Shown: one piece after another, positions 1 to 64,000 of the stretch
Numbering within the stretch: the first letter of the stretch is position 1
Layout of the letters: every line of letters begins with the position of its first letter
Origin: Minisyncoccota bacterium
GTDB taxonomy: Bacteria; Patescibacteriota; Minisyncoccia; Phycocordibacterales; PALSA-1337
Length of the DNA: 64,000 nt
Reading direction: 5' to 3'
NCBI GenBank assembly: GCA_017991475.1
Contig: JAGOQK010000001.1
Coordinates: forward strand, 12,783-76,782
Translations under genes and position numbers: made by a program
Notes under the pieces: model-generated
What the model saw: the letters and a program-made list of their open reading frames with translations, nothing else
Databases searched by the model: none
What the model was told of the DNA's origin: nothing

Positions 1-1025
1 GCGTGCGCACTTGGAAAGCTTGGGTCACTAATCAAGGTGATGAGCGCGTTGTCAGGCCGTACACGCATGAAAAATTCTTTGATGAGACCGAGGAAAAAAG
101 CAGTGGATCCGACTGCCATAATCATGATGATCGCTGAGCGCCATTTCCTGCGGATACAAAGATAGATGCTCGTAATGGAGCCGAGCACCATCATAGCTGT
201 CGCTCCTCCGATTGTCGTCACCCACAAGGCAAGAGTACTCAACCATTCATGAGTACGGCTGAGTGCGTACATGAAGCTGTTCACGGTGACATCGAATGTC
301 GCCATAGCTGATGTCGGCGCCCAGGCATCCTGCACCGTCTTGGCGAGTACATAGAGCGAGATGATGTTGAGTATGAGTACAAAGAGTTCATACTTCTTGA
401 ATATATGGAACCGCAAATTCACGAATCGATACCCCCAGGCGATAATGAACCCCGCAATGATCGCAAGTACTGCAAATTTACCGATATGGCCTGCAGCAGC
501 ATGAAATCCCGCGCCGAACATATACCCGACAAAAACAGAAATGATCGTCCAACTAATTCCCCCAATGATATTGAATATCCAAAATTTTCTAACAGGAGCT
601 GGGCTAGCTCCGACGAGGAATGGCATGAGTGCACGAGTCACCGGATTGAATCGACCGATGATCATAGCTTTGCCCGTATGCTTGTGAAGCAATGCGCTGG
701 TCTTCTCGATATGTGCGTCGGTAATAAAGAAATATGGACGGACGCGGTCAATAAATCCAAGTCCATACGTACGTCCAATCTTGAAACCGATATAGTCGCC
801 AATGATTGCCCCCACTGCCGCGAGGCCGAGTACCCACCAGAGATTAAGCACTTCGATACGCACCAAAAAACCACTGAATACAATAGCGACATGACCAGGA
901 ATGAGTGCCCCGAAGACAGGAATTCCTTCAAGGGTTGTTGTAATAAAAAGAAAGGCGTAGCCTCCCTGGGATACGATCGATTCTACATAGTCGGTGAAGG
1001 CCGAGAATATATGGATATACGACAT
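1..1025 (-). CDS. DedA (VTT/SNARE-associated) membrane protein fused to a C-terminal PAP2 phosphatase domain; C-terminus runs off the window start
   Basis: My own reverse-complement reading starts at ATG 1023-1025. It gives MSYIHIFSAF..., then the DedA signatures LEGIPVFGALIPGHV and GRFNPVTRALMPFLVGA. After that come the PAP2 motifs KEFFMRVRP (K-x6-RP) and PSFPSAH. The frame is open to position 1. It is absent from the ORF track because it is truncated. Confidence 0.7.
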   Translation of the reverse strand, partial: MSYIHIFSAFTDYVESIVSQGGYAFLFITTTLEGIPVFGALIPGHVAIVFSGFLVRIEVLNLWWVLGLAAVGAIIGDYIGFKIGRTYGLGFIDRVRPYFFITDAHIEKTSALLHKHTGKAMIIGRFNPVTRALMPFLVGASPAPVRKFWIFNIIGGISWTIISVFVGYMFGAGFHAAAGHIGKFAVLAIIAGFIIAWGYRFVNLRFHIFKKYELFVLILNIISLYVLAKTVQDAWAPTSAMATFDVTVNSFMYALSRTHEWLSTLALWVTTIGGATAMMVLGSITSIYLCIRRKWRSAIIMIMAVGSTAFFLGLIKEFFMRVRPDNALITLISDPSFPSAH

Positions 1026-1136
1026 TTTCAGCTATTATATCACGAATGCCCTACTACAGGACTTGCATACCTAATAGGTATGCTACAATGACATTACTTA
1101 GGTTGATATTTATTCGTAATATATTACAAACGTCCT

Positions 1137-1373
1137 ATGAGCACCGTAACTATCTACTCAACGCCTACTTGCGTCTATTGCAATATGGCCAAGAGCTTCT
1201 TCAAGGCAAACAGCGTCGAGTTTACAGAGCACAATGTCGCTTCTGATCTCGAGAAGCGCAAGGAAATGATCGACAAGACTGGTCAGATGGGGGTTCCTGT
1301 GATCGATCTTGGTACCGAGGTCATCGTCGGATTTGATGAGGAGAGAATCAAGGCAAGTTTGGGGATCAAGTAA
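1137..1373 (+). CDS. glutaredoxin-like protein (NrdH/YruB-like, CxxC)
   Basis: 78 aa with a TPTCVYC redox motif and a thioredoxin-fold pattern. A terminator hairpin lies immediately downstream. Confidence 0.8.
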   Translation: MSTVTIYSTPTCVYCNMAKSFFKANSVEFTEHNVASDLEKRKEMIDKTGQMGVPVIDLGTEVIVGFDEERIKASLGIK

Positions 1374-1388
1374 AAGATGGCGAGAATC

Positions 1389-1418
1389 AAAAAACACCTA
1401 ACTAAAGGTGTTTTTTGT
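1389..1418. terminator. bidirectional intrinsic terminator hairpin
   Basis: aaaaacacc-taactaaa-ggtgttttt is a perfect stem flanked by an A tract and a T tract. It sits between the convergent glutaredoxin and signal peptidase genes. Confidence 0.6.
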
Positions 1419-1449
1419 TACATGTGTGGTTTGTGGTATGGAGTTGGAA

Positions 1450-2205
1450 CTATTTTCCAACAGAAAGGACTTTACCGACTATCTGATCGAATCCAACCGG
1501 TCCTTTCGTCCTGGAATCAGCTGAATGTGCAAGATTGTCCCCAAGTACAAAATACTGATCGGATCCTAAATCAACTTTAAGATCGGGCGTAAATGCTCCC
1601 TCAAGGAATTTGCTTTCATACTGCTTTCCATTAATGAGAAGTTTACCATCAGTAATCGAGACAACCTCTCCCGGTAAACCTACAACCCTTTGGATAATAT
1701 AAGATCCCGTAGATGTTCTATATACAATTACTTCATCCCTTTTGAAATCTTTGTCCCATTTTGCGACAAATAAATAATCCCCAGGGTTATAATGGGGGCT
1801 CATACTTTGTCCACTGACAACCACGGGTTCGAAAACGTATGTACGAATTGGCACTGCAAATAACAAGGCAAAAATAAAACCGACAACAGTCCCAACTATC
1901 AGGTTGACCACATATATTCCAAGAGACTTTGCAAATGATATCGAATAATAATTCTTTAACAATAACCACAACACTATAAATCCTACAATGAGGCCAATTA
2001 AACTTCCCGTTAGATTTAAACCAACAAAAAAGTTAAGACCTCCTGCAAAAACTCCCGCTGAAATGCCGCTTAATAAAGAAAAATACACTGATTTTCCATA
2101 TGTAATCGGAGCTTTAAAGAGCCTACTAACACCTAATAAAACTGCTCCATTCAATAATATAATCAGCACCGCAAGGAGAGCAACTAAAAAAACTATTGTG
2201 GTCAT
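1450..2205 (-). CDS. lepB: signal peptidase I (S26) with an N-terminal polytopic membrane extension of about 125 aa
   Basis: Catalytic boxes are present: SGQSMSP (Ser box), RVVGLPGE, and GDNLAHSADSR (box E). The N-terminal half is several predicted TM helices, which is unusual for LepB. Confidence 0.85.
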   Translation of the reverse strand: MTTIVFLVALLAVLIILLNGAVLLGVSRLFKAPITYGKSVYFSLLSGISAGVFAGGLNFFVGLNLTGSLIGLIVGFIVLWLLLKNYYSISFAKSLGIYVVNLIVGTVVGFIFALLFAVPIRTYVFEPVVVSGQSMSPHYNPGDYLFVAKWDKDFKRDEVIVYRTSTGSYIIQRVVGLPGEVVSITDGKLLINGKQYESKFLEGAFTPDLKVDLGSDQYFVLGDNLAHSADSRTKGPVGFDQIVGKVLSVGK

Positions 2206-2296
2206 GTCAGTTAGGAGATTTGTAAATTAATTAACGTTTATATAGCATATTAATTGTACATTAAATGTGTTGCGCTAGAAAGGTCCTACTTTACCT

Positions 2297-2370
2297 TGGT
2301 GCGAGATGCGGGAATCGAACCCGCGCCACATGCTTGGGAAGCACGAATTCTGCCACTGAACTAATCTCGC
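2297..2370 (-). tRNA. tRNA-Gly (anticodon CCC)
   Basis: The reverse complement folds as a cloverleaf. The acceptor is GCGAGAT/ATCTCGC, the D arm is GTTC..GAAT, and the anticodon stem CGTGC/GCATG carries the loop TTCCCAA. The T arm is GCGGG-TTCGATT-CCCGC, with discriminator A and an encoded CCA. Confidence 0.85.
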
Positions 2371-2387
2371 GCGTCACTATCTTACCC

Positions 2388-2780
2388 TCAAAACCCAAAT
2401 ACACGCAACATTCTCCTGAACCAACCGACGCTCGAAGTGGCCTGAGTCACAGAGGCATTCACTACGGCTGCTGTCTTCGAATCATCCACAATCACGGCGA
2501 CCGACTCACCTTCCCTGATGGCATGATACTTGGAGCGGATCTCATTCTCGAGACCACGCTCGGTAGACAAGTATCCGACCGTATCAGAGAGCTTCGCCTC
2601 CCTATCACGGAGCTTCGCAAGCTCAGCCTGGGCCTGTTCGAGGCGACTAGAGCTCACTCGCGCCTTTTCGTTGAGGTTCCACCCCGCTTTCGCCAGGACC
2701 GCAAGAAGCACAGCTGCCACTATCATTGCGACAGGAGAGGCAACAAGGCGTTTCAAGAGAGAGCGGTTGCCGTATTTCAT
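2388..2780 (-). CDS. septum formation initiator family protein (FtsB/DivIC-like)
   Basis: 130 aa with a single N-terminal TM and a coiled-coil (EQAQAELAKLRDREAKL). The YLSTERGLENEIRSKYHAIREGESVAVIV segment matches the FtsB C-terminal consensus. Confidence 0.6.
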   Translation of the reverse strand: MKYGNRSLLKRLVASPVAMIVAAVLLAVLAKAGWNLNEKARVSSSRLEQAQAELAKLRDREAKLSDTVGYLSTERGLENEIRSKYHAIREGESVAVIVDDSKTAAVVNASVTQATSSVGWFRRMLRVFGF

Positions 2781-2991
2781 GCTCTACAGTATACTAGATT
2801 CACTATGTTATTTCACCAAAATTCCCAGAAAGCGTTCCGCGGCATCATGATTATTGTCGGTGTACTTGTGATTTTGAGCATGATTCTGCTCTATTTCCCT
2901 GCACTTAGCGGAAATTACTAGACAATAAACTACTTCGAACAGCTGGAGCGTTCTACGCTTGTTAGCGCATAACCGAATAAGGCTCAACGCC

Positions 2992-4791
2992 TTATTCGTC
3001 GCCGGCTCTCATCATCTTCACGAAAACATCCTGAGGAATATTCACCGTACCATGCTCTTTGAGGCGCTTGCGGCCTTCCTTCTGCTTCTCACGAAGTTTC
3101 ATCTTACGAGTAATATCTCCGCCGGAAAGCGTTCCTGCGGCATCTTTTTTCTTACCTGAAATAGATCGTGACGAGATGATGCGCCCGAGAGCCTTGGACT
3201 GGATCTTGTAAGTGAAGAGCTCACGCGGCATGATGCCGTGAAGTTTCTCAACAGTCGCCTCGGCCTCCTGCTCAGCCCTACGACGTGACACGACACGAGT
3301 AAATGCAGGAACTGGTTCATCGGCAACAAGGACATCCATACGCACTACATCAGCAACGCGACTCTCGGTGATATCGTAGGATATAGAAGCGTATCCTGAT
3401 GAAATACTCTTCATCTCATCGAAGAAGTTGCGCATGAGCTCGCGGAGCGGCATCTGCATCGTAAGAAGCGTGCGGTTATCTCCGAAATTTTCGGTACCGG
3501 TCACTTCCGCTTCATGCTCATAAATAGACTTCATGATTGCGCTCAGGTATGCAGGTGGTGTGATGATCTTCAGTGTGACGATAGGTTCCTGAACCTCCTT
3601 GATATCTTGCTCATCGGGGAAAAGTGACGGTGAGTAGACAGTGCTCTTTTTGCCGTTTTTGAGCTCAACGGTATAGGTGATACTCGGCTGAGTGATCACG
3701 AGCTCGAGACTAAATTCGCGGCGCAAACGCTCAGTGACAATCTCCATATGGAGCATCCCGAGGAATCCACAACGATAACCCTTACCAAGAGTACCAGACG
3801 CCTCTTCTTCATAGGTAAATGATGAATCGGAAAGACGGAGACGACCGAGTGCTTGGCGAAGGAGCGCTAGGTCATCTTGACTCTCAGGATAGATAGATGC
3901 CCAGACGACCGGACGAGGACTCTTGTATCCATCGAGCGGAGGTAGAGTATCTTTGAGCGAGGCGATTGTATCTCCGACAGAGGCGATGCCTGGCTCTTTT
4001 ATTCCGGTGACGATATAGCCAATCTCTCCCGCAGAAAGCGATTCGCGCGGCGTATTGTCTGGCGCGAAGATGCCGATCTCGATCGGTTCGAATGTCTTGT
4101 CCGCGATCTTGAACTTCAACTTCTCATGACGATGGACGGACCCATTCATGACCCGCGCATATACGATGACACCGGTGTGGTTGGAATATTGAAAATCAAA
4201 GATGAGAGAGCGGAATTCATTGGTCGCATCAGGAGAGCTTGGTGCAGGTACGCGGCGTATAACTTCATTCAAGAGATGCTCGACACCTTCCCCTGTTTTG
4301 CCAGAGACTTTCAAAACATCCTCTGGCATGCAATCGAGAAGCTGGCATACTTCAGCGACGACTTCATCGGTACGCGCGAGGGGTGAATCAATTTTACTCA
4401 CCGTCGGAATAATAGTAAGACCAGCCTCGCGCGCCATATTCAAGGTCGTGAGAGTTTGTGCCTGAACGCCCTGTGTAGCATCAACAAGAAGGATAGATCC
4501 CTCGACGGCTTTGAGCGAACGCGACACTTCATATGAGAAGTCGATGTGGCCAGGGGTGTCGATGAGGTTTAAGGCATATTCAACACCACCTGTTGACCAT
4601 CCCATTCTGACCGGCTGCATCTTGATAGTGATTCCTCTCTCGCGTTCCAATTCCATACTATCGAGCACCTGTTCCTGCATTTTTCGCTTCTCGATAGTGC
4701 CCGTGATCTCCAATAGGCGATCAGCAAGCGTGGACTTGCCGTGATCGATGTGAGCGATGATGGAGAAATTTCGTATATGGGCGGGATTCAT
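2992..4791 (-). CDS. lepA: elongation factor 4 (LepA)
   Basis: 599 aa. The N-terminal GTPase has AHIDHGKST and DTPGH, and the C-terminal domain is LepA-specific. Confidence 0.95.
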   Translation of the reverse strand: MNPAHIRNFSIIAHIDHGKSTLADRLLEITGTIEKRKMQEQVLDSMELERERGITIKMQPVRMGWSTGGVEYALNLIDTPGHIDFSYEVSRSLKAVEGSILLVDATQGVQAQTLTTLNMAREAGLTIIPTVSKIDSPLARTDEVVAEVCQLLDCMPEDVLKVSGKTGEGVEHLLNEVIRRVPAPSSPDATNEFRSLIFDFQYSNHTGVIVYARVMNGSVHRHEKLKFKIADKTFEPIEIGIFAPDNTPRESLSAGEIGYIVTGIKEPGIASVGDTIASLKDTLPPLDGYKSPRPVVWASIYPESQDDLALLRQALGRLRLSDSSFTYEEEASGTLGKGYRCGFLGMLHMEIVTERLRREFSLELVITQPSITYTVELKNGKKSTVYSPSLFPDEQDIKEVQEPIVTLKIITPPAYLSAIMKSIYEHEAEVTGTENFGDNRTLLTMQMPLRELMRNFFDEMKSISSGYASISYDITESRVADVVRMDVLVADEPVPAFTRVVSRRRAEQEAEATVEKLHGIMPRELFTYKIQSKALGRIISSRSISGKKKDAAGTLSGGDITRKMKLREKQKEGRKRLKEHGTVNIPQDVFVKMMRAGDE

Positions 4792-4855
4792 TGCCTAGTG
4801 AATATAGCAGAAATATGGCGTTTTACCAAAGGTTTAACATAGTTGACCTAGGATA

Positions 4856-5227
4856 TTGCCATGCTATCCTAGAGCCAGAATCAACCCAGGAGAAACTATG
4901 GGAATATCAAAAGGACTCGCTACGGTCGCAGGTAGACTTCGGTCGGGCAGGCACCCTCAACACAGAACGGGTGCATTCAATACATTCGATCCTGCGGCTC
5001 GAAAAAAAAAATTGATTCGAGCTTATAGACTCGAACCAGCTCCAGTTTACCCAAAGTACATCAAGTACAAAGGCCGCTGGGTCTTAAGTAATGGGTACAG
5101 AATAGATCATCCTCGTGCCCGAGCCAGTCACCGAGAAATTGAAGCGCTTAAAAAAGATAACAGGCGCAAACATCGGGACAAGAACCCACTTCGCACATTC
5201 AGGCGTCACGGACACAAATTCAAATAA
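4856..5227 (+). CDS. hypothetical highly basic small protein (start may be the internal Met at 4898)
   Basis: 123-aa ORF rich in Arg, Lys and His. A strong intrinsic terminator follows directly. No recognisable family. Confidence 0.3.
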   Translation: MPCYPRARINPGETMGISKGLATVAGRLRSGRHPQHRTGAFNTFDPAARKKKLIRAYRLEPAPVYPKYIKYKGRWVLSNGYRIDHPRARASHREIEALKKDNRRKHRDKNPLRTFRRHGHKFK

Positions 5228-5236
5228 TTAGACAAT

Positions 5237-5275
5237 GCCCCACGCCACCTCTGAGAAATTCAGGGTGGCGCTTTT
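5237..5275. terminator. intrinsic terminator between convergent genes
   Basis: gccacctctga-gaaat-tcagggtggc forms a stem-loop followed by ttttattt. Confidence 0.65.
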
Positions 5276-5286
5276 ATTTATATAAT

Positions 5287-5850
5287 CTAAGCAAAAACTA
5301 CCTTTTCAATTCTCTTGACCCTTTTCTCAAGAAATGAATGTTCTGACCTATTGGGATACAGACCCTGAATATTATCGAGCTGATTCTGGATAGCAGTAAA
5401 TCTAATCTTTGATTCTTCTTCGATAGTAACCAAGTGCTCATCCATTTCATCAAGCCTCACATATACCCTCTTAAGCTCACCATGTACCTCATCAAAACCA
5501 CGCTTCACACTAATAGCTAAATCATCTATTTGACCTTCAAGATTCTTTTCGACACCAGAAATCCTAATCTCTAGACGCTGTTCAAGGTTATTCAATTCTG
5601 AACGAGTAGGTAAATCGTCAATACTCATTGTCAGTCCGTCTATGCGTTTCTTCGCATCAATAGCTTGGATGGTTATATCAGTTTGTAAATTGGTAATCTG
5701 ATGTTGTAAACCATTAACTTCCATCTTCAAATCCTCTCGAGTTGCCAAACCCTTAATGGCATTATTAACTGATTCTATAGTGGCAAGACCCTTGATAGAC
5801 TCAGCTATCGACTCTAATGTTATTATTTTTTGTATAGGAGAAGTATTCAT
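5287..5850 (-). CDS. coiled-coil protein with an internal repeat, in an AT-rich region
   Basis: The track ORF is 5287..5895; the likely start is the internal Met (MNTSPIQ...). It has a heptad-rich sequence and the repeat SIKGLATIESVNNAIKGLATRED. Local GC is well below the window average. Confidence 0.5.
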   Translation of the reverse strand: MNTSPIQKIITLESIAESIKGLATIESVNNAIKGLATREDLKMEVNGLQHQITNLQTDITIQAIDAKKRIDGLTMSIDDLPTRSELNNLEQRLEIRISGVEKNLEGQIDDLAISVKRGFDEVHGELKRVYVRLDEMDEHLVTIEEESKIRFTAIQNQLDNIQGLYPNRSEHSFLEKRVKRIEKVVFA

Positions 5851-5928
5851 ATATACACAATTATATATCCACCAAAAAAACTGTAAACTATTCAAGAAAA
5901 TATTTTTATGTTGTAACTGAAATTTAGC

Positions 5929-7608
5929 TTAAATATGCTCCACTTCCGCAGGAGGAACTTTCGCCTTCCAAATCTTGCGATGGAATGTACGCCAGACTTC
6001 GGCAAGTTCATTGTTCTTGAGCAGCAGGAGAACGAGGATACCGACCGTGATACCTACGATACCTGCACAGAGGCCTTGCAGGAAGACTCCCCACACCTTG
6101 GTGAGTGGAAATATGACTGCAAAAGGACGGAGACTCAAGAATGCCGCATACCCCATGATAACCGAGGCGGAAAACGAATGCAGAAGCGTAGACAAGACTG
6201 GTTTGGAGAAACCTCTATACTTCTTCTCGAACATCCACCAATGCAGAACTGTGTTCAAAATCACACCTATTGAGTATGCGAGGGCGAGAACGAGTGTACT
6301 TGTGCCAACTTGGCCACTCACCTTCAAGAGATCCTCGAGGAAGTAACGGAATACCGGATATGCGAAGAAAAGTTTGGTGAAAACATAGCCGAGAACCACG
6401 ATGACGGTCGCTGATATGACATTGATGAGAAGCGGGCGAGTCGTCTTCCCTTCGGCATAGAACGCGCGGATGAAGAGTACAATGAGACTCTGGCCGATCA
6501 CCGATATCATGAAGATAGCAAGTGATGCGGCAGTGAGTCGTGTGTCAGCCCAGTCGAAATTTCCCGCCCCGAGAACCGTACGGACTATCTGTGCACGCAA
6601 GACTATGAAGAGTACCATGATCGGCGTCGACCAGAATATGATGTGTCGAGCGGCAGCAATCATCTTTTCTAGAAATTCGCTTTGATTGCCCGAAGCGTAC
6701 AGCTTGGAGAGATCAGGAAACACGGCTGACGAATAGCTTGCCCCGATGATGGTGAGTGGAACTGACTGAAGGTTGAACGAGAGGCTGAACACTGCGATAG
6801 AGCCCTTGCTCATGAGTGATGCAAGCGCGGTCAAGAAGAATGTCGCGAGCTGATTGGCCGACATAGTGATGGTGCGCGGAAGGGATAACAAAGCAGCTCT
6901 CTTGATACTCACCCAATCAATCGCCGATGTGAAGCGCGGTAGAAGGCCACTCTCGAGCATGAACGGGATCTGGATCGCCATATGGAACAAAGCGCCGAGG
7001 GCCACACCGATTGCCAGCCCCGCTATACCGAACACGGGGTAGAGTACCACAACACCCAAGATGATACTTACGTTGTAGAAGAGCGGACTCGCAGCATATA
7101 CGAGGAAGCGTCGGTGCATCTGGGTCAAGCTGGAGAATAAGTTCGAAAGACCGAGCAAGAATGGTGACAGGAGCATGATGCGCGCAGAAAGGATAAGGTC
7201 TGACAACGATGGGTCATCTGCGAACCCTGGTAAGAGAAGCGGAATAAGCTTGGGTACCAGAAGGTATGCTACGGCGCTCGCCACCACCATTGCAGCGAAG
7301 AAAATCGTGAATATAGAATCTGAGAATCTCTTCCCTTCCTCTGCCCCCTTCTCAAATCGGTCCACAAAGAACGGAAGTAGGATTGACGCTGATACGAGGG
7401 AGCCCACCGATACGAAGATGAGGTCAGGAATCCTGAAAGCAGCGTAGTAGATATCGAGCGCATGATCCGCACCGAAACTGTACGCAAGAAGCTTGTCTCG
7501 TACAAGCCCAAGAATTTGTGACAGCAGCGCGAATCCAGCAAGAAGATACGCAGCCTCATGCAGGCCGCGTATTTCCCTTCCAATAACTGAAAACCACTTT
7601 TTAACCAT
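5929..7608 (-). CDS. murJ: lipid II flippase MurJ (MviN)
   Basis: 559 aa and polytopic. The N-terminal region (LLSQILGLVRDKLLAYSFGA...DIYYAAFRIPDL) is typical of MurJ. Confidence 0.9.
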   Translation of the reverse strand: MVKKWFSVIGREIRGLHEAAYLLAGFALLSQILGLVRDKLLAYSFGADHALDIYYAAFRIPDLIFVSVGSLVSASILLPFFVDRFEKGAEEGKRFSDSIFTIFFAAMVVASAVAYLLVPKLIPLLLPGFADDPSLSDLILSARIMLLSPFLLGLSNLFSSLTQMHRRFLVYAASPLFYNVSIILGVVVLYPVFGIAGLAIGVALGALFHMAIQIPFMLESGLLPRFTSAIDWVSIKRAALLSLPRTITMSANQLATFFLTALASLMSKGSIAVFSLSFNLQSVPLTIIGASYSSAVFPDLSKLYASGNQSEFLEKMIAAARHIIFWSTPIMVLFIVLRAQIVRTVLGAGNFDWADTRLTAASLAIFMISVIGQSLIVLFIRAFYAEGKTTRPLLINVISATVIVVLGYVFTKLFFAYPVFRYFLEDLLKVSGQVGTSTLVLALAYSIGVILNTVLHWWMFEKKYRGFSKPVLSTLLHSFSASVIMGYAAFLSLRPFAVIFPLTKVWGVFLQGLCAGIVGITVGILVLLLLKNNELAEVWRTFHRKIWKAKVPPAEVEHI

Positions 7609-7617
7609 ATCTAACTA

Positions 7618-10047
7618 CTATTTTTTCTTCTCCTCCTTGATCGGAAGCGTCGATCGCTTCTCAGGGGTCGGAGTTACTGGTGGCTGTGCGTCAGCAAATG
7701 GTGATTTTCCTGCACGCAAATTCCCAAGAATGAGACTTACTTCTTCGTTGTCAGGATTCGTTGCTACGAGATTCTCGAACTGCGCCGTTGCATTCTCGAG
7801 GTCACCAATACGTGCATACGCAAGACCGAGGAAGTACTGAGCATTTGCATAGTCAGGCTGAAGCTTGACCGCGCTTTCGAGAGACTTGGCCGCTCCCTGG
7901 TATTCCTTGTTCGTGTACTGCAAGAGGCCGAGTTGGAAAAAGAGTACCGGACTCTGCGGATTGATCTCCGTTCCTACCTGAGCTGCGATAATCGCATCCT
8001 TGAGATTGCCTTGAGCGGCAGTGATCTGAGAGAGCAGGAATATAGCGTCAAGATAGTCATTCTTGAGTTGAATAGAAGCTCCTACGCTCTTCAACGCATC
8101 ATCGAGCTTGTTCCCTGATGCTTGAAGTTGAGCGAGATTGAGATACAGAGTCGGATTGTACGGATTGAGCTTGATCGCCTCAACATATGCATTTACCGCA
8201 TTTTCATACGCACCCGTCATCTTCATGTTTGATGCGAGTTCAAGCACGCGAGCCGAAGAAATGTGGTTGTAATAGTAATTTCTGTCAGAAGCGATTGCTT
8301 GCTGCGCATATCCTGCAGACGCATTGACTACCGCATTTATCTCTTCAATAAGCGCTTGCGTCGTCGTCCCTGTCGGGAGTGAGTTGGCCTGAACAATAAG
8401 CTGATTGGCACGCACGATACCCGCCTCGACGCGAGCACGGAGATAACTATCTAACGGGTTGAGACGCTGCGCTATCCGGAATGAGCTATCAGCAGCAATT
8501 GGATCGTTGGCTGAATTGAGCGCCTTGACGCCCGATCCAAAGTAGGCCAGTGCAACGCTGTTCTTCACGTATACGGCGCCCCAAATGATCATGACTGCGA
8601 CGGCTGCAATGAGTGCTGTATTGAATACTGGTCTCGATCGCTCGCCTATGCGTGGTGAAATAGAATATGCTGAAGCGCTATTTGCTTTAACAATCATTCC
8701 AATCGCAATCGCGGTAAGTACATAGGTAAAGTAAACCATTACATGCGATGGAACCGATATGAACGATACTATCCACAAGTACAACGACCCGAATACTGAC
8801 GATATAATCGCAAAGCGTGCATATGGATCCGAAGGAAGACGCGCGAGAGCACGAACGAAAAGAACTGCGAGGAAAACGAAGAATGTCGCCCATGCCAAGA
8901 GACCTATGACTCCTTGAGCGACGACCGCTGTCGCGATGAGACTAAACGCATAATTGAATTCTGCATTCCATGCGATTGTGCTATTGATATACATCGGCTT
9001 AAATGCGATGTACGCCTTATTGAACTGATTGGGACCTATACCGAAGAGCGGACTCTCCTTTATCGCGCCAGCAGCGACATCCAAACTCGTCTGCCAAGGA
9101 AGGTTGAGTGCGGTGTATTCGATACCCATACTATCAATCACTGGACCAGCCATTGAGGTGCCCTTCCAGAAAAACGCGCCTGAAATGATAGCAACGATGA
9201 GCGGTAACCATGCGATACTCTTGATGAACACGCCGAAGCCGCCGCCTGAATAGGTTCGAAGTGTGGTAAAAAGAGCGGTTGCCGCAAAAACAATTGTAAG
9301 TGCTACCCATACAAGCATGCTATTGACGAGAACTGCAACAATAAGGGCAAGAGCGAGAAGTCCTGAATAAAACATCTTCATCCTACCAGAAAGCGGAAGC
9401 ACCATAAGTGCTGCTACCACAACAACACCTATAATACCGGCGTACGTCGCTAGATCGAACCATGTACCCAGCACTGTCCCGACAGGACTCGAAAGCACGC
9501 CAAGTTTCGCAAAATCAGGGCCAAAAACGAGACGAGCACCGTGGAAGATAGTGAGTCCAAGGAATGCCGCAATCATACCTGCATAAAGCACTGTTACGCG
9601 CTCAATCCTCTCACGGATTGCAGCGAACACGACGAGGGCAACCACGAACATTAACAATGAAAAACTTCCTGTTCCAAGCTCGAAACCCTGTCCGAAAAAT
9701 GACTTGCTTGCATGAATACTCAAAAGAGTCGAAAGTAAGAGAGATCCCGCGACGACGACTCCAGACCAGAATACTCCTCGAGGAGGAAGTACCAAACCCC
9801 GCTTCCTATAGGCCATGACGCCATATAACGCTGCAGAGATAGCAGTACCGAGAGCGATCACTGCAGTTTTTACGGCATCAAGTGCAATGAAGGGTGTGGG
9901 TAGGAACGCAAGTGGAGCAATGATGACCGTGGCAAGGAGAATGTAGAATGCCCACATTTCCAATCCTCCAGCAGATTTATGTTCACGAACTAAACCATCA
10001 TCATGGCTTTGAACTGGCTCGGGTATGTATTCGGTAGTTATTGACAT
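7618..10047 (-). CDS. O-antigen ligase (Wzy_C) family membrane protein with C-terminal TPR repeats
   Basis: 809 aa. The N-terminal half is polytopic, and the C-terminal 350 aa are tandem TPR-like repeats (YLNLAQLQ..., AQYFLGLAYARIGD...). Confidence 0.8.
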   Translation of the reverse strand: MSITTEYIPEPVQSHDDGLVREHKSAGGLEMWAFYILLATVIIAPLAFLPTPFIALDAVKTAVIALGTAISAALYGVMAYRKRGLVLPPRGVFWSGVVVAGSLLLSTLLSIHASKSFFGQGFELGTGSFSLLMFVVALVVFAAIRERIERVTVLYAGMIAAFLGLTIFHGARLVFGPDFAKLGVLSSPVGTVLGTWFDLATYAGIIGVVVVAALMVLPLSGRMKMFYSGLLALALIVAVLVNSMLVWVALTIVFAATALFTTLRTYSGGGFGVFIKSIAWLPLIVAIISGAFFWKGTSMAGPVIDSMGIEYTALNLPWQTSLDVAAGAIKESPLFGIGPNQFNKAYIAFKPMYINSTIAWNAEFNYAFSLIATAVVAQGVIGLLAWATFFVFLAVLFVRALARLPSDPYARFAIISSVFGSLYLWIVSFISVPSHVMVYFTYVLTAIAIGMIVKANSASAYSISPRIGERSRPVFNTALIAAVAVMIIWGAVYVKNSVALAYFGSGVKALNSANDPIAADSSFRIAQRLNPLDSYLRARVEAGIVRANQLIVQANSLPTGTTTQALIEEINAVVNASAGYAQQAIASDRNYYYNHISSARVLELASNMKMTGAYENAVNAYVEAIKLNPYNPTLYLNLAQLQASGNKLDDALKSVGASIQLKNDYLDAIFLLSQITAAQGNLKDAIIAAQVGTEINPQSPVLFFQLGLLQYTNKEYQGAAKSLESAVKLQPDYANAQYFLGLAYARIGDLENATAQFENLVATNPDNEEVSLILGNLRAGKSPFADAQPPVTPTPEKRSTLPIKEEKKK

Positions 10048-10151
10048 GGTACGCAGGATTTATAGTAATACCTTCCATTGTAGCAATAGTACCGCGAATA
10101 TCAAATGTGAATTTCTTATACGAAAATACCCCCAGTTTCCCGGGGATATTT

Positions 10152-10611
10152 TCGTTGTAGCCGTACCATAAGCCGAATTCTGTCCCCCTACTCCGCGTGA
10201 AGCTTCGAAGGGGCAACAACTATTTATCTAGGATGCATGTCGCCATGCATCTCAAGCGACTCTCTCTACAAAGCCTTACAGCGAGGTAGAGCACGGTCTT
10301 GCACTGAAGTAAGGGTTTTGCCGTTGCACTTCAACCTTAGTTGAAATTCTACGAAGCCTTACGGCGAAGTAGAACTCCAACCTATAGTTAAATTCATCCT
10401 CCTATGCTCTCGCTTGCGCTCGAGCTTCAGAGGACGATTTTTCCCTTTCGGAAAAAATCGTCACTGTTCGCACCTCTGGGTATTATCCTGACAGGGATTA
10501 CCTGCTACTTGCTGCATTATGAGAGCAATTGCTTATTCCCACAATGCCAGTGTTCGGACTTTCCTCTCTACGAAGCCTTACGGCGAAGTAGAGCAGTTGT
10601 CTAGTACAGCT
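10152..10611 (-). ncRNA. rnpB: RNase P RNA (rnpB), bacterial type A, about 460 nt with expanded hairpins
   Basis: The minus strand carries the P4 strands GAGGAAAGTCCGAAC and ACAGAATTCGGCTTAT. The 3' region GCTTGAG-[ATGCATG GCGA CATGCAT]-CCTAGATAAATAG is colinear with the E. coli M1 P15-P18 region. P1 pairs AGCUGUACU with GGUACGGCU. Confidence 0.8.
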
Positions 10612-10713
10612 ATATCTATTATATCACACTTGGCTTGATTTGACAATATCCATCTTACACAGTATATTAGCCCCAGAAATACGGTTCTATTCACACCTAA
10701 CCAGGAGATACAT

Positions 10714-10947
10714 ATGACAATGGATCCTTCAGAGATGACCCTATTTGCGGGCGGACTTCTTACATTTGCAGGTATCGCAGGTATAGGATTGATTCTGCTT
10801 TTCAAAAAACCGACACGAGACCATCGAGGCACACGAACATTGAGCATGCAGGAGGTATTCCTGATACTGTCGCTTATAGCTGTTGCCATCGGCGTTCTCA
10901 TCCTATTGCTCAGCTACGCCTACTCAACATCTCGCGGTTACACATAG
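10714..10947 (+). CDS. small membrane protein with two TM helices
   Basis: 77 aa preceded by aggaga. An intrinsic terminator follows at about 10961-10997 (ccgctcccc..ggagagcgg + T6). Confidence 0.45.
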   Translation: MTMDPSEMTLFAGGLLTFAGIAGIGLILLFKKPTRDHRGTRTLSMQEVFLILSLIAVAIGVLILLLSYAYSTSRGYT

Positions 10948-11033
10948 CCGCACTCCCTCATTCAAAACCGCTCCCCTTCGTGGAGAGCGGTTTTTTATAC
11001 TTCTAGCGTGCGCAAAACTTTCCAGTTGTCTAT

Positions 11034-13358
11034 TTATACGATTTCGCACACTCCACTCACACACGCCAACTCCTTTTTAAGATCAGTCTCATTCTGCTTC
11101 TCGTAGGTCGTGATTTTGGAATAGTCCACATGCTCGAGCTTCTTGGACAACTCCTTGTAGGTCTTCTCGTCGATAGACTCATACGGAGCGAGCTTGTAGA
11201 CGGTATTCTCGCGCGGCAAGAATGAGAGTCCGCCGACCATATCCCAGTTGTTATACACCCAGTTGGCGACCGCTATCCACTCATTGTCTCCGACCGAAAT
11301 CGTCACTGATGGATTGTGCTCGGTATAGTTCTCCTTGACCATCTTCCAATACTCGAGCTGTTCGATAGCAGAAAGATCATCGCGGAAGATCGAACCTGAA
11401 GGAGCCTTGACCGGAAACTCGAGGACATAAGTGGTCGCATTCTCCTCGGTTTGTCCGACCTCAGGGAAATACGGCACACCCTGATCCTTGAGCATCTTGA
11501 AAAGTGCGTCAGTCGCGGCAATACGGATACGGCGGATATAGAACTTGGAGTGACGAGGATGCATCCCTGATGAACAATCCACTGTCTGAGAAAGGGTTCC
11601 TGACGGCTTCACACAGGTGATAGCAGTCGACTCGTTGACGCCAAACCTCTTGGCATATTCCTTGTTGACGCGAATAGCCTCGGCCTTGAGTTTCCTCATA
11701 ACTTCAGGCTTGCGGACAGCCGGGCTGTCCCACTGACCGGTGATAGACACTCCGAGCAAGCGTTCACGATCACAATGCTCTTTCCATTCCTTGGAAAGAT
11801 ACGGGAAATTGGTAAGTGTGGACTGGTATGTACCGAGAATCGTGGCGATGCGGATCTTCTTCATGAGCGTCTTCTCGGTGTCTTCTGCACGAGCTACGAT
11901 CTCGGAGAGATTGCAGAACTGTTTGGACTGGAGGATGATCTCTCCGCACGGGTTGGTACCGATAGGACCGACGATGTGCTGACCTGTAGCGTCAAAATAG
12001 CCCTTATACTCCTTCAAAGCCTTAATACGACGTTCAGGAAGTGTCTTGGCGAGAGAACCGCGGTTGAATATACCTCGTTCACCAGACTTACTCTCGACGA
12101 GAGCCATCCACTCTTTGAGGAACTCTTCATTGGTCGGCTTGTTGATGTAGACAGCAGAATTGTTGGCCAACATACGGTGCGGATGAGTCATGTAGAATGC
12201 ACCCTTCTTGGCATCACGGATATGCTCATCAGCGAGGTCAGAAAGTGAAATCATGGCGCTACGGCGAACACCTCCTGCAACCACACAATCTCCGATCATA
12301 CAGATGATATCGTGAAGGTCGATCGGGCGGAGACGCTTGCCCTGACGACTAAGCATGACCTGGCGAGTGAAGCCATGAAGTCTCTGGAGCGGAGCCGGAC
12401 CTGATGCCTTACCTCCCATCACCTTGAGACGAGCACCCTCGGGACGGATCTGGGAATAGTCGAACTCGATGTCCTTGCCTGCGGCCCACGCTTTCATACC
12501 GACCGTAAGAGAATCTGCCCAACCTTCTTTGTGATCTGGGATGACATGGGTCGTGAGCTTGTCTCCTGACTGCATGATGATCTGAGGAAATTTTTCGACA
12601 TTGGTCGGCTCAACTGCCCAACCTGCCCCCGTACCGCACATAGAAATGTACATGATTTCAGCAAGATCCTGGAATGATTCTGGTGCAATAAATGAACAAT
12701 TGTAGGCGCAGACATTGGTGACACGAGCAGCCTTACCTGAGAATTGGAAGAGGCGCATCGAGGGCATAGCCTCCTGCTTGATGATAGCGTCACGAACTTC
12801 CTTGTATTCCGCATCCTTGAGCTTGGATCCGAGATTTTCCTTCATGAAATCCATGTAGCGATTGACCGTCTCCACATAGGTCTCGCGGCGATTCTCCGCT
12901 TCGATCCAACGAGAGTAGGATCGGTAGTAGACGAGTTCTCCGAGTGCGGTCCTGAATGACTTCTTGGACTCAGCAGCAAGCTTGCGGACATGTGGAGGCA
13001 CCTCGAAACCCACTGCGCGGAGCTTGGCACGCTCCTCACGATAGATAACATAGTGTTTTGCGGTCTTCACATAGTCAGAACGCATGAGTTCTGCCTCAAC
13101 AATGTCCTGAACACCTTCAACTGTCGGGACGAAGTTGGCAAACTTACGCTTGATACGAATCAGTTCTGAAAATACTTGTTGGCCAACCATCTGTGCATCT
13201 TCAAGAGACCCTTCTTTGACGGTATTCATGCCCTTCCAGATCGCAGCTGCGATCTTTTCCAGATCAAAAGGAACTATCCTTCCATCTCGTTTAATAATTG
13301 TAGGAATAGAGGCGACCTTAGACGACCCCTTCGATGTGGTTTTTTGTTTCTTGGGCAT
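11034..13358 (-). CDS. nrdJ: class II (adenosylcobalamin-dependent) ribonucleotide reductase NrdJ with an N-terminal ATP-cone
   Basis: 774 aa. It has an ATP-cone (IIKRDGRIVPFDLEKI) and the RNR active-site motif TNPCGEI. Confidence 0.9.
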   Translation of the reverse strand: MPKKQKTTSKGSSKVASIPTIIKRDGRIVPFDLEKIAAAIWKGMNTVKEGSLEDAQMVGQQVFSELIRIKRKFANFVPTVEGVQDIVEAELMRSDYVKTAKHYVIYREERAKLRAVGFEVPPHVRKLAAESKKSFRTALGELVYYRSYSRWIEAENRRETYVETVNRYMDFMKENLGSKLKDAEYKEVRDAIIKQEAMPSMRLFQFSGKAARVTNVCAYNCSFIAPESFQDLAEIMYISMCGTGAGWAVEPTNVEKFPQIIMQSGDKLTTHVIPDHKEGWADSLTVGMKAWAAGKDIEFDYSQIRPEGARLKVMGGKASGPAPLQRLHGFTRQVMLSRQGKRLRPIDLHDIICMIGDCVVAGGVRRSAMISLSDLADEHIRDAKKGAFYMTHPHRMLANNSAVYINKPTNEEFLKEWMALVESKSGERGIFNRGSLAKTLPERRIKALKEYKGYFDATGQHIVGPIGTNPCGEIILQSKQFCNLSEIVARAEDTEKTLMKKIRIATILGTYQSTLTNFPYLSKEWKEHCDRERLLGVSITGQWDSPAVRKPEVMRKLKAEAIRVNKEYAKRFGVNESTAITCVKPSGTLSQTVDCSSGMHPRHSKFYIRRIRIAATDALFKMLKDQGVPYFPEVGQTEENATTYVLEFPVKAPSGSIFRDDLSAIEQLEYWKMVKENYTEHNPSVTISVGDNEWIAVANWVYNNWDMVGGLSFLPRENTVYKLAPYESIDEKTYKELSKKLEHVDYSKITTYEKQNETDLKKELACVSGVCEIV

Positions 13359-13540
13359 ATTTTTGTCGACAGCTCTTGTTCTGTCGGCGACACTATGTTA
13401 ATAAAGTGGGCAGTGTGCTCTCGGAATTATTTTTGAAAATAATTATCTCGGTTTGATACCATTGTAGCGCCGAGTGACGCATAAAAAAAGATGTGGACAA
13501 CGACTTACATCACAGAAATAATTCTTGTCTATGCGTGCAC

Positions 13541-14173
13541 CTAAAAAGAGACTATACTGCCCTCTTTTAGGCCGAATTTTTCCGCAGAACCGGAAGGAGC
13601 CTCGAGAACGAATTGCACTTTTCCAGTCGGACCGAAGGTTTCAGGATAGGTTTCGGGCAACACATTTCGTGTAACGCCTATCACGCGGCGGTCAGAATCT
13701 ATCCAAACGATATCGATCGCAAAATTCATGTCCTTCATCCAGAATGCATACACTCCTGGCTGAGGGAAGATGAACAGCATACCCTCGTCGGAGTCTAGTG
13801 AGAGTGTCCCGCTCAATCCGCGCTCACGGGTACTCGGTGTCCGAGCGACATGAGAGTATATGATTCCCTGTGGAGCTCGAAATTTGGTCAAAATCTCCTT
13901 GTCTGCGCGGATGAGTGGTGTTGAGGTCGATTTATTGCCGCCAAATGTAATGCCCACATCTGTTGATGAGGCCAGAAGTGCTCCCGAAGCTGAATCCGCA
14001 TCAGCAAATAAGCCTGTCGACGATGCAAAAAGACCTTTCTCGGCTATATATTCATTGAGAGGAAGGACTGTCTTCGAAGCGATGCCCTGGCGAGCGAGAT
14101 ATGCGAGGACGAAAAAGCTTGCGCCAATGACGACTATCCAAGTAATCGCTGAAATTGTCCGCGAAGTAGCCAT
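13541..14173 (-). CDS. DUF192 domain protein (membrane-anchored)
   Basis: It has an N-terminal TM. The C-terminal segment MLFIFPQPGVYAFWMKDMNFAIDIVWIDSDRRVIG...VLEAPSG matches the DUF192/COG1430 pattern. Confidence 0.7.
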   Translation of the reverse strand: MATSRTISAITWIVVIGASFFVLAYLARQGIASKTVLPLNEYIAEKGLFASSTGLFADADSASGALLASSTDVGITFGGNKSTSTPLIRADKEILTKFRAPQGIIYSHVARTPSTRERGLSGTLSLDSDEGMLFIFPQPGVYAFWMKDMNFAIDIVWIDSDRRVIGVTRNVLPETYPETFGPTGKVQFVLEAPSGSAEKFGLKEGSIVSF

Positions 14174-14213
14174 ATGCTAGCATTCTAACATACAAGCCTA
14201 ACGATTTTTATTT

Positions 14214-14627
14214 ATGGAAACTGTATCAATCTGGCCCGTGCTCGTCGCCTCCATCGCCGCATTTGCCATCGGAGCTGTCTGGTATTCGCCACTCCTCTTC
14301 GGCAAGGAATGGATGGCACTTATCGGTGCAACCCCAAAGGATATTGCTGAAGCGAAGGCGAAAGGTATGGCAAAGTCATATGTAGCCCAGCTCGTCATCA
14401 CCCTCGTCACTTTCATCGTGATGCACTTTGCGATCTCTACGATCGGTGCGACAACCGCGCTCGATGGTGCATTCGTTGCCCTTGTTGCGTGGATCGGCTT
14501 CGCTGTTCCACACGCAGTCAGCGGTATGCTGTGGGAGAAAAAGTCTCTCAAGTACGCACTCATCACCTCGATCTCGACACTTCTCTGCTGGATTGTCGGC
14601 GGAGCTATCATCGCTGGGTGGCAGTAA
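14214..14627 (+). CDS. DUF1761 family membrane protein
   Basis: 137 aa with four TM helices and the AVWYSPLLFGKEWM motif. Confidence 0.6.
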   Translation: METVSIWPVLVASIAAFAIGAVWYSPLLFGKEWMALIGATPKDIAEAKAKGMAKSYVAQLVITLVTFIVMHFAISTIGATTALDGAFVALVAWIGFAVPHAVSGMLWEKKSLKYALITSISTLLCWIVGGAIIAGWQ

Positions 14628-14771
14628 GTAAGTACTCCAGAAGCGAGGCATGTGTCTCGAAATACATTCGCAGGAAATTTCCAGCAAGAAATTTCCGAGG
14701 ACTAGAAAACCCGCTGCAGCGGGTTTTCGCGTATTGAGGGATACATGCCTCGCTTCTGGAGTACTTACTTA
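14625..14771. repeat. perfect 29-bp inverted repeat (14625-14653 and 14743-14771) enclosing a palindromic bidirectional terminator (14706-14727)
   Basis: taagtaagtactccagaagcgaggcatgt and its exact reverse complement. Each arm includes the stop codon of one of the two convergent genes. The centre is aaaacccgctgcagcgggtttt plus two gaaatttcc repeats. Confidence 0.8.
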
Positions 14772-15215
14772 GAGTACAGGAGCGCTCTGGACGGCAGTTT
14801 TCCTCTTCAAAGCGTACTTTCCTGGTCCCATAGCTACAATTGCAAGGTTGACGAGGAAAAGAACGATAACCATCTGCGAGTCAGTGAAGCCTTGCGCCAT
14901 ATGTACCATGAAATATGCTACGGTCATGATAATAGCGAGACCAATACCGAAGAAACGGGTATAAATACCGAGGAGCATAGCGATACCTCCGAGAGTCTCG
15001 ACGATCGCAACGAGCCACGCGACCCATGCTGGAAGACCCATGCTAGTGAAGAATCCTGCAACCATGGTTATCATCATGAGTTTACCGATGCCAGCAAACA
15101 AGAATATCATTGCTACAGAAAGACGGACGAGTAGAAGTCCTGCATCGAGACCGAACCATGATGGATTATTAATTTTTTTCATATCATTATTGTGATTAAT
15201 TCTTGATAAAGTCAC
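14769..15215 (-). CDS. DoxX family membrane protein (start probably the internal Met, MKKINNPSW)
   Basis: Polytopic, with the DoxX pattern LLLVRLSVAMIFLFAGIGKL. Confidence 0.7.
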   Translation of the reverse strand: MTLSRINHNNDMKKINNPSWFGLDAGLLLVRLSVAMIFLFAGIGKLMMITMVAGFFTSMGLPAWVAWLVAIVETLGGIAMLLGIYTRFFGIGLAIIMTVAYFMVHMAQGFTDSQMVIVLFLVNLAIVAMGPGKYALKRKTAVQSAPVL

Positions 15216-15309
15216 CGTATTCTACATTCCTGGCCCGAAAAAAGCTATCAAGACACAACCTTAGTAACAAAAAGGCCGCCCTTCGCTGAGATAGAGCGGC
15301 CTGTGCTGT

Positions 15310-15906
15310 TCATCGTGAGAACTGCTCTGGAATGATTTCGTGACTCATGAGCCTACCGGTGCGGTAGTGCCGGAGAATTCTGACACGGAGCTGTTCCCCA
15401 TTTATCATGCGAGGAATCCATAGTTCTACATCATCCAACATCTCGTGCCACGGGAGTAGGTAGATGGGAAACCATTGAACCTTGCTGATGCCTTTGCTTG
15501 GACGCGCCGGCTTGCTGGTATACAGCCATTCAGGAATAACTGTCTCATAGAGATGTACTACCCACTTCAGAGTCGCGCGTTCAAATGAACGAGGCGACCC
15601 TTTTGCGGTCTTGTAACACTCGAGTACACCTACTCGACGCAGATTTCCAAGAGGGATTTTCCATCTGCGACCAGACTCTTCGTACAATTCCCGTTGAGCT
15701 CCATGCTTCTGGCTCCAATCCGACGGGTTGCGACCACCTCCAGGAGGCATCCATTTGTTGATGCCGACTCGTTTACGCCGGCGGGAGCGATCTTTCACAT
15801 TTCTAGGAGCATTCTTGATGAGGAAAATGCGTGTCTCCTGCGTGCGCTCCGCAGAATCAAATGCGAAGGTAATACTACCGTCGTGTAACGGTTTTTGTTT
15901 TCTCAT
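15310..15906 (-). CDS. NUDIX hydrolase family protein (divergent Nudix box)
   Basis: GGGRNPSDWSQKHGAQRELYEESG matches GX5EX7REUXEEXGU apart from the first Glu. Confidence 0.55.
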   Translation of the reverse strand: MRKQKPLHDGSITFAFDSAERTQETRIFLIKNAPRNVKDRSRRRKRVGINKWMPPGGGRNPSDWSQKHGAQRELYEESGRRWKIPLGNLRRVGVLECYKTAKGSPRSFERATLKWVVHLYETVIPEWLYTSKPARPSKGISKVQWFPIYLLPWHEMLDDVELWIPRMINGEQLRVRILRHYRTGRLMSHEIIPEQFSR

Positions 15907-16007
15907 ACTTCACCTTTCTGTTTCTGCCCCAAGAATACTCCTGACAGAAAATGAAGTCAACCGTACCAGTAAATAATAAAAAGGGCCATCAAGTGAGGCC
16001 CTCTGTA

Positions 16008-16460
16008 CTAAATGCTCTTGCAAAATCCGATCAGTGCTCTATCCGAGGAGAGACGCTCTGTTACCTTTGGAGTAAAAAGTCTCGCGACTTTTCCAATTTC
16101 CTTCAGAATATCCTCCAGCTTCTTGTGCTGAGGGGTTCCTGGAAGAACTAACTCCTTATCAAGGATGCTTCTACGGCCGAAGCGGGCCTCATTATCAGAT
16201 ACGGTGACCTCGATCCATTGCAAGGCTCCATCGGGTAGATTTTTCCTTCCCCAACGTACCCCTCTAGGAACGCCAGTGGGAAAATTCTCTCCTGTGTAGT
16301 CATGCTTACTGATTTGGATTTCGAACCCATCAACATAAGCAGCATAGCAGACAAATGCGCCTCTCTGGCGCAAAAAACTGCTTGGAAATTCCCGGCCATA
16401 CCACTGGAACCCTTGGTGCTTAGAGTCAAGAGTCCCCAAAAACAAATTGATTTTTGACAT
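16008..16460 (-). CDS. hypothetical protein
   Basis: 150-aa ORF on the same strand as, and upstream of, the PD-(D/E)XK nuclease gene. No family recognised. Confidence 0.4.
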   Translation of the reverse strand: MSKINLFLGTLDSKHQGFQWYGREFPSSFLRQRGAFVCYAAYVDGFEIQISKHDYTGENFPTGVPRGVRWGRKNLPDGALQWIEVTVSDNEARFGRRSILDKELVLPGTPQHKKLEDILKEIGKVARLFTPKVTERLSSDRALIGFCKSI

Positions 16461-16524
16461 GTACTGTTTCTTCCTTTCAACAAGGATGAAAACATATTAT
16501 TATGAAAAAGTCAAGTTATTCTCT

Positions 16525-17289
16525 TTATTTTCTATTTACCTGCACATCCCTCGCCGCTTTCCTATACGCGCAATAATCACATGCCTTGGCAGGAGCCGGC
16601 GGCTTCTCTTGCATGAGACACTTCCTGATCTCGGGAAGTGTTTTGTCTACCCATGAGTCATTTCCAGTATAGGGGATGAGATCAATGTCGAAGTCGAGTT
16701 TCGCATCGAAGGCTTCACGATCAGTTTTGCCATTACAATACACAAAATATCCCGTCGAGGACACCTTGAATCCATTCTGGCGAAAAAGCCACTGATACAC
16801 CTCCATCTGACGCTTGTAGCCGATCTGCCACTCTTTATCAAGCGAAACCTTCTCTTCTTTGCTTGTAGACTTATAGTCGACAATCATGACCTCACCTACA
16901 CTGTCGATCCAAATATCATCGATAGCACCCGTCACCAGTAGATTGCTCGGCTCGTGCACATACCTGATGCCTTTGAAGTTCGAACGCCAAATATCGAGAT
17001 CCTCATGCTGAAATGGTACGACATCCTTGAGTCCATAGGCATGCATGAGCGGATGTGGACGCTTCTTGGCACGATGAATGTCAAATTCCTTCTTGAGGAG
17101 TGCATCGACGGCGGAGTTGAGCGCGAATGGAAATCCAGGTGGACGACCGACACCGAGGCGGCAGTCGAGGTAGAAGCAGAGCGGGCAATTCAAAAATAGG
17201 TCAATCTTTGAACGACTTACCTTGAAAGGCTCGTCGCTCGCGGGGTCGAAGAGATTTCTGTTGCGGCGGGAATTGTAGTAGTCGGACAT
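16525..17289 (-). CDS. PD-(D/E)XK nuclease superfamily protein, Cas4/DUF83-like with Cys clusters
   Basis: IVDYKSTSK is the RecB-type motif III. There is an N-terminal CPLCFYLDC and a C-terminal CDYCAY, consistent with a Cas4-like Fe-S nuclease. Confidence 0.65.
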   Translation of the reverse strand: MSDYYNSRRNRNLFDPASDEPFKVSRSKIDLFLNCPLCFYLDCRLGVGRPPGFPFALNSAVDALLKKEFDIHRAKKRPHPLMHAYGLKDVVPFQHEDLDIWRSNFKGIRYVHEPSNLLVTGAIDDIWIDSVGEVMIVDYKSTSKEEKVSLDKEWQIGYKRQMEVYQWLFRQNGFKVSSTGYFVYCNGKTDREAFDAKLDFDIDLIPYTGNDSWVDKTLPEIRKCLMQEKPPAPAKACDYCAYRKAARDVQVNRK

Positions 17290-17329
17290 AGGGCAAGTTT
17301 ACCAGATTCAACAGATAAAGCACGAGATC

Positions 17330-17587
17330 TTAAATCGCCCCCTCTTTCTTGAGAATTTTTACTTTTTTTGCAACCCCTCTATTGTACCCACCCGTCTTCC
17401 CATCCGATCTCACCACACGATGACATGGAATCTTGGGATCATAGTTCGTATTGAGAATATTACCCACTGCACGAGCCGCAGCAGGACGACCAGCTTTCAC
17501 TGCAACCTGTTTGTAGGTCAAAACTTTGCCCCGAGGAATTTTACAGACAACAGAGAAGACTTTTTCGGTGAATGTTGGAATGGGCAT
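17330..17587 (-). CDS. methylated-DNA-[protein]-cysteine S-methyltransferase DNA-binding domain protein (MGMT family)
   Basis: 85 aa with the IPCHRVV active-site motif and LTYKQVA. Confidence 0.85.
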   Translation of the reverse strand: MPIPTFTEKVFSVVCKIPRGKVLTYKQVAVKAGRPAAARAVGNILNTNYDPKIPCHRVVRSDGKTGGYNRGVAKKVKILKKEGAI

Positions 17588-17675
17588 GAAATAAGTGTAG
17601 CATTTTTTATATGCAGGTTTAGCCTATATATTCTAGATAATAAAAACCGGCAAGACGAATCCTGCCGGAGTGAAA

Positions 17676-18005
17676 CTAACGCGGACGACGCCTATTGTTG
17701 CGACGGCGAAGTCGAGGGAGGCTCTCATAAAAAGCGGTTCCTTCATGACAACCACCACACATAGGAGGAGGTTCGCACGCAATATCGAGAATTGCGGGAT
17801 CGAGGACCTTGAGCTGTTCGAGGGAGGCCCTGATCTTCTGCGATTCGCAGAGGACTATGTCGCCTGGCTCGAAAACTATAGTATCGCCCTCATTTACTTT
17901 GACGATATCAGCCCCTTGTGGAACATTGACCAGCGCTCGACTCAGCATGCCAGCCAATGACCCCATGGTTCCCACCAAAATGACTCGTATCCGTGGACTA
18001 TTCAT
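17676..18005 (-). CDS. hypothetical Cys-containing protein with an Arg-rich C-terminal tail
   Basis: 109 aa with MCGGCHEG and an RLRRRNNRRRPR tail. An intrinsic terminator (ccggcagg-attcgt-cttgccgg) lies at 17641-17670. Confidence 0.4.
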   Translation of the reverse strand: MNSPRIRVILVGTMGSLAGMLSRALVNVPQGADIVKVNEGDTIVFEPGDIVLCESQKIRASLEQLKVLDPAILDIACEPPPMCGGCHEGTAFYESLPRLRRRNNRRRPR

Positions 18006-18121
18006 GATCAGGCCTTTCTCTCTGGTTCAGGGTTTAATTCTAAGTGCAATTATACCACTAATGTAGCAAAAAAGCAAGCTTATGCGAGCCTGCTCTTTGG
18101 TACACCACTTGATATACTCCT

Positions 18122-18832
18122 CTACTTCGCCTTCACCGTCACCTTCTTCATGACGATTTGTTCGATCGGACGATCACCGGGACCGACGGGAGTTGTTGCG
18201 ATCGCATCGACGACCTCCATACCGGAGATAACGTGACCAAAGATGGTATATGCATTTGGAAGCGGTGTATCCTTGTGCATGATGAAGAACTGAGAACCGT
18301 TGGTATTGGGGCCAGCATTCGCCATAGCGACCGTGCCGCGGACGTACCCTGTCTTGTATGACTCAGTCGCTGGGTTGAGCTCATCGGCGAACTTGTATCC
18401 TGGACCACCTGAACCAGTACCTGTCGGATCTCCACCCTGGATCATGAATCCTTCGATCACGCGATGAAAGATGACTCCGTCATAGAATGCTTTCTGAGCG
18501 AGAGTTACAAAATTCTCGGCAGTCTTGGGCGCATCTGCATCGTAGGTTTCGAAGACGATGGTACCTTTGTTGGTTTCGATAGTAACAGTATGCATACGAT
18601 TTTTTATTTGATTAGTAGTAGTACTCATGACAACGGAAGCCTGTTGACCGGTCGAGATCTGCGGTATGTTTGAGGTCGTCGCAGGTGTCTCGGTAGAATA
18701 TGTGTCAGCGATTGGCGGTGGAGCCTCACTCGACCTCATCGACCACCACTGTATTCCTGCAAGGATAACGATGACGACAATGATGAGTGCGAGCCAGGGA
18801 AATCGAGGTGATGCTTCTGGTGTTGTATCCAT
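18122..18832 (-). CDS. peptidyl-prolyl cis-trans isomerase, cyclophilin type, membrane-anchored with a Ser/Thr-rich linker
   Basis: FHRVIEGFMIQGGDP and GTVAMANAGPNTNGSQFFI. The start is probably the ATG at 18832 (MDTTPEAS...); the track uses an upstream TTG. Confidence 0.9.
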   Translation of the reverse strand: MDTTPEASPRFPWLALIIVVIVILAGIQWWSMRSSEAPPPIADTYSTETPATTSNIPQISTGQQASVVMSTTTNQIKNRMHTVTIETNKGTIVFETYDADAPKTAENFVTLAQKAFYDGVIFHRVIEGFMIQGGDPTGTGSGGPGYKFADELNPATESYKTGYVRGTVAMANAGPNTNGSQFFIMHKDTPLPNAYTIFGHVISGMEVVDAIATTPVGPGDRPIEQIVMKKVTVKAK

Positions 18833-18874
18833 AGGATGCGAAAAGTTATTCTTAAGGATCAACCTTGAGTTGAT

Positions 18875-19891
18875 TTACAGATTATAAAGCTCTTTGATTT
18901 TCTCGACAACTTTTTGCTTGGCCTCGGCGAGCGGCAATGCGATCAATGTACCCGCGGCCGCACGATGACCTCCCCCGCCGAATGCCGCCGCGAGAGCCGA
19001 GACATCAAATGTATTCGCGTCCTTGGAACGGAAACTTGCACGCACCATTCCTGGCTCTGCTTCTATAAGTGCACCTACCACATCGAACTCACCGACTGTG
19101 CGAAGCACAGAGGAAATCGATCCCGCACTGACACTGTCATCGGCAATATTCTTGGCTAGAAGCTCGTCGAGAGATACAACAGCCAATCCAACCTTACCAC
19201 CAAGCATCGGCTCGAGCGCAGTGAGAGCGAGACCTTTGAAATGCAAATCACTCACTGTATTACTATTTTCCATCACAGAGATAATGCGAGAAAAGTTCGG
19301 GCACTGGGCCGCAAGCTCACCTGCCGCCTGGAAGGTCTGTGGGGTCACACCTGAAAACTTAAGTCCTCCCGTATCTGTATAGATCCCCACGAAGAGGTTT
19401 GCGGCAATATCTGAAGTTATCTCAATATTCCACTCCTTGAATAGATCAAAGAGTATTTGCGCCGTTGCTGGGTATGAGGCTTCAATGAGATTGATCGTGC
19501 CAAAACCCGGATTTGTAGGATGATGGTCGATATCGACCACCTTCAAGGATGAAGGAAACTCAACTGCACCTATAGTTGAAACCCTGCCAAGTGCCGCAGT
19601 ATCGAGACATAGAAACAGATCGAACTCTGACAGATCTACCTCGAAGAAATTTTTCATCACAATATCCTTGGCTCCAGGAAAATGCATGAATGCCTGTGGT
19701 ATATCTGAGTCACCCTTGATGACAGTCGCCTTCTTGCCGAGCTGTTCGACGGCGAATTTCATGGCAAGAGCAGAACCGACACTATCTGGATCAGGAGACG
19801 GGTGACAATGAAGCAGGATGGACTTCGCCTTCTGGATCTCGGCGAGAATAAGTGGGGCCTTCTCGCGAATGAGTGGGGTTGTAGTGTTCAT
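18875..19891 (-). CDS. nrnA: DHH-family phosphoesterase NrnA (bifunctional oligoribonuclease / pAp phosphatase)
   Basis: DHH motifs HCHPSPDPDSVGS and DIDHH, plus DHHA1 GGGHRAAAG. The start is taken as Met13 (MNTTTPL) because the upstream extension is a palindromic intergenic motif. Confidence 0.8.
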   Translation of the reverse strand: MNTTTPLIREKAPLILAEIQKAKSILLHCHPSPDPDSVGSALAMKFAVEQLGKKATVIKGDSDIPQAFMHFPGAKDIVMKNFFEVDLSEFDLFLCLDTAALGRVSTIGAVEFPSSLKVVDIDHHPTNPGFGTINLIEASYPATAQILFDLFKEWNIEITSDIAANLFVGIYTDTGGLKFSGVTPQTFQAAGELAAQCPNFSRIISVMENSNTVSDLHFKGLALTALEPMLGGKVGLAVVSLDELLAKNIADDSVSAGSISSVLRTVGEFDVVGALIEAEPGMVRASFRSKDANTFDVSALAAAFGGGGHRAAAGTLIALPLAEAKQKVVEKIKELYNL

Positions 19892-19927
19892 AAGGTGTAT
19901 CTTAAGGCTCAACCTTAAGAAGGTCAA

Positions 19928-20404
19928 TTACTTGAATAAAACCGGAATCTCTACTGCCATATCTCTCGCTGGATCGCCTGACGGATTGTCATTCTTGAAG
20001 ATGAGCGTGCCGCGACGACCGAAGGCATCGGCATTGGCTGGAATGGTGAACTCGAGAGTAGCTACGAACGGCACGAATTCCGTCGTCATCCACTCGCCCT
20101 GAGCCTGCCCATATCCTTCTGCAATAATGAGTCCATCTCCATCAGTGAGCAGTACCGGGAAGCTCGCCTCGAAATACCATGGACCGCGTGCCTCACCGGT
20201 AATACGAAGCGGCGAGACGATATCGCCGCCCGGCACGACAGAAATAACGCGGATATCATTCACGCTTGCTCCGCCGCTATATGACGCAAGTGGCAGAGTG
20301 CTCAAGTCCGCAGGAGCATATACAGACTTCTTGACCATGAAGAATACGGTTCCAAGGACGACGAAAATGGCTAGGATCAGCGCACTAATCTTTATGTATT
20401 TCAT
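19928..20404 (-). CDS. Gmad2 immunoglobulin-like domain protein, membrane-anchored
   Basis: It has an N-terminal TM. The C-terminal domain matches the Gmad2 pattern (...EARGPWYFEASFPVLLTDGDG...GTLIFKNDNPSG). Confidence 0.5.
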   Translation of the reverse strand: MKYIKISALILAIFVVLGTVFFMVKKSVYAPADLSTLPLASYSGGASVNDIRVISVVPGGDIVSPLRITGEARGPWYFEASFPVLLTDGDGLIIAEGYGQAQGEWMTTEFVPFVATLEFTIPANADAFGRRGTLIFKNDNPSGDPARDMAVEIPVLFK

Positions 20405-20476
20405 AGGTACAATCTAGCACATTCTAGGCAGTAAAAAACCCCCTGAAACAGGAGGTTGATGAACTGGGCGAACAAC

Positions 20477-21145
20477 TTATCGTCGACGCCGGATTGCGAG
20501 CACGATACCTCCGATGAGGCCGAGCGTACCTATCGTCGGCTCAGGGACGCACGCGAGAGACAGAGCCGAAGTCGGTGTCATGTCCATGGGGAGGTTATAA
20601 CTTATGATTGCCCATTCCTGACCATCAGAATAGTACGGATTCCATCCGCAGCCATGCTGATAGATTTCAAGCTCGAACGATGTGATGGTAGTCCCGTCCA
20701 ATGCGAACTCGAGGTGATTGAACTGGAAGTAGCTGTCATCGTAGAGAGACAAATACCCCCTGCCCAAACCGTAGAACATCATACCTGGCTGCCCCGTCTT
20801 CTCGCTCGCGGCCGGGGCGACGAGCGGGTTCAGGTATTTCTGATTTTCCACAAATCCGAAATCACCAATATCGAGAACCAACAATGCGTAGAATCCGTTG
20901 GCAATCTCGAACTCCAGATGACCAAGCCGGTTACCATGACCATTCTCCCACTGGAGGGGACCAAAGATCGCAGGGTCCACGATGTCATAATTCGTGGTAA
21001 TAAAACCTGGATATGGATTGAGCGGACTCGTCACCGAGGCCGCGAAGGACAGTTGATTTTGCTGACCACGAGCCTGATGACCGAGACTCATGAAGAGCAT
21101 GCACGCAAGCGTGCACACCCATGCGATAGAAGTGTGAGTTTTCAT
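20477..21145 (-). CDS. PEP-CTERM sorting-domain secreted protein
   Basis: It has a signal peptide (MKTHTSIAWVCTLACMLFMSLGHQA). The C-terminus is VPEP-TIGTLGLIGGIVLAI-RRRR, a canonical PEP-CTERM motif. Confidence 0.65.
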   Translation of the reverse strand: MKTHTSIAWVCTLACMLFMSLGHQARGQQNQLSFAASVTSPLNPYPGFITTNYDIVDPAIFGPLQWENGHGNRLGHLEFEIANGFYALLVLDIGDFGFVENQKYLNPLVAPAASEKTGQPGMMFYGLGRGYLSLYDDSYFQFNHLEFALDGTTITSFELEIYQHGCGWNPYYSDGQEWAIISYNLPMDMTPTSALSLACVPEPTIGTLGLIGGIVLAIRRRR

Positions 21146-21285
21146 AGAACGATCTCTCCGAGGTTCCACCCTACATGTAAATGTGGGTTTTTTGTTGATG
21201 TTGACCCTAAAACGTACCTAGTACTATTATACTCCTAAATGAAGTAATTGTCAATCCCCTGTAATGCCCGTATTTTCATGCTATA

Positions 21286-22710
21286 TTGGTGGCTATGCAA
21301 CGCACATACATCAACAATCTCAAGGATCATGTCGGTTCAGAAGTATCTATTTCGGGGTGGGTAGATATCCGCCGCGACCACGGCAAGCTTATATTCATCG
21401 ACTTCCGCGATATGACCGGCAAGGTGCAATCCATCGCTCTCCCTATGAATAAGGAGGCGCACGAGGTTGCAGGTAAGATTCGTCCTGAATGGGTTGTTCG
21501 TGCTACAGGTATGGTCAACAAAAGACCCGAAAAGATGATCTCCAAGAATAAGGAAACGGGTGAGATAGAACCTAACGGAGATATTGAACTTGAACTCAAG
21601 AAGCTTGAAATCCTCAATGAAGCCGAAACTCCGATGATCGATGTGCGCAGCGACGGTACTGAGATTGGCGAAGATTCGCGTCTGAAGTATCGCTACCTCG
21701 ATCTGCGCCGACCACGCATGCAAAAAACTATCCGTGTACGCCACAAGATCATCAAACATGTTCGAGATTTCCTCGACCGTGAAGGCTTCACAGAAATCGA
21801 GACTCCGATCTTGACCAAGTCCACTCCCGAAGGTGCACGCGACTATGTTGTTCCATCCCGCCTTGAACAAGGTAAATTTTATGCGCTTCCTCAGTCGCCC
21901 CAGCAATACAAACAGCTCCTCATGACGGCTGGTTTCGAAAAATACTTCCAAATCGCCCGATGTTTCCGTGATGAGGACACTCGCTCCGATCGCCAGCCAG
22001 AGTTCACACAGATGGACCTCGAGATGAGTTTCGTCGAGCGTGAGGATGTCATGGCTGTGAATGAGGCGATGCTCATAGAGATAGTCACCAAGCTTTTCCC
22101 TGAAAAGAAGATTCAGGCTGTCCCATTCCCGCGCATCACCTACAAGGAAGCTATGGAAAAGTATGGCAACGACCGCCCGGATATCCGCACTGACAAGAAT
22201 GACCCGAACCTACTCGCCTTCTGCTGGGTGATCGACTTTCCTTTCTTCGAAAAGACTGAAGAGGGTGGATGGACATTCACGCACAACCCATTCTCAGCAC
22301 CAAAGCCAGAACATATGGAGATGCTCATGAATAAAAAAGATATTGGCGACATCCTCACCACGCAGTATGACGTCGCGCTCAACGGATTTGAGATCGGTGG
22401 TGGCAGTATCCGCAATCATAACCCTGAGGCTCTCAAGCGTGTCTTCGAGATCATGGGATATCCTGCAGAGACCATCGAAGCGAACTTCGGTCACATGCTC
22501 CGCGCACTCGGTTCTGGTACACCTCCACATGGTGGTATCGCCTGGGGTCTCGATCGCCTGGTCGCACTTCTCACTGGTAGCGCATCGATCCGCGAAACTA
22601 TCGCCTTTGCCAAGACAGGTGAAGGACGCGATCTCATGATGGAGGCACCAAGTGAGATTTCTGAAAAGCAGTGGAAGGAGTTGGGTATTGAGGTGAGGAA
22701 GAAGAAGTAG
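21286..22710 (+). CDS. aspS: aspartate--tRNA ligase, short archaeal/non-discriminating type
   Basis: 474 aa. It has an N-terminal OB anticodon-binding domain and class II motifs (FRDEDTRSDRQPEFTQMDLE, GGGSIRNHN, GLDRL). Confidence 0.95.
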   Translation: MVAMQRTYINNLKDHVGSEVSISGWVDIRRDHGKLIFIDFRDMTGKVQSIALPMNKEAHEVAGKIRPEWVVRATGMVNKRPEKMISKNKETGEIEPNGDIELELKKLEILNEAETPMIDVRSDGTEIGEDSRLKYRYLDLRRPRMQKTIRVRHKIIKHVRDFLDREGFTEIETPILTKSTPEGARDYVVPSRLEQGKFYALPQSPQQYKQLLMTAGFEKYFQIARCFRDEDTRSDRQPEFTQMDLEMSFVEREDVMAVNEAMLIEIVTKLFPEKKIQAVPFPRITYKEAMEKYGNDRPDIRTDKNDPNLLAFCWVIDFPFFEKTEEGGWTFTHNPFSAPKPEHMEMLMNKKDIGDILTTQYDVALNGFEIGGGSIRNHNPEALKRVFEIMGYPAETIEANFGHMLRALGSGTPPHGGIAWGLDRLVALLTGSASIRETIAFAKTGEGRDLMMEAPSEISEKQWKELGIEVRKKK

Positions 22711-22772
22711 TTGCAAATCTTGGTTCCAGAGAGTACTCTTGCTACGAACAATAGAACCGTGAAAGGTACCTT

Positions 22773-22967
22773 ATGCATCCCTTGATCTGGATTAGTATCG
22801 TAGTGTTCATACTTGGCCTTTTGACCATTGGAACAGCATTCAATAATGCAACCAAATGGCAACTCGGGAAGGCAGCGGGAGTATCCGAGGTTGGCGTCAT
22901 CGTCGTATTCATCGGACTCTTACTCCTCGTCATCTGTGGGGCGCTCAAGGGTCTCAAGGTGATATAA
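22773..22967 (+). CDS. small membrane protein with two TM helices
   Basis: 64 aa. An intrinsic terminator follows at about 22981-23012 (cgctcccc-tcattttt-ggggagcg + T tract). Confidence 0.4.
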   Translation: MHPLIWISIVVFILGLLTIGTAFNNATKWQLGKAAGVSEVGVIVVFIGLLLLVICGALKGLKVI

Positions 22968-23021
22968 CACAAATTCATCACCGCTCCCCTCATTTTTGGG
23001 GAGCGATTTTATTATGGAAAA

Positions 23022-23420
23022 CTATCGATTCAACCAAGTAACCGTGAGCTGTAGCACACTCGCAAAAGTAACCCAGAGAAGATATGGAATCTGCGCATAC
23101 GCGAGCCCACGAGAATACGGCCAGATCGCGATCATCATCCAGATGATAGTTCCAAGAACTAGAAGTATATCGATAGCGGCGAGATAGTTATTCTGCAAAC
23201 CAAACTGAAGTGGGGTGAATGCGAAGTTGAAGATGAGGTTGAGGGCGAATGGTAGTGCGACCATTCCAGGAATCACACGCGTAAATGCAAGATAGAACAC
23301 ACGCAGGAATGTAATCGCGATGATCACATAGAGCACAGTCCATACTGGGCCGAATATCCATGACGGCGGAGCAAATGATGGCTTGATGAGCGTTGAGTAC
23401 CAGGAATAGGTTGGTGACAT
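23022..23420 (-). CDS. tspO: TspO/MBR family tryptophan-rich sensory protein
   Basis: SWYSTLIKPSFAPPSWIFGPVWTVLY, with five TM helices. Confidence 0.8.
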   Translation of the reverse strand: MSPTYSWYSTLIKPSFAPPSWIFGPVWTVLYVIIAITFLRVFYLAFTRVIPGMVALPFALNLIFNFAFTPLQFGLQNNYLAAIDILLVLGTIIWMMIAIWPYSRGLAYAQIPYLLWVTFASVLQLTVTWLNR

Positions 23421-23496
23421 GTGTACAGTATAGCGCATTTGCAAAAAATGGTGTGTAAGAGTATCGTTTCAGAAACTGCACATCGAAAGGTACATT

Positions 23497-24177
23497 ATGA
23501 CCGTAAAATTATTCATCATCGCCCACTCACCATTCATCATGGACACGGCGCATCACAGACTCTGCCTCGTTGTTCGGCGCAAAGGTCCCATCAGCGAATC
23601 TGGCCTAGCGGTACCTATCGGGGAAACCGAAGTGCCGATCATCGCACGATCTCCAGACATATTCGACAATCGACGAAATCCCATCACCGATGTACTCATC
23701 CCTGAGACACGCCGATGCCTCGGTGGACCCGTCTCCACCTTCATTGCCAAGCAATCCATGAAACATGGAAGGCTCGTGCTATTCAAAAACGACAAGGATC
23801 CGCGTGATGGGACGATTTGGTATGGAGTGCGCGTCGATGAGATATTCGATCAGGCGCTCCTACCAGCATCATATGGATGCTTGGATGCATTTGATTGCGA
23901 CGACCTTGCCCGCCAAATGAAGGAGGTAAAAAAGTCACAGAGGACCATACCTCTTCGGAAGCTTCGGCGATCCAAGAACCCCGCGATCAGAAAGATGGCA
24001 AAACACTCACCCAACCTAATGGTCATGAGTGCTACGGTCCATCACGACCATCTCCAGCATGATGATTTGTACATGGGAGAAAAAGTCCTCGCTCACTTCC
24101 AGAAACTCGAGGATGAGCGTATCGCAAGACTCCCCCGTATCTACTACCGCGCTGGAGGCATGGTAGCGACATGTTGA
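23497..24177 (+). CDS. hypothetical protein
   Basis: 226 aa. An intrinsic terminator follows at about 24192-24222 (ccgcc-gattt-ggcgg + T6). Confidence 0.5.
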   Translation: MTVKLFIIAHSPFIMDTAHHRLCLVVRRKGPISESGLAVPIGETEVPIIARSPDIFDNRRNPITDVLIPETRRCLGGPVSTFIAKQSMKHGRLVLFKNDKDPRDGTIWYGVRVDEIFDQALLPASYGCLDAFDCDDLARQMKEVKKSQRTIPLRKLRRSKNPAIRKMAKHSPNLMVMSATVHHDHLQHDDLYMGEKVLAHFQKLEDERIARLPRIYYRAGGMVATC

Positions 24178-24214
24178 AAGCGACGTCACACACCCCGCCG
24201 ATTTGGCGGGTTTT

Positions 24215-24616
24215 TTATTTCTTTTCTGCTTCTGGCAATAGATCCAAACACACCGAGTTCAAACAATATCTTTTTCCGGTCTCCGTCGGACCATCGTCAA
24301 AAACATGCCCGAGATGAGATCCGCATTTCGCGCAGACGATTTCAATACGCACATGACGCGCTCCAGCAGCAATATCGGTATCATCCACAATCTCTTTCAC
24401 TGAACCGGGGAGAGCCTGATCAAATGACGGCCATCCGGTACCTGAATCGAATTTTGCATCAGAAGAGAATAATTTCGAACCACAGACTTTGCAGGTATAC
24501 ATCCCTGTACGGTCATCATGCAGGAGTTTCCCAGAAAATGGTGCTTCGGTACCCTTTTCGCGGAGCACATGATACTCCTCGGGTGTCAGTTTCTTTTTGA
24601 GTTCCTCATCATTCAT
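24215..24616 (-). CDS. msrB: peptide-methionine (R)-S-oxide reductase MsrB
   Basis: Two CxxC Zn motifs and the catalytic RIEIVCAKCGSHLGHVF. Confidence 0.95.
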   Translation of the reverse strand: MNDEELKKKLTPEEYHVLREKGTEAPFSGKLLHDDRTGMYTCKVCGSKLFSSDAKFDSGTGWPSFDQALPGSVKEIVDDTDIAAGARHVRIEIVCAKCGSHLGHVFDDGPTETGKRYCLNSVCLDLLPEAEKK

Positions 24617-24628
24617 ATAGTTCAGATA

Positions 24629-25168
24629 TTATTTCTTCAACAATTCCGCAAACCTTTTTTCCAACTTCTCAAGCTTGGGTGCGATCACGAGCTGACAATA
24701 CGGCTGATCGGAATGATTCTTATAATATTCTTGGTGATATCCTTCTGCCTCGTAAAATGTATCGAGCGGCTTCACTTCAGTAACTATCGGTGTGTCATAC
24801 GCATTCGTATCATTTAATTCTTTGATAAGTTTTTCAGCTTTCTCTTTCTGTTCAGCATCAGAATAAAATATTGCCGAACGATATTGCGTGCCAACATCAT
24901 TCCCCTGCCTATTCAATGTAGTAGGATTGTGAGTATTGAAGAATACTACTAGAAGATCATCGTAAGTGATCATTGCCGGATCATATTCTATTTTGATAGC
25001 CTCTGCGTGTCCGGTATTTCCATTTGAGACCTGTTCATATGTCGGATTTACTATCGTACCACCAGTGTATCCTGATTTTACCGAGATAACTCCCTTCAGA
25101 GAAGAAAAAACTGCTTCTGTACACCAGAAGCATCCATTCGCGAAGACTGCGATTTTAGTGTGTTGCAT
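24629..25168 (-). CDS. msrA: peptide-methionine (S)-S-oxide reductase MsrA
   Basis: The GCFWC active-site motif lies near the N-terminus. Confidence 0.95.
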   Translation of the reverse strand: MQHTKIAVFANGCFWCTEAVFSSLKGVISVKSGYTGGTIVNPTYEQVSNGNTGHAEAIKIEYDPAMITYDDLLVVFFNTHNPTTLNRQGNDVGTQYRSAIFYSDAEQKEKAEKLIKELNDTNAYDTPIVTEVKPLDTFYEAEGYHQEYYKNHSDQPYCQLVIAPKLEKLEKRFAELLKK

Positions 25169-25432
25169 ACCAATTATATTATCATATATAATAACGACAG
25201 ATGAACACTCTAAAAGCTTATTTGGCGTTTGCCTGTTTTTTCATTGAATCCATACTATTCGATGATGGCTGGCTGGGATTTTTCCCTGACGATGAAACTG
25301 ATCTACGAAGACTCAAAAAATGGGTAGACCGTTTCAGAGTCAAATACGACTGTATCCGAATCATCACCACTGAATCACCCAAGACCGCAGCCCCTTCAGG
25401 ACCGAAAGCATTGCTGCCGTAGGTCTTTTTTA

Positions 25433-25624
25433 TTGCCTAAATGTTACAATGCACCCATGAACCAACGCCACTTCATATGGATTGGTATGCTCGTAGGATC
25501 AGCGATCGGGGGCTGGATCCCCGCACTCTGGGGTGCCGGAATGTTTTCCTTCTCCGGAATCATCGGCACCATGCTCGGAGGATTCGTCGGCATATTCATC
25601 GGCCTCAAGTTCGCGAACTGGTAA
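25433..25624 (+). CDS. small glycine-zipper membrane protein
   Basis: 63 aa with a GxxxG-rich TM pair. A bidirectional terminator (aaaacccgcc-gacga-ggcgggtttt) follows at 25627-25652. Confidence 0.4.
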   Translation: MPKCYNAPMNQRHFIWIGMLVGSAIGGWIPALWGAGMFSFSGIIGTMLGGFVGIFIGLKFANW

Positions 25625-25673
25625 TCAAAACCCGCCGACGAGGCGGGTTTTCGCAGACTCACACCGTGAAGCA

Positions 25674-25784
25674 TTAGCGCTTCTTGGTGTGCTTGTGCGC
25701 GAGACGTGCACGCTTCGCAAGAACACGCTTCTTGGTTTTGCGAGATCGGGACGCCTTCTTTTGAACTGATGCTCTTTTTGCCAT
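25674..25784 (-). CDS. tiny ORF encoding an extremely basic 36-aa peptide
   Basis: My translation is MAKRASVQKKASRSRKTKKRVLAKRARLAHKHTKKR. It ends at the terminator at 25627-25652. It is too short for the ORF track. Confidence 0.3.
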   Translation of the reverse strand: MAKRASVQKKASRSRKTKKRVLAKRARLAHKHTKKR

Positions 25785-25858
25785 AGTGAAGATACTATAC
25801 CATAGCCCGGCAAATTTTCCAAAGAAAAAGCGCACTCGAGAGTACGCTTTTTCGGAGA

Positions 25859-25942
25859 TTATTTTCTCTTCTTAGAAGTCTTCTTTTTCTTTGAAGCCTT
25901 CTTCGTCGCCTTCTTGGCGACCTTTCTCTTTTTCTTTGCCAT
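25859..25942 (-). CDS. tiny ORF encoding a 27-aa lysine-rich peptide
   Basis: My translation is MAKKKRKVAKKATKKASKKKKTSKKRK. The stop abuts an A-tract/hairpin/T-tract terminator at about 25826-25855. Confidence 0.3.
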   Translation of the reverse strand: MAKKKRKVAKKATKKASKKKKTSKKRK

Positions 25943-26087
25943 GATAGTGGAGAGCTAAATTACGACTGCCAATGCTCGACCGCTATTCATTATAGAACAT
26001 ACGCGCACGAATGCGAGAAATATTTTATCAAAACAGTGGATAACTTTTAAAAAAGAATTATTTTTCATTCGATGCTATGATGCGCAC

Positions 26088-26654
26088 ATGGAACCGACAG
26101 ATGAACAACTCGCAGAACAAAGTGCACTCGGTGATGATGACGCATTCCAAGAGATCGTCCGCCGCCATCTCACGTCGGTCTATCGATTTGCATTTCACTA
26201 TGCACGAACAGAAGAAGATGCGGACGATATCACCCAGGATTCATTTTTCAAAGCATGGAAACACATCAAGCGCTACAAAAAAGGTCGAGCCTTCAAACCG
26301 TTGTTATTCACTATCGCACGCAATACCGCACTGGACTTCATCAAGAAAAAGAAACCTCATGTATTCTCTTCTCTCGATAATGACAATGATAGCTCAGCAT
26401 TCGAGGACACGCTCGAGGACAGCGAACCTCTGCAGCCCGAGCTTTTCGAGCGCGCAGAGACTAAAGAAGTACTGAAGAAACTTATGGATGAACTGCACCC
26501 GGATCACCGATCAGTATTGACCCTCTACTATGAAGAAGAACTCACCTTCGAGGAGATCGCTGAAACTCTCGGTAAGCCTATGAACACGGTGAAGAGTTGG
26601 CATCGTCGCGCACTTATCAGAATCCGTAACCTGCTGCACCAAAAGAGGCGTTAG
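26088..26654 (+). CDS. ECF-type RNA polymerase sigma-70 factor
   Basis: It has sigma region 2 (VYRFAFHYARTEEDADDITQDSFFKAW) and region 4 (LTFEEIAETLGKPMNTVKSWHRRAL). Confidence 0.9.
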   Translation: MEPTDEQLAEQSALGDDDAFQEIVRRHLTSVYRFAFHYARTEEDADDITQDSFFKAWKHIKRYKKGRAFKPLLFTIARNTALDFIKKKKPHVFSSLDNDNDSSAFEDTLEDSEPLQPELFERAETKEVLKKLMDELHPDHRSVLTLYYEEELTFEEIAETLGKPMNTVKSWHRRALIRIRNLLHQKRR

Positions 26655-26669
26655 TATCGTATATATACT

Positions 26670-27089
26670 ATGACCATGAATGACCCTTATAAAAAGATTC
26701 TGATTTCTCTCGAAGCACCGCGCCCATCGGTGAGGCTTGTGGGCCGCATCGAGTCGCGCATCGTGCGAGCGCGCGTCATGAGAAATCGCGCTCGCATTTC
26801 ATTCCATGGAATCGTTGCAACAGGATCGATCGTCATGTTTATCACCGCACTCCAGTACACAAGTGCAGAAGCAAGTCAGTCAGGATTCTATGACTATGCG
26901 TCACTTCTCATTTCTGATGGCAAATACCTCATCTCAAGTTGGAAGGAAGTATCTGTCACTATGCTCGAGTCTGCACCTGTCATGGGTGCAGCACTTTCAC
27001 TGGGCGCACTCATCGTTCTCACCAATGCCATACGACGCGGAGCACGCTATATTTCACCAACCTATGTGTCCTCGCTTATTCGTGCGTAG
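26670..27089 (+). CDS. putative membrane-anchored anti-sigma factor
   Basis: It lies immediately downstream of the ECF sigma gene and has a single TM. It is assigned by position only. Confidence 0.4.
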   Translation: MTMNDPYKKILISLEAPRPSVRLVGRIESRIVRARVMRNRARISFHGIVATGSIVMFITALQYTSAEASQSGFYDYASLLISDGKYLISSWKEVSVTMLESAPVMGAALSLGALIVLTNAIRRGARYISPTYVSSLIRA

Positions 27090-27132
27090 TCACTCATAGA
27101 TTTATCAAGGTATCGACTCATCATAAAATTAT

Positions 27133-27636
27133 ATGAACATTCCCGACATTGCCCGATCGCTGCAATCCGCAAAGACATCTTCCATCATCCGCGTCATGAT
27201 TGCTCTTTTCGTACTCATCGTCGTCTTCTGGATGGGGGTCACTGTCGGTTGGCGTAAGGCGGAATTCTCATATCGCTTCAGCGACAACTACTATCGCTCT
27301 TTTGGCGGCCATGAACGCTCTCCTATAGGCAAGATCGGCATGCCTGACCCTGACGATCTCATAAACGGACATGGTGCCGTCGGCAAAGTGATATCCGTCA
27401 ATCTACCGACTGTCATCGTCTCAGATGCAAACGGTGTCGAGAAATCTATTCGTATTACCAACGACACGGTCGTACGCAGCGGGCGCGGCGGTATCGCATC
27501 GACTACTATTACTGACCATGATTTCATAGTCGTTATTGGCAATCCTGATACTACCGGACTCATCACCGCCAAGCTTATCCGCGTCATGCCTCCTCCACCT
27601 GCTTTTGCGACAACTTCTCTACCAACACCTCAATAA
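27133..27636 (+). CDS. membrane-anchored hypothetical protein
   Basis: 167 aa with an N-terminal TM and a Pro-rich C-terminus. Confidence 0.45.
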   Translation: MNIPDIARSLQSAKTSSIIRVMIALFVLIVVFWMGVTVGWRKAEFSYRFSDNYYRSFGGHERSPIGKIGMPDPDDLINGHGAVGKVISVNLPTVIVSDANGVEKSIRITNDTVVRSGRGGIASTTITDHDFIVVIGNPDTTGLITAKLIRVMPPPPAFATTSLPTPQ

Positions 27637-27645
27637 TATATTTCT

Positions 27646-29370
27646 ATGAAGAAAACTTCTTTTTTCCACAGGATTCGCTCATGGATCATGTCTCACAAAA
27701 TAGTATCGATTATAATTACGGCCATCGTTATTACTGGAGGATACTATGCGATTGCCACAACGAGCACCGACTCATCGAGCACATATACACTCGTACCCGT
27801 CAGCGTCGGCACTATTCGCCAGACAGTCACCGGTAGCGGACAAGTCGCCGCTCAAAATCAAGTTGACATCGCAAGTGAAGTTTCTGGAACCGTTCTCTCG
27901 ATGAATGTGGCAGTTGGTCAGAAGGTTGCCTCAGGTCAACTCATTGCAACGCTTGATTCCCGCGATGCAGCCATCGACCTCGAGAATGCCCGTATTTCCC
28001 TAGAAAAATTGACTCGGACAGCAGAGCCCGGTGAGCTCACCTCGGCACAAAACTCCGTGACCAAGGCATATAGTGATGGATTCAGCTCTATATCAGATGC
28101 GTACCTTGATTTGCCCGAGATTATGGACGGCCTCGATGACCTCCTCTATTCCCGTGATGGATACTTGAGTGATCAGCAGGTAGTCGGATTCTCCGCAAAG
28201 ACAAAAGCATATCGCACCGTCACCGCCACAGCATATGACGCTGCCAAAGTGCGCTACGATAAACTTCTTCTTGAGTACAAGAGTATCACCCGATCCAGCG
28301 CATCATCGACCATCGATTCATTCATTGGAGAAACATCCAAACTCCTCACCATGGTTTCAGAAGCACTCAAGAATGCACAGAGTGCTATCACATTCCTCAT
28401 GGTCAATGAGACTGAATACTTGAGTGATGATGCACCGACCGCGGCGGCAAATGTAAGTACCTGGTTGAGTACGACCAACAGCTCACTTGCATCACTCCTC
28501 TCCTCAAAGAACTCTATCCAGTCATCTACTAATTCACTCCAAGATCTCGTAGATGGGACTGACACGCTCGACATACGCTTGCAGCAGCTCTCGCTCCAGC
28601 AGAAAGTTCGCACCTATGAGAAGTACTTCATTCGTGCACCCTTCGCTGGTGTCATCGGAAAAATATCTGTCGATGTATATGACAAAGCTTCAAGTGGCAC
28701 CTCGATCGCAACCATCGTAGGTGAGCAGAAAGTGTCGAGCATATCACTCAATGAAGTCGATGCGGCCAAAGTACAGGTAGGTCAACCTGTCGAGATCACC
28801 TTCGATGCGATCGATGACTTCATCGCAACAGGCACCGTTGCACAAGTCGACCAGATCGGCACCGTGAGCTCAGGAGTTGTCTCATACGGTATCAAGATTG
28901 CAGTGAATACAACTGACAGTCGCATCAAGCCAGGAATGAGCATGAATATCACTATCACTACCGAAGAGAAGTCTGGGATACTTGTGGTCCCTGCAAGTGC
29001 TGTGAAGACCAGAAATGGCACCAAGTATGTCGAAATAGTTGACAGTACACGTACCGCCTCATCGACAGGAGCACGACCACGCATGATTACTGCATCATCT
29101 GCCGAAGTCACCCCTCGCCAGGTCACCGTACTCGTAGGATCGTCGGACGACTCATTCATCGAGATCATCGAAGGTCTCACCGCTGGCGATCTCGTCGTGA
29201 CCAAGACAGTCGTAGGTAGTGCGAGTACGAGTGGCAGTGCGCCGAGTATCCTGAATAGTCTCACTCCTCAACGCACACGAACAACCACAACGACATCTTC
29301 ATCCAACCGCGCGACTACGGGAGGACCGTCGGGTTCGTCTGCTCCATCTGGACCACCACCCGGCTTCTAA
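27646..29370 (+). CDS. efflux transporter periplasmic adaptor subunit (HlyD/MacA/YknX family) with a Ser/Thr-rich C-terminal tail
   Basis: It has an N-terminal TM, a biotinyl-lipoyl-like domain ([23 protein letters not shown]...GQLIATLDS), a long coiled-coil and a beta-barrel segment. Confidence 0.8.
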
Positions 29371-29375
29371 ATCAT

Positions 29376-30086
29376 ATGATCGAAATAAAAAACATAACGA
29401 AAAAATACGTGAATGGTGACAACGAAACTCACGCACTTCGTGGTGTCAGTTTCACCATCGAGGACGGAGAATTTGTTGCTATCATGGGTCCTTCAGGATC
29501 CGGTAAGTCCACCCTCATGCACATCCTTGGCGCACTCGATACGCCAACATCAGGCCACTACAAGCTCGATGGCAAGGATGTATCGAAGCTCACTGATGAC
29601 GAACTTGCCGAGATTCGTCGTGACCACATCGGCTTCGTCTTCCAGTCATTCAACCTACTTCCCCGCGCCAGCGTACTTCGCAACGTCACACTTCCTCTTG
29701 TATATGCAGGTATTCCAGTCCATGAACGCGAGGAGCGTGCCAAGAAGGCACTCATGAGTGCGGGAATGAGTGAAGACCGATTTGATCACAAGTCCAACCA
29801 ACTTTCGGGCGGACAGATCCAGCGTGTTGCGATCGCGCGCGCACTCGTCAACGATCCGAAACTTATTCTTGCAGACGAGCCAACAGGTAACCTCGACACC
29901 CAGACGGGCAACATTGTACTTGGCACATTTCAACGACTCAACAAAGAGCTTGGACGCACTATCATCCTCATCACCCACGAGCGAGATGTTGCGGAGCATG
30001 CAGACAGAATCATACACATCAGGGACGGTGAGATAGTGGAGGATGGGAGGAAGCATAGTAAGAGAATTATTAAACATACTACATAG
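29376..30086 (+). CDS. ABC transporter ATP-binding protein (MacB/LolD-like)
   Basis: It has Walker [10 protein letters not shown], the [15 protein letters not shown] signature, and Walker [12 protein letters not shown]. Confidence 0.95.
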
Positions 30087-30190
30087 AATTTTTAATTCTA
30101 AATTATTAATTTTTAAATAATATTTAATGACTAATTTGAAAATTAAAATTTATTTCAAAATTTAAAATTAATGATTAGAAATTTACTTCA

Positions 30191-31417
30191 ATGACCACTT
30201 CCGACATACTCCACGAAACATTCTCTGCGCTGACGGCCAACAAGGTCCGCACCTCGCTTACCATGCTCGGTATCATCATCGGCATCGGATCCGTGATCGC
30301 CATGGTCTCGATCGGTCAAGGAGCCCAGAACTCAATCCAGTCAAGTATTCAGAGTATTGGGTCCAACTTGATCATGGTATCTCCCGGCGCAACCCGGAGC
30401 TTCGGCTACGGTGCTTCGAGCGGACGAGGATCAGCCAAGACGCTCACTATGGATGATGTTAAGGCAATATCGGATGAGATCGAGAATATTCAAGCAATAT
30501 CCCCTGAAGTAAGCTCCCGCTACCAGATCACCGCCAAGGGTACCAATACAAACACATCCGTTGTTGGCGTGCGTCCAGCATATACTGAGGTGCGCAATGT
30601 AGCGATCGCCGACGGATCATTTGTTTCAGACAGTCAGCTCCAGAGTCGTTCCAAGGTTGCCGTCATCGGTCCTACGACACGCGACGACCTTTTCGGCGAG
30701 GGTGCTGATGCAGTCGGTCAATCTATCCGTATCAACGGCATCGAGTTCAAGGTTATCGGTATCACCGCGTCCAAGGGTGGTACGGGATTCAGTAACCAAG
30801 ACGACATGATCTATATTCCCCTCTCGACAGCTCAACTTTTCCTTGCGGGAGACACGACCTATGTCAGTTCGATAAACATTTCTGCAGTGGATACCGAGAG
30901 CATGTCGACCGTGCAAACAGATATCACCGACCTCCTCATGACTCGCCACAAGATCAGGGATTCGAACTCTGCCGACTTCACGGTCGTCAATCAAACTGAT
31001 ATCGTCTCAGCAGCATCGAGCGTCACGAGCACCTTCACCGCACTTCTCGCCGCAGTCGCTGGTATATCACTCATCGTTGGAGGTATCGGTATTATGAACA
31101 TGATGCTCACCACCGTCACCGAGCGCACACGCGAGATTGGTCTCCGCAAGGCGATTGGTGCAAAGGGTCGCGACATCAGTCTACAATTCCTCATTGAAGC
31201 CATCGCTCTCACCGTGATCGGTGGCTGTATCGGCATCGCGCTCGGCTGGGGCAGCGCATACGCAGTGACCGCACTTGGAATACTCGAAACGAGTGTATCA
31301 CCATCATCGATCATGCTCGCCTTCGGCGTCTCAGCTCTCATCGGTATCGTCTTCGGCTACTACCCTGCACGCAGAGCATCGAAACTCAATCCGATAGAAG
31401 CACTCAGATATGAGTAA
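30191..31417 (+). CDS. ABC transporter permease, FtsX/MacB type with an extracytoplasmic domain
   Basis: 408 aa. It has a TM1 then large periplasmic domain architecture followed by three TM helices. Confidence 0.9.
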   Translation: MTTSDILHETFSALTANKVRTSLTMLGIIIGIGSVIAMVSIGQGAQNSIQSSIQSIGSNLIMVSPGATRSFGYGASSGRGSAKTLTMDDVKAISDEIENIQAISPEVSSRYQITAKGTNTNTSVVGVRPAYTEVRNVAIADGSFVSDSQLQSRSKVAVIGPTTRDDLFGEGADAVGQSIRINGIEFKVIGITASKGGTGFSNQDDMIYIPLSTAQLFLAGDTTYVSSINISAVDTESMSTVQTDITDLLMTRHKIRDSNSADFTVVNQTDIVSAASSVTSTFTALLAAVAGISLIVGGIGIMNMMLTTVTERTREIGLRKAIGAKGRDISLQFLIEAIALTVIGGCIGIALGWGSAYAVTALGILETSVSPSSIMLAFGVSALIGIVFGYYPARRASKLNPIEALRYE

Positions 31418-31455
31418 CGTTTAGGATTTAGGATTTTCTATACTATAATACGCAC

Positions 31456-32139
31456 ATGAAAACAATCCTCATCACCAGCATCTCCCGCGGCATCGGCAAA
31501 GCTCTCACTCAAAAATTCCTTGCAGAGGGTCATCGTGTTATTGGTACCCATTTCTCCCCTGCACTCGATTATTCACACGAGCATCTGACAACATATCCAC
31601 TCGATCTTACTCAACACAACTCTATAGAATCGTGCGCACAAACAATCAGGGATTCAGGAGCAACAATAGATATACTAATAAACAACGCTGGGACGCTCAT
31701 CGATAATGACGACACTTCTGTTATTCTCGACAAATTGCGCCAAACGCTTGAAATCAATCTTATCGGCACCATCGACTTCACCGAGAATATGCTCTCCTCA
31801 CTCAGTTCAAACGGACACATCGTCAATATCGCTTCATCGGCCGGATCGCTCGCAGGCGCTACCGACCTGAGAACCTCGCACTATCCGTATCACTATCCAT
31901 CATACAAAATATCGAAGGCGGCACTCAATATGTACACGCGTACTCTTGCCTTGCGCCTCACCCACGAAGGTAGCACTATCACCGTCTCTTCCGTCCACCC
32001 TGGTTGGGTGAAGACCGATATGGGCGGCGAAGATGCGCCAATGACTCCCGAAGAAGCAGCCGAGCACATCTATACACTCGCACTCTCGAAGCCCGAAACT
32101 GGACAATTCTGGTTCAAGGGAGAAAAGTATCCGTGGTAG
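31456..32139 (+). CDS. SDR family oxidoreductase
   Basis: It has TSISRGIGKAL (a TGxxxGIG variant), NNAG, and the catalytic YKISK (Y-x3-K). Confidence 0.9.
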   Translation: MKTILITSISRGIGKALTQKFLAEGHRVIGTHFSPALDYSHEHLTTYPLDLTQHNSIESCAQTIRDSGATIDILINNAGTLIDNDDTSVILDKLRQTLEINLIGTIDFTENMLSSLSSNGHIVNIASSAGSLAGATDLRTSHYPYHYPSYKISKAALNMYTRTLALRLTHEGSTITVSSVHPGWVKTDMGGEDAPMTPEEAAEHIYTLALSKPETGQFWFKGEKYPW

Positions 32140-32169
32140 GTGGGAGCTTAAGGCTCAACCCTAAGAAAG

Positions 32170-32553
32170 TTACGCCTGAAGGGACACATCGACGATCGGC
32201 TCCTTGGGTCGTGCAGTAAATCTGCGTGCACCCATAAGTATGGAAATGGACCCGACGATATAGAGTACGTAGAAGAACGCCTGAAGCGGGACGCCATAGA
32301 GCAGCAAGTCGAATCCCTGTTTAGCTTCATAGTTGATGAACGCAGCGAGAAGCACGCCGACAGCGATGATGAACATGCCGAGTGCAATGTACTTGAGCGA
32401 GCTCTGAAAAAGTCGGAGGCGCGGAAATGATTCTGCGGAAAGGTATATGTACGCAGCGGTGACTACGCCGATGATAACTGCAATGAATATAAGAATGAGT
32501 TCGTACTGATCTGGTGTCATAGAGATATATCGAACGCTCTGATTATACCACAT
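32170..32553 (-). CDS. hypothetical membrane protein
   Basis: 127 aa with three TM helices. Confidence 0.45.
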   Translation of the reverse strand: MWYNQSVRYISMTPDQYELILIFIAVIIGVVTAAYIYLSAESFPRLRLFQSSLKYIALGMFIIAVGVLLAAFINYEAKQGFDLLLYGVPLQAFFYVLYIVGSISILMGARRFTARPKEPIVDVSLQA

Positions 32554-33062
32554 CAGAGCTTGCGGCTGTCATATGCCCAGTGGAGAAGTGCCTGACGCTG
32601 TCGTGTGTTGCAGGAATAATCCTTGGGCCTGCATTTGTTGGCGACCTGGGCGACATGACGAACCATCTGCTTCCACCTCTTGATCTGACGCTCATCATCA
32701 GGATGACGGCGACCCATGTAGTATCTACAATACCACTGAAACCATCCCCGAGGATCATCAGGATGTATCCATCCCTTCTCTCTCCAGACCGAGAGCGGTT
32801 GACTTGCGTTCACACCGAAGAAGTTGATCTTCGGGTCGCGCTTCATACTGCCCTCTGGTGCAAACTTAGCCCTATTGAACCATTCAACCGGGAATTCATC
32901 GCGACAGTCACGCATATATATTCCTCCGAAAACTCCAAGCTCGAGCATCTCCTGCGGCGTGAGGTGTGGCTTGAAATCAGGGTGAAAATTCTTGCCGGCA
33001 GGTTCGGTCAATTCATAGATATAATCCTTCTGCATGCGATCGTTGACGGTTATTCTTTTCAT
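32553..33062 (-). CDS. conserved hypothetical protein (Trp/Arg-rich)
   Basis: 169 aa. No family recognised. It has the motif GWFQWYCRYYMGRRHPDDERQIKRW. Confidence 0.5.
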   Translation of the reverse strand: MKRITVNDRMQKDYIYELTEPAGKNFHPDFKPHLTPQEMLELGVFGGIYMRDCRDEFPVEWFNRAKFAPEGSMKRDPKINFFGVNASQPLSVWREKGWIHPDDPRGWFQWYCRYYMGRRHPDDERQIKRWKQMVRHVAQVANKCRPKDYSCNTRQRQALLHWAYDSRKL

Positions 33063-33109
33063 GCAACAATTCTAACATTAAAAAAGCCGCCAGGTAGGCG
33101 GCGTGACCA

Positions 33110-33541
33110 CTACAGTGCGGTACGAATAAGTTCTGCAACCTTGAGCAATTCCGCTTCCGGCGTTGCTTCGCGTTCACCAGGACGATAGAGAAATTGGCGA
33201 GGTTCATAGTGCAGAATACCAGTGTCCCCCGTCTTGCGAGGAAGTACATGCAGATGGAAGTGTGGTACCGACTGACCAGCGAGTTTACCTTCATTCCATG
33301 CATAGTTGAAACCTTCAGCTCCGAACACCTTCGTCAGCGAGGTGACAATTTTAACCCTCACTACTTCGATGGATTCCTTCTCATACGGTGTAAGATCATC
33401 ATATTTTGCAACACATCTGCGTGGCGCGATAAGTGTATGACCAGGAACGATGGGAATGTTGGTTGGAAAAGCCCATGCCAACTTATCACCGATTATTTCG
33501 CGGGCTTTTATTTCTGGAAGTTCACAATAGGGACATGTCAT
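33110..33541 (-). CDS. HIT family protein
   Basis: It has the histidine triad HFHLHVLPR. It likely starts at the internal MTCPYCEL. Confidence 0.85.
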   Translation of the reverse strand: MTCPYCELPEIKAREIIGDKLAWAFPTNIPIVPGHTLIAPRRCVAKYDDLTPYEKESIEVVRVKIVTSLTKVFGAEGFNYAWNEGKLAGQSVPHFHLHVLPRKTGDTGILHYEPRQFLYRPGEREATPEAELLKVAELIRTAL

Positions 33542-33619
33542 AATATTTTTCTCAATTAGGAGGATACATTCTACCCACATCACTGTCAACACTACCTAAG
33601 CCGGTATTTGGGCATCGTT

Positions 33620-35368
33620 TTACTTAACAATCCTCCCCACCGCCTGATCCCAGGTCGTCCCCACCTTCTTGCCGGGATTGAATATGCCGTGAGGATCCCA
33701 GATCTTCTTGACCCTCTCGAAGAGCGTATACACCTCTTCACCGAACTGCATCTTTACAAAAGGAGTACGAATAAGTCCATCATTGTGTTCCGCAGTGATG
33801 GTGCCCCCAAATTCATGGACGAGCTCATATACTTTGATTGAGAGTTCCTTGATAACATCATGAGAATGCTGTTCGTGTAGATTCATCAGCGGAATGATGT
33901 GGAAATTACCGTCGCCGATGTGACCTGCAATAGTGTAAGTAAGCTTGTACTGATCGAGAATCGTATAGAGTCGTGGCAAGAATTCGGGAAGCTTGACAGG
34001 AAGTACTGCGAAATCGTCAATGAACGGCGCAGTACGCAAATCTTTGACATGATGACGGAGCATATTGAAACTCTCGCGGCGCATCGTCCAATACTTGTGT
34101 GCGTCATCTTCTGTTCTGGTTACGCGTGACTTTTCATGAAGATCCCTAAGTGAAGCTTTTGCTTCTTCAGCCATTTTCACTGCTTCTTCAGGAGTCTCTG
34201 CGGTAAATTCCGCCATGAGAATAAGTTTTGGAACACCACCCGTGAGTACTGCGAACACCTCAGGGATGAAACTCAAGCCAAACTTGAAAATGTTGCCACC
34301 CATCTGACGGATGAGCTGTGGCAGGAATTTAACCGCGATCTTGAACGTATGATCGTCGAAAGATTCGAAGGATTCCGGCTTGAATTTCAAGACATGCTCG
34401 GCAGTCTCTGCGAGCTGCTTCAAATCTTTCAAGAATATGACAAGGAGACGAGAATGTTTCTTAGGCTTCACGAGTGCAAATTCAATTTCAGTTATCAGGC
34501 CAAGTGTTCCCTGCGAGCCAACAATAAGTTTGGTGAGGTCGAAGTATGAGGTATGAGGTATGAGGTATGAGTCAGAACCATCTTGTATCTCTCCTTTCTC
34601 ATAGCTCATAGCTCCTAGCTCTGCGCTTCCACTAACGTTCCATAAATAATACCCGCATGAATTTTTCGACACCTGCGGACGCGCCTTCTCAATGATTTCC
34701 GCATTGCTTGAAATCAGTTCGTCCATATTACGATACAAATCCCCCTCGAAACCGATGATCTTCTTCTTGGCTTCCAACTCCTTCTTGGACAGCGGCTTGA
34801 ACTCATATTCATTACCATCTGCACAGACCATTTTCAGACGGCGGATATAGCGCTCTGTTTTGCCATAGGTGAGAGTCTTTTCTCCACCGGAATTGTTGGC
34901 GACCATACCGCCAACCGTACAAATTTCGCGTGATGCTGGATAGCTCGGCATGATGTAGCCACCCTCGAGCGTCGCCCTGTCGAAATCGCGATAGTAGACA
35001 CCAGGCTGGGTCACCGCATATCCGTCGCTAATCTTCTTGATCTGGTCAAAATATTTCAGGAAATCTACAACAATGGAAGTCGTGAGGGGGCCGCCCGACA
35101 TATCAGTACCACCCGAGCGCGCAGTCAGATGGACGCCCTGATACTCAGTAGCGAACTTCACAAGATTCTTCACATCCTCGACATTCTTGGGACGAACAAC
35201 AACTTCAGGCTTGATCTCAAAAATACTTGCGTCATGACTGGCAAATTCAAGCGCATCGGCAGAGGCATCAACATCGCCATGAATGAGCGCTTTGAGCTTC
35301 GAGAGATCTATCATGTGAATAAGTATACCGTATTCACCGCTAATTCTGAAAATCAACTTCGAATCCAT
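33620..35368 (-). CDS. FAD-binding oxidoreductase (FAD-linked oxidase, GlcD-like)
   Basis: It has a PCMH-type FAD-binding domain (ARSGGTDMSGGPL) and a C-terminal FAD-oxidase_C domain. Confidence 0.85.
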   Translation of the reverse strand: MDSKLIFRISGEYGILIHMIDLSKLKALIHGDVDASADALEFASHDASIFEIKPEVVVRPKNVEDVKNLVKFATEYQGVHLTARSGGTDMSGGPLTTSIVVDFLKYFDQIKKISDGYAVTQPGVYYRDFDRATLEGGYIMPSYPASREICTVGGMVANNSGGEKTLTYGKTERYIRRLKMVCADGNEYEFKPLSKKELEAKKKIIGFEGDLYRNMDELISSNAEIIEKARPQVSKNSCGYYLWNVSGSAELGAMSYEKGEIQDGSDSYLIPHTSYFDLTKLIVGSQGTLGLITEIEFALVKPKKHSRLLVIFLKDLKQLAETAEHVLKFKPESFESFDDHTFKIAVKFLPQLIRQMGGNIFKFGLSFIPEVFAVLTGGVPKLILMAEFTAETPEEAVKMAEEAKASLRDLHEKSRVTRTEDDAHKYWTMRRESFNMLRHHVKDLRTAPFIDDFAVLPVKLPEFLPRLYTILDQYKLTYTIAGHIGDGNFHIIPLMNLHEQHSHDVIKELSIKVYELVHEFGGTITAEHNDGLIRTPFVKMQFGEEVYTLFERVKKIWDPHGIFNPGKKVGTTWDQAVGRIVK

Positions 35369-35735
35369 ACATCCCCATGGAACAGGTACCCTTCAATATT
35401 CCCGGCGTTGAAGTACCGATTGGCATATCGAGCGCACCATTCATGGAGAGGTTCTCACCAAGGCCGAGACTTGGAATACGGACAGCAATAGAACAATCGA
35501 ATGTGCCGGATGTGGTGAAGCGTATGACTGTCGGTATGTCAGCTTTGGCAACCGTCGATCGTGGCTCGTACCCACCTTTGACCTTGATATCAATGATTTG
35601 CACACCATCGACGACGGAGACATTGTCTCGAGAAGGTGTTCCGGCCGTAGTCGATCCTGATTGGCTTCCTGCGAACCACAACGCTCCCCCAATGAGGACG
35701 AGTGCGAATATGATAGATGATATGATCGCTTTCAT
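35340..35735 (-). CDS. cupredoxin-like copper-binding protein (signal-anchored)
   Basis: It has the pattern KVKGGYEP...FTTSG...C...CSMGMYGFEVDF (C...C-x-M-x-M). It is adjacent to the copper ATPase. Confidence 0.7.
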   Translation of the reverse strand: MKAIISSIIFALVLIGGALWFAGSQSGSTTAGTPSRDNVSVVDGVQIIDIKVKGGYEPRSTVAKADIPTVIRFTTSGTFDCSIAVRIPSLGLGENLSMNGALDMPIGTSTPGILKGTCSMGMYGFEVDFQN

Positions 35736-35772
35736 ATGATAATTATACGTTATATTTCAATACTGAGTAGAT

Positions 35773-36816
35773 TTAAAAGCCGAAAATCGGCGGAATAAAT
35801 CCGATTGCTGCGAGACTGTTGATCAGATTGAAGATCGCGAACAAAATAACGATGAGGCCCGCTGACTTGAAGAAGATACCTGCACGAGAGCTTTTCTGCA
35901 CACTGAACGAGCTGAAACTTACCAAGGCAAGTATCGGTAAGGTTCCGAGTGCAAACGCGAGCATAGTCAAACCTCCCGACAGGAAACTTCCCGTCGTGAG
36001 AGTATAGAGCTGCATCGACTGGGTAAATCCGCACGGCAAGAAGAAGGTGGCGACTCCAACCAGTGCTGGTGTAAGTGTGTGATTGAGTTTCAAGGTGCCG
36101 TGAGCATGTCGTGCGATGAATTTCGGCATCGCAGGCTGAAGTTTCTTCGCCCACGGGAACACATCGAGCAAGTTGATACCGAGAATGAGCATAACCAGAC
36201 CGATGATGAGACTCAGGACGAAGGTAGCTGTGCTCGAAAGAGTGAACGCGGATCCAAGCGCGCCGATAGCTCCGCCGAGAATGAAGAATGCAACGATACG
36301 CGTAAGATGGAACATGATTTGTGGACGCGTACGATCACCCTCCTTCGCAAATGTTGCCGACATAGAGAGTACCAGTCCACCAACGACAGCCATGCAGGTC
36401 GAGAGCGACGCGATGATACCGATTGTGAACGCGGTGCCATAGGTAACACTGCCTGCATCAACAAGATTGATCAATCCTATTTTCTGCAAAACGATGAAGA
36501 GTACCGCAAAACCGAGTGCAATCGGAATAGCAATCTTGAAATCAGACCATTTCTTGGTCACCTCCTGCTTCTCGAGAGAAAGAGTATATCCGCGAGGCTT
36601 GAGTGGAATCGTCAGTTCGGCGGCAATCTGCTCCGGCGTCTTGTTACCGAAATCCCCTGTCACCTCGACACTATTCTTGGACAAATCTGCCGAGACACTC
36701 GAGACATGAGATAGATCGCCAAGCTCGCTTTCAATCATAAGAGTACAGGCATTGCAGTGCATGCCATGCACATGAAATAGATATTTATTGCTCTGCTTTG
36801 TATTTAGAGTAGTCAT
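35773..36816 (-). CDS. HMA (heavy-metal-associated) domain fused to a TauE/SafE-like polytopic membrane protein
   Basis: It has an N-terminal GMHCNAC metal-binding motif and a C-terminal multi-TM permease-like region. Confidence 0.65.
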   Translation of the reverse strand: MTTLNTKQSNKYLFHVHGMHCNACTLMIESELGDLSHVSSVSADLSKNSVEVTGDFGNKTPEQIAAELTIPLKPRGYTLSLEKQEVTKKWSDFKIAIPIALGFAVLFIVLQKIGLINLVDAGSVTYGTAFTIGIIASLSTCMAVVGGLVLSMSATFAKEGDRTRPQIMFHLTRIVAFFILGGAIGALGSAFTLSSTATFVLSLIIGLVMLILGINLLDVFPWAKKLQPAMPKFIARHAHGTLKLNHTLTPALVGVATFFLPCGFTQSMQLYTLTTGSFLSGGLTMLAFALGTLPILALVSFSSFSVQKSSRAGIFFKSAGLIVILFAIFNLINSLAAIGFIPPIFGF

Positions 36817-36834
36817 ATGGATAATAGATATATC

Positions 36835-39138
36835 TTATAATCTCTTACCTTTTATGCGCAATGAATTGCCGACGACCGAGACGCTCGACATCGCCATGGC
36901 GAATCCTGCGAAAACTGGAGACAGTAACCATCCGAAAATTGGATAGAACACTCCAGCTGCAAGCGGGATACCCACGATATTGTAGATGAACGCCCAGAAA
37001 AGATTCTGCTTGATGCCACGCATAGTAACCTTGGAGAGCCTGATAGCCTTGACCAGCTTGGAGATATCACCACCGAGAAGCGTGATACCTGCTGACTCGA
37101 TTGCAACATCCGTACCAGTTCCCATGGCAATACCAACATCTGCCTGTGCGAGCGCAGGGGCATCATTGACACCATCGCCCGCCATCGCGACGATGCGACC
37201 CTGCGCCTGCAATTCCTTGATCTTCGCAAGCTTATCCTGCGGAAGCACATGCGCCACGACGTCATCGATACCAACGAGCGAAGCCATGTGTTTCGCAGCT
37301 TTCTCGTCATCACCAGTAAGCATAACAACCTTGATGCCGAGCTTGTGAAGATCGGCTACAGCCTGTTTCGATTCAGGTTTTATTTCATCAGCAACCATAG
37401 CAAATCCGAGAACTTTTTCTTTTGTCGCCAATATAACCGGCGTCTTCCCTTGTGCAGTAAATCGTGTGATGCTCGACTCATCAAATGAGAGACTGAGATC
37501 CTTCATCAACTTTGCGTTTCCGATAAAATATTCAACCCCGTCAATCGAGCCCGTGAGTCCTTTGCCTTGAATACTTTCGAAGCCTGAAACATCATTCAAG
37601 CGAATGCCTTTCTGATCGGCGTACTCAACGATGGCATGCGCAATCGGATGCTCGGACTTCTTCTCAAAAGAAGCAAGAATGGACACGAATTCTGACTCGC
37701 CAAATCCAGGTCGAGCGCCACCTACAATCTCAATGTCCACGAGTGTCGGCTTGCCGATAGTGATCGTGCCTGTCTTGTCGACAATGACTGTATCTACTTT
37801 GTGCAGTTTTTCAAGAGTCGCAGCATCCTTTATGAGAATACCTTCCTTCGCACCCTTCCCAACACCGACGATGATAGCTGTCGGCGTCGCGAGACCGAGA
37901 GCACACGGACACGCGATGACCAGAATACCGACGAATGATACAAGCCCGAACGAAAGAGCCTGAGAAAATCCGAGTGGACCCGTGCCAAGCGCCAACCATG
38001 CACCGAACGTAACAAACGCGGTCACGAGAACAATGGGCACGAAAATACCCGAAATCTTATCCGCGAGGGCTTGTATCGGAGCCTTACTACCTTGTGCATC
38101 CTCCACCATCTTGATGATCTGCGCGAGGAGCGTCTCGGAACCGACTTTGGTAGCCTTGAATGTGAACGAGCCACTGGTGTTCAAGGTTCCTGACACGACA
38201 GTACCGCCAATTTTCTTTTGCACAGGCATAGGTTCGCCCGTGACCATTGATTCATCGACGAATGATGATCCTTCGGTTATCGTTCCATCCACGGGAATTT
38301 TCATACCCGGCTTCACAATAATGAGGTCACCATGCCTCACATCATTCACAGAGATTTCAATCTCTTTTCCATCACGAATAACAAGAGCTGTCTTTGCCTG
38401 CATATTGAGAAGCTTCTCGATGGCATCGCCAGTCTTGATCTTAGATCGCGCTTCAAGATATTTGCCGAGTGCAATAAAGGCAATGACAACGATGGTGACA
38501 TCGTAATAGGTGTAATCGACGTTCACGTAGGGTCTCAAAAATTCCTCGAACGCGGTGACTGCGAAACTGTATAGAAATGCCGCGACTGTGCCGATACCGA
38601 TGAGTGTATCCATGTTGGCCTTGCCGTACCGTACGAACCTGTAGAATCCGAGAAGATATGGTTTACCCACGACGAACAACATGTACGTCGCCATGATAGG
38701 TAACAGATGGTGGAGGAATTCTTCGATGGTCGGAGGCATCTCTGCAATACCTCCATACTCGATCAACATGTCCCATACCATAATCAATATACTTATGATC
38801 GCAAGTGGAATAGCGGAAGCAACCTTGGCTCCCATATCTGCGACTTCCGCGAGCTTGTCTTTCTTGGACTGACCGACACCGAAATGCGCTGCGTGCTCAT
38901 TTGACGAGATGCCCATATCCTCAGCGGATAAGGAGTATCCGAGCTTCTCAATTTTCCCCGAAAGCTCCTGTACACTCATCTTCGATGCATCAAATGCAAT
39001 CTTTGCCTTCTCTGTTCCGTAATTCACCTCGACAGAGTGCACACCATCAACTTTCTTGAAGGTCTTCTCGATGATTGCTGCACATGACGCACAGTGCATT
39101 CCTTTCACGGCATATGTTTTTGTAGCGGGAGTATTCAT
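36835..39138 (-). CDS. copA: copper-translocating P1B-type ATPase
   Basis: It has an N-terminal HMA GMHCASC, plus [16 protein letters not shown] and the TGDN region. Confidence 0.95.
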
Positions 39139-39153
39139 GGAATATATGAACGA

Positions 39154-39429
39154 TTATTTACGCTTGAGTCGATACACTTTGAGGATCTCATCGATCGCCG
39201 TACCCTGCTCACCCTTCTTCATCTGATGGACGACACAAGTGCCGAGATGACTCTCCATAAGTGCATCCTCAACTCCTGAGAGTGCCTGTTTGACGGCAGA
39301 TGTCTGAGTGATGACATCGATGCAGTATTCTTCCTTGGCGAGCATATCCTGGAGTCCACGAACCTGTCCCTCTATGATCTTGAGGCGACGAATAAGTCGC
39401 TGATTTGATTTGGATGATGGTGTTTTCAT
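39154..39429 (-). CDS. csoR: CsoR-family metal-sensing transcriptional repressor
   Basis: 91 aa with RLKIIEGQVRGL and the Cys...His...Cys metal ligands. Confidence 0.9.
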   Translation of the reverse strand: MKTPSSKSNQRLIRRLKIIEGQVRGLQDMLAKEEYCIDVITQTSAVKQALSGVEDALMESHLGTCVVHQMKKGEQGTAIDEILKVYRLKRK

Positions 39430-39440
39430 GTGACCAGTAT

Positions 39441-39457
39441 ATACCCCTAGGGGGTAT
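39441..39457. promoter_or_regulatory. CsoR operator-like GC-rich palindrome upstream of csoR-copA
   Basis: ATACCCCTAGGGGGTAT lies 12 bp upstream of the csoR start. It closely resembles known CsoR operators (ATACCCTACGGGGGTAT type). Confidence 0.65.
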
Positions 39458-39559
39458 TGTCAAGAATCGTTCTGGGGATAGGGAAATCGACCGGATATCA
39501 TCTTGACTTCATCATAAATCGGCGTAGCATTATTATTAGAAAGCAACAAAAGGAATTCT

Positions 39560-40003
39560 ATGGAAATAAGCACTACGGAGTTCTCCGTGGCGCGAGCCAT
39601 GGAACTCTATGACCTCCTCAAGGAGAAACAAAACGAATACCTCATTCGCATCAAAGGATTGGAATTTTCATGGGACAATTCATGGTATGAGATGGATCTT
39701 TTGGCTCGATATGATGAAGATCCAGACTTCAAGCTCCTGTATTACAAATTCGTCATAGTATCAGTCCTCGTCATGGCATGCGAGAAATACCCTCAGAAGG
39801 TCAGAGAAAAAGACCCTCATGTCGAAGACGTCGTCAGTGCGCGATATGTCGGCGTTGACCTCTCTCACGCGCTCTGTCGCAGTCTCAATGTCAAAGTGTT
39901 TAACAATGCCTGCGACGTCATCTCAGACTATCTATCAGGCAAGCTAGTCCTCCAATCGAGCGGACCCATTCCGACCGAACCACAGAACTTAGCGACCATA
40001 TAG
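39560..40003 (+). CDS. hypothetical protein
   Basis: 147 aa. An intrinsic terminator follows at about 40006-40040 (cagagcatc-ccctttcgg-agatgctctg + T6). Confidence 0.5.
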   Translation: MEISTTEFSVARAMELYDLLKEKQNEYLIRIKGLEFSWDNSWYEMDLLARYDEDPDFKLLYYKFVIVSVLVMACEKYPQKVREKDPHVEDVVSARYVGVDLSHALCRSLNVKVFNNACDVISDYLSGKLVLQSSGPIPTEPQNLATI

Positions 40004-40070
40004 CACCAGAGCATCCCCTTTCGGAGATGCTCTGCTTTTTTGTATGTGATTCTAACCAACCAAGTAACAA

Positions 40071-40457
40071 CTACAATGCTGAGTAGACCCACGGTATCGC
40101 GATAGCCATGGTCATGAGAGCTGCTGCAGCCAGAGCCATGTTCTTCTCGAAGTTGATTCTCTCACCCATGCGCATCATAGGATCCTGAATCTTCCAGAAA
40201 TCATGCATCTTGAGTGACACTGGGACGAGGAATGCAATGATCGCCACTGCTCCCCAGACTGTCCAGACACCAAGAATCATCGACAAGCCACCGAAGGCGA
40301 GCAACATGCCTGAACCGACAATCGCGAGCTTAGGAGACTTAACTCCTTTGGACTGCGCGTACCCGACAAGGTGCGCTGACTTGAAGATGTGATTGTATGC
40401 ATTCTTGAGGAAGTATCCTCCGAAAATGATGCGACCGATAAGGAATGCTATTTCCAT
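40071..40457 (-). CDS. DoxX family membrane protein
   Basis: It has IIFGGYFLKNAYNHI and four TM helices. The start is taken at the internal MEIAFLIG to avoid overlap with the RT gene. Confidence 0.7.
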   Translation of the reverse strand: MEIAFLIGRIIFGGYFLKNAYNHIFKSAHLVGYAQSKGVKSPKLAIVGSGMLLAFGGLSMILGVWTVWGAVAIIAFLVPVSLKMHDFWKIQDPMMRMGERINFEKNMALAAAALMTMAIAIPWVYSAL

Positions 40458-40527
40458 AAATGTGTTCGTATATATGTTAAAACGACCCTTGGTAATGTGG
40501 GGTGAGTATAGCAAAAAATGCTGAATA

Positions 40528-41574
40528 TTACATACGATTGATTTTTTGTTCGATCTTGTACCCATCACAATGCGTCAACATGCCTAAATAGGAATTCAGC
40601 GTATGGTCAAATGTCTCTTGTGTTATCAAACCTCTATTCATTCTTGCCTTTGTGAACAGTATCTTTTTCATAATTCTCTTTTTAGTCTTGGTACGCAAAA
40701 CTGTCTGTTGTGGCAAGGTAACATACCCAAGAAAATCAATGCCTTGAGTACATTTTCGTATAACAATTTTATGGGGGTGCAGGAAAAGGTGCAATTTCTC
40801 CTGAAGAAACGAATCAACATCTCGAATATACTTTTCAAGTACACTAGTATCGGGGTCGAGAATGATAAAGTCATCACAGTACCGGAGATAGTATTTTGCT
40901 TTAAGGGTGTGCTTCACAAATTGATCCAACTCATTGAGGTACACATTAGCAAAAAGCTGACTCGTCACATTACCCAGAGGCAAACCGGCACCCTGCTTTA
41001 CTTCGAAGCTACCAAGAATCATCTGTATGATTGATAAAATATCTGGATCAGTAATTTTTCTTTTGATTATCGCAAAGAGAATTTCATGATCAATATTGTC
41101 AAAAAATTTCCTCACATCACACTTCAAGGCAAGTACAGGTTGAGTGTAATTATGACTCATTTTTCTGATATATCTTTGGAGCATTTTCACCCCTCGATGT
41201 GCACCTTTCCCATTCCTGCATGAATACGAATCAGGTATAAATCCTTTATCGAAAATCTGATACAATACCCGAAACAAAGCTTGATTGAACACACGATCAC
41301 GAATGCTTGCCTTGTGGATATGCCGTAATTTTGGATCACGGACATAAAATGCTACATAAGTATCAGGCTTCCAAACCTTTTGCTTCAATTCGATATGAAG
41401 CTTGAATATAGTATCTTCGAGGTTGAATGCAAACTCTTGTACTTCTATCTTACTCGTCTTCCCCCGCTTAAACTCTTTCCATGCCAAAAATAAGTTTTCT
41501 AACGAAATAACATGCTCAAACAAGCCTCCTTGAAAAGCCCCCCCCCACGCAATTTTGATGTACCTATTGTTCAT
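40528..41574 (-). CDS. DGR reverse transcriptase
   Basis: 348 aa. It has RT motifs including YCDDFIIL (YxDD) and GLPLGNVTSQLFANVYLNELD. The [IL]GxxxSQ motif replaces the QGxxxSP of group II introns and is the DGR-RT hallmark. It has no maturase or endonuclease domain. Confidence 0.85.
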   Translation of the reverse strand: MNNRYIKIAWGGAFQGGLFEHVISLENLFLAWKEFKRGKTSKIEVQEFAFNLEDTIFKLHIELKQKVWKPDTYVAFYVRDPKLRHIHKASIRDRVFNQALFRVLYQIFDKGFIPDSYSCRNGKGAHRGVKMLQRYIRKMSHNYTQPVLALKCDVRKFFDNIDHEILFAIIKRKITDPDILSIIQMILGSFEVKQGAGLPLGNVTSQLFANVYLNELDQFVKHTLKAKYYLRYCDDFIILDPDTSVLEKYIRDVDSFLQEKLHLFLHPHKIVIRKCTQGIDFLGYVTLPQQTVLRTKTKKRIMKKILFTKARMNRGLITQETFDHTLNSYLGMLTHCDGYKIEQKINRM

Positions 41575-41892
41575 AAGATCACTCGGTTTTATAAAGATGT
41601 ATACATACTAGGGAATAAAATATCGAAACGAGACAAATTCGGAATCTATCTCAAAGTTGAAAATGTCAGCATCGATCTCATCACAATATCCATTGACGCT
41701 GCCCTCAACCAAAAAGATAGAAAGAAGCCTTTACTCTACCAACTTCGCATCAGAATCGAAACCTTAAAACAACTCATCAGAGCAATGAATGAACTCAAAA
41801 TCATTGAGGATAGACCCTACATAGCTCTCGAGGCACAGCTTCAGGAAATCTCAAAGATGGCTACAGGATGGATCAAATACTTGGAAACATAA
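41512..41892 (+). CDS. avd: Avd-like accessory variability determinant (four-helix-bundle, PF05635-like)
   Basis: ...KFGIYLKVENVSIDLITISIDAAL...YIALEAQLQEISKMATGWIKYL matches the four-helix-bundle/23S-IVS protein pattern. It is encoded on the strand opposite to RT and TR, and its 5' end overlaps the RT start. The true start is uncertain (ATG 41512 or in-frame TTG 41530). Confidence 0.65.
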   Translation: MLKQASLKSPPPRNFDVPIVHKITRFYKDVYILGNKISKRDKFGIYLKVENVSIDLITISIDAALNQKDRKKPLLYQLRIRIETLKQLIRAMNELKIIEDRPYIALEAQLQEISKMATGWIKYLET

Positions 41893-41928
41893 AAGAGAAT
41901 CTCACGACCCCCTTTTACGACGATACTT

Positions 41929-42041
41929 CTGCACGAGCACGGAGGTTGGGATTGGAGTTCGACGAGTTGTTCCAGTTGACATAGACCTTGCGGTTGTCGG
42001 TATTCCAGTTCACGTTCGGGACGTTACCGTCCGAATAGCGC
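41929..42041 (-). repeat. DGR template repeat (TR)
   Basis: It is homologous to 42368-42480. In minus sense it is rich in AAC/AAT codons (RYSDGNVPNVNWNTDNRKVYVNWNNSSNSNPNLRARAEVSS). Weaker homology extends about 12 nt further 3'. Confidence 0.85.
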
Positions 42042-42291
42042 TCCTCTCATGTTCTATCCACATCCATCCGTATCACCAGAGATCTTCTGTAAAATCTCCT
42101 GAGTTATCTTGCGATCGCAAGCAGTGTACTGAGTTAGCGCCTCATGAGAGCACATACTCACCAGATCTGGATAGGCAGTTTCGTTTTTGAAAAACTGTGG
42201 CAAACCGATATCCACCTTTCGCCATTCAGCGAACTTGCAGACCAGTTGTAGTAGCCGAGAATATTATAGCAATAATCATCCATATAGAAAA

Positions 42292-42320
42292 TTCGGCACC
42301 CAGTCAAGCTGGATGCCGAA
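42292..42320 (-). other. hairpin immediately downstream of VR (candidate DGR homing/cruciform element)
   Basis: On the minus strand, TTCGGCATCC-AGCTTGACT-GGGTGCCGAA forms a 10-bp stem with one mismatch. It lies about 45 nt 3' of the VR end. Confidence 0.5.
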
Positions 42321-42356
42321 GTGAAGCGCAAGGGTACAAGATACAAGAACCAAGCA

Positions 42357-43037
42357 TTACGAAACCACTGCACGAGCACGGAGGAGGGGACCGGAGTCCG
42401 ACGAGTTGTCCCAGTCGACACAGACCTTGCGGTAGTCGGTACTCCAGCTCACGTGCGGGACGCTACCGTCCGAACAGCGCGAACCACTACAGAGCGTGAC
42501 ATTCTCGATATCGAGATGATTGCCTGTTGCCAGGAAATATCCGAGTTCGAGGAGGAGGCGCTCGAGAAGCGTGATGCCCTTGATCTTTTCCTCAGCCAAC
42601 ATGTCTGCCGACTTCTCGGCGAGCCCAGGATCCGCTTCGATGGTTTTCAGGAATTTCACCCGATAGTCACCATCCTTCACAGGATCACGATCGTTGGTCG
42701 GAACATCCTTGTCGAGGTCGTCCTTGTACAGATAGACATCGACACCGATATCTCGCAGGGCTTTCACTACCTTGTTCGGAGTGGCACCCTTGAAGACAGG
42801 CACGACCCAGTAGTTCGAATCATTCACATCTCCATTGTTGATGTTAACTTTCACATCAAGGAGCTCATACACTTTTTTCCAGTCAATCACGACATTTTCG
42901 AGACCAAAAGGATTGCGATGATCGAGGAATGCTTGGAGGTGAATCCCATTGAGACTTCCATCGCCGATTTGGCGGAATAAGTCACTAAGTTGGGGAGCCG
43001 ATACATTCGACCCCGCTACGACTATTTTAGTAGCCAT
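42357..43037 (-). CDS. DGR target (variable) protein
   Basis: 226 aa with the C-terminal 40 aa encoded by VR. It has no signal peptide. Confidence 0.75.
   Translation of the reverse strand: MATKIVVAGSNVSAPQLSDLFRQIGDGSLNGIHLQAFLDHRNPFGLENVVIDWKKVYELLDVKVNINNGDVNDSNYWVVPVFKGATPNKVVKALRDIGVDVYLYKDDLDKDVPTNDRDPVKDGDYRVKFLKTIEADPGLAEKSADMLAEEKIKGITLLERLLLELGYFLATGNHLDIENVTLCSGSRCSDGSVPHVSWSTDYRKVCVDWDNSSDSGPLLRARAVVS
42368..42480 (-). repeat. DGR variable repeat (VR) at the 3' end of the target gene
   Basis: It encodes ...RCSDGSVPHVSWSTDYRKVCVDWDNSSDSGPLLRARAVVS. It has 14 substitutions relative to TR, every one at a TR adenine. Confidence 0.85.
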
Positions 43038-43184
43038 GTTTGTTTACTTTCTTGTTCTATTTTGTTGTCGAATAGCACTGAATAAGGTGTATTACCCGAT
43101 TCTCTACTCTACTATCATTATATCATCTTTCGATACTAAAGTCAATACCACTGTAAGATGGCTCTGTTGAGGGTTCAATTTGAA

Positions 43185-43280
43185 GAAACCCTAAACACTA
43201 AGTCCTAAATTCTAAACAAATTCAAAACCCTAAACTCATATACTGGGTTTAGGGTTTAGAACTTAGAGTTTAGGGTTTAC
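43185..43280. repeat. imperfect inverted repeat built from telomere-like CCCTAAA/TTTAGGG heptamers
   Basis: gaaaccctaaacactaagtcctaaa...aaaccctaaactc opposes gggtttagggtttagaacttagagtttagggtttac. The right arm ends at the helicase stop codon. Confidence 0.7.
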
Positions 43281-44638
43281 TAGACGAACGTCAGTGCCTT
43301 ACCCTTCTTGCCCGCTCGTCCAGTACGACCGATGCGGTGAACATAGTCCTCATAAGTAGCAGGAATATCGAAGTTGATAACATGGGTGACACCAGAGATA
43401 TCGAGACCGCGTGCGGCAACATCGGTGGCCACGAGTACTTTGACCTGATGCTCCTTGAAAGCGCGAAGTGCGCGCATGCGCTGTCCCTGACTCTTGTTGC
43501 CATGAATAGCTTCTGCGCTGATCTTGCGCTTCACGAGATCCTCGGAGAGACGCTGAACACCGTGCTTGGTCTTACCGAAAATAATAACCTTGGTAAATCC
43601 AGGCTGGGTGAGGTGTTCAATGAGAACATCGAGCTTATTCTTGCCCGCTGGGACGCGGATGATATCCTGATCAACAGATGCGGCGGTATCAGCAGTCTTG
43701 ACTGAGATCCTGACTGGATCAATAAGGAACTGTCCGATGAGTGCTTCGATCTCTGGCGACATAGTTGCTGAGAAGAAGAGTGTCTGACGAACCTTGGGCA
43801 TACCAGCCATCATGAACTTGATGTCGGTGATAAATCCCATGTCGAGCATGCGATCAGCCTCATCGAGGACCACAGTAGCATACTCTTCGAGACGGATACG
43901 GCCACGATCGATAAGATCGCGGAGACGACCTGGGGTACCGATGACGAACTGATTCTGGCGTGAGAGACCCTTGAGCTGAGGCACAATACTTGCACCTCCG
44001 ACACAACACACAGACCAGATCGGAAGATTCTTGGTGAAGCCTTTGAGCTCCTCTTCGATTTGCTGAGCAAGCTCACGAGTAGGAACAACCACGAGGATTT
44101 TCTCCTTTGGATTCTTGAGAATCTTGTTGATGAGCGGAATGAGGAACGCTGCGGTCTTGCCAGTACCTGTATTGGCGATACCGACGAGATCGACGTTGCG
44201 GAGGACATGCGGAATAGCCTTGTCTTGAATAGGAGTCGGCGTGACATATCCCTTAGTAACAATATTGGCTTTGAGACGAGCCTCGATGTGGAAGTCGACG
44301 AAGGCATGATCAGGCACGAAGTTGTCGACGGTCTCTGTGATGACCGCCTTGTTCACGAACTTACTGACATCGATATATTTCGAGAATCGATCGCCCCTGT
44401 TGCCGCCGCGGTTGCCACCACGATGACCACCTCCACGATTGCCGCCGAAACGGCTTGGTCCGCGAGAACCTCCTCCGAAACGGCTCGAACCGCCTCGTGA
44501 AGCACCGTTCCCAAAACCTCTGTTGGTTGCCGGGTGCGATGAATGGCCTCCTGGACGTGATCCGTGAGATGAAGGCTTACTATGACTAAATGATCGGCTC
44601 GGGCCGTGGCCCGCGCCTCCTGAAGGTTTGTTATACAT
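43280..44638 (-). CDS. DEAD-box ATP-dependent RNA helicase with an N-terminal Gly/Arg-rich (RGG) extension
   Basis: It has a Q motif, Walker A (GTGKTAAF), DEAD, SAT and HRIGRTGRAG. The first 90 aa or so are RGG/GNRGG repeats. Confidence 0.95.
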   Translation of the reverse strand: MYNKPSGGAGHGPSRSFSHSKPSSHGSRPGGHSSHPATNRGFGNGASRGGSSRFGGGSRGPSRFGGNRGGGHRGGNRGGNRGDRFSKYIDVSKFVNKAVITETVDNFVPDHAFVDFHIEARLKANIVTKGYVTPTPIQDKAIPHVLRNVDLVGIANTGTGKTAAFLIPLINKILKNPKEKILVVVPTRELAQQIEEELKGFTKNLPIWSVCCVGGASIVPQLKGLSRQNQFVIGTPGRLRDLIDRGRIRLEEYATVVLDEADRMLDMGFITDIKFMMAGMPKVRQTLFFSATMSPEIEALIGQFLIDPVRISVKTADTAASVDQDIIRVPAGKNKLDVLIEHLTQPGFTKVIIFGKTKHGVQRLSEDLVKRKISAEAIHGNKSQGQRMRALRAFKEHQVKVLVATDVAARGLDISGVTHVINFDIPATYEDYVHRIGRTGRAGKKGKALTFV

Positions 44639-44890
44639 TATGATATATGCCCTGTGGGCTTAATCCCACCGATAGGCCTATATGTATTCGATACAGAGGC
44701 AAACAATGAGAGAGTTACTAGATATATACTATATACCATCCTTCGGAAAAAGTCAACTTTTCACATTGACAGCACGGGAGTGCGGTGGTAGCCTTGTTCT
44801 TGGATAGTCATTCTAAAGTCGTACCGGTACGCTCGTGGATGCGAGCATACCCTGGATATCAACTACAACATACGGTACCTTGCAAGTAAT

Positions 44891-45232
44891 ATGAAGAAAC
44901 ACACTGCCCCTCCTTCAATCCTCGGACCGATCATCCTGCCGTGCGATGCTCCTCGCGTCGCACGACCGATCAAGACTCCCCCCTGTCCCAAAAATATGCC
45001 GGCGGCATTCTGGCGGAAGGTCTGCAATTCGATCCAAGCCATGATCAAGGCGCGTTCGTTCCGAGATGTCATCTTCAATTTTACGCTGAGGATCGGCGCA
45101 AATATCAATCGGATCACCGGCGACATCATCGAAGTTGTCATCGATCAGTATCATCGGACGGCGTCGCACCTCATGTCCCAAACCCATCGGTTCAGGTTCG
45201 TCGTTTCTGAGGGAATCATCCAGCCCGCTTGA
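44891..45232 (+). CDS. hypothetical protein (ambiguous locus; an overlapping minus-strand ORF 44915..45427 is an alternative)
   Basis: 113-aa ORF followed 18 nt later by a terminator hairpin. No family recognised for either strand. Confidence 0.25.
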   Translation: MKKHTAPPSILGPIILPCDAPRVARPIKTPPCPKNMPAAFWRKVCNSIQAMIKARSFRDVIFNFTLRIGANINRITGDIIEVVIDQYHRTASHLMSQTHRFRFVVSEGIIQPA

Positions 45233-45249
45233 TCCATTCGACCCGTTTC

Positions 45250-45288
45250 CTTCACACCCACCCTCTCTCCGGAGATGGTGGGTTTTCT
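45250..45288 (+). terminator. intrinsic terminator, copy 1 of a 36-bp duplicated element
   Basis: ttcacacccaccctctctccggagatggtgggtttt is identical to 46785-46820. Confidence 0.55.
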
Positions 45289-45386
45289 TTCGCCCAGATT
45301 TGACGAAGTAATAAATAAATGCTAGTATACACAATGAATAACCACCATGACGGTGGCAGCAGTACATTGGAAAACTAAATAAACGC

Positions 45387-46760
45387 ATGAAAAAGAAACT
45401 GTTAGTAGTAGCGGGACTCGTCGCCATTGTGGCGATTTTTAGTCCGCAAAATATGGTCCAGGCGCAGGATGCGACTCAGGAGCAGAAAGACGCTGACGCG
45501 CTCAGAGTACAGCAGGCGGACTACCAAGCCCGCCTCTCTATCGCGCTGGCTCAGGAGGCGCTCAAGAAATTGACACCTGAACAGATCGAGAAACGAAAGG
45601 AAGCGATCAAGCGAGCGTTGGCGATGCCAAGGCCACCGCTTCCCACAAATTCTCCGTCGCTCAAGACGATTCGGCAACCGATGGTGGTGGATACGAAAAA
45701 AAGTACCACCCCCGGACTCACACAAAGTGAGCGGCTTCAGTTCCGAAACATGCTCATAACCGAAATCATGATGGGTGGTCTGGTAGGGACTCAGGAGTCC
45801 GCGGACTATATCAATCAATCGATTGCCATGCTCAATGCCGAGTCGGCTGAGCCTGAAACGATCATCGAGTCTGCATATGCGCTCGCTGCCATCGTTGGAT
45901 CAGGAGGTATCGAGGAACAAGGTTTGATGTCGGCGGCACGGACGGTGGACTATACGAGCAATCCGTATGTTCCGATTAACACATTTCCGTTCGAAGCAAC
46001 GAGCATTGCGCCGTGGTACACCTCTTCGAGTTCCCCCTTCCAACCATGGTCAACGGTACCTCGAACGCTTGTCTCGTCAAATGGGCCGGCAGCAAAATCA
46101 TACGTGTTTCCAACGAGTGTCAACGGAGCATCATATATCCGTGCCCTCATTAATAACCACTATGATCAAGTCGGCAAACCTGTCCGCCATATTCTGGCAT
46201 TCCACTATGTATTCACCAATGTCCACATCGAGCCAGTGACTGGCCTCAAAGATTTTGCATTCTTCGATGTAAACATGGGGACATTCAACGGATCAACCTA
46301 CCCGGTGATTAACCATGCAACCGATGGACTTGAACAAACATTTACTGGATATTCACGGCCCGTATATCTGATTAATGCAATGCCGAAGAAAGTTAACCCT
46401 GGCCAAATCGGAGTCCTGTACTATGAATTGCTTTTTCAGGTGACGAAGCAAAACCTTTCCGGTAGACCTTCGTATTCGAATCCTACAATGACCCTTGATC
46501 CGAGTGTTCAGTGGATTCCCTACTGGCTTTCGCCTATCAACGGTGATTTGATTAGCGAAAGAGTCGGCAACCAGATTTGGGTCCAATGGAACACCATCGC
46601 TTATCCAACCAACAGCTTCAAGCTTGCATTCACCACATCACTAGCAAACACAAACTGGAGTACTACAATCGGTGTACCGGTGACCTACACCAACGAGGTT
46701 GCCACGGCCAAGTTCTCACCAACAAATCCGATGCGGTTATACCGACTTCAAAATTACTAG
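45387..46760 (+). CDS. secreted hypothetical protein with a signal peptide
   Basis: 457 aa. It starts MKKKLLVVAGLVAIVAIFSPQNMVQAQ. It has its own sigma70-like promoter (TTGACG-17-TAGTAT at about 45300-45333) and terminator. Confidence 0.6.
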   Translation: MKKKLLVVAGLVAIVAIFSPQNMVQAQDATQEQKDADALRVQQADYQARLSIALAQEALKKLTPEQIEKRKEAIKRALAMPRPPLPTNSPSLKTIRQPMVVDTKKSTTPGLTQSERLQFRNMLITEIMMGGLVGTQESADYINQSIAMLNAESAEPETIIESAYALAAIVGSGGIEEQGLMSAARTVDYTSNPYVPINTFPFEATSIAPWYTSSSSPFQPWSTVPRTLVSSNGPAAKSYVFPTSVNGASYIRALINNHYDQVGKPVRHILAFHYVFTNVHIEPVTGLKDFAFFDVNMGTFNGSTYPVINHATDGLEQTFTGYSRPVYLINAMPKKVNPGQIGVLYYELLFQVTKQNLSGRPSYSNPTMTLDPSVQWIPYWLSPINGDLISERVGNQIWVQWNTIAYPTNSFKLAFTTSLANTNWSTTIGVPVTYTNEVATAKFSPTNPMRLYRLQNY

Positions 46761-46782
46761 GGCTGAAACCATATTCAGCTCC

Positions 46783-46822
46783 TTTCACACCCACCCTCTC
46801 TCCGGAGATGGTGGGTTTTTTA
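46783..46822 (+). terminator. intrinsic terminator, copy 2 of the 36-bp element
   Basis: tttcacacccaccctctctccggagatggtgggtttttt. Confidence 0.6.
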
Positions 46823-46842
46823 TTTACGCATATAAACCACTC

Positions 46843-48819
46843 TTAATACGCCTCACCCTCTTCACCCTTCTTCGCACCTTCCTTCTTGAAATACCCAAGG
46901 AGCACTCTCGCCAACTGAATATCACGGAATGAACTCATGCCTTTTATACGTGCCTTGACCGGCGAGAGGAGTGGGGGTTTATCGTCACTCTGCTTGTCGA
47001 AAACTTCCTTGAGTGCCTTCTCGATCTTCATGAAATGTGGACGCGCAATGCCATCCTTGAGGTATGCGATGTCTGAGAGTTCCAACCCTCCATTCTCCGC
47101 ACCCATCACCACCAACTTCTCAAGATGAGCGATGATTGTGTCAGGAACCATATCGCGCGCCTCTGCCACCTCTTTTAGAGATATGCCTTTCCTGATCAAT
47201 TCCGCGGTGCGCTCGAGCGTCGATATCTTCTGCGGCTTGATCATCCCATCCTTGCCGCGGCGGACCTGCTTGCCCATGCGGTGCATCGACGCGACTTTGG
47301 CCAAGAATTCATCATGTGCCTTCTTGATTTCCCCCACATCGGTATACTCAATAACACTCTCAGCTTTGTCTGATAATTTCCTGAGATGTGCGTCATGCTC
47401 GAGCACGTCGGGATGTACCTTGAGCGCGTGCTGATTCATGCCAAGAATGGAGAGGCCGGCAAGCGTGCGTACACGAGAAAGGGCGACATATCCCATGCCT
47501 GGCTCAAATGATTTTGACAGGTCAACCTCGACTGCATCGAGCGACATACCCTGACTCTTGTGCACGGTGATAGCCCAGGCGAGGCGGAGCGGATACTGTG
47601 AGATCTGTGCGATGATACGCCCGTCGTCCTCGATAGTCCAGTCGGCGAGCTTGATTGCAACCTCCCGGCCGTCGGGATAGTCAGGGGTTGCGGCGGTACG
47701 GATGACGGGATCGATACCCCAACCGCACGACACGATGACGCCGAGGGTGCCATTGACGTATCCTTCATCAAAATTGTTCTTGACGCACATGACTCGCGCA
47801 CCCTTCTTGAGGCGAAGCTTCTCAGGCGCGAGACATGACTTCTTGAGCGTTTCGACGAGCGGCTTCTTGCCCTTGGTGATCATCTCGTAGACGCACTCAG
47901 TCCCTGAAATTTTTCCGATCTCGCGTTCGTTGATAGTATCGACGTCGACGTTGTGGGTGTAGAGGCGCGTGGGTTCGGCAAAACCATTCGCTTCAGAAAC
48001 GAGAGATTCTTCACCCACGATAGGCGTTGCTCGCATAACAGAAGAGCTCGCAACGCCTTCTTTTCTCGCATCGCCGTCATCAGTATCATAGTCCGCAACC
48101 CAGCGATACTGCGAAGAGGGTTCAGATTCTCTGTTTCTTTCGCTAGATGGTTTTGTTCCGTTATTGCCACGTGCACCTATTTGATTTTTTGCAACAACAA
48201 ACCTACTCTTCAGAAGTTCGTAGGAATCCTCAGAGACCTCACCACTCCTGATCTCATTCAAGATAGTGACTGCTGCATCGGTACCCTGACGGTAATTCTC
48301 GGAGAGATAGCAGATAGCAAAGTTGCCCTGCTTCCATGAATCGGACTTATAAATAAAGTGTGCAGCGGGCTCGCCGAGGCGCGACACTGGAGGCAATTGA
48401 AAAAAGTCTCCGCAGAGCACAATTTGAATGCCACCAAACGGTGTATCAATCTTCTTGATGTGACGAAGTACTTGATCGACGAGATCGAGACGGAAATGGT
48501 GGAGCATGGAAACCTCATCGATAATAAGGACCTTGGCCTCTTCTATTTTGCGGCGTACTTGTGCACGCTCAGAAATTTCCTGGAGGTCGTGAATACCGAG
48601 ACTATCCTTGATACCAATACCCGACCAGGAATGAATAGTCACGCCACCCATGTGTGTCGCTGCGATACCAGTCGAGGCGGTGATGCCGATCGGGACGCCA
48701 TGCTCCTTGAGGTATTTTATATATGCATTGACCACGTACGTCTTGCCCGAGCCTGCAGGCCCAGTGATGAAGGCGTTCTTGCCCGTTTTGAGGATATCGA
48801 GTGCGTGGGATTGGGTCAT
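46843..48819 (-). CDS. ATP-dependent DNA helicase, Pif1/RecD-like (AAA_30) with a C-terminal helix-turn-helix domain
   Basis: It has Walker A GPAGSGKT, Walker B LIIDEVSM, and LCGDFFQLPPV. The C-terminal HTH_40-like region is ...ISLKEVAEARDMVPDTIIAHLEKL. Confidence 0.85.
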   Translation of the reverse strand: MTQSHALDILKTGKNAFITGPAGSGKTYVVNAYIKYLKEHGVPIGITASTGIAATHMGGVTIHSWSGIGIKDSLGIHDLQEISERAQVRRKIEEAKVLIIDEVSMLHHFRLDLVDQVLRHIKKIDTPFGGIQIVLCGDFFQLPPVSRLGEPAAHFIYKSDSWKQGNFAICYLSENYRQGTDAAVTILNEIRSGEVSEDSYELLKSRFVVAKNQIGARGNNGTKPSSERNRESEPSSQYRWVADYDTDDGDARKEGVASSSVMRATPIVGEESLVSEANGFAEPTRLYTHNVDVDTINEREIGKISGTECVYEMITKGKKPLVETLKKSCLAPEKLRLKKGARVMCVKNNFDEGYVNGTLGVIVSCGWGIDPVIRTAATPDYPDGREVAIKLADWTIEDDGRIIAQISQYPLRLAWAITVHKSQGMSLDAVEVDLSKSFEPGMGYVALSRVRTLAGLSILGMNQHALKVHPDVLEHDAHLRKLSDKAESVIEYTDVGEIKKAHDEFLAKVASMHRMGKQVRRGKDGMIKPQKISTLERTAELIRKGISLKEVAEARDMVPDTIIAHLEKLVVMGAENGGLELSDIAYLKDGIARPHFMKIEKALKEVFDKQSDDKPPLLSPVKARIKGMSSFRDIQLARVLLGYFKKEGAKKGEEGEAY

Positions 48820-48959
48820 GATGGGAAGTATACCAGAAAAGCGAATGGCGCCCGTATATACAGCTCAACGAAGCTGTTTTATGGCGCAAAAGCATGCTTG
48901 ACAGATGTATACATAGTATGCTATAATATACACAGAAGCAGTATGCCCTTTCAGGACAT

Positions 48960-49628
48960 ATGAGAGCTTCAACGGAGAACATTTACAACACACAGCTACG
49001 AATGAAAAAAATCCCTTCGAACATGGTCGCGACTATTGTCTACAGCGACCGACGCAAAGCGATCGTACGGAAATTCAATAAGGGCAGCAAAGCGGGATAC
49101 GGTATCGCACAAGACACTTCGACCGGCGAGCTCATCTATTTCAATATGAGCAATTGTCGTACATTCATGTGCGGCGATTCATACCCCGTCTTCACTGATG
49201 AACTGAAGCGCATCGAACCGAAAAAAGGCGATGCACTCACCTTCATCCTGGATTCTCGACCAGTACAAAAGGACAAACGACCGAACATGTTGTTTTGGAA
49301 CTACGAGGAGTCGTACCAACAATGCCTCGCTGATTGCCGGAAGCAGCCGACGGAAACCGATCAAATCGTCGATGCGAGCGTGCGTGCGCACCAGCAACCG
49401 CTCATTCATACGGGCGAACATACGCAGATGACGGCGACTAATGGACACATGAATGGGCACGGCCATAACAGCAAGCGGCCACGTAAGCACTGCCGCACCG
49501 ACCGCAACGACGCCAGAAAGCAAGTGCCGGGACCAGAAAACAACTGGGGATATGGATCGGTTGCCCCGAAACCAAAGGTAGCACCGGAGACGAATATAAA
49601 TCTCGTCAAAGAACTGTCTCGACGCTGA
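48960..49628 (+). CDS. hypothetical protein (start may be the internal MKKIPSN at 49002)
   Basis: 222 aa. The N-terminal part is loosely OB/CSD-like. An intrinsic terminator follows at about 49636-49670 (ccccgcatcg-gaaa-cgatgcgggg + T5). Confidence 0.45.
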   Translation: MRASTENIYNTQLRMKKIPSNMVATIVYSDRRKAIVRKFNKGSKAGYGIAQDTSTGELIYFNMSNCRTFMCGDSYPVFTDELKRIEPKKGDALTFILDSRPVQKDKRPNMLFWNYEESYQQCLADCRKQPTETDQIVDASVRAHQQPLIHTGEHTQMTATNGHMNGHGHNSKRPRKHCRTDRNDARKQVPGPENNWGYGSVAPKPKVAPETNINLVKELSRR

Positions 49629-50020
49629 ACGAAAACTATTCAGCCCCGCATCGGAAACGATGCGGGGTTTTTCTACTCATTGAATCTTTTGAGATAAAAG
49701 AAAAGCCCGTCGACATGAAGTCAACGGGCGGAAAGAGCAATGATGCTGAAGAGAGAAAGTGAAAGAGCAAAAGTGAATGGAGGGAGCGTAAGTGTGTGAT
49801 CGTGAGATAAATATATCGGGGGCGTGAGCCGGCTGAGAGTACCTAGGGAGTTAAAGTCATGGGAAGGCCGATATATCCACACTGAGCTCGATCCGTTCTC
49901 CAACATCTCAAAGAACTTACGTCTATATTATGAGCGAAAAAATTTCAAAAGTCAAGCTTATTTTTGGTAAAAAATAACAACATAATAGACAATACTCTGT
50001 CAAAATGCTACGATGTTCCC

Positions 50021-51394
50021 ATGAAACGAAATCCCCCGAAAGCAGCGACTCCTGAAACACCTCGAAACGCTCATGAAAGCGCGCCTGAAACGCACGCAGA
50101 AACCTCTGTAGCAACGGCGGATGTTTTGAATGATACTCTCTACGACCTCGCAGTGATCGGTGGCGGACCGGCAGGAATGATGGCGGCAGGCCGAGCAGCG
50201 GAACGAGGGTTGAAGGTTATTCTTTTGGAAAAAAATGATACTCTCGGCAAGAAACTTCTCATAACGGGAGGTGGGCGCTGCAATGTCACCAACGCAGAAA
50301 CAGATACACGCACATTGCTTGCAAAATTCAAAGACTCCGACAAATATCTTTTCTCTGCATTCGCGCAGCATGGCGTCACAGAGTCGTTGGACTTTTTTCA
50401 TTCACGCAAGATGCCAACCAAAGTGGAACCGGGTAAGCGTGTATTCCCTCTTTCAAATAAGGCGCAGTCAGTGTGGGATGTTCTCGTCAACTATATGAAG
50501 GGTGGGAAAGTTACAGTAAAGTCGGATTCACAAGTTGTAAGTTGTCAGTTGTCAGTAGGACGCAAGGAAATCACTGGCCTCAAACTCAAAGACGGTTCAT
50601 TTGTATATGCCAAGAATTTTGTGCTAGCGACAGGAGGCAAATCACATCCTGAGACAGGTTCGACTGGCGATGGATTTGCATGGCTCAAAGAGTTGGGTCA
50701 CGCTGTATCTGAACCACGCGCAGCACTCGTGCCAGTGAAAGTCTCCGATGAATGGGTGCATGCATTGTCCGGTTTTTCATTACCAGAGGCGAAAATCACA
50801 CTTTTCCAGAATGGCGCAAAGGTTCCTGGCAAGCAAGCAGTAAAAAAGGGAAAAGTTTTGTTCACACACTTTGGACTCTCAGGACCTGCGGTGCTCAACA
50901 TGAGCTCAGAGATCGATGAGCTCCTCAAGTATGGTGAGGTAGTACTTTCACTCGACCTGCTCCCGACTCACGACTATGCAACCTTGAACGAAGCGCTGCA
51001 GAAGCTCTTCAAGAAGCAGAGTAACAAGAAATTCAAGAATGCCCTCTCCGTACTCATTCCTGCACCGCTCGTTCCAACGATCCTCGCACTCTCCGGCATC
51101 GATGAGGAAGTTCCCTGCCACAGTGTCACGCGTGAAGAGCGTCTCGCACTCGTCACACTCCTCAAAGGGGTTCCTATCCATCCGACAGGATTGCTCGGTG
51201 CTGACAAAGCGATCATCACCTCGGGTGGTGTGTCGCTCGACGAGATCGACTGGAAGACTATGCGTTCTCGACTGATCTCAAATCTCCATATTGTTGGTGA
51301 CTTGCTCGACATCGACAGACCATCGGGAGGATATAGTTTGCAGCTCTGCTGGACGACAGGCTGGGTTGCGGGGAATGCTGTGGGGCGGGTGTGA
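50021..51394 (+). CDS. NAD(P)/FAD-dependent oxidoreductase, HI0933/BaiN-like flavoprotein
   Basis: It has the dinucleotide-binding motif DLAVIGGGPAGMMAA and ITGGGRCNVTN. The start is taken at the internal Met (MKRNPP). Confidence 0.85.
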   Translation: MKRNPPKAATPETPRNAHESAPETHAETSVATADVLNDTLYDLAVIGGGPAGMMAAGRAAERGLKVILLEKNDTLGKKLLITGGGRCNVTNAETDTRTLLAKFKDSDKYLFSAFAQHGVTESLDFFHSRKMPTKVEPGKRVFPLSNKAQSVWDVLVNYMKGGKVTVKSDSQVVSCQLSVGRKEITGLKLKDGSFVYAKNFVLATGGKSHPETGSTGDGFAWLKELGHAVSEPRAALVPVKVSDEWVHALSGFSLPEAKITLFQNGAKVPGKQAVKKGKVLFTHFGLSGPAVLNMSSEIDELLKYGEVVLSLDLLPTHDYATLNEALQKLFKKQSNKKFKNALSVLIPAPLVPTILALSGIDEEVPCHSVTREERLALVTLLKGVPIHPTGLLGADKAIITSGGVSLDEIDWKTMRSRLISNLHIVGDLLDIDRPSGGYSLQLCWTTGWVAGNAVGRV

Positions 51395-51410
51395 GGCGAG
51401 GCCTTAAGGC

Positions 51411-51527
51411 GGATCAATCCAACCCCCTCAATTTCTTCTGCAACTTTTTGTATTCTGGCACTGCACGTTCGACAAGTGCCCAGAACCTACATGAATGATT
51501 GAGTTCACCGAGGTGACACAATTGATG
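51411..51527 (-). pseudogene. orphan 3'-terminal fragment of a DUF45/WLM-like metallohydrolase gene (paralogous to the C-terminus of 52441..52983)
   Basis: On the minus strand it encodes VHQLCHLGELNHSCRFWALVERAVPEYKKLQKKLRGLD*. The intact downstream gene ends HELCHLGELNHSRKFWALVEQTIPGYKKVQKRLRGLD*. Nucleotide identity between the two copies is about 75%. Confidence 0.5.
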
Positions 51528-51649
51528 GACAGATACGCTATACTTGACAAACATAAATAGCTATGCTACACTATATATCAGAAGTATTGGTGCACATATT
51601 GTGCAAACCTTATGCAACAGGTTAAGTTGCATCACAGGAGATCATTCAC

Positions 51650-52345
51650 ATGTTAGGTTCAATATTGTTAGATGGCGGATTACAGTTTCAGAAAAAAGAA
51701 CTTTTCCTAGAACTCAGGACCTCAATGAAGCGGTATGGACTACATCTTTTTTCAGAGGCGGTCATCGACCACACTGATGCCACGTACCACGTTCCTTCGA
51801 GGTTTGCTCGAGTCACTAGTCAATTTTACTGGTGCGAACGCAAGCAGCTCATCATTGTACTTACACATACTGAGGACACCTACGGACAGGGAGAGAATCC
51901 TAGGTATGTGCGAGGATATTGGCAGATGAGGGCTTACCTTGGTTTTCTTCCTTCTTTTGAGCAATTAACTGCACTTGCTCCAGGGAAAGATATTTCCAAG
52001 ATTCCATTCTTTGAGGGGGAAATTCCTGAAACCTTCACTCCAAAAGGACTATACTACAATGGCGGAAGCTATAGTGGGGCCGAAAAACTGATTGAAGCGA
52101 CTTACAGCTTTGATACCAAGTTTGACTGCACCAACGTGGTCGGCATCACAGCTGCGGCTGTCGAGCTCAAGACTGCAACAGAGAAATACCTCCGTCGCCT
52201 TCCGTTTGCAGAACTCTGGGTCTATAGTTTCCCTCCAAGCTATGTCTTCAAGGGCTGTGAAAAAACGTTCTGGGACCGTTTTGACAAGAGGAACCTTCGC
52301 TCATTGGTGGTACGCCCTTATGGTTCCGATGGACTGAAACGCTAA
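51650..52345 (+). CDS. hypothetical protein
   Basis: 231 aa. It is preceded by a sigma70-like promoter (TTGACA-17-TACACT at about 51543-51571). It is bracketed by the two DUF45 3'-end copies. Confidence 0.5.
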   Translation: MLGSILLDGGLQFQKKELFLELRTSMKRYGLHLFSEAVIDHTDATYHVPSRFARVTSQFYWCERKQLIIVLTHTEDTYGQGENPRYVRGYWQMRAYLGFLPSFEQLTALAPGKDISKIPFFEGEIPETFTPKGLYYNGGSYSGAEKLIEATYSFDTKFDCTNVVGITAAAVELKTATEKYLRRLPFAELWVYSFPPSYVFKGCEKTFWDRFDKRNLRSLVVRPYGSDGLKR

Positions 52346-52440
52346 GCTGTTGACCTCTCAAGAAAAGACTCATTGTGAGCTTCTCTTGCAGGGGTCTTTT
52401 CTATTCCAGTACCACCATATAATACCAACAAGTCACCATA

Positions 52441-52983
52441 TCAATCCAACCCCCTCAACCGCTTCTGCACCTTCTTGTACCCAGGAATAGTTTGCTCAAC
52501 CAGCGCCCAAAATTTCCTTGAATGGTTGAGTTCGCCGAGATGGCACAATTCATGCACGACTACATAGTCACGCAGTTCGTCGGGCAATAGAATCAACTTG
52601 TAATTGAAATTGATGTTCCCTTTCGCGGAGCATGATCCCCAGCGGGAATGCTGATCGCGGATGGAAATACGACCATACTTGAACCTATATATCTTGTTGA
52701 AATGCTCGAGGCGCTCGGTCAATATGCCGAGTGCTTTTTCTTTGAGCGCCTTGAATTCCCGGCGATCTCGTTTGTGAAGAAGTAGACTATATGCACCCAC
52801 TGGATGCGCCGCGAAGTATTCCTGCTTCTCCCTGATCCATGAGGACTTCTTGGCGACAAAGCGCTCGATGAGCATCTTCGGAACCAGGGGCGATGCACTG
52901 ACGATGACTTCACCATTCTGGCGCACCGTGATATTCATGGAGCGTATACGGCGACGACGGAGAGTGTAAGTGATGTCTAACAT
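52441..52983 (-). CDS. DUF45/YgjP (WLM/SprT-like, M48-like) metal-dependent hydrolase
   Basis: It has a HExxH motif (VVHELCHLGELNH). It is the last gene of the four-gene minus-strand operon. Confidence 0.8.
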   Translation of the reverse strand: MLDITYTLRRRRIRSMNITVRQNGEVIVSASPLVPKMLIERFVAKKSSWIREKQEYFAAHPVGAYSLLLHKRDRREFKALKEKALGILTERLEHFNKIYRFKYGRISIRDQHSRWGSCSAKGNINFNYKLILLPDELRDYVVVHELCHLGELNHSRKFWALVEQTIPGYKKVQKRLRGLD

Positions 52984-53019
52984 AGGTACCAGTATAGCTT
53001 GATTTATAGAATCCGCTTT

Positions 53020-53265
53020 TCATCTCCCCTTAACCATCTTCCTCTTCTCCTCCCTGGTCATCCTCTTCCACTCTGCCTCCACTGCTCGTGCCCGCGCAAG
53101 CGTGCGGAATTTCTTGCTATAGACCATCGTGACAGGGCGGCGAATCTTGGTGTAGTGAGCGCCAGACTTGAGGTGGTTGTGCGCATGAAGTCGTCGTGTG
53201 AGATCGGTCGTGTAGCCGCTGTAATAGGTACCGTCGGCGCATTTCAACATATAAGCGTAGTGCAT
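53020..53265 (-). CDS. GIY-YIG nuclease family protein (mini, YhbQ/UPF0213-like)
   Basis: 81 aa with YMLKCADGTYYSGYTTDLTRRLHAHN. Confidence 0.85.
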   Translation of the reverse strand: MHYAYMLKCADGTYYSGYTTDLTRRLHAHNHLKSGAHYTKIRRPVTMVYSKKFRTLARARAVEAEWKRMTREEKRKMVKGR

Positions 53266-53271
53266 ACGATG

Positions 53272-53664
53272 CTACTGCTCGCCGAATTTCTCGTCCTCCT
53301 CATCCGCGAGCGCGTCAGCCTTAGTAGCGTGGATGCGGCCGTCGATATGGTGCGCGGGAGAATAGATGGTGTAGATCTTGAGCTGGTCAGGACCGGTATT
53401 GATGATGTTGTGCTCGGTGCCGGCAGGAATGAGGATCGCGGTTCCATCTGCGATCGGATACTCGACACCTGCAACAACTGCCTTGCCTGTCCCCTGCTCG
53501 AAACGGAAGAATTGGTCATTCTTGGGATGTGTCTCAATGCCGATCTCTTCACCCGACTGGAGGCACATGAGGACGATCTGACTGTGCAGAGCAGTGAATA
53601 TGACTTTCCTAAAATTGGTATTTGCGAGCGTTTCCTGTTCGATATTTGAGGTATAGGGGATCAT
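53272..53664 (-). CDS. cupin domain protein (cupin_2)
   Basis: It has cupin motif 2, PAGTEHNIIN (PxGxxHxxxN), and a partial motif 1. Confidence 0.8.
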   Translation of the reverse strand: MIPYTSNIEQETLANTNFRKVIFTALHSQIVLMCLQSGEEIGIETHPKNDQFFRFEQGTGKAVVAGVEYPIADGTAILIPAGTEHNIINTGPDQLKIYTIYSPAHHIDGRIHATKADALADEEDEKFGEQ

Positions 53665-53673
53665 GAATGTAGG

Positions 53674-54270
53674 TTAGTTTTCCTTAACCATATACGTCAT
53701 ATATGAAAGCTGATCGCTAACCTGAAACATTTCAGCTTCTGCGAAGATAAACTTTTTTGATTCAGCAAGTTTGTCATGGAGAGCGCTCCCGATAATCATC
53801 GAGTTGGCTTGTGCAAGGCGATTCATTTTTGAACACGTATTGACTGTAGATCCAAACAAATCCTCAACATCATACTGTTCATTCTCGACAATACTGACTG
53901 GTCCAAAGCTTGCAGACACACGATAATCGACCTCCGGAAGTCCGAGCTCTTTGAGAGCGGCGCTGATCTGGTCATGGGCACGAACAATCTTGAAATTTGT
54001 AGCAATCACGTTTTCAAAATCTCCCAATGAACCAAAGTCTGTTTTGGGAAAATAATAAAAGATTCCATCTCCAAATGTTTTGACCACCTTTCCTTCGTTT
54101 GCCTCGATGATTCCAGCAAGAATATTGAGAAATGTCATGTAGAGTGAGTCCGCTTCTCTACCCGAAAGTTTTGATACAATCGTTGTGGAACCGATCATGT
54201 CGATAAAACAAATCGCGTAATGTACATGCAGGTCAGAAAAAACTATATGATCGGATTTCGTTGTATTCAT
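53674..54270 (-). CDS. standalone class III adenylate/guanylate cyclase catalytic domain protein
   Basis: It has FIDMIGST (metal Asp), KTFGDGIF (second Asp) and GSTVNTCSKM (transition-state Asn). At about 198 aa it is minimal-cyclase size with no regulatory domain. Confidence 0.75.
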   Translation of the reverse strand: MNTTKSDHIVFSDLHVHYAICFIDMIGSTTIVSKLSGREADSLYMTFLNILAGIIEANEGKVVKTFGDGIFYYFPKTDFGSLGDFENVIATNFKIVRAHDQISAALKELGLPEVDYRVSASFGPVSIVENEQYDVEDLFGSTVNTCSKMNRLAQANSMIIGSALHDKLAESKKFIFAEAEMFQVSDQLSYMTYMVKEN

Positions 54271-54360
54271 GTTTTTCTAGTATATCATAGTGGTGTTATT
54301 CATGGCGAAAAGAAGGAATCCTTACACCTCTACCCTCGGAAATAGGGGGTGACACCTTCC

Positions 54361-55569
54361 TTACTGCACAACCCCCCTCCCCACCCTCGTACTCGCATAG
54401 AATACAATCAGTCCGACCATCACGATAGCAACTGCGCACGCAAGTGCAGTCATCGGACTCCAGTGTTGCCACATGAATCCGCCGATAATTCCTGAAAACA
54501 TCACACCGAAACCAGTGACAGCATTGTACATACCATACGCGGTGCCACGCTCGTAGTCAGGGGTGGTCTTGGCGACGAAGGCACGCTGAGCAGCGTCAGT
54601 GCATGCCGACGAAAGTCCGAGTGTTGCAAATGAGAGTGCAAGCGCAAGGGGTGTCGCCGCAATCATGAGGACGACATATCCGATAGCGAGAATAGTGTAG
54701 CCGAAGGCAAGTACGCGCGCGGTGCCCATGGTATCAGAGAGCTTACCTGCGCCGTATGAGAAAAGTACGAAAGCTATGTTGTAAATCATGTAGAAGAGCG
54801 GAATGGATGCGATGACGAGGCCGATATTGGTAGTCTGCAAAAGAAGGAGTGCTGATGGCAACGAGCCAACTGAGAAAATAAATATAGCGAAAAGATACCA
54901 ACGGAAATGCGGTGAGAATGAACGAAATGTCTTGAATGAAAAGATGCGAACGTTGTTGCTGTCACGCGCAATAACGACATCCTTCACAAAGAAGATAGTC
55001 GCTACGGCAATGAGGCCGATGATGAACGCTGACAAGAAGATGACATTGAACCCAAATGGCAGATACGACAGGATGAGATACGCGGCAAGCGGACCGAGTA
55101 CTCCCCCAGCGGTATCCATGGCGCGGTGATAACCAAATGATCTGCCAACGTCGCCATTCTGAGCTGAGACAGAGATGATGACATCGCGCGGTGCCTCACG
55201 GACCCCTTTGCCGATACGATCGACAATACGCAGACCGAGCACACCCGCGATACTACCCGTGATCATGTAGAACGGACGGATGAGGACTGACATGCCGTAG
55301 CCAAGGAAGATAAATGCGCGACGGCGTCTGAGCTTGTCAGAGAGCTGGCCGGAATATATCTTGATGATGTTGGATGCACCATCGGCGATACCCTCGACGA
55401 TACCGAGTGATGCGGCGCCCGCCTTGAGCACAGAGGTGAAGAAAGCCGGGAATGCGGCCAGGATCATCTGGTTGGAGAAGTCGTTGAAGAAGCTCGTGAG
55501 TCCGAGCAAGAAGATGTTCCTATTGAGCCCAAAGATGCGACGCTCGGGAGTGGGAGGTACTGGCGGCAT
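54361..55569 (-). CDS. MFS transporter
   Basis: 12 TM helices. The start is taken at the internal MPPVPPTPE; the track ORF extends to 55668. Confidence 0.85.
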   Translation of the reverse strand: MPPVPPTPERRIFGLNRNIFLLGLTSFFNDFSNQMILAAFPAFFTSVLKAGAASLGIVEGIADGASNIIKIYSGQLSDKLRRRRAFIFLGYGMSVLIRPFYMITGSIAGVLGLRIVDRIGKGVREAPRDVIISVSAQNGDVGRSFGYHRAMDTAGGVLGPLAAYLILSYLPFGFNVIFLSAFIIGLIAVATIFFVKDVVIARDSNNVRIFSFKTFRSFSPHFRWYLFAIFIFSVGSLPSALLLLQTTNIGLVIASIPLFYMIYNIAFVLFSYGAGKLSDTMGTARVLAFGYTILAIGYVVLMIAATPLALALSFATLGLSSACTDAAQRAFVAKTTPDYERGTAYGMYNAVTGFGVMFSGIIGGFMWQHWSPMTALACAVAIVMVGLIVFYASTRVGRGVVQ

Positions 55570-55682
55570 ATGGAGAAGTATAGCAGAAAATAGTTCCTCT
55601 GAGCGCTCCACGCATTTGACTATCCTCCATTTCGGAGCATAATGTCTCAAGGAAAATAGTTCCACCAACAGAAAGGCATTGT

Positions 55683-56039
55683 ATGACTGACATCTGTCTG
55701 CTGCTCCGGGTCGGAGAACGCCCCGACGAAACCTTAAGAAAAATCCTGTTCTCTATGGCACAGTACATGTTCGAAACCGAAGAGAAGTACCTTCCTTTTC
55801 AAGACGCTCAGTCCCGACTCTTCACTGCGTCAATGGCAACTGATTTCAAGAAAGGTCGCCAAGACGAGACCTCAGGGACGATCTTCCGCACGTATGTCGA
55901 GTACTCCGACGGGAGAACGATTGAAGCCGTATTCCTCGCCAATTATCGGGAGGACTGGAGAGTATCCATTGAGGACAGCATCGAACTCACTCCCGTCAGT
56001 AAGATCGGCGGCGATCCTGTAGAAAATTGGAAAAACTAG
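55683..56039 (+). CDS. hypothetical protein
   Basis: 118 aa. A weak terminator hairpin follows at about 56059-56090. Confidence 0.45.
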   Translation: MTDICLLLRVGERPDETLRKILFSMAQYMFETEEKYLPFQDAQSRLFTASMATDFKKGRQDETSGTIFRTYVEYSDGRTIEAVFLANYREDWRVSIEDSIELTPVSKIGGDPVENWKN

Positions 56040-56078
56040 TTCACCACCACATTCACAGCCTGCTCCAAAGCGGGCTTT

Positions 56079-57389
56079 TTATTTGACTTCCCCGAGATAG
56101 ATGAGATCAAACTGTTTCTTGAGCAACTTCCTCCCTCGCTCCTGCGGAGAAGTAGCATCGTGACCACGACGATTGCGACGATACTCGGCACCATCATGCG
56201 TAGCTGCGCGGAGACTGGAGGCGAGCGTGACCGTACCTCGACCATACTTGCGTGCCAGACGATCGACAGTCTCAGTGATCACGGTACTCGTCGTAAGGTG
56301 TGGACTATCGCCAAAGAGTGACTCCGTGCGTGTATCTCGCAGACGCAGACTGAAGAGCGTCACACCAGTAGTGCGGTACTGGATACCAGAGACGAAGAGC
56401 TTGTCGAGACGCGGACGCAGAGCTCGGAGGATGAGCTGGGGTTCGGCGGTCGCCTCATGGAGTACGACTTCTTCACCGATGTATTCGAAGTCCTGAGTCT
56501 TCAAGAAAAATGACACCTTGCCCGCAACCATCCCATCACGACGTAGATGAATACATGCATCCTCGACATGCTGTGAGAGTTGAGACCAGCAGAATTCTCG
56601 GTCACTGGATGTGGGGCGGAAGGTGCGGGTACGCTGGACTGAGGCGTAGTCTGCCTGACGATCGGTGGAGAGCTCCATGACGCGGACACCTCTCAATTCC
56701 TGGTAGATACGCGCCACCGGAAGATCACAGTGCTCACTGATCCAGACATGATCCTTCTCGGCGAGATCGAGTGCAGTGGTGATGCCGAGCTTGCGGAGAT
56801 ACTGAGTAGTACTGGACCCGATGCCCCACACCTTGCCGATGGGTAGCTGTCGTAGATATGCAGGAATGTCACCGTGCGTGATGACAGTGAAGCCTCTCGG
56901 CTTGTTCCACTTGGAAGCGACCTTGGCGAGCACTTTGTTGACGGAGAGACCGACAGAGACGGTGAGGCCGAGTGAGGCGTGAATGTCCTCTTGGATACAG
57001 CGTGCGAGATCAGGGTATGAAGATTGTTCGTCGAGGTCACGGAGGGCCAAGTCCGCAAAACATTCATCGATACTATACTCCTCGACAACCTCTGCATACC
57101 TCCGCACGATGCTGTACATACGACGAGCATACTGTGCATACATATCATAGTCAGATGGCAGTATCACGACCTCGGGACACACTTTGCGCATCTCCCCTAT
57201 CCTCATACCGCGATATATTCCGCGCGCCTTGGCCTCTGGACTCATGGCTGACGCGATCCCCCGCTCGAGCCCCGTGACTACCGGGCGACCACGGAGGTAG
57301 GGCTTCCTCGTGAGTTCGCAGGAAACAAAGAAGGAATCTCCGTCGATATGGAGGATGGTGGTTGGGGGTGTGTCGGGTAACTGGGGCAT
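56079..57389 (-). CDS. dinB: Y-family DNA polymerase IV (DinB-like) with a C-terminal extension
   Basis: It has ILHIDGDSFFVSCE (the catalytic DxD region) and SIDECFADL. The start is taken at MPQLPDT. Confidence 0.85.
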   Translation of the reverse strand: MPQLPDTPPTTILHIDGDSFFVSCELTRKPYLRGRPVVTGLERGIASAMSPEAKARGIYRGMRIGEMRKVCPEVVILPSDYDMYAQYARRMYSIVRRYAEVVEEYSIDECFADLALRDLDEQSSYPDLARCIQEDIHASLGLTVSVGLSVNKVLAKVASKWNKPRGFTVITHGDIPAYLRQLPIGKVWGIGSSTTQYLRKLGITTALDLAEKDHVWISEHCDLPVARIYQELRGVRVMELSTDRQADYASVQRTRTFRPTSSDREFCWSQLSQHVEDACIHLRRDGMVAGKVSFFLKTQDFEYIGEEVVLHEATAEPQLILRALRPRLDKLFVSGIQYRTTGVTLFSLRLRDTRTESLFGDSPHLTTSTVITETVDRLARKYGRGTVTLASSLRAATHDGAEYRRNRRGHDATSPQERGRKLLKKQFDLIYLGEVK

Positions 57390-57429
57390 GGACACATTAT
57401 ACAGTGAACGAGGGTTCACTGGGGAGAGT

Positions 57430-58578
57430 TTATTTATCCTCAAATAGACTCACGTACTCGCGATGTATATAGAGAGAAGGTTTTACCCCCTCTCCTTTGC
57501 GGAGCAATTTGACAACTCCAACCTCAATAAGCTTATCAATAAGCTTGATAGTTCCTTGTCGAGTATATCCCGTCCACTCTTCTATTTGAGCTGTCGATGC
57601 AACGGGACTCTTGTACAGATTTTGTAATACACGAACTGCGGTATTAGTTGGATTAGTTGCTATAGTTGATATCCTCTCAAGATCCTTATCACGCAATTTC
57701 GTAATCTTTTTTGAAACTTCTATAGCCTGTTGTGCTGTATCGATAACAGCATCCAAGAAGAAATCAACCCACGGTAAAATATCACCGGCATGGTATCCAG
57801 CAAGTCTTTGATAGTATATTTTTTGATATCTCTTGAAATATGAGGATAGAAACAATGTCGGCAACTCCAAAAACTTATAATGAATAAGATAGAAGGTAAT
57901 CAACAGACGACCTGTACGTCCATTACCATCAAGAAATGGGTGTACAGTCTCAAATTGAGCATGAAGAAGCCCTGCATCGATTATTGGATGAACATAGGGT
58001 GAATGTATGAATTTCTCTACATCATTCAGCGCCTCTGGCAACTCCTCAAATGCAGGTGGAACAAAACTTGCATTACTCGGTGCTGTTCCACCGATATAGT
58101 TTTGGCTCTTTCTGAACTCTCCAGGATCTGAAAAATGTGTAGCACGAGCACCCTTCATCAACTCCTTATGAAGTTCACGGATAAAGCGCAAAGAAAAAGG
58201 AAAATTGTCTTCTTTGAGCCTCTTAAGTCCATAATGCAATGCTGCAATATAATGCGAAATATCATCAGCGTCAGTGTCACCTGGATTGGCAGGATCCGCG
58301 GCATATTCAAAGGCCTCAATCATCGTCGCTTTTGTTCCTTCAATCTGTGACGAAGAGGTAGCATCCTTGGTGATATACGATGAGATAAAATAATCAACAT
58401 CTGGTAGCAAAAGTGTGATGCCAGAAAGTTTACCCAAAAGAAATTGGGCTTCGTTTGCTTTTTGGAGCATCTTTGTCTGCGCCTCAATCGCATTTCTTAT
58501 TTTTGCAGGAAAAGGAAACAATGAGAGATACTCATAGCCTTTTTGGTGCTTTTTTGTTGTTCCCAGTTGAATCTTCAT
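57430..58578 (-). CDS. Fic family protein (AMPylator/Doc-like) with a C-terminal winged-helix domain
   Basis: It has the Fic motif HPFLDGNGRTGR. Confidence 0.9.
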   Translation of the reverse strand: MKIQLGTTKKHQKGYEYLSLFPFPAKIRNAIEAQTKMLQKANEAQFLLGKLSGITLLLPDVDYFISSYITKDATSSSQIEGTKATMIEAFEYAADPANPGDTDADDISHYIAALHYGLKRLKEDNFPFSLRFIRELHKELMKGARATHFSDPGEFRKSQNYIGGTAPSNASFVPPAFEELPEALNDVEKFIHSPYVHPIIDAGLLHAQFETVHPFLDGNGRTGRLLITFYLIHYKFLELPTLFLSSYFKRYQKIYYQRLAGYHAGDILPWVDFFLDAVIDTAQQAIEVSKKITKLRDKDLERISTIATNPTNTAVRVLQNLYKSPVASTAQIEEWTGYTRQGTIKLIDKLIEVGVVKLLRKGEGVKPSLYIHREYVSLFEDK

Positions 58579-58689
58579 ATATATCTATGCAGTTTATGCT
58601 ATTTTCATAGCTTAAACCATTATAGCGTTTCAGTTTAAGGTAGTCAAGTTGCTTAAACTCAATGCTTTATAGTGGAGAATTATACTCCC

Positions 58690-59013
58690 CTATATGAGTT
58701 TGTATATATCTAGCGCAACCTCTTCATACGGATGAACTTTCTTAATTGCTGCAACCACCTGATCAACAAGAGAATTTTCAACCGTTATCTCAATACGCTC
58801 TTCTTCTACCTCCTCCAACTTCCTCACTTCTCCAATATGAGGCTGTGCTCCCATTTCAGGTTTGAATCGCCCAATACCACGAATTGAGAAGCTACAGAAT
58901 GAATAGTTACCGAGTTTACCCCCACCAGCTTCACCAATTGCTTTGCGAACAATATCGGTGTGAGTAAGGGGGACGTAGACTATTATTTTGGAGTGTGGGA
59001 TAGCTAGGGGCAT
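58690..59013 (-). CDS. standalone PII-fold domain protein related to the Nif3/YqfO insertion domain
   Basis: FSIRGIGRFKPEMGAQPHIGE...HPYEEVALDIY resembles the YqfO C-terminal/CutA-like segment. Confidence 0.4.
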   Translation of the reverse strand: MPLAIPHSKIIVYVPLTHTDIVRKAIGEAGGGKLGNYSFCSFSIRGIGRFKPEMGAQPHIGEVRKLEEVEEERIEITVENSLVDQVVAAIKKVHPYEEVALDIYKLI

Positions 59014-59041
59014 GTATTATAAGTAAACGAAAGTTCACTAT

Positions 59042-59650
59042 CTATAACATCACAATCTCACCAACATGACCTCCATCAACTTTTTTCTTTACAACTTTAA
59101 AGGATTCAGGTGCACTTAACCCGATAATCAGTAAAGGTCCACGCAAAATTGTACTAAGAGGTCTCAGGTACCTACAAAATTTCTCAAATTCACCAACAGC
59201 AGAATCAAATGCTCCCGCCTCCTTTAATTCTTTGGTAGCAGAAATAATAACGCCTACCTCTGTTTCAATTGCCTTTAAGACATTATTCTGCTCGCTAGCC
59301 AATGCAGGCTTCAATAAATTCCAAGCGATAGCCTCCCCATGGTTAAAAGCAACCTCTACAGAAACAGCGTCCTTTGCAAAATCAAGTCTCCATTTTTGGC
59401 CCTGGTAATCCTTATCCTGAAAAATCGGAGCCTCCTTCATCCAACCCTTTCCAATAAACCTTTCTCTAAGTAAATCATTTATAGCATGAGACAGACTCAT
59501 TGTTTGAGGATATTTCTCCCGATGCCTGGAAATGATGTCACTATCTGAGATACTAGAAATAACCTCTTCAATTTCGTGATACTGTGTAACGTATTTTTCC
59601 TGACTTAAAATGAAATCTCCGTGCTTATGTGATTCCTTTATGAATTTCAT
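59042..59650 (-). CDS. putative type II restriction endonuclease (BglII/BamHI-like active-site region)
   Basis: LDFAKDAVSVEVAFNHGE resembles the BglII D-x9-E-V-Q-F catalytic segment. It is divergent from an adjacent C5-MTase and lies in an AT-rich island. Confidence 0.5.
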   Translation of the reverse strand: MKFIKESHKHGDFILSQEKYVTQYHEIEEVISSISDSDIISRHREKYPQTMSLSHAINDLLRERFIGKGWMKEAPIFQDKDYQGQKWRLDFAKDAVSVEVAFNHGEAIAWNLLKPALASEQNNVLKAIETEVGVIISATKELKEAGAFDSAVGEFEKFCRYLRPLSTILRGPLLIIGLSAPESFKVVKKKVDGGHVGEIVML

Positions 59651-59727
59651 TGAGGTAAATTAGACAATATATATTAGAATAGATCAATCTTGATCGAAAG
59701 TCCATATGGTGCTAGAATCGAGGAATC

Positions 59728-60993
59728 ATGAAAAAGCAGTCAAAAGACATAAAGGTTGCTGAACTATTTGCGGGTGTGGGCGGTTTTCGCATGGGACTTG
59801 AAGGTAAGAACAAAAAGTCCGGCTATAGGGTCGTCTGGAGTAATCAATGGGAACCATCGACCAAACGACAACACGCATCCGAAGTATATGAAAATGCATT
59901 TGGTAAAGATGGTCACTCAAACGAGGATATTGCCAAAGTACCCGTACACACAATTCCTGACCATGATTTACTAGTAGGAGGGTTTCCTTGCCAAGACTAT
60001 TCTGTAGCAAGAACTTTAAGTCAGTCTGCAGGACTTCAAGGTAAAAAAGGTGTCCTCTGGTGGTCTATTGAACGTATTCTCAGAGAAAAGAAATCAAAAG
60101 CTCCTAGCTTTCTCATGCTTGAGAATGTAGACAGGCTTGTAAAGTCCCCTGCCGCACAACGTGGAAGGGATTTTGCGATAATGCTAGCCTCACTTTCAAA
60201 TCTTGGCTATATAGTTGAATGGCGTGTAATCAATGCGGCTGATTATGGAATGCCTCAAAGAAGAAGACGAATATATATCTTAGGATACAAAAAAGGAACA
60301 GCTCCTCATAAAGAAGCATCAAAATATCAACCTGATGAGTGGTTACTACGAAATGGATTATTTGCAAAATCATTCCCCGTCACCCCTAAGGATACAAGCT
60401 CAAGTAATATCGATCTAACTGGTGAACTGGATGAAATCAGCAAACTATTCAATAAAGAATCTTCCAAGGGAGACTCACCATTCCACAATGCTGGATTAAT
60501 GATTGGTCGAAATGTATGGACTATCCGCACTACACCTGATTATAGTGGTAGCTCGACTTTGCTTGGCGATATACTTCTTCCAGAAAAAGATGTTCCTGAA
60601 GAATATTTTGTTGATGAAAAAGATTTAAAGGGATGGAAATATCTTAAAGGAGGAAAAAAGGAAAAAAGAAAAGGCAAAGATGGTTTTGAATATGAATACT
60701 CCGAAGGCCCAATTGCATTCCCTGACTATCTTGATAAACCTTCGCGTACGATCGTTACAGGTGAAGGAGGCTCAACACCTTCACGCTTTAAGCATATTAT
60801 TAAATTAAAATCAGGGCGCTACCGAAGACTTACTCCAGTTGAACTTGAGCGACTCAACATGTTTCCAGATAACCACACAAAGCTTGATGGCATATCCGAC
60901 GTGAAGCGTGCATTCTTCATGGGCAATGCACTTGTAATAGGGGTTATTGAAAGACTTGGAAAGGAGCTTCTCAAACACATTTCTGAAATGTAA
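59728..60993 (+). CDS. DNA (cytosine-5)-methyltransferase
   Basis: It has motif I ELFAGVGGF, motif IV GGFPCQDYS, ENV (LMLENVDRL) and a C-terminal TRD. Confidence 0.9.
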   Translation: MKKQSKDIKVAELFAGVGGFRMGLEGKNKKSGYRVVWSNQWEPSTKRQHASEVYENAFGKDGHSNEDIAKVPVHTIPDHDLLVGGFPCQDYSVARTLSQSAGLQGKKGVLWWSIERILREKKSKAPSFLMLENVDRLVKSPAAQRGRDFAIMLASLSNLGYIVEWRVINAADYGMPQRRRRIYILGYKKGTAPHKEASKYQPDEWLLRNGLFAKSFPVTPKDTSSSNIDLTGELDEISKLFNKESSKGDSPFHNAGLMIGRNVWTIRTTPDYSGSSTLLGDILLPEKDVPEEYFVDEKDLKGWKYLKGGKKEKRKGKDGFEYEYSEGPIAFPDYLDKPSRTIVTGEGGSTPSRFKHIIKLKSGRYRRLTPVELERLNMFPDNHTKLDGISDVKRAFFMGNALVIGVIERLGKELLKHISEM

Positions 60994-60994
60994 T

Positions 60995-62461
60995 TTAGAA
61001 ACCTAATTGCTGTTGTCCTTTATTATTGTCATTTAAAAATGGGGGCGGATTTATTTCCACTCTCCTCCAGGCACTTTTTACTCCTTTTTTATCAGGAACC
61101 ATTTCAATATAGCCCTTACCTTTAAGGTTATAAAAACATCCCTTCACTTTATTTTCTGATTTAATACCCGTTATTTCTCGTGCGGTCTTATTATTTATTT
61201 CATTATGATTTCTAAGATACTCCAATATCTGGTCCTCGGGAGAAGCCAGTGGCTCATGTGGTAAAATTACAGTTACTTTAGTTTTTGTAGCATTAATTAT
61301 TGGAGGTTTCAGTCTTACATCCTGCATTTTTTGAAACGCAGTATTTAAACCCTCCCCAATATCATGATTAGGTCGATCTGGATACTTATTAAGAAGTCTG
61401 ACTAATTTGGGGTTACGGGAAAATCTTTCTGTTAATATATTTTCTGCTGTTATAAATGCTGGCAGTGATCCCGGACTACTAATTTCAATTCTATTATTAA
61501 AAATGAACACTGAAACATCATCAGAAATATTATAATCTCTATGAATCAGAGCATTTACTAAAATCTCCTTTATGGCAGCAGGAGGATATTTTGCTCTCTC
61601 AAGACCTGTTGTTCCCATTATTGGTAGGGCATTAATTATTCGCTGCATCTCCTGAAGACCTCTAATAATTTGTTCATGAATTGGCCCTTCAATAGTTGTC
61701 TGACACTTAATATGTTCCCTTTCTGGGACTTCTTCGCTCGTATCATACCAAGTTATTTTTAATCCACATCTTTTCTGAAGAACCGCAGACGGATTATCAT
61801 CATATAATAAGACTCCAGCATATACCGCACTCTGATTTGTACCAGAATCAATTATTAAGTACTGCTTCATAAGAAATTCCTTTGGATCAACCTTTGGAAG
61901 ATAGGAATCAATAAAGTTTTTTAATTCTTTGGAATTAGTTAGCTGTATTACATTATAATCAACTACCAACTGATTTTCATAACTTTTAGCCCCCTTAGAT
62001 AATTGAAGATTTGTTATATCATCTCCAAGAATTAGAAGGCATTGTGCGCCCATGCGTATATACGCGTTCTGACCTGCAGTGTAATGAACATCTGAACTCT
62101 TATCAATTGCCACACTCAAAACTTTTCCGAGCTCTTCATGACCATCAATTTCTAAAAAATCAAAATGGGGGTCCAAGAGTCTGGGTTCAATATTTCTAGT
62201 TATATCAGCGATTGCATTATTGGCATCTTCTTGATTAGCGAAGCCATCCCACCGCTCAAATTTTCCTCCACTCAACACTTTTTCATTTCGATCATGAATA
62301 CCAATAATCAATTCTCCCCCATCAGCATTGGCAAAAGAAATGCATTTTTTCTGAAGTACTTCCCCTCGATAATCCCTCCTTGTAACATCAAAAAAATGTC
62401 CTTCTTCTTCCTGTAGTAATGCTACCGCGTCTGATTCTGATATTTTTTTGATTCTAAACAT
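60995..62461 (-). CDS. AlbA_2 (divergent AAA/Schlafen-like) DNA-binding domain plus HATPase_c_4 protein, a putative ATP-dependent regulator
   Basis: It has ISFANADGGELIIGIHD (AlbA_2) and ILVNALIHRDY (HATPase_c_4). Confidence 0.7.
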   Translation of the reverse strand: MFRIKKISESDAVALLQEEEGHFFDVTRRDYRGEVLQKKCISFANADGGELIIGIHDRNEKVLSGGKFERWDGFANQEDANNAIADITRNIEPRLLDPHFDFLEIDGHEELGKVLSVAIDKSSDVHYTAGQNAYIRMGAQCLLILGDDITNLQLSKGAKSYENQLVVDYNVIQLTNSKELKNFIDSYLPKVDPKEFLMKQYLIIDSGTNQSAVYAGVLLYDDNPSAVLQKRCGLKITWYDTSEEVPEREHIKCQTTIEGPIHEQIIRGLQEMQRIINALPIMGTTGLERAKYPPAAIKEILVNALIHRDYNISDDVSVFIFNNRIEISSPGSLPAFITAENILTERFSRNPKLVRLLNKYPDRPNHDIGEGLNTAFQKMQDVRLKPPIINATKTKVTVILPHEPLASPEDQILEYLRNHNEINNKTAREITGIKSENKVKGCFYNLKGKGYIEMVPDKKGVKSAWRRVEINPPPFLNDNNKGQQQLGF

Positions 62462-62533
62462 AACTTTATCCTAACTCCATTATGATAAAAGTAAAGGCCA
62501 ACAGCATCTAGGTAGTAAAAGTATAAACCATCT

Positions 62534-62568
62534 TTGACACCCCTCCCTCATCATGGTACTATGTACCT
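62534..62568 (+). promoter_or_regulatory. sigma70-like promoter
   Basis: TTGACA-17 nt-TACTAT lies just upstream of a 51-codon ORF. Confidence 0.45.
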
Positions 62569-62571
62569 ACT

Positions 62572-62727
62572 ATGCAACAGCATATAAATAACATCACCAA
62601 TACGAATCGCCAGGTACCGCAGGTTCACTCCTTCGGATCTATCCTCATGGCCAAGAATATGGCCGATACCATCGGCGCACTTGCGTCCGGTCGTGATGTT
62701 TCTCATATGCCTATGACTCAGAGCTAA
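62572..62727 (+). CDS. small ORF (51 aa), candidate leader peptide upstream of the MFS efflux gene
   Basis: My translation is MQQHINNITNTNRQVPQVHSFGSILMAKNMADTIGALASGRDVSHMPMTQS. It is too short for the ORF track. Confidence 0.3.
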   Translation: MQQHINNITNTNRQVPQVHSFGSILMAKNMADTIGALASGRDVSHMPMTQS

Positions 62728-62760
62728 TCAGCTCCCCACCCTCTTCATCGCATGCAGAAA

Positions 62761-62807
62761 AATCCCGACTGGGCGAAAGTCGGGATTTTCTATATCCCTT
62801 CGCCCAG
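62761..62807 (+). terminator. two mutually exclusive hairpins (terminator-like plus alternative) between the leader ORF and the MFS gene
   Basis: Hairpin A is aatcccgact-gggcgaa-agtcgggatt + TTTTC. Hairpin B is ctgggcgaa...ttcgcccag, which shares the gggcgaa segment. Confidence 0.45.
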
Positions 62808-62889
62808 TGTGAGCCACGATACAAACAATCAAACTATCGAGTTCATCAAACTAGTTCCTTGAAAACCACATACACAGAAAGAAAAACAT

Positions 62890-64000
62890 ATGCACACACG
62901 CATCATCAGACAGTATTACATCCTCGCCTCTCTATTCAGAGCAGGAGGACACGCGCTCCATTCTGCCATCTACGTGACCTTCCTCATGCAGCATGGACTC
63001 AATCTGTTCGAGGTCAACCTCGTCAACGCATGCTACTTCACCGCCATATTCTTCTGCGAGATCCCTACGGGGGTCTTCGCGGATGTCTTTGGGCGGAAGC
63101 ATTCATTCGTCACTGCCTGCGGCCTCATGGCGCTCGCTCTGTTCGTCTACGGTTCATCACAGACGCTCGCAGGATTCATCGTCGCAGAGCTCATCTGCGC
63201 AGTCGCACACACATTCGAGAGCGGTGCCTTCAAGGCATGGTTCGTGGATAGTCTGCGACATCAGGGCTATGAGGGAAACTTGAGTCGCATCTTCGGACGC
63301 GAGCGTGTGATCGGTCAGGTTGCCGGAGGTATCGCAGCCATCACCGGCTCGTACCTCTACGCGATCCATCCGACACTGCCCTGGTATCTGAGCAGCGTCA
63401 TCCTCATCATCACGATGGTCGCCGCGCACCGCATCATGAAGGAAGATTACTTCACGCGGACTATGCAGCTCTCGTGGCGGAACGGTCTCTCTACTATGCG
63501 AGACACTGCTGTCACGAGTATCCGATATGGCATGAATGACCGGGCGGTCAGGTTCACCCTGATCGTCACGGGTATCATGTCATTTGCAGTGATGGGGCTC
63601 AATATGTACTGGCAGCCGTTCTTCGTCAATCGCAGTATCGATGCACGCAACCTCGGATATATATTCGGGGGTATCATGATCGCGATCGGCATCGGTTCAT
63701 ATCTCGCTTCACGGCGAAAAGAAGGTACTGATGAGAAACAACTGATCGTCGTGAATATGGCATGTACAGGTGTGCTCGTCATCACGGCCGCACTGGTCCC
63801 TGGTGTTGCGCTCGCAGTGTTCGTATTCCTGCTCCACGAGATACCGCGCGGAGCCTTGAGTCCTCTCATGGATTCATATCTCCACACGCGTATTCCCTCG
63901 AGAGAGCGTGCAACCATCTCATCATTCTGCTCGATGGCGCCGCACATCTGCGGAGCTCTCGGACTTCTAGTGAGTGGTCTTCTTGCGAACACCTGGGGTA
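62890..64000 (+). CDS. MFS transporter (drug-efflux-like), truncated at the window end
   Basis: My frame-1 translation is MHTRIIRQYYILASLFRAGG...GVFADVFGRK (MFS motif A) and is open to position 64000. The track ORFs in other frames here are spurious. Confidence 0.8.
   Translation, partial: MHTRIIRQYYILASLFRAGGHALHSAIYVTFLMQHGLNLFEVNLVNACYFTAIFFCEIPTGVFADVFGRKHSFVTACGLMALALFVYGSSQTLAGFIVAELICAVAHTFESGAFKAWFVDSLRHQGYEGNLSRIFGRERVIGQVAGGIAAITGSYLYAIHPTLPWYLSSVILIITMVAAHRIMKEDYFTRTMQLSWRNGLSTMRDTAVTSIRYGMNDRAVRFTLIVTGIMSFAVMGLNMYWQPFFVNRSIDARNLGYIFGGIMIAIGIGSYLASRRKEGTDEKQLIVVNMACTGVLVITAALVPGVALAVFVFLLHEIPRGALSPLMDSYLHTRIPSRERATISSFCSMAPHICGALGLLVSGLLANTWG

Follow-up and report, generated by a model that had tools for sequence, protein, structure and literature searches.

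One quasi-palindromic hairpin at several helices of a divergent RNase P RNA gene from a Paceibacteria bacterium

In the window, as we call the whole 64-kb stretch of DNA analysed here, the gene of RNase P RNA (rnpB) carries one hairpin in several places. According to sequence comparison and predicted folds, this hairpin cassette seems to form P3, the tip of P14 and P16, and, in an inverted and decayed form, P19. Our preferred explanation, to which we give a probability of about 0.6, is that this is a functional CPR rnpB in which a quasi-palindromic cassette was copied locally, at the DNA level, into helix tips that tolerate it.

The RNase P RNA gene and its hairpin copies

The initial annotation had identified an rnpB gene of about 460 nt with three near-identical 28-nt hairpins. 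The RF00010 model matched a divergent type-A RNase P RNA from end to end (model positions 1–367, 80 bits, E = 2.1e-24), the measured length is 459 nt, and all the copies lie inside the mature RNA (Table 1). The hallmarks of RNase P RNA are present (AGGAAAGUCCGAAC, GGAAAGUCCGAAC, ACAGAAUUCGGCUUAU and a P18 capped with GCGA). The conserved core is complete and colinear; it includes both strands of P4 (GGAAAGUCCG and ACAGAAnnCGGCUUA), J18/2 (CCUAGAUAAAU), the nested P1 and P2 and the GNRA-capped P18. These core elements align to RF00010 with a posterior probability near 1, and they are conserved across the 61 lineage genes. The end-to-end match, the core and the capped P18 uphold the identity of the gene. 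P1 (AGCUGUAC paired with GUACGGCU) and P2 (GACAACU paired with AGUUGUU) close the molecule, and the fold of the whole gene has z = −6.9. The score of 80 bits is below the gathering score of RF00010 (100 bits), so the gene is missed by a default Rfam scan. Part of this shortfall is probably due to the repeats and expansions among the helices, and the compact rnpB of the relative L047 also falls short of the cut-off (87 bits). Standard annotation therefore overlooks rnpB genes of this kind. The P4 strands are 381 nt apart in the window, as against a lineage median of 313 nt and a range of 230–460 nt (61 genes). This spread indicates that the peripheral helices are very labile in the lineage.

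Table 1. Positions in the window of the rnpB gene, its helices, the hairpin copies and the flanking signals
Feature	Positions	Strand	Basis
rnpB, divergent type-A RNase P RNA, 459 nt	10154–10612	−	RF00010 match
Promoter-like site, TTGTCA-17 nt-TG-extended TATAAT (TGnTATAAT)	10618–10646	−	11/12 consensus matches
Copy 1, entire P3	10566–10593	−	0 mismatches; R1 46.9 bits; directly 5' of AGGAAAGUCC (P4)
P12, CGAUUUUUUCC-GAAA-GGGAAAAAUCG	10435–10460	−	Position and GAAA loop kept across relatives; in MFE fold
P13, 24 nt longer than UCCUC-GCAA-GAGGA of relatives	10397–10434	−	Alignment with relatives
P14, extended from ~18 to ~63 nt: UUUAAC/GUUGAA base, 14-bp stem, cassette tip	10330–10392	−	Fold −27.1 kcal/mol, z = −5.4
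Copy 2, tip of extended P14	10347–10374	−	2 mismatches; R1 46.3 bits; unique to window genome
Copy 3, P16, terminal hairpin past the P15 internal loop CGUG/AGA	10264–10291	−	3 mismatches; R1 40.3 bits
P18, GCGA tetraloop	10233–10250	−	cmscan alignment, high posterior probability
Copy 4, inverted and diverged, apparently forming P19	10186–10212	+	R1 21.9 bits, E = 0.0086
Terminator-like hairpin AAAAUAUCCCCGG-GAAA-CUGGGGGUAUUUU followed by U-run, 3' of rnpB	10121–10153	−	Read from sequence

The repeated unit is the 28-mer CUCUACUUCGCCGUAAGGCUUCGUAGAG, or CUCUAC-UUC-GCC-GUAA-GGC-UUC-GUAGAG in RNA. All three copies described in the initial annotation were found on the minus strand, where they are separated by 191 and 55 nt. 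At up to 3 mismatches, no further match to the 28-mer was found in 64 kb (0.00 expected from 100 shuffles). In the predicted fold of each copy, a 6-bp foot leads through a 3 × 3 UUC/UUC internal loop to a 3-bp stem capped by GUAA (−11.5 and −8.9 kcal/mol), and the cassette hairpin is stable on both strands (−11.5 and −12.6 kcal/mol). The likeness to a CRISPR array, which the initial annotation itself doubted, does not hold in view of the unequal gaps and the position of the copies within rnpB helices.

The placement of the copies was established by comparison with about 65 related rnpB genes. Both the RF00010 match and the relatives bear out that copy 1 is P3. With low confidence, cmscan placed copy 2 in P13; this is a misalignment, and the alignment with compact relatives places copy 2 in P14. 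Copy 3 had tentatively been described as an arm similar to P12, P13 or P14, and it turned out to be P16, beyond the internal loop of P15. The helix order in relatives is P12 (GAAA), P13 (UCCUC-GCAA-GAGGA), UGAA, P14 (CUCAUG-GCAA-CAUGAG) and then GUGCAACGG, as determined from the alignment with compact relatives and the Rfam alignment of the compact L047 gene. The slots of P12 (GAAA), P13 and P14 in the window were located by this alignment. The P14 of the window is about 45 nt longer, and a 45-nt gap is found at the same point in all 8 aligned relatives. The two arms of the extended P14, TTTAACTATAGGTTGGAG and TTTCAACTAAGGTTGAAG, are near-duplicates of each other, both of one small hairpin. 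Near-duplicate flanks of 18–19 nt are found at the P14 copy only and are themselves this duplicated hairpin.

Copy 2 is identical to copy 1 at 26 of 26 inner positions, and the sole difference is in the outermost pair, where C-G is replaced by U-A. The initial annotation regarded this as a compensatory change. The pair has indeed changed on both sides, but as evidence of selection on the RNA the change is weak, because only one pair is involved, the outermost, where the copied tract ends within a continuous 14-bp stem. This pair can equally be local flanking sequence. Copy 3 is identical to copy 1 at 25 of 28 positions. Two of its three transitions fall in the internal loop, as had been noticed before, and the third changes C-G to U-G. 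By our own estimate, the probability that all three are tolerated by chance is roughly 0.3.

We built a covariance model (R1) from seven such hairpins and scanned the window without filters. Over 64 kb, copy 4 was the only significant match outside the training set, and there were no copies outside rnpB. Because this match lies on the opposite strand, P19 is read as an inverted, decayed copy of the cassette. On the plus strand it reads CCCUAC-UCC-GC-GUGAA-GC-UUC-GAAGGG, and a by-eye comparison with the P5.1 hairpin of L028 gave 23 identical positions out of 27. On the opposite strand of the expanded P13 there is a weak likeness to the cassette (GAAG/CAUA internal loop), which is not significant (R1 11 bits, E = 3.2).

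Several other properties of the gene were observed. The GGU that pairs with the CCA end of tRNA is absent from the P15/P16 internal loop, whose 5' strand is CGUG and whose 3' strand is AGA. The sole tRNA gene in the window, tRNA-Gly with the anticodon CCC (2297–2370, minus strand), encodes its own 3' CCA. This contrasts with the AGA in the loop at 10261–10263/10292–10295, where type-A RNAs carry the CCA-pairing GGU. P17 is not evident in the window rnpB. Between P5 and P7 there is a hairpin (10516–10551, minus strand) similar to P5.1 of type-B RNAs in an otherwise type-A RNA, and relatives have it at the same position. Its loop contains a short palindrome, GCAAUUGC in the window and GCGAUCGC in many relatives.

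The promoter-like site is strong; it ends 6 nt upstream of P1 and would place the transcript start at about 10612. The terminator-like hairpin on the other side of the gene was not called by a consensus scan. A second promoter-like site (10640–10668, plus strand, TTGACA-17-TATATT) is divergent and stands back to back with the rnpB promoter, which it overlaps. It faces a 77-residue ORF (10714–10947, plus strand) of a predicted membrane protein with no recorded Pfam hit. The neighbours of rnpB in the window are genes of a class II ribonucleotide reductase (RNR), a small membrane protein, a TPR/O-antigen-ligase-like protein and MurJ. The source of the DNA is an uncultured, ultra-small Paceibacteria/Parcubacteria (CPR) bacterium; the relatives of the RNR among GTDB genomes are all MAGs of Candidatus Taylorbacteria, Paceibacterota or Parcubacteria. 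Of 81 sequences (the window and 80 related loci), 61 have rnpB next to the class II RNR gene, on its downstream side. The G+C content is 0.37–0.41 at 58001–62000 and 40001–42000 of the window, compared to about 0.48 elsewhere, which may mark foreign or unusual segments.

Turnover of helix tips among related genes

We compared the helices of the window rnpB with those of related genes (L numbers denote the loci). Four further genes (L101 and L103–L105, representing three clusters of closer relatives) were obtained through homologues of the TPR protein. The expansions of P14, P13 and P19 were found in none of the 8 close relatives aligned, and P19 is an optional helix, missing in L047, L105 and L101. 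An orthologue of the P16 cassette is present in L105 (CUCUAC-UUC-GCC-ACAC-GGC-UUC-GUAGAG) and, in a diverged form, in L101, L103 and L104 (CUCUGC-UUU-GUC-GCAA-GGC-UUC-GCGGAG). The P16 of L022 is of the cassette type as well, with the same foot and a long tip. In L047, L021 and L023, P16 is instead a short GCAA hairpin. From L047 alone, copy 3 had looked like a recent gain; the orthologous cassettes in L105, L101 and L022 reversed this assessment. P3 is cassette-like in the window, in L022 and partly in L047, and the latter two have the same foot (CUCURY) as the window. In L105 and L101, P3 is an unrelated short hairpin, and the cores of these genes nearly match that of L047. Near-identical cores with different P3 and P16 thus indicate that helix tips are exchanged much faster than the core changes.

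Variants are also shared between helices of one gene. In the window, P3 and P16 both stand on the foot CUCUAC; in L022 these two helices have CUCUGC instead. Every window copy also has the GUAA loop. Judging from these alignments, variants that are common within a genome and missing from the orthologues are the signature of concerted evolution. The initial annotation offered two readings, a repeated structural module and a small repeat that had spread within rnpB. The fixed module gives way to the observed turnover: close relatives do not have the P14 copy, and P3 and P16 are swapped in and out. The spread of a small repeat within rnpB is closer to the evidence.

The window gene is not the only one with repeated hairpins. 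Among about 62 related rnpB genes, 6–9 have duplicated hairpins of another sequence within the gene, in direct or inverted orientation. The rnpB of L037 has an exact 43-nt duplicate in P5.1 and P13 (extract positions 89 and 212), that of L071 has a duplicate in P13 and P16 (26 of 28 nt), that of L032 an exact 18-nt duplicate in P5.1 and P19, and that of L028 a 16-nt duplicate. In L097, P3 and P13 are reverse complements of each other. Direct repeats of at least 16 nt were found in 5 of 60 genes and in 7 of 1200 shuffles. A local-alignment score between helices of at least 14 was reached in ~10 of ~1000 comparisons within a gene and in 1 of ~11,500 comparisons between genes. As far as these genes can tell, hairpin duplication is general in the lineage and independent of the particular sequence. 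In addition, a composite insert of ~100 nt is found at differing helices in three species, at P5.1 in L064 (5744–5837) and at P16 in L063 and L097. The insert opens with CCGUGC-UWCG-GCACGG-AGAUCC; its end in L064 and L097 is UUGGAAUUUCC-YUGCGKAGC. A second recurrent hairpin type, with the feet YCCGAG...UCGAGG and purine-rich internal loops (UGA/GAA-like), was observed among P3, P5.1, P13 and P16 of rnpB in L037, L038, L050, L054 and L064. In L038 this type forms both P3 and P16, with similar tips.

Copying within rnpB would then be local, non-reciprocal and at the DNA level. It presumably proceeds by ectopic gene conversion or by template switching during replication between hairpin-forming sequences, and the shared flanks UG...AG around P3 and P16 may assist it. 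The direct and inverted products, the concerted evolution and the rapid turnover fit copying of DNA; both orientations are expected for DNA copying and not for an RNA motif. The RNA would tolerate such copies because stable hairpins form from either strand, and the copies would persist because helix tips outside the catalytic core accept any stable hairpin. They are probably near-neutral passengers or generic stabilisers. We suggest that the P16 copy came first, the P3 copy later and the P14 copy last. The P16 copy would be the oldest because it is common to relatives and carries three transitions, and the P14 copy the newest because its 26 inner positions are identical to those of P3 and it is unique to the window genome.

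The hairpin family outside the gene and competing explanations

We also assessed how far the cassette occurs outside the window rnpB. In 957 kb of related Paceibacteria DNA, about 3% of which is rnpB, R1 gave 9 matches with E < 1. Seven of them are inside rnpB, in both orientations. The other two form an inverted intergenic pair in L046 (1127–1161, plus strand, and 1201–1239, minus strand), and one of these hairpins matches P16 of L052 at 92% identity over 37 nt. This pair abuts the 5' end of a tRNA gene (1238–1309, plus strand); it is REPIN-like and may lie in a pre-tRNA leader. With no copies outside rnpB in the window and two at E < 1 in the related DNA, the high-copy dispersed repeat that the initial annotation had considered finds no place here. 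Loose CTAC...GTAG hairpins are not enriched in the window (5, compared to 8.5 in shuffles). With a looser regular expression, 50 matches were counted where shuffles gave about 27, and the excess consists of the rRNA, rnpB and L046 members. An abundant dispersed family was therefore dropped.

An exact-pattern scan of JGI metagenomes returned 19 loci for the 24-mer pattern; the same 24 nt, on a UCCUAC/GUAGGA foot, were found in two settings. In the first setting, the cassette caps helix 68 (H68) of 23S rRNA in eight contigs (L002 2316–2343, L012 2885–2912 and six others), which are metagenomic, bacterial and taxonomically unplaced. In the second, the 24 nt are inverted and form a hairpin that follows P2 in a group I intron of 23S rRNA, and a variant of the tip is present in two more contigs. 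The intron copy lies about 140 nt from H68 in L014/L018. A further locus listed for the 23S and intron setting is L007 3353–3380. The H68 tips differ between the near-identical 23S genes of L007 and L019, so the H68 tip is a swap site as well. Nine of the 19 loci (L004, L005, L008, L010, L011, L013, L016, L017 and L020) are not flanked by complementary sequence and were discounted as chance or coding matches. The exact 24-mer pattern was found neither in the scan of GTDB species genomes nor in viral contigs. Weaker family-like hairpins were seen in rRNA operon spacers and intergenic DNA of L002, L003 and L007. A second 23S hairpin of the same architecture (CUCUAC-UUA-GCUC-GCAA-GAGC-AUC-GUAGAG) was observed ~1.44 kb upstream of H68.

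Two observations concern L094. An in-frame palindrome in a YqeY-like gene was rejected; it aligns with ordinary YqeY with a length difference of 3 residues, and E is ~4. At 11485–11547 (minus strand), nested cassette-like hairpins lie in the N-terminal extension of an RsmH-like ORF, with model scores that are not significant.

We tabulated 20 family members by hand. Within RNA genes, 11 are sense and 6 antisense, the window P19 among the latter. Antisense copies occur in rnpB (the window P19, L095 P3, L052 P16 and L056 P13) and in group I introns. Foot pairs 1, 2 and 5 covary, the 3' GCUUCG is present in 16 of 20 members, and the tip varies freely. The unpaired UUC/UUC loop is conserved, though a drifting palindrome should lose or repair it. 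This hints at a factor that recognises the loop at the RNA or DNA level. Purely local copying leaves the exact identity with the H68 and group I intron hairpins unexplained; an identity of 24 nt needs either transfer between genes or genomes or strong constraint. The persistent UUC/UUC mismatch and the identity across organisms therefore keep two other explanations alive, a functional RNA module and a mobile palindrome.

As an RNA-level module, the hairpin would be a protein recognition site or a tertiary contact, reused in RNase P RNA and in H68 of 23S rRNA. By analogy with K-turns and L7Ae, several copies might recruit several proteins or brace a reduced ribozyme. We think this unlikely. Conservation of the internal loop and of the G-C pairs that close it, beside variable tips, is in keeping with such a module, but the tetraloop is not conserved (GUAA, ACAC, GCAA). 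The covarying foot pairs also speak for a module, but in a palindrome such covariation may also have a DNA-level origin. The sense majority (11 against 6) and the identical 24 nt at the H68 tip point the same way; however, the cassette is antisense in four rnpB helices, including P19 of the window, and in group I introns. P3 resembles P16 in three species with three different sequences (the window, L022 and L038), and this likeness could reflect a functional need rather than conversion. Nevertheless, relatives with nearly identical cores do without the cassette at P3, P14 or P16, and other species have duplicated unrelated hairpins in the same way.

A further reading, to which we also give a low probability, goes beyond a single gene. 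CPR/Paceibacteria may harbour undescribed tiny hairpin cassettes (~25–40 nt), guided by a factor into the helix tips of structured RNAs in either orientation. Their design would be foot, C-UUC-G, variable tip, C-UUC-G and foot, and they would be actively moved or converted through recognition of the mismatched loop. RNase P RNA, helix 68 of 23S rRNA, group I introns and rRNA spacers would be their targets. If this is true, there would be dedicated helix accretion in functional RNAs, or a protein-binding module shared by the ribosome and RNase P.

The second explanation kept alive is a palindrome of the REP/REPIN or MITE type moved by an enzyme, whose surviving insertion sites in a gene-dense genome are rnpB, rRNA and introns. 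It is quite unlikely in our opinion. The cassette does resemble REP/REPIN in being an imperfect palindrome of 20–40 nt with a conserved asymmetric mismatch and a CTAC/GTAG foot, found in both orientations and, in L046, as an inverted intergenic doublet beside a tRNA gene, one half of which nearly matches L052 P16. REP/REPIN are present in tens to hundreds of copies, mostly intergenic, but here there are none outside rnpB in 64 kb and only the L046 pair at E < 1 in 957 kb, and the loose CTAC...GTAG hairpins are not enriched. The family-like hairpins in rRNA operon spacers and intergenic DNA of L002, L003 and L007 would suit a mobile element, yet in the metagenome contigs with 23S rRNA just a handful of these weaker hairpins are located away from rRNA genes. 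The ~100-nt insert common to three species at different rnpB helices is also consistent with mobility. However, the cassette has neither terminal inverted repeats nor regular target duplication, P16 and P3 replace existing tips and are not insertions, and the hairpins duplicated in other species are unrelated. A MITE proper was rejected: MITEs measure roughly 50–500 bp, the unit here is a single 28-nt hairpin, and P3 and P16 are replacements without duplications.

An assembly artefact, in which a short-read assembler collapsed or mis-joined the DNA at the 26-nt repeat, is very improbable: the source is a metagenome assembly with exact 26-nt repeats within 300 nt, but the identical arrangement is found in the separately stored Logan contig L001, the flanks differ from copy to copy and make structural sense, copy 3 has diverged and its orthologues occur in independent genomes, and a repeat of 26 nt is below the usual length of assembly k-mers and reads.

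Comparison with known systems

Local copying of hairpins within rnpB remains our preferred reading, and we compared it with what is known of RNase P RNA and of repeats. CPR RNase P RNAs have been described that score below the Rfam thresholds, with helices extended or missing, and the CCA-binding UGG/GGU motif in L15 is missing in 23 of 35 genomes (Lui et al. 2021, PMC8172020). The window gene is similar in its sub-threshold score, in its lineage-specific helix extensions and in the AGA on the 3' side of L15. The paper deals with extended and missing helices and is not known to mention one hairpin at several helices of a gene, or hairpins copied between helices, rRNA and introns. A literature search covering rnpB and Patescibacteria for hairpin repeats and palindromic elements gave nothing directly relevant beyond this paper. 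The window rnpB is one instance of recurrent helix-copying in Paceibacteria structured RNAs, and it is a variant of known helix expansion or repeat invasion.

Repeats inside rnpB have reportedly been seen before, by Vioque in 1997, in heterocyst-forming cyanobacteria. The STRR repeats there are said to be heptamers in tandem, which in the RNA occupy a single helix (P12) and are numerous across the genome. In both cases a repeat family is tolerated in a peripheral helix of an essential ribozyme gene. Unlike STRR, the window unit is a 28-nt hairpin located at four separate helices, and it is not abundant elsewhere. REP/REPIN and the Rickettsia palindromic elements are short imperfect palindromes with a conserved mismatch, present in both orientations and tolerated inside genes. 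In contrast to them, the window cassette has a very low copy number and is concentrated in structured-RNA genes, and its copying looks local and intragenic.

Template switching at quasi-palindromes, together with ectopic gene conversion, would yield direct or inverted copies of hairpins nearby and their concerted evolution. To our knowledge, template-switch mutagenesis usually affects a few bases or perfects a single palindrome, and it has not been described as a source of ribozyme helices. Binding of L7Ae to K-turns in archaeal RNase P RNA and rRNA is a known case of one protein-binding module in both molecules. If a specific factor maintains the mismatched loop, the cassette would be a new mobile or protein-binding RNA module in CPR bacteria.

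In rRNA expansion segments and helix accretion, hairpins are added at tolerant tips and the core is not disturbed. The H68 tip of 23S rRNA discussed here is such a variable site. In large structured RNAs, the gain of helices is usually inferred from ancient "insertion fingerprints". Unlike in rRNA expansion, the donor and recipient of the cassette are still recognisably identical, and the events can be traced among close relatives. Because donor and recipient are identical and the states before and after are preserved in relatives, the gain, replacement and loss of helices can here be followed event by event.

Follow-up and report, generated by a model that had tools for sequence, protein, structure and literature searches.

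A probable diversity-generating retroelement of the type common in CPR bacteria, with a conserved structured leader 5' of its template repeat

The locus described here is a complete diversity-generating retroelement (DGR) of the type common in CPR bacteria and, judged from its sequence, is probably active. We are confident that it is a chromosomal, CPR-lineage DGR with architecture B3 (target, template repeat, inverted avd, and reverse transcriptase), and we propose a mechanism for it below. DGRs are known in abundance from CPR bacteria; the locus is a further clear-cut case and adds little to them beyond a putative C-type-lectin-like fold for a family of more than 400 target proteins. [quoted passage not shown]

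Repeat pair, reverse transcriptase and avd

The window (the whole 64-kb stretch of DNA that was analysed) contains the following repeats and genes.

41920 to 42041 (core, 41929 to 42041), minus strand: template repeat (TR), with 33 adenines in 122 nt
42359 to 42480 (core, 42368 to 42480), minus strand: variable repeat (VR), the last ~40 target codons
42357 to 43037, minus strand: target (variable protein) gene, an intact ORF of 226 aa
40528 to 41574, minus strand: DGR reverse transcriptase (RT), 348 aa, with motifs LGNVTSQLFANVY and YCDD
41512 to 41892, plus strand: avd (accessory variability determinant), 126 aa
41538 to 41546, no strand assigned: C9/G9 homopolymer within the avd/RT head-to-head overlap

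Ungapped comparison of the core repeats, at an offset of 439 nt, revealed 14 mismatches and no more. All 14 were a T on the plus strand of the upstream copy (the TR), i.e., an A in the minus, or coding, sense, and the VR carried C, A or G on the plus strand at these sites (G, T or C in template sense). The register continued to 41920/42359, giving a repeat of 122 nt with three additional mismatches, each at a TR adenine; over the extended repeat, 17/17 mismatches were at TR adenines and 0/89 non-A positions differed. By chance, mismatches would be confined to adenines with a probability of 5.3e-10 (core) or 4.5e-12 (extended repeat). The first-pass annotation had described a 113-bp pair with 14 differences, all at TR adenines and with T, G or C in the VR in template sense, and the comparison bore this out; the count of mismatch classes that it had suggested was adenine-only over the whole 122 nt. 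It had also described the TR, in template sense, as dominated by AAC/AAT codons; 15 of the 17 changed adenines occupied codon positions 1 and 2 in the target frame, mainly in AAC/AAT codons. The lack of any difference at the 89 non-adenine positions argues for recent homing. No further TR-like copies were found in the window. Among related loci, 384 of 400 mismatches (96%) in 23 nonidentical TR/VR pairs were at TR adenines.

The VR differed from the TR at 16 or 17 positions, every one at a TR adenine. The 3'-most difference, at 41924, is probably not a product of mutagenesis, because the VR has a fixed T at this position irrespective of the TR base: T was present in every related locus with an alignable VR counterpart, including four loci with C in the TR. 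The TR ends with GC-rich CCTCCGTGCTCGTGCAG followed by an invariant GAAGT (41929 to 41925), and a GC-rich 17-mer is common to TR and VR.

The RT matched Pfam RVT_1 at 6.3e-22. Its best solved relative, at 6.9e-40, was 8ub7, which we take to be the Bordetella phage bRT (the database table says just "Reverse transcriptase"), and group II and retron-type RTs followed at 1e-20 to 2e-21. When the RT was aligned to 8ub7, LGNVTSQLFANVY fell opposite IGSLTSQLFANVY of bRT and YCDD opposite YMDD, consistent with the earlier assignment of a DGR-type RT from its LGNVTSQ motif. The alternative that this is an RT of another class (group II intron, retron or defence RT) next to an ordinary duplication has a negligible probability and is effectively refuted already. 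The top-scoring NCBIfam RT match was group_II_RT_mat (152 bits), with weaker Drt and retron matches, but all of these were far under their curated cutoffs; moreover, the DGR RT structure was by far the best PDB match (6.9e-40 versus about 1e-20), Rfam gave no group II intron or retron RNA, and the adenine-only pattern, with a chance of about 5e-10, recurred in the 23 related pairs.

The Avd-like gene reported in the first-pass annotation scored 49.2 bits against Pfam PF22296 (bAvd), over the cutoff of 40; the score against NCBIfam DivGenRetAVD (NF033474), 53.7 bits, was under its curated cutoff of 80. avd lies on the strand opposite target, TR and RT, facing the TR RNA and pointing away from the RT gene. 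The coding starts of avd and RT overlap head-to-head by 45 to 63 nt, an opposite-strand overlap that had been missed previously. At least 11 related loci had an inverted avd in this place too, and G-tracts of 6 to 12 nt were found at the avd/RT overlap in five of eight distinct loci. Taken together, adenine-only TR/VR differences, a DGR-type RT, Avd and hypervariable target codons (see below) support the DGR interpretation.

Target protein and its family

43117 to 43145, minus strand: promoter-like site of the target gene, TTGACT-17-TATAAT, from a consensus scan

The promoter-like site matched the consensus at 11 of 12 positions, had a TG before the -10 hexamer, and was located about 80 nt upstream of the ATG; from this pattern match, it is a predicted promoter of the target gene. 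A complete DGR had been placed at 40528 to 43037, and its parts were all intact, but the element extends beyond that interval, to the promoter-like site.

The N-terminal ~75 aa of the target are helical and the C-terminal ~150 aa putatively C-type-lectin-like. The target had no match in Pfam, NCBIfam or PDB (phmmer), a profile of 60 sequences of its family had none in PDB, and Foldseek against PDB gave no significant match. The first-pass annotation had noted the lack of a recognisable CLec/FGE motif and had raised the possibility of an uncharacterised type of fold. Mtd (1yu0), TvpA (2y3c), TaqVP (5vf4) and the FGE/PvdO/EgtB-C-terminal fold family showed only 6 to 11% identity to the target. 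In contrast with C-type-lectin-fold DGR variable proteins, the target has no trimerisation domain or signal peptide and has a different, helical N-terminal part of ~75 aa. No signal peptide, as previously stated, and no transmembrane (TM) segment was recognisable. The family, which has more than 400 members, is without an annotated domain. In 60 members, codons whose first or second base is a TR adenine had a column entropy of 2.62 bits, against 0.73 bits for the remaining codons (p = 1.4e-6). Hypervariability in the family was confined to the codons that have TR adenines, which lends indirect support to mutagenic retrohoming.

Leader, stem-loop and VR flank

The noncoding parts of the locus contain several conserved elements.

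42263 to 42271, minus strand: extended -10 box TGCTATAAT, 6 to 8 nt ahead of the leader start
42054 to 42256, minus strand: conserved structured leader of the TR RNA
42256 to 42254 with 42201 to 42199 and 42247 to 42237 with 42215 to 42203, minus strand: leader helix P1
42174 to 42163 with 42065 to 42054, minus strand: leader long-range helix P2
41888 to 41919, minus strand: post-TR stem-loop, 14 bp with a GUGA tetraloop
42321 to 42364, minus strand: VR-specific conserved 3' flank, with conserved noncoding columns
42292 to 42320, minus strand: GC-rich hairpin of 12 bp followed by TTTTCTATAT

P2 encloses hairpins at 42121 to 42108 and at 42099 to 42091 with 42086 to 42078, and the leader has invariant unpaired blocks (GAAACUGC, AUAAC.CAG and CGGUG). 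P1 was absent from two related loci that have no avd. RNAalifold predicted 43 pairs in the leader, 27 of them compensatory; in the pairing control, 95% were paired versus 37 to 53% when slid, and 0 of 500 shuffles did as well. In a comparison of 19 sequences, 37 pairs were 97.4% canonical, with 24 compensatory pairs versus 5 to 9. The G-U pairs indicate that the leader strand is TR-sense. The MFE z-score of the whole putative TR RNA, folded as a single sequence, was only -1.37, so stability alone is no evidence, and the support for the RNA is comparative. By nhmmer, the leader motif had its sole match in the window at 42288 to 42027 on the minus strand. No Rfam family matched the leader in a cmscan of 40000 to 43400 at E values up to 1, and the TR-flanking RNA matched none of the known DGR/RT-associated Rfam motifs (RT-1 to RT-19). 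The cmscan returned just sub-threshold miRNA-like matches, on an unrelated hairpin at 43186 to 43278. A small protein encoded in the VR-TR spacer was considered and rejected, as no ORF was kept in frame or strand in 14 loci and the base pairs covary.

A TAnAAT-like hexamer was present at the position of the -10 box in most of 19 nonredundant loci, many with a TG extension, as judged by eye from alignments rather than counted. The box was missing from the consensus scan list because it has no -35 box. It is a putative promoter of the TR RNA, and we infer the transcription start from it.

The post-TR stem-loop has an A-tract on its 5' side and a U-tract on its 3' side, starts 1 nt past the end of TR-VR homology and overlaps the avd stop codon (41890 to 41892). 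When each sequence was folded separately, hairpins of 13 to 21 pairs with differing stem sequences were found in 17/17 loci. An "Avd-binding stem-loop just downstream of TR" has been predicted in 207 of 278 DGRs (bioRxiv 10.1101/2023.10.23.563531), and the position of the stem-loop here agrees with that prediction. Across loci, homology stopped at or just after the last codons of the target, with the foot of the hairpin 1 to 8 nt beyond and often adjacent. This coincidence is suggestive, but where the stop codon lies is a confounder. A conserved helix joining the TR 3' tail to the leader, as an analogue of TR:Sp or avd:Sp in BPP-1, was also looked for. The candidate was limited to 5 nt (AYUUU:GAAGU) and was rejected because it shows no informative covariation and because GAAGU is itself copied into the VR.

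The VR 3' flank reads GTTTCG-TAA, then a pyrimidine-rich block with the consensus CTTGnAnCTTGTnTCTTTTACCCTTG; the TR side has no such flank, and the T at index 5 is fixed in the VR whatever base the TR carries. By analogy with IMH/IMH* of BPP-1 (PMC5758913), this flank is a candidate IMH-like determinant of the target site. The 12-bp hairpin lies 37 nt past the target stop codon, and hairpins of other sequence occupy the same place in related loci. Putatively, it terminates the target gene, corresponds to the hairpin downstream of the IMH in other DGRs, or does both.

A search with nothing but the leader motif yielded 12 contigs; all of them held a leader and a TR with adenine-biased TR/VR repeats, and 11 of the 12 had the inverted avd. 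We consider it unlikely that the leader lies outside the retrohoming machinery, as a regulatory leader or riboswitch for TR transcription, as the target mRNA 3' UTR or as an unrelated sRNA. Its role was assigned from position and co-occurrence alone, the search for pairing to the 3' end of the TR was negative, and a multi-stem junction with invariant unpaired blocks would also suit a ligand-binding aptamer. However, the leader always directly preceded a same-strand TR, was confined to loci with DGR parts and was never beside RT-less target paralogues, and each of the 12 contigs carried a TR cassette. Moreover, a terminator-like hairpin and the -10 box separate the target gene from the leader, whereas no terminator lies between leader and TR.

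That the element is a decayed or silent relic, whose TR/VR differences record past homing, is improbable. Decay does occur among its relatives: in one locus, the 5' half of the leader is fused to a C-terminal fragment of RT, and another has a truncated leader without TR or RT. In addition, the C9 tract is slippage prone and lies inside both the RT and avd reading frames. Nevertheless, the target, RT and Avd ORFs are all intact with catalytic motifs present, there is no drift at the 89 non-adenine positions, and the RNA elements are all intact and agree with the family consensus. A working DGR remains our preferred reading.

Proposed mechanism and comparison with known systems

We propose that the TR would be transcribed as a separate RNA of ~375 nt, from the extended -10 promoter (about 42271) to the hairpin/U-tract (about 41885), consisting of the structured leader of ~200 nt, the 122-nt TR and the terminal stem-loop. 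RT and Avd would bind this RNA, and cDNA synthesis would begin at the base of the terminal stem-loop or close to it. The TR would be copied faithfully save at adenines and the cDNA would replace the VR, with the 3' limit of replacement set by the VR-specific IMH-like flank plus hairpin; as an outcome, about 16 positions on the putative ligand-binding face of the target would be diversified. We infer the promoter, transcript ends and priming site from sequence conservation.

More tentatively, and with less than even confidence, we suggest that in this CPR DGR lineage the template forms a small RNA gene in its own right, with a large protein-binding/priming scaffold 5' of the TR, cDNA start at the stem-loop foot and a retron-like topology, and that the leader represents an uncatalogued RNA family specific to these DGRs. 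If true, this 5'-scaffold topology would explain how the element could work although avd lies inverted between TR and RT. A leader that binds RT/Avd as a scaffold would offer a testable second model of DGR RNP assembly and priming. It would furthermore supply engineering with a compact set of RNA, RT and Avd, and its sequence could serve to find DGRs of this kind independently of TR/VR detection. CPR/Patescibacteria DGRs were reportedly first surveyed by Paul et al. in 2017. We did not find the leader described in the literature that was covered. Neither PMC5758913 nor PMC8144416 mentions the leader, the -10 box, the post-VR block or the avd/RT overlap.

In architecture B3, as defined for CPR DGRs by Wu et al. 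(2018; PMC5758913), the core order is TR-(avd)-RT and avd is reversed, and CPR/Patescibacteria DGRs constitute "DGR clade 2" (Roux et al. 2021, PMC8144416). The order recorded here, TR at 42041 to 41920 (minus), avd at 41512 to 41892 (plus) and RT at 41574 to 40528 (minus), agrees with B3, and the gene architecture was conserved in related loci. The locus shares host lineage, gene order, reverse avd and chromosomal location with B3/clade 2 DGRs, and it shares with CPR DGRs a small target without a recognisable domain, TM segment or signal peptide, a C-terminal VR and an AAC-rich TR. There is no essential difference from CPR B3 DGRs, of which it is one more member.

The prototype, BPP-1 (mtd-avd-TR-brt), has in common with the locus adenine-specific TR-to-VR transfer, Avd, a homologous RT (6.9e-40) with (I/L)GxxxSQ and YxDD motifs, and a stem-loop just 3' of the TR. 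In both, the TR/VR 3' end is GC-rich and precedes a difference, here a candidate IMH-like one, with a hairpin farther downstream. The VR of its target is C-type-lectin-like, as is putatively the case here. Unlike the locus, BPP-1 is a phage element whose genes share one strand and in which avd precedes the TR. The RNA scaffold essential to BPP-1 is Sp (140 nt; Rfam RT-10 motif), situated on the 3' side of the TR in the interval up to brt. At the locus, by contrast, the TR is followed by just about 40 nt that contain a single hairpin, the TR-RT interval is antisense avd, and the large conserved structure is 5' of the TR. The likeness to retron ncRNA (msr-msd) is one of topology only: a structured, nontemplating RNA domain 5' of the template and a stem at the template 3' end. 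Similarity was lacking in sequence as well as in Rfam, the RT belongs to the DGR rather than the retron type, no a1/a2-like pairing of 5' and 3' ends was found, and the product at the locus would be homed into a gene.

Many DGRs are phage-borne (PMC8144416), and the GC content of RT and avd (0.38 to 0.39) is lower than that of the whole window (0.476). That the DGR belongs to a prophage and, like that of BPP-1, serves to vary the receptor-binding protein of a phage is nonetheless very improbable. The ORFs that flank the cassette look like housekeeping-type genes, for a DoxX-family protein (Pfam) and, from translations judged by eye, a P-type ATPase and a DEAD-box helicase, and the leader motif had no matches in 2.9 million viral contigs. 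Furthermore, the CPR DGR clade is reported to be cellular (PMC8144416), and the target is a small protein without a match to a Pfam or NCBIfam family. The VR scaffold with all TR adenines masked had no matches in metagenome contigs, indicating that the source organism is absent from those contigs. A Candidatus Pacebacteria MAG has an identical protein on record.

Adenine-specific transfer from template to variable repeat

Ungapped comparison of a direct near-repeat (41929-42041 versus 42368-42480; offset, 439 nt) revealed exactly 14 mismatches, as counted in the first-pass annotation, and each was a T on the plus strand of the upstream copy, corresponding to an A when read on the minus (coding) strand. 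The register extended to 41920/42359, adding three further mismatches, all at adenines; in the extended repeat, 17/17 mismatches were at adenines of the template repeat (TR) and 0/89 nonadenine positions differed. Given 30 adenines in the 113-nt core and 33 in the 122-nt extended repeat, the probability that all mismatches would fall on adenines by chance is 5e-10 or 5e-12, respectively. The downstream copy, the variable repeat (VR), makes up the final ~40 codons of a 226-amino-acid (aa) minus-strand open reading frame (ORF) (42357-43037), where the earlier reading had placed it. Translated in the frame of this target gene, the TR reads RYSDGNVPNVNWNTDNRKVYVNWNNSSNSNPNLRARAEVS, and 15/17 of the changed adenines occupy codon position 1 or 2, chiefly in AAC/AAT codons. 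No further TR-like copy was found in the 64-kb window. Both repeats are GC rich (VR, 0.64; TR, 0.53; window, 0.476). In a comparison set of 38 genomic loci from relatives plus 12 from metagenomes, 23 nonidentical TR/VR pairs placed 384 of 400 mismatches (96%) at TR adenines. Sequence information is thus transferred from TR to VR specifically at adenines.

The reverse transcriptase (RT) ORF (40528-41574, minus strand) contains an RVT_1 domain. Its closest solved relative by a wide margin was 8ub7 (6.9e-40, compared to ~1e-20 for group II/retron-type RTs), which is labeled only "Reverse transcriptase" in the search table and which we take to be the diversity-generating retroelement (DGR) RT of the Bordetella phage. 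In the alignment, LGNVTSQLFANVY lay opposite IGSLTSQLFANVY and YCDD lay opposite YMDD, bearing out the proposed motif typical of DGRs. The Avd-like gene also held up: the 126-aa ORF at 41512-41892 scored above the Pfam bAvd cutoff, although it fell below that of NCBIfam DGR-Avd. Unlike the target, TR, and RT, it is encoded on the plus strand, an orientation absent from the first-pass annotation. Both RT and Avd are intact, and the DGR is complete, as had been claimed. The GC content of RT and avd (40528-41892) is 0.38 to 0.39, compared to 0.476 for the whole window.

The order target(+), TR(+), avd(−), RT(+) recurred in at least 11 genomic loci and in 11/12 metagenomic loci; the remaining metagenomic contig had a TR and the leader described below but no avd or RT match. 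Wu et al. 2018 (PMC5758913) defined this architecture, TR-(avd)-RT with a reverse-strand avd, as B3 and found it in 90% of Candidate Phyla Radiation (CPR) DGRs and almost nowhere else, and Roux et al. (PMC8144416) predicted that the VR-overlapping domains of such targets are new C-type-lectin variants. The agreement with both studies makes the cassette, with its inverted avd and anonymous target, typical of a well-described kind, and its intrinsic surprise is therefore low. Its added value lies in the RNA that carries the TR.

A conserved, structured RNA domain next to the TR

VR-to-TR spacing is conserved in the family (381 to 453 nt), and the interval contains strongly conserved nucleotide blocks but no conserved ORF. 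The following elements, all in TR sense, were found between VR and avd.

~42364-42321: VR-specific flank, GTTTCG-TAA and then a pyrimidine-rich block
42320-42292: 12-bp GC hairpin with a T-run
42271-42263: putative extended −10 box, TGCTATAAT
42256-42054: leader, ~200 nt
42041-41920: TR, terminating in an invariant GAAGT
41919-41888: post-TR stem-loop, 14 bp, GUGA tetraloop, A- and U-tracts at its sides

At the sixth position past the GC-rich segment that TR and VR share, all loci with an alignable VR counterpart have a fixed T in the VR, even four loci having C in the TR. This T marks a candidate boundary of the IMH/IMH* type (the sequences at the VR and TR 3′ ends in the Bordetella phage prototype, BPP-1); by the same token, position 41924, the 3′-most of the 17 differences, is probably fixed rather than a product of mutagenesis. 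Relatives have hairpins of differing sequence at the place of the GC hairpin, and, judged by eye from alignments, most of 19 nonredundant loci have a TAnAAT-like hexamer at the place of the −10 box. The post-TR stem-loop begins 1 nt beyond the end of TR-VR homology and overlaps the avd stop codon; hairpins of 13 to 21 pairs with differing stem sequences were present there in 17/17 nonredundant loci. From this arrangement, the TR seems to form a transcription unit of its own, ~375 nt long, that ends before it would be read antisense into avd.

RNAalifold predicted 43 pairs in the leader, 27 of them with compensatory changes, compared to 5 to 9 in controls with slid partners; 95% of cells were paired, compared to 37 to 53% in those controls, and 0/500 shuffles reached the observed values. 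In a 19-sequence set, 37 pairs were 97.4% canonical and 24 were compensatory (versus 5 to 9). Conserved G-U pairs fix the RNA strand as TR sense. An nhmmer profile of the leader had a single match in the window and matched all retrieved loci in which a TR was detected, including five outside the profile-building set, while loci with only RT-less target paralogues gave no match. A strict motif from the most conserved leader hairpin had no hits in 2.9 million viral contigs and hit 12 metagenome contigs, all of which (12/12) had the leader, a TR, and adenine-biased TR/VR repeats and 11/12 of which had an inverted avd. A conserved structured RNA is thus joined to the TR.

A permissive scan of 40000-43400 matched no family in Rfam 15, a library that contains the RT-associated motifs of Weinberg et al. 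2017, including RT-10, the BPP-1 TR-RT spacer (PMC5737381). The survey of 278 DGRs by Handa et al. (bioRxiv 10.1101/2023.10.23.563531) reached no farther than 40 nt 5′ and 100 nt 3′ of the TR; it reported stem-loops just 3′ of the TR in 207/278, CPR elements included, and proposed that these bind Avd. A large 5′ domain on a DGR template RNA was not described in any source that we consulted, but our literature coverage was incomplete and priority is uncertain. If confirmed and undescribed, the leader and self-contained TR unit would provide a second model for DGR ribonucleoproteins, with a different topology.

Possible roles of the leader and variation among related loci

By analogy with BPP-1, an RT-Avd complex would bind the TR RNA, and cDNA synthesis would begin beside a duplex at the TR 3′ end, most obviously at the foot of the terminal stem-loop. 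During synthesis, adenines would be miscopied, and the cDNA would replace the VR as far as the IMH-like boundary. The leader could act as a scaffold, a processivity or stop element, or a regulator. No leader-tail duplex was detectable. In two related loci, L015 (5890-6029) and L019 (5596-5768), RT comes straight after the TR with no avd, and the 5′ helix P1 is missing from the leader: the match is limited to the 3′ part of the profile, beginning at position 72 or 83 of 249. These two loci hint that P1 may be linked to Avd.

The avd and RT genes overlap head to head by 45 to 63 nt (within 41512-41574 in the window), and a C9/G9 homopolymer (41538-41546) lies inside the overlap in both frames (RT, ...WGGGA...; Avd, ...SPPPR...). 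G-tracts of 6 to 12 nt occur at the overlap in 5/8 distinct loci (G12 in L010, G8 in L023, G7 in L018, and G6 in L041). Strand slippage in such a run could switch both DGR proteins on and off.

Some relatives (L007/L048, L042, and L039/L046) have two target genes, one upstream of the leader and the other downstream of RT, with each VR matching one single TR and all differences adenine biased. Two cassettes look decayed: in L016 (3355-3716), only the 5′ half of a leader is present, joined to a C-terminal fragment of RT, and in L001 (5748-5947), a truncated leader follows a target gene and TR, avd, and RT were not found.

The target family and neighboring genes

An identical copy of the target protein has been recorded in a "Candidatus Pacebacteria" (CPR) metagenome-assembled genome (MAG), and those of its 427 homologues that are named are nearly all from CPR/Patescibacteria MAGs. 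In a 60-member family alignment, variability was concentrated at residues that correspond to TR codons with an adenine in the first or second position: mean column entropy was 2.62 bits for these residues and 0.73 bits for all others (P = 1.4e-6). Residue spectra at variable positions (D, S, G, Y, N, R, H, and C) were those expected from AAC mutagenesis. The suggestion of an uncharacterized fold was not supported; a confident AlphaFold2 model derived from the family alignment (pLDDT, 88.3; pTM, 0.85) points to a C-type-lectin-like fold, an assignment that is likely rather than proven because a whole-chain Foldseek search gave no significant match and sequence and profile searches gave none. 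One homologue, 75% identical to the target (P0008), has a C terminus that resembles the translation of an unmutated TR (...NVNWNTDNRKVYVNWYNPSNANSNLRARAEVSF...) and extends beyond the usual stop, most likely owing to a VR-to-TR assembly jump in its contig.

Just upstream of the DoxX gene neighboring the cassette, translations inspected by eye resemble a small CsoR-type metal-sensing repressor (39154-39429, minus strand) and a copper-transporting P-type ATPase (36835-39138, minus strand), with no evident relation to the DGR. On the other side, a hairpin at 43186-43278, with 32-nt arms that are 88% complementary and built of TTTAGGG-like repeats, sits between the putative target promoter and the stop codon of a DEAD-box helicase gene, directly after the latter. 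It had only subthreshold, microRNA-like matches in Rfam and is probably a long terminator hairpin. The helicase itself (43280-44638, minus strand) has a G/R/S-rich N-terminal extension of ~85 aa, an RGG-like region of low complexity that is unusual in bacterial helicases.
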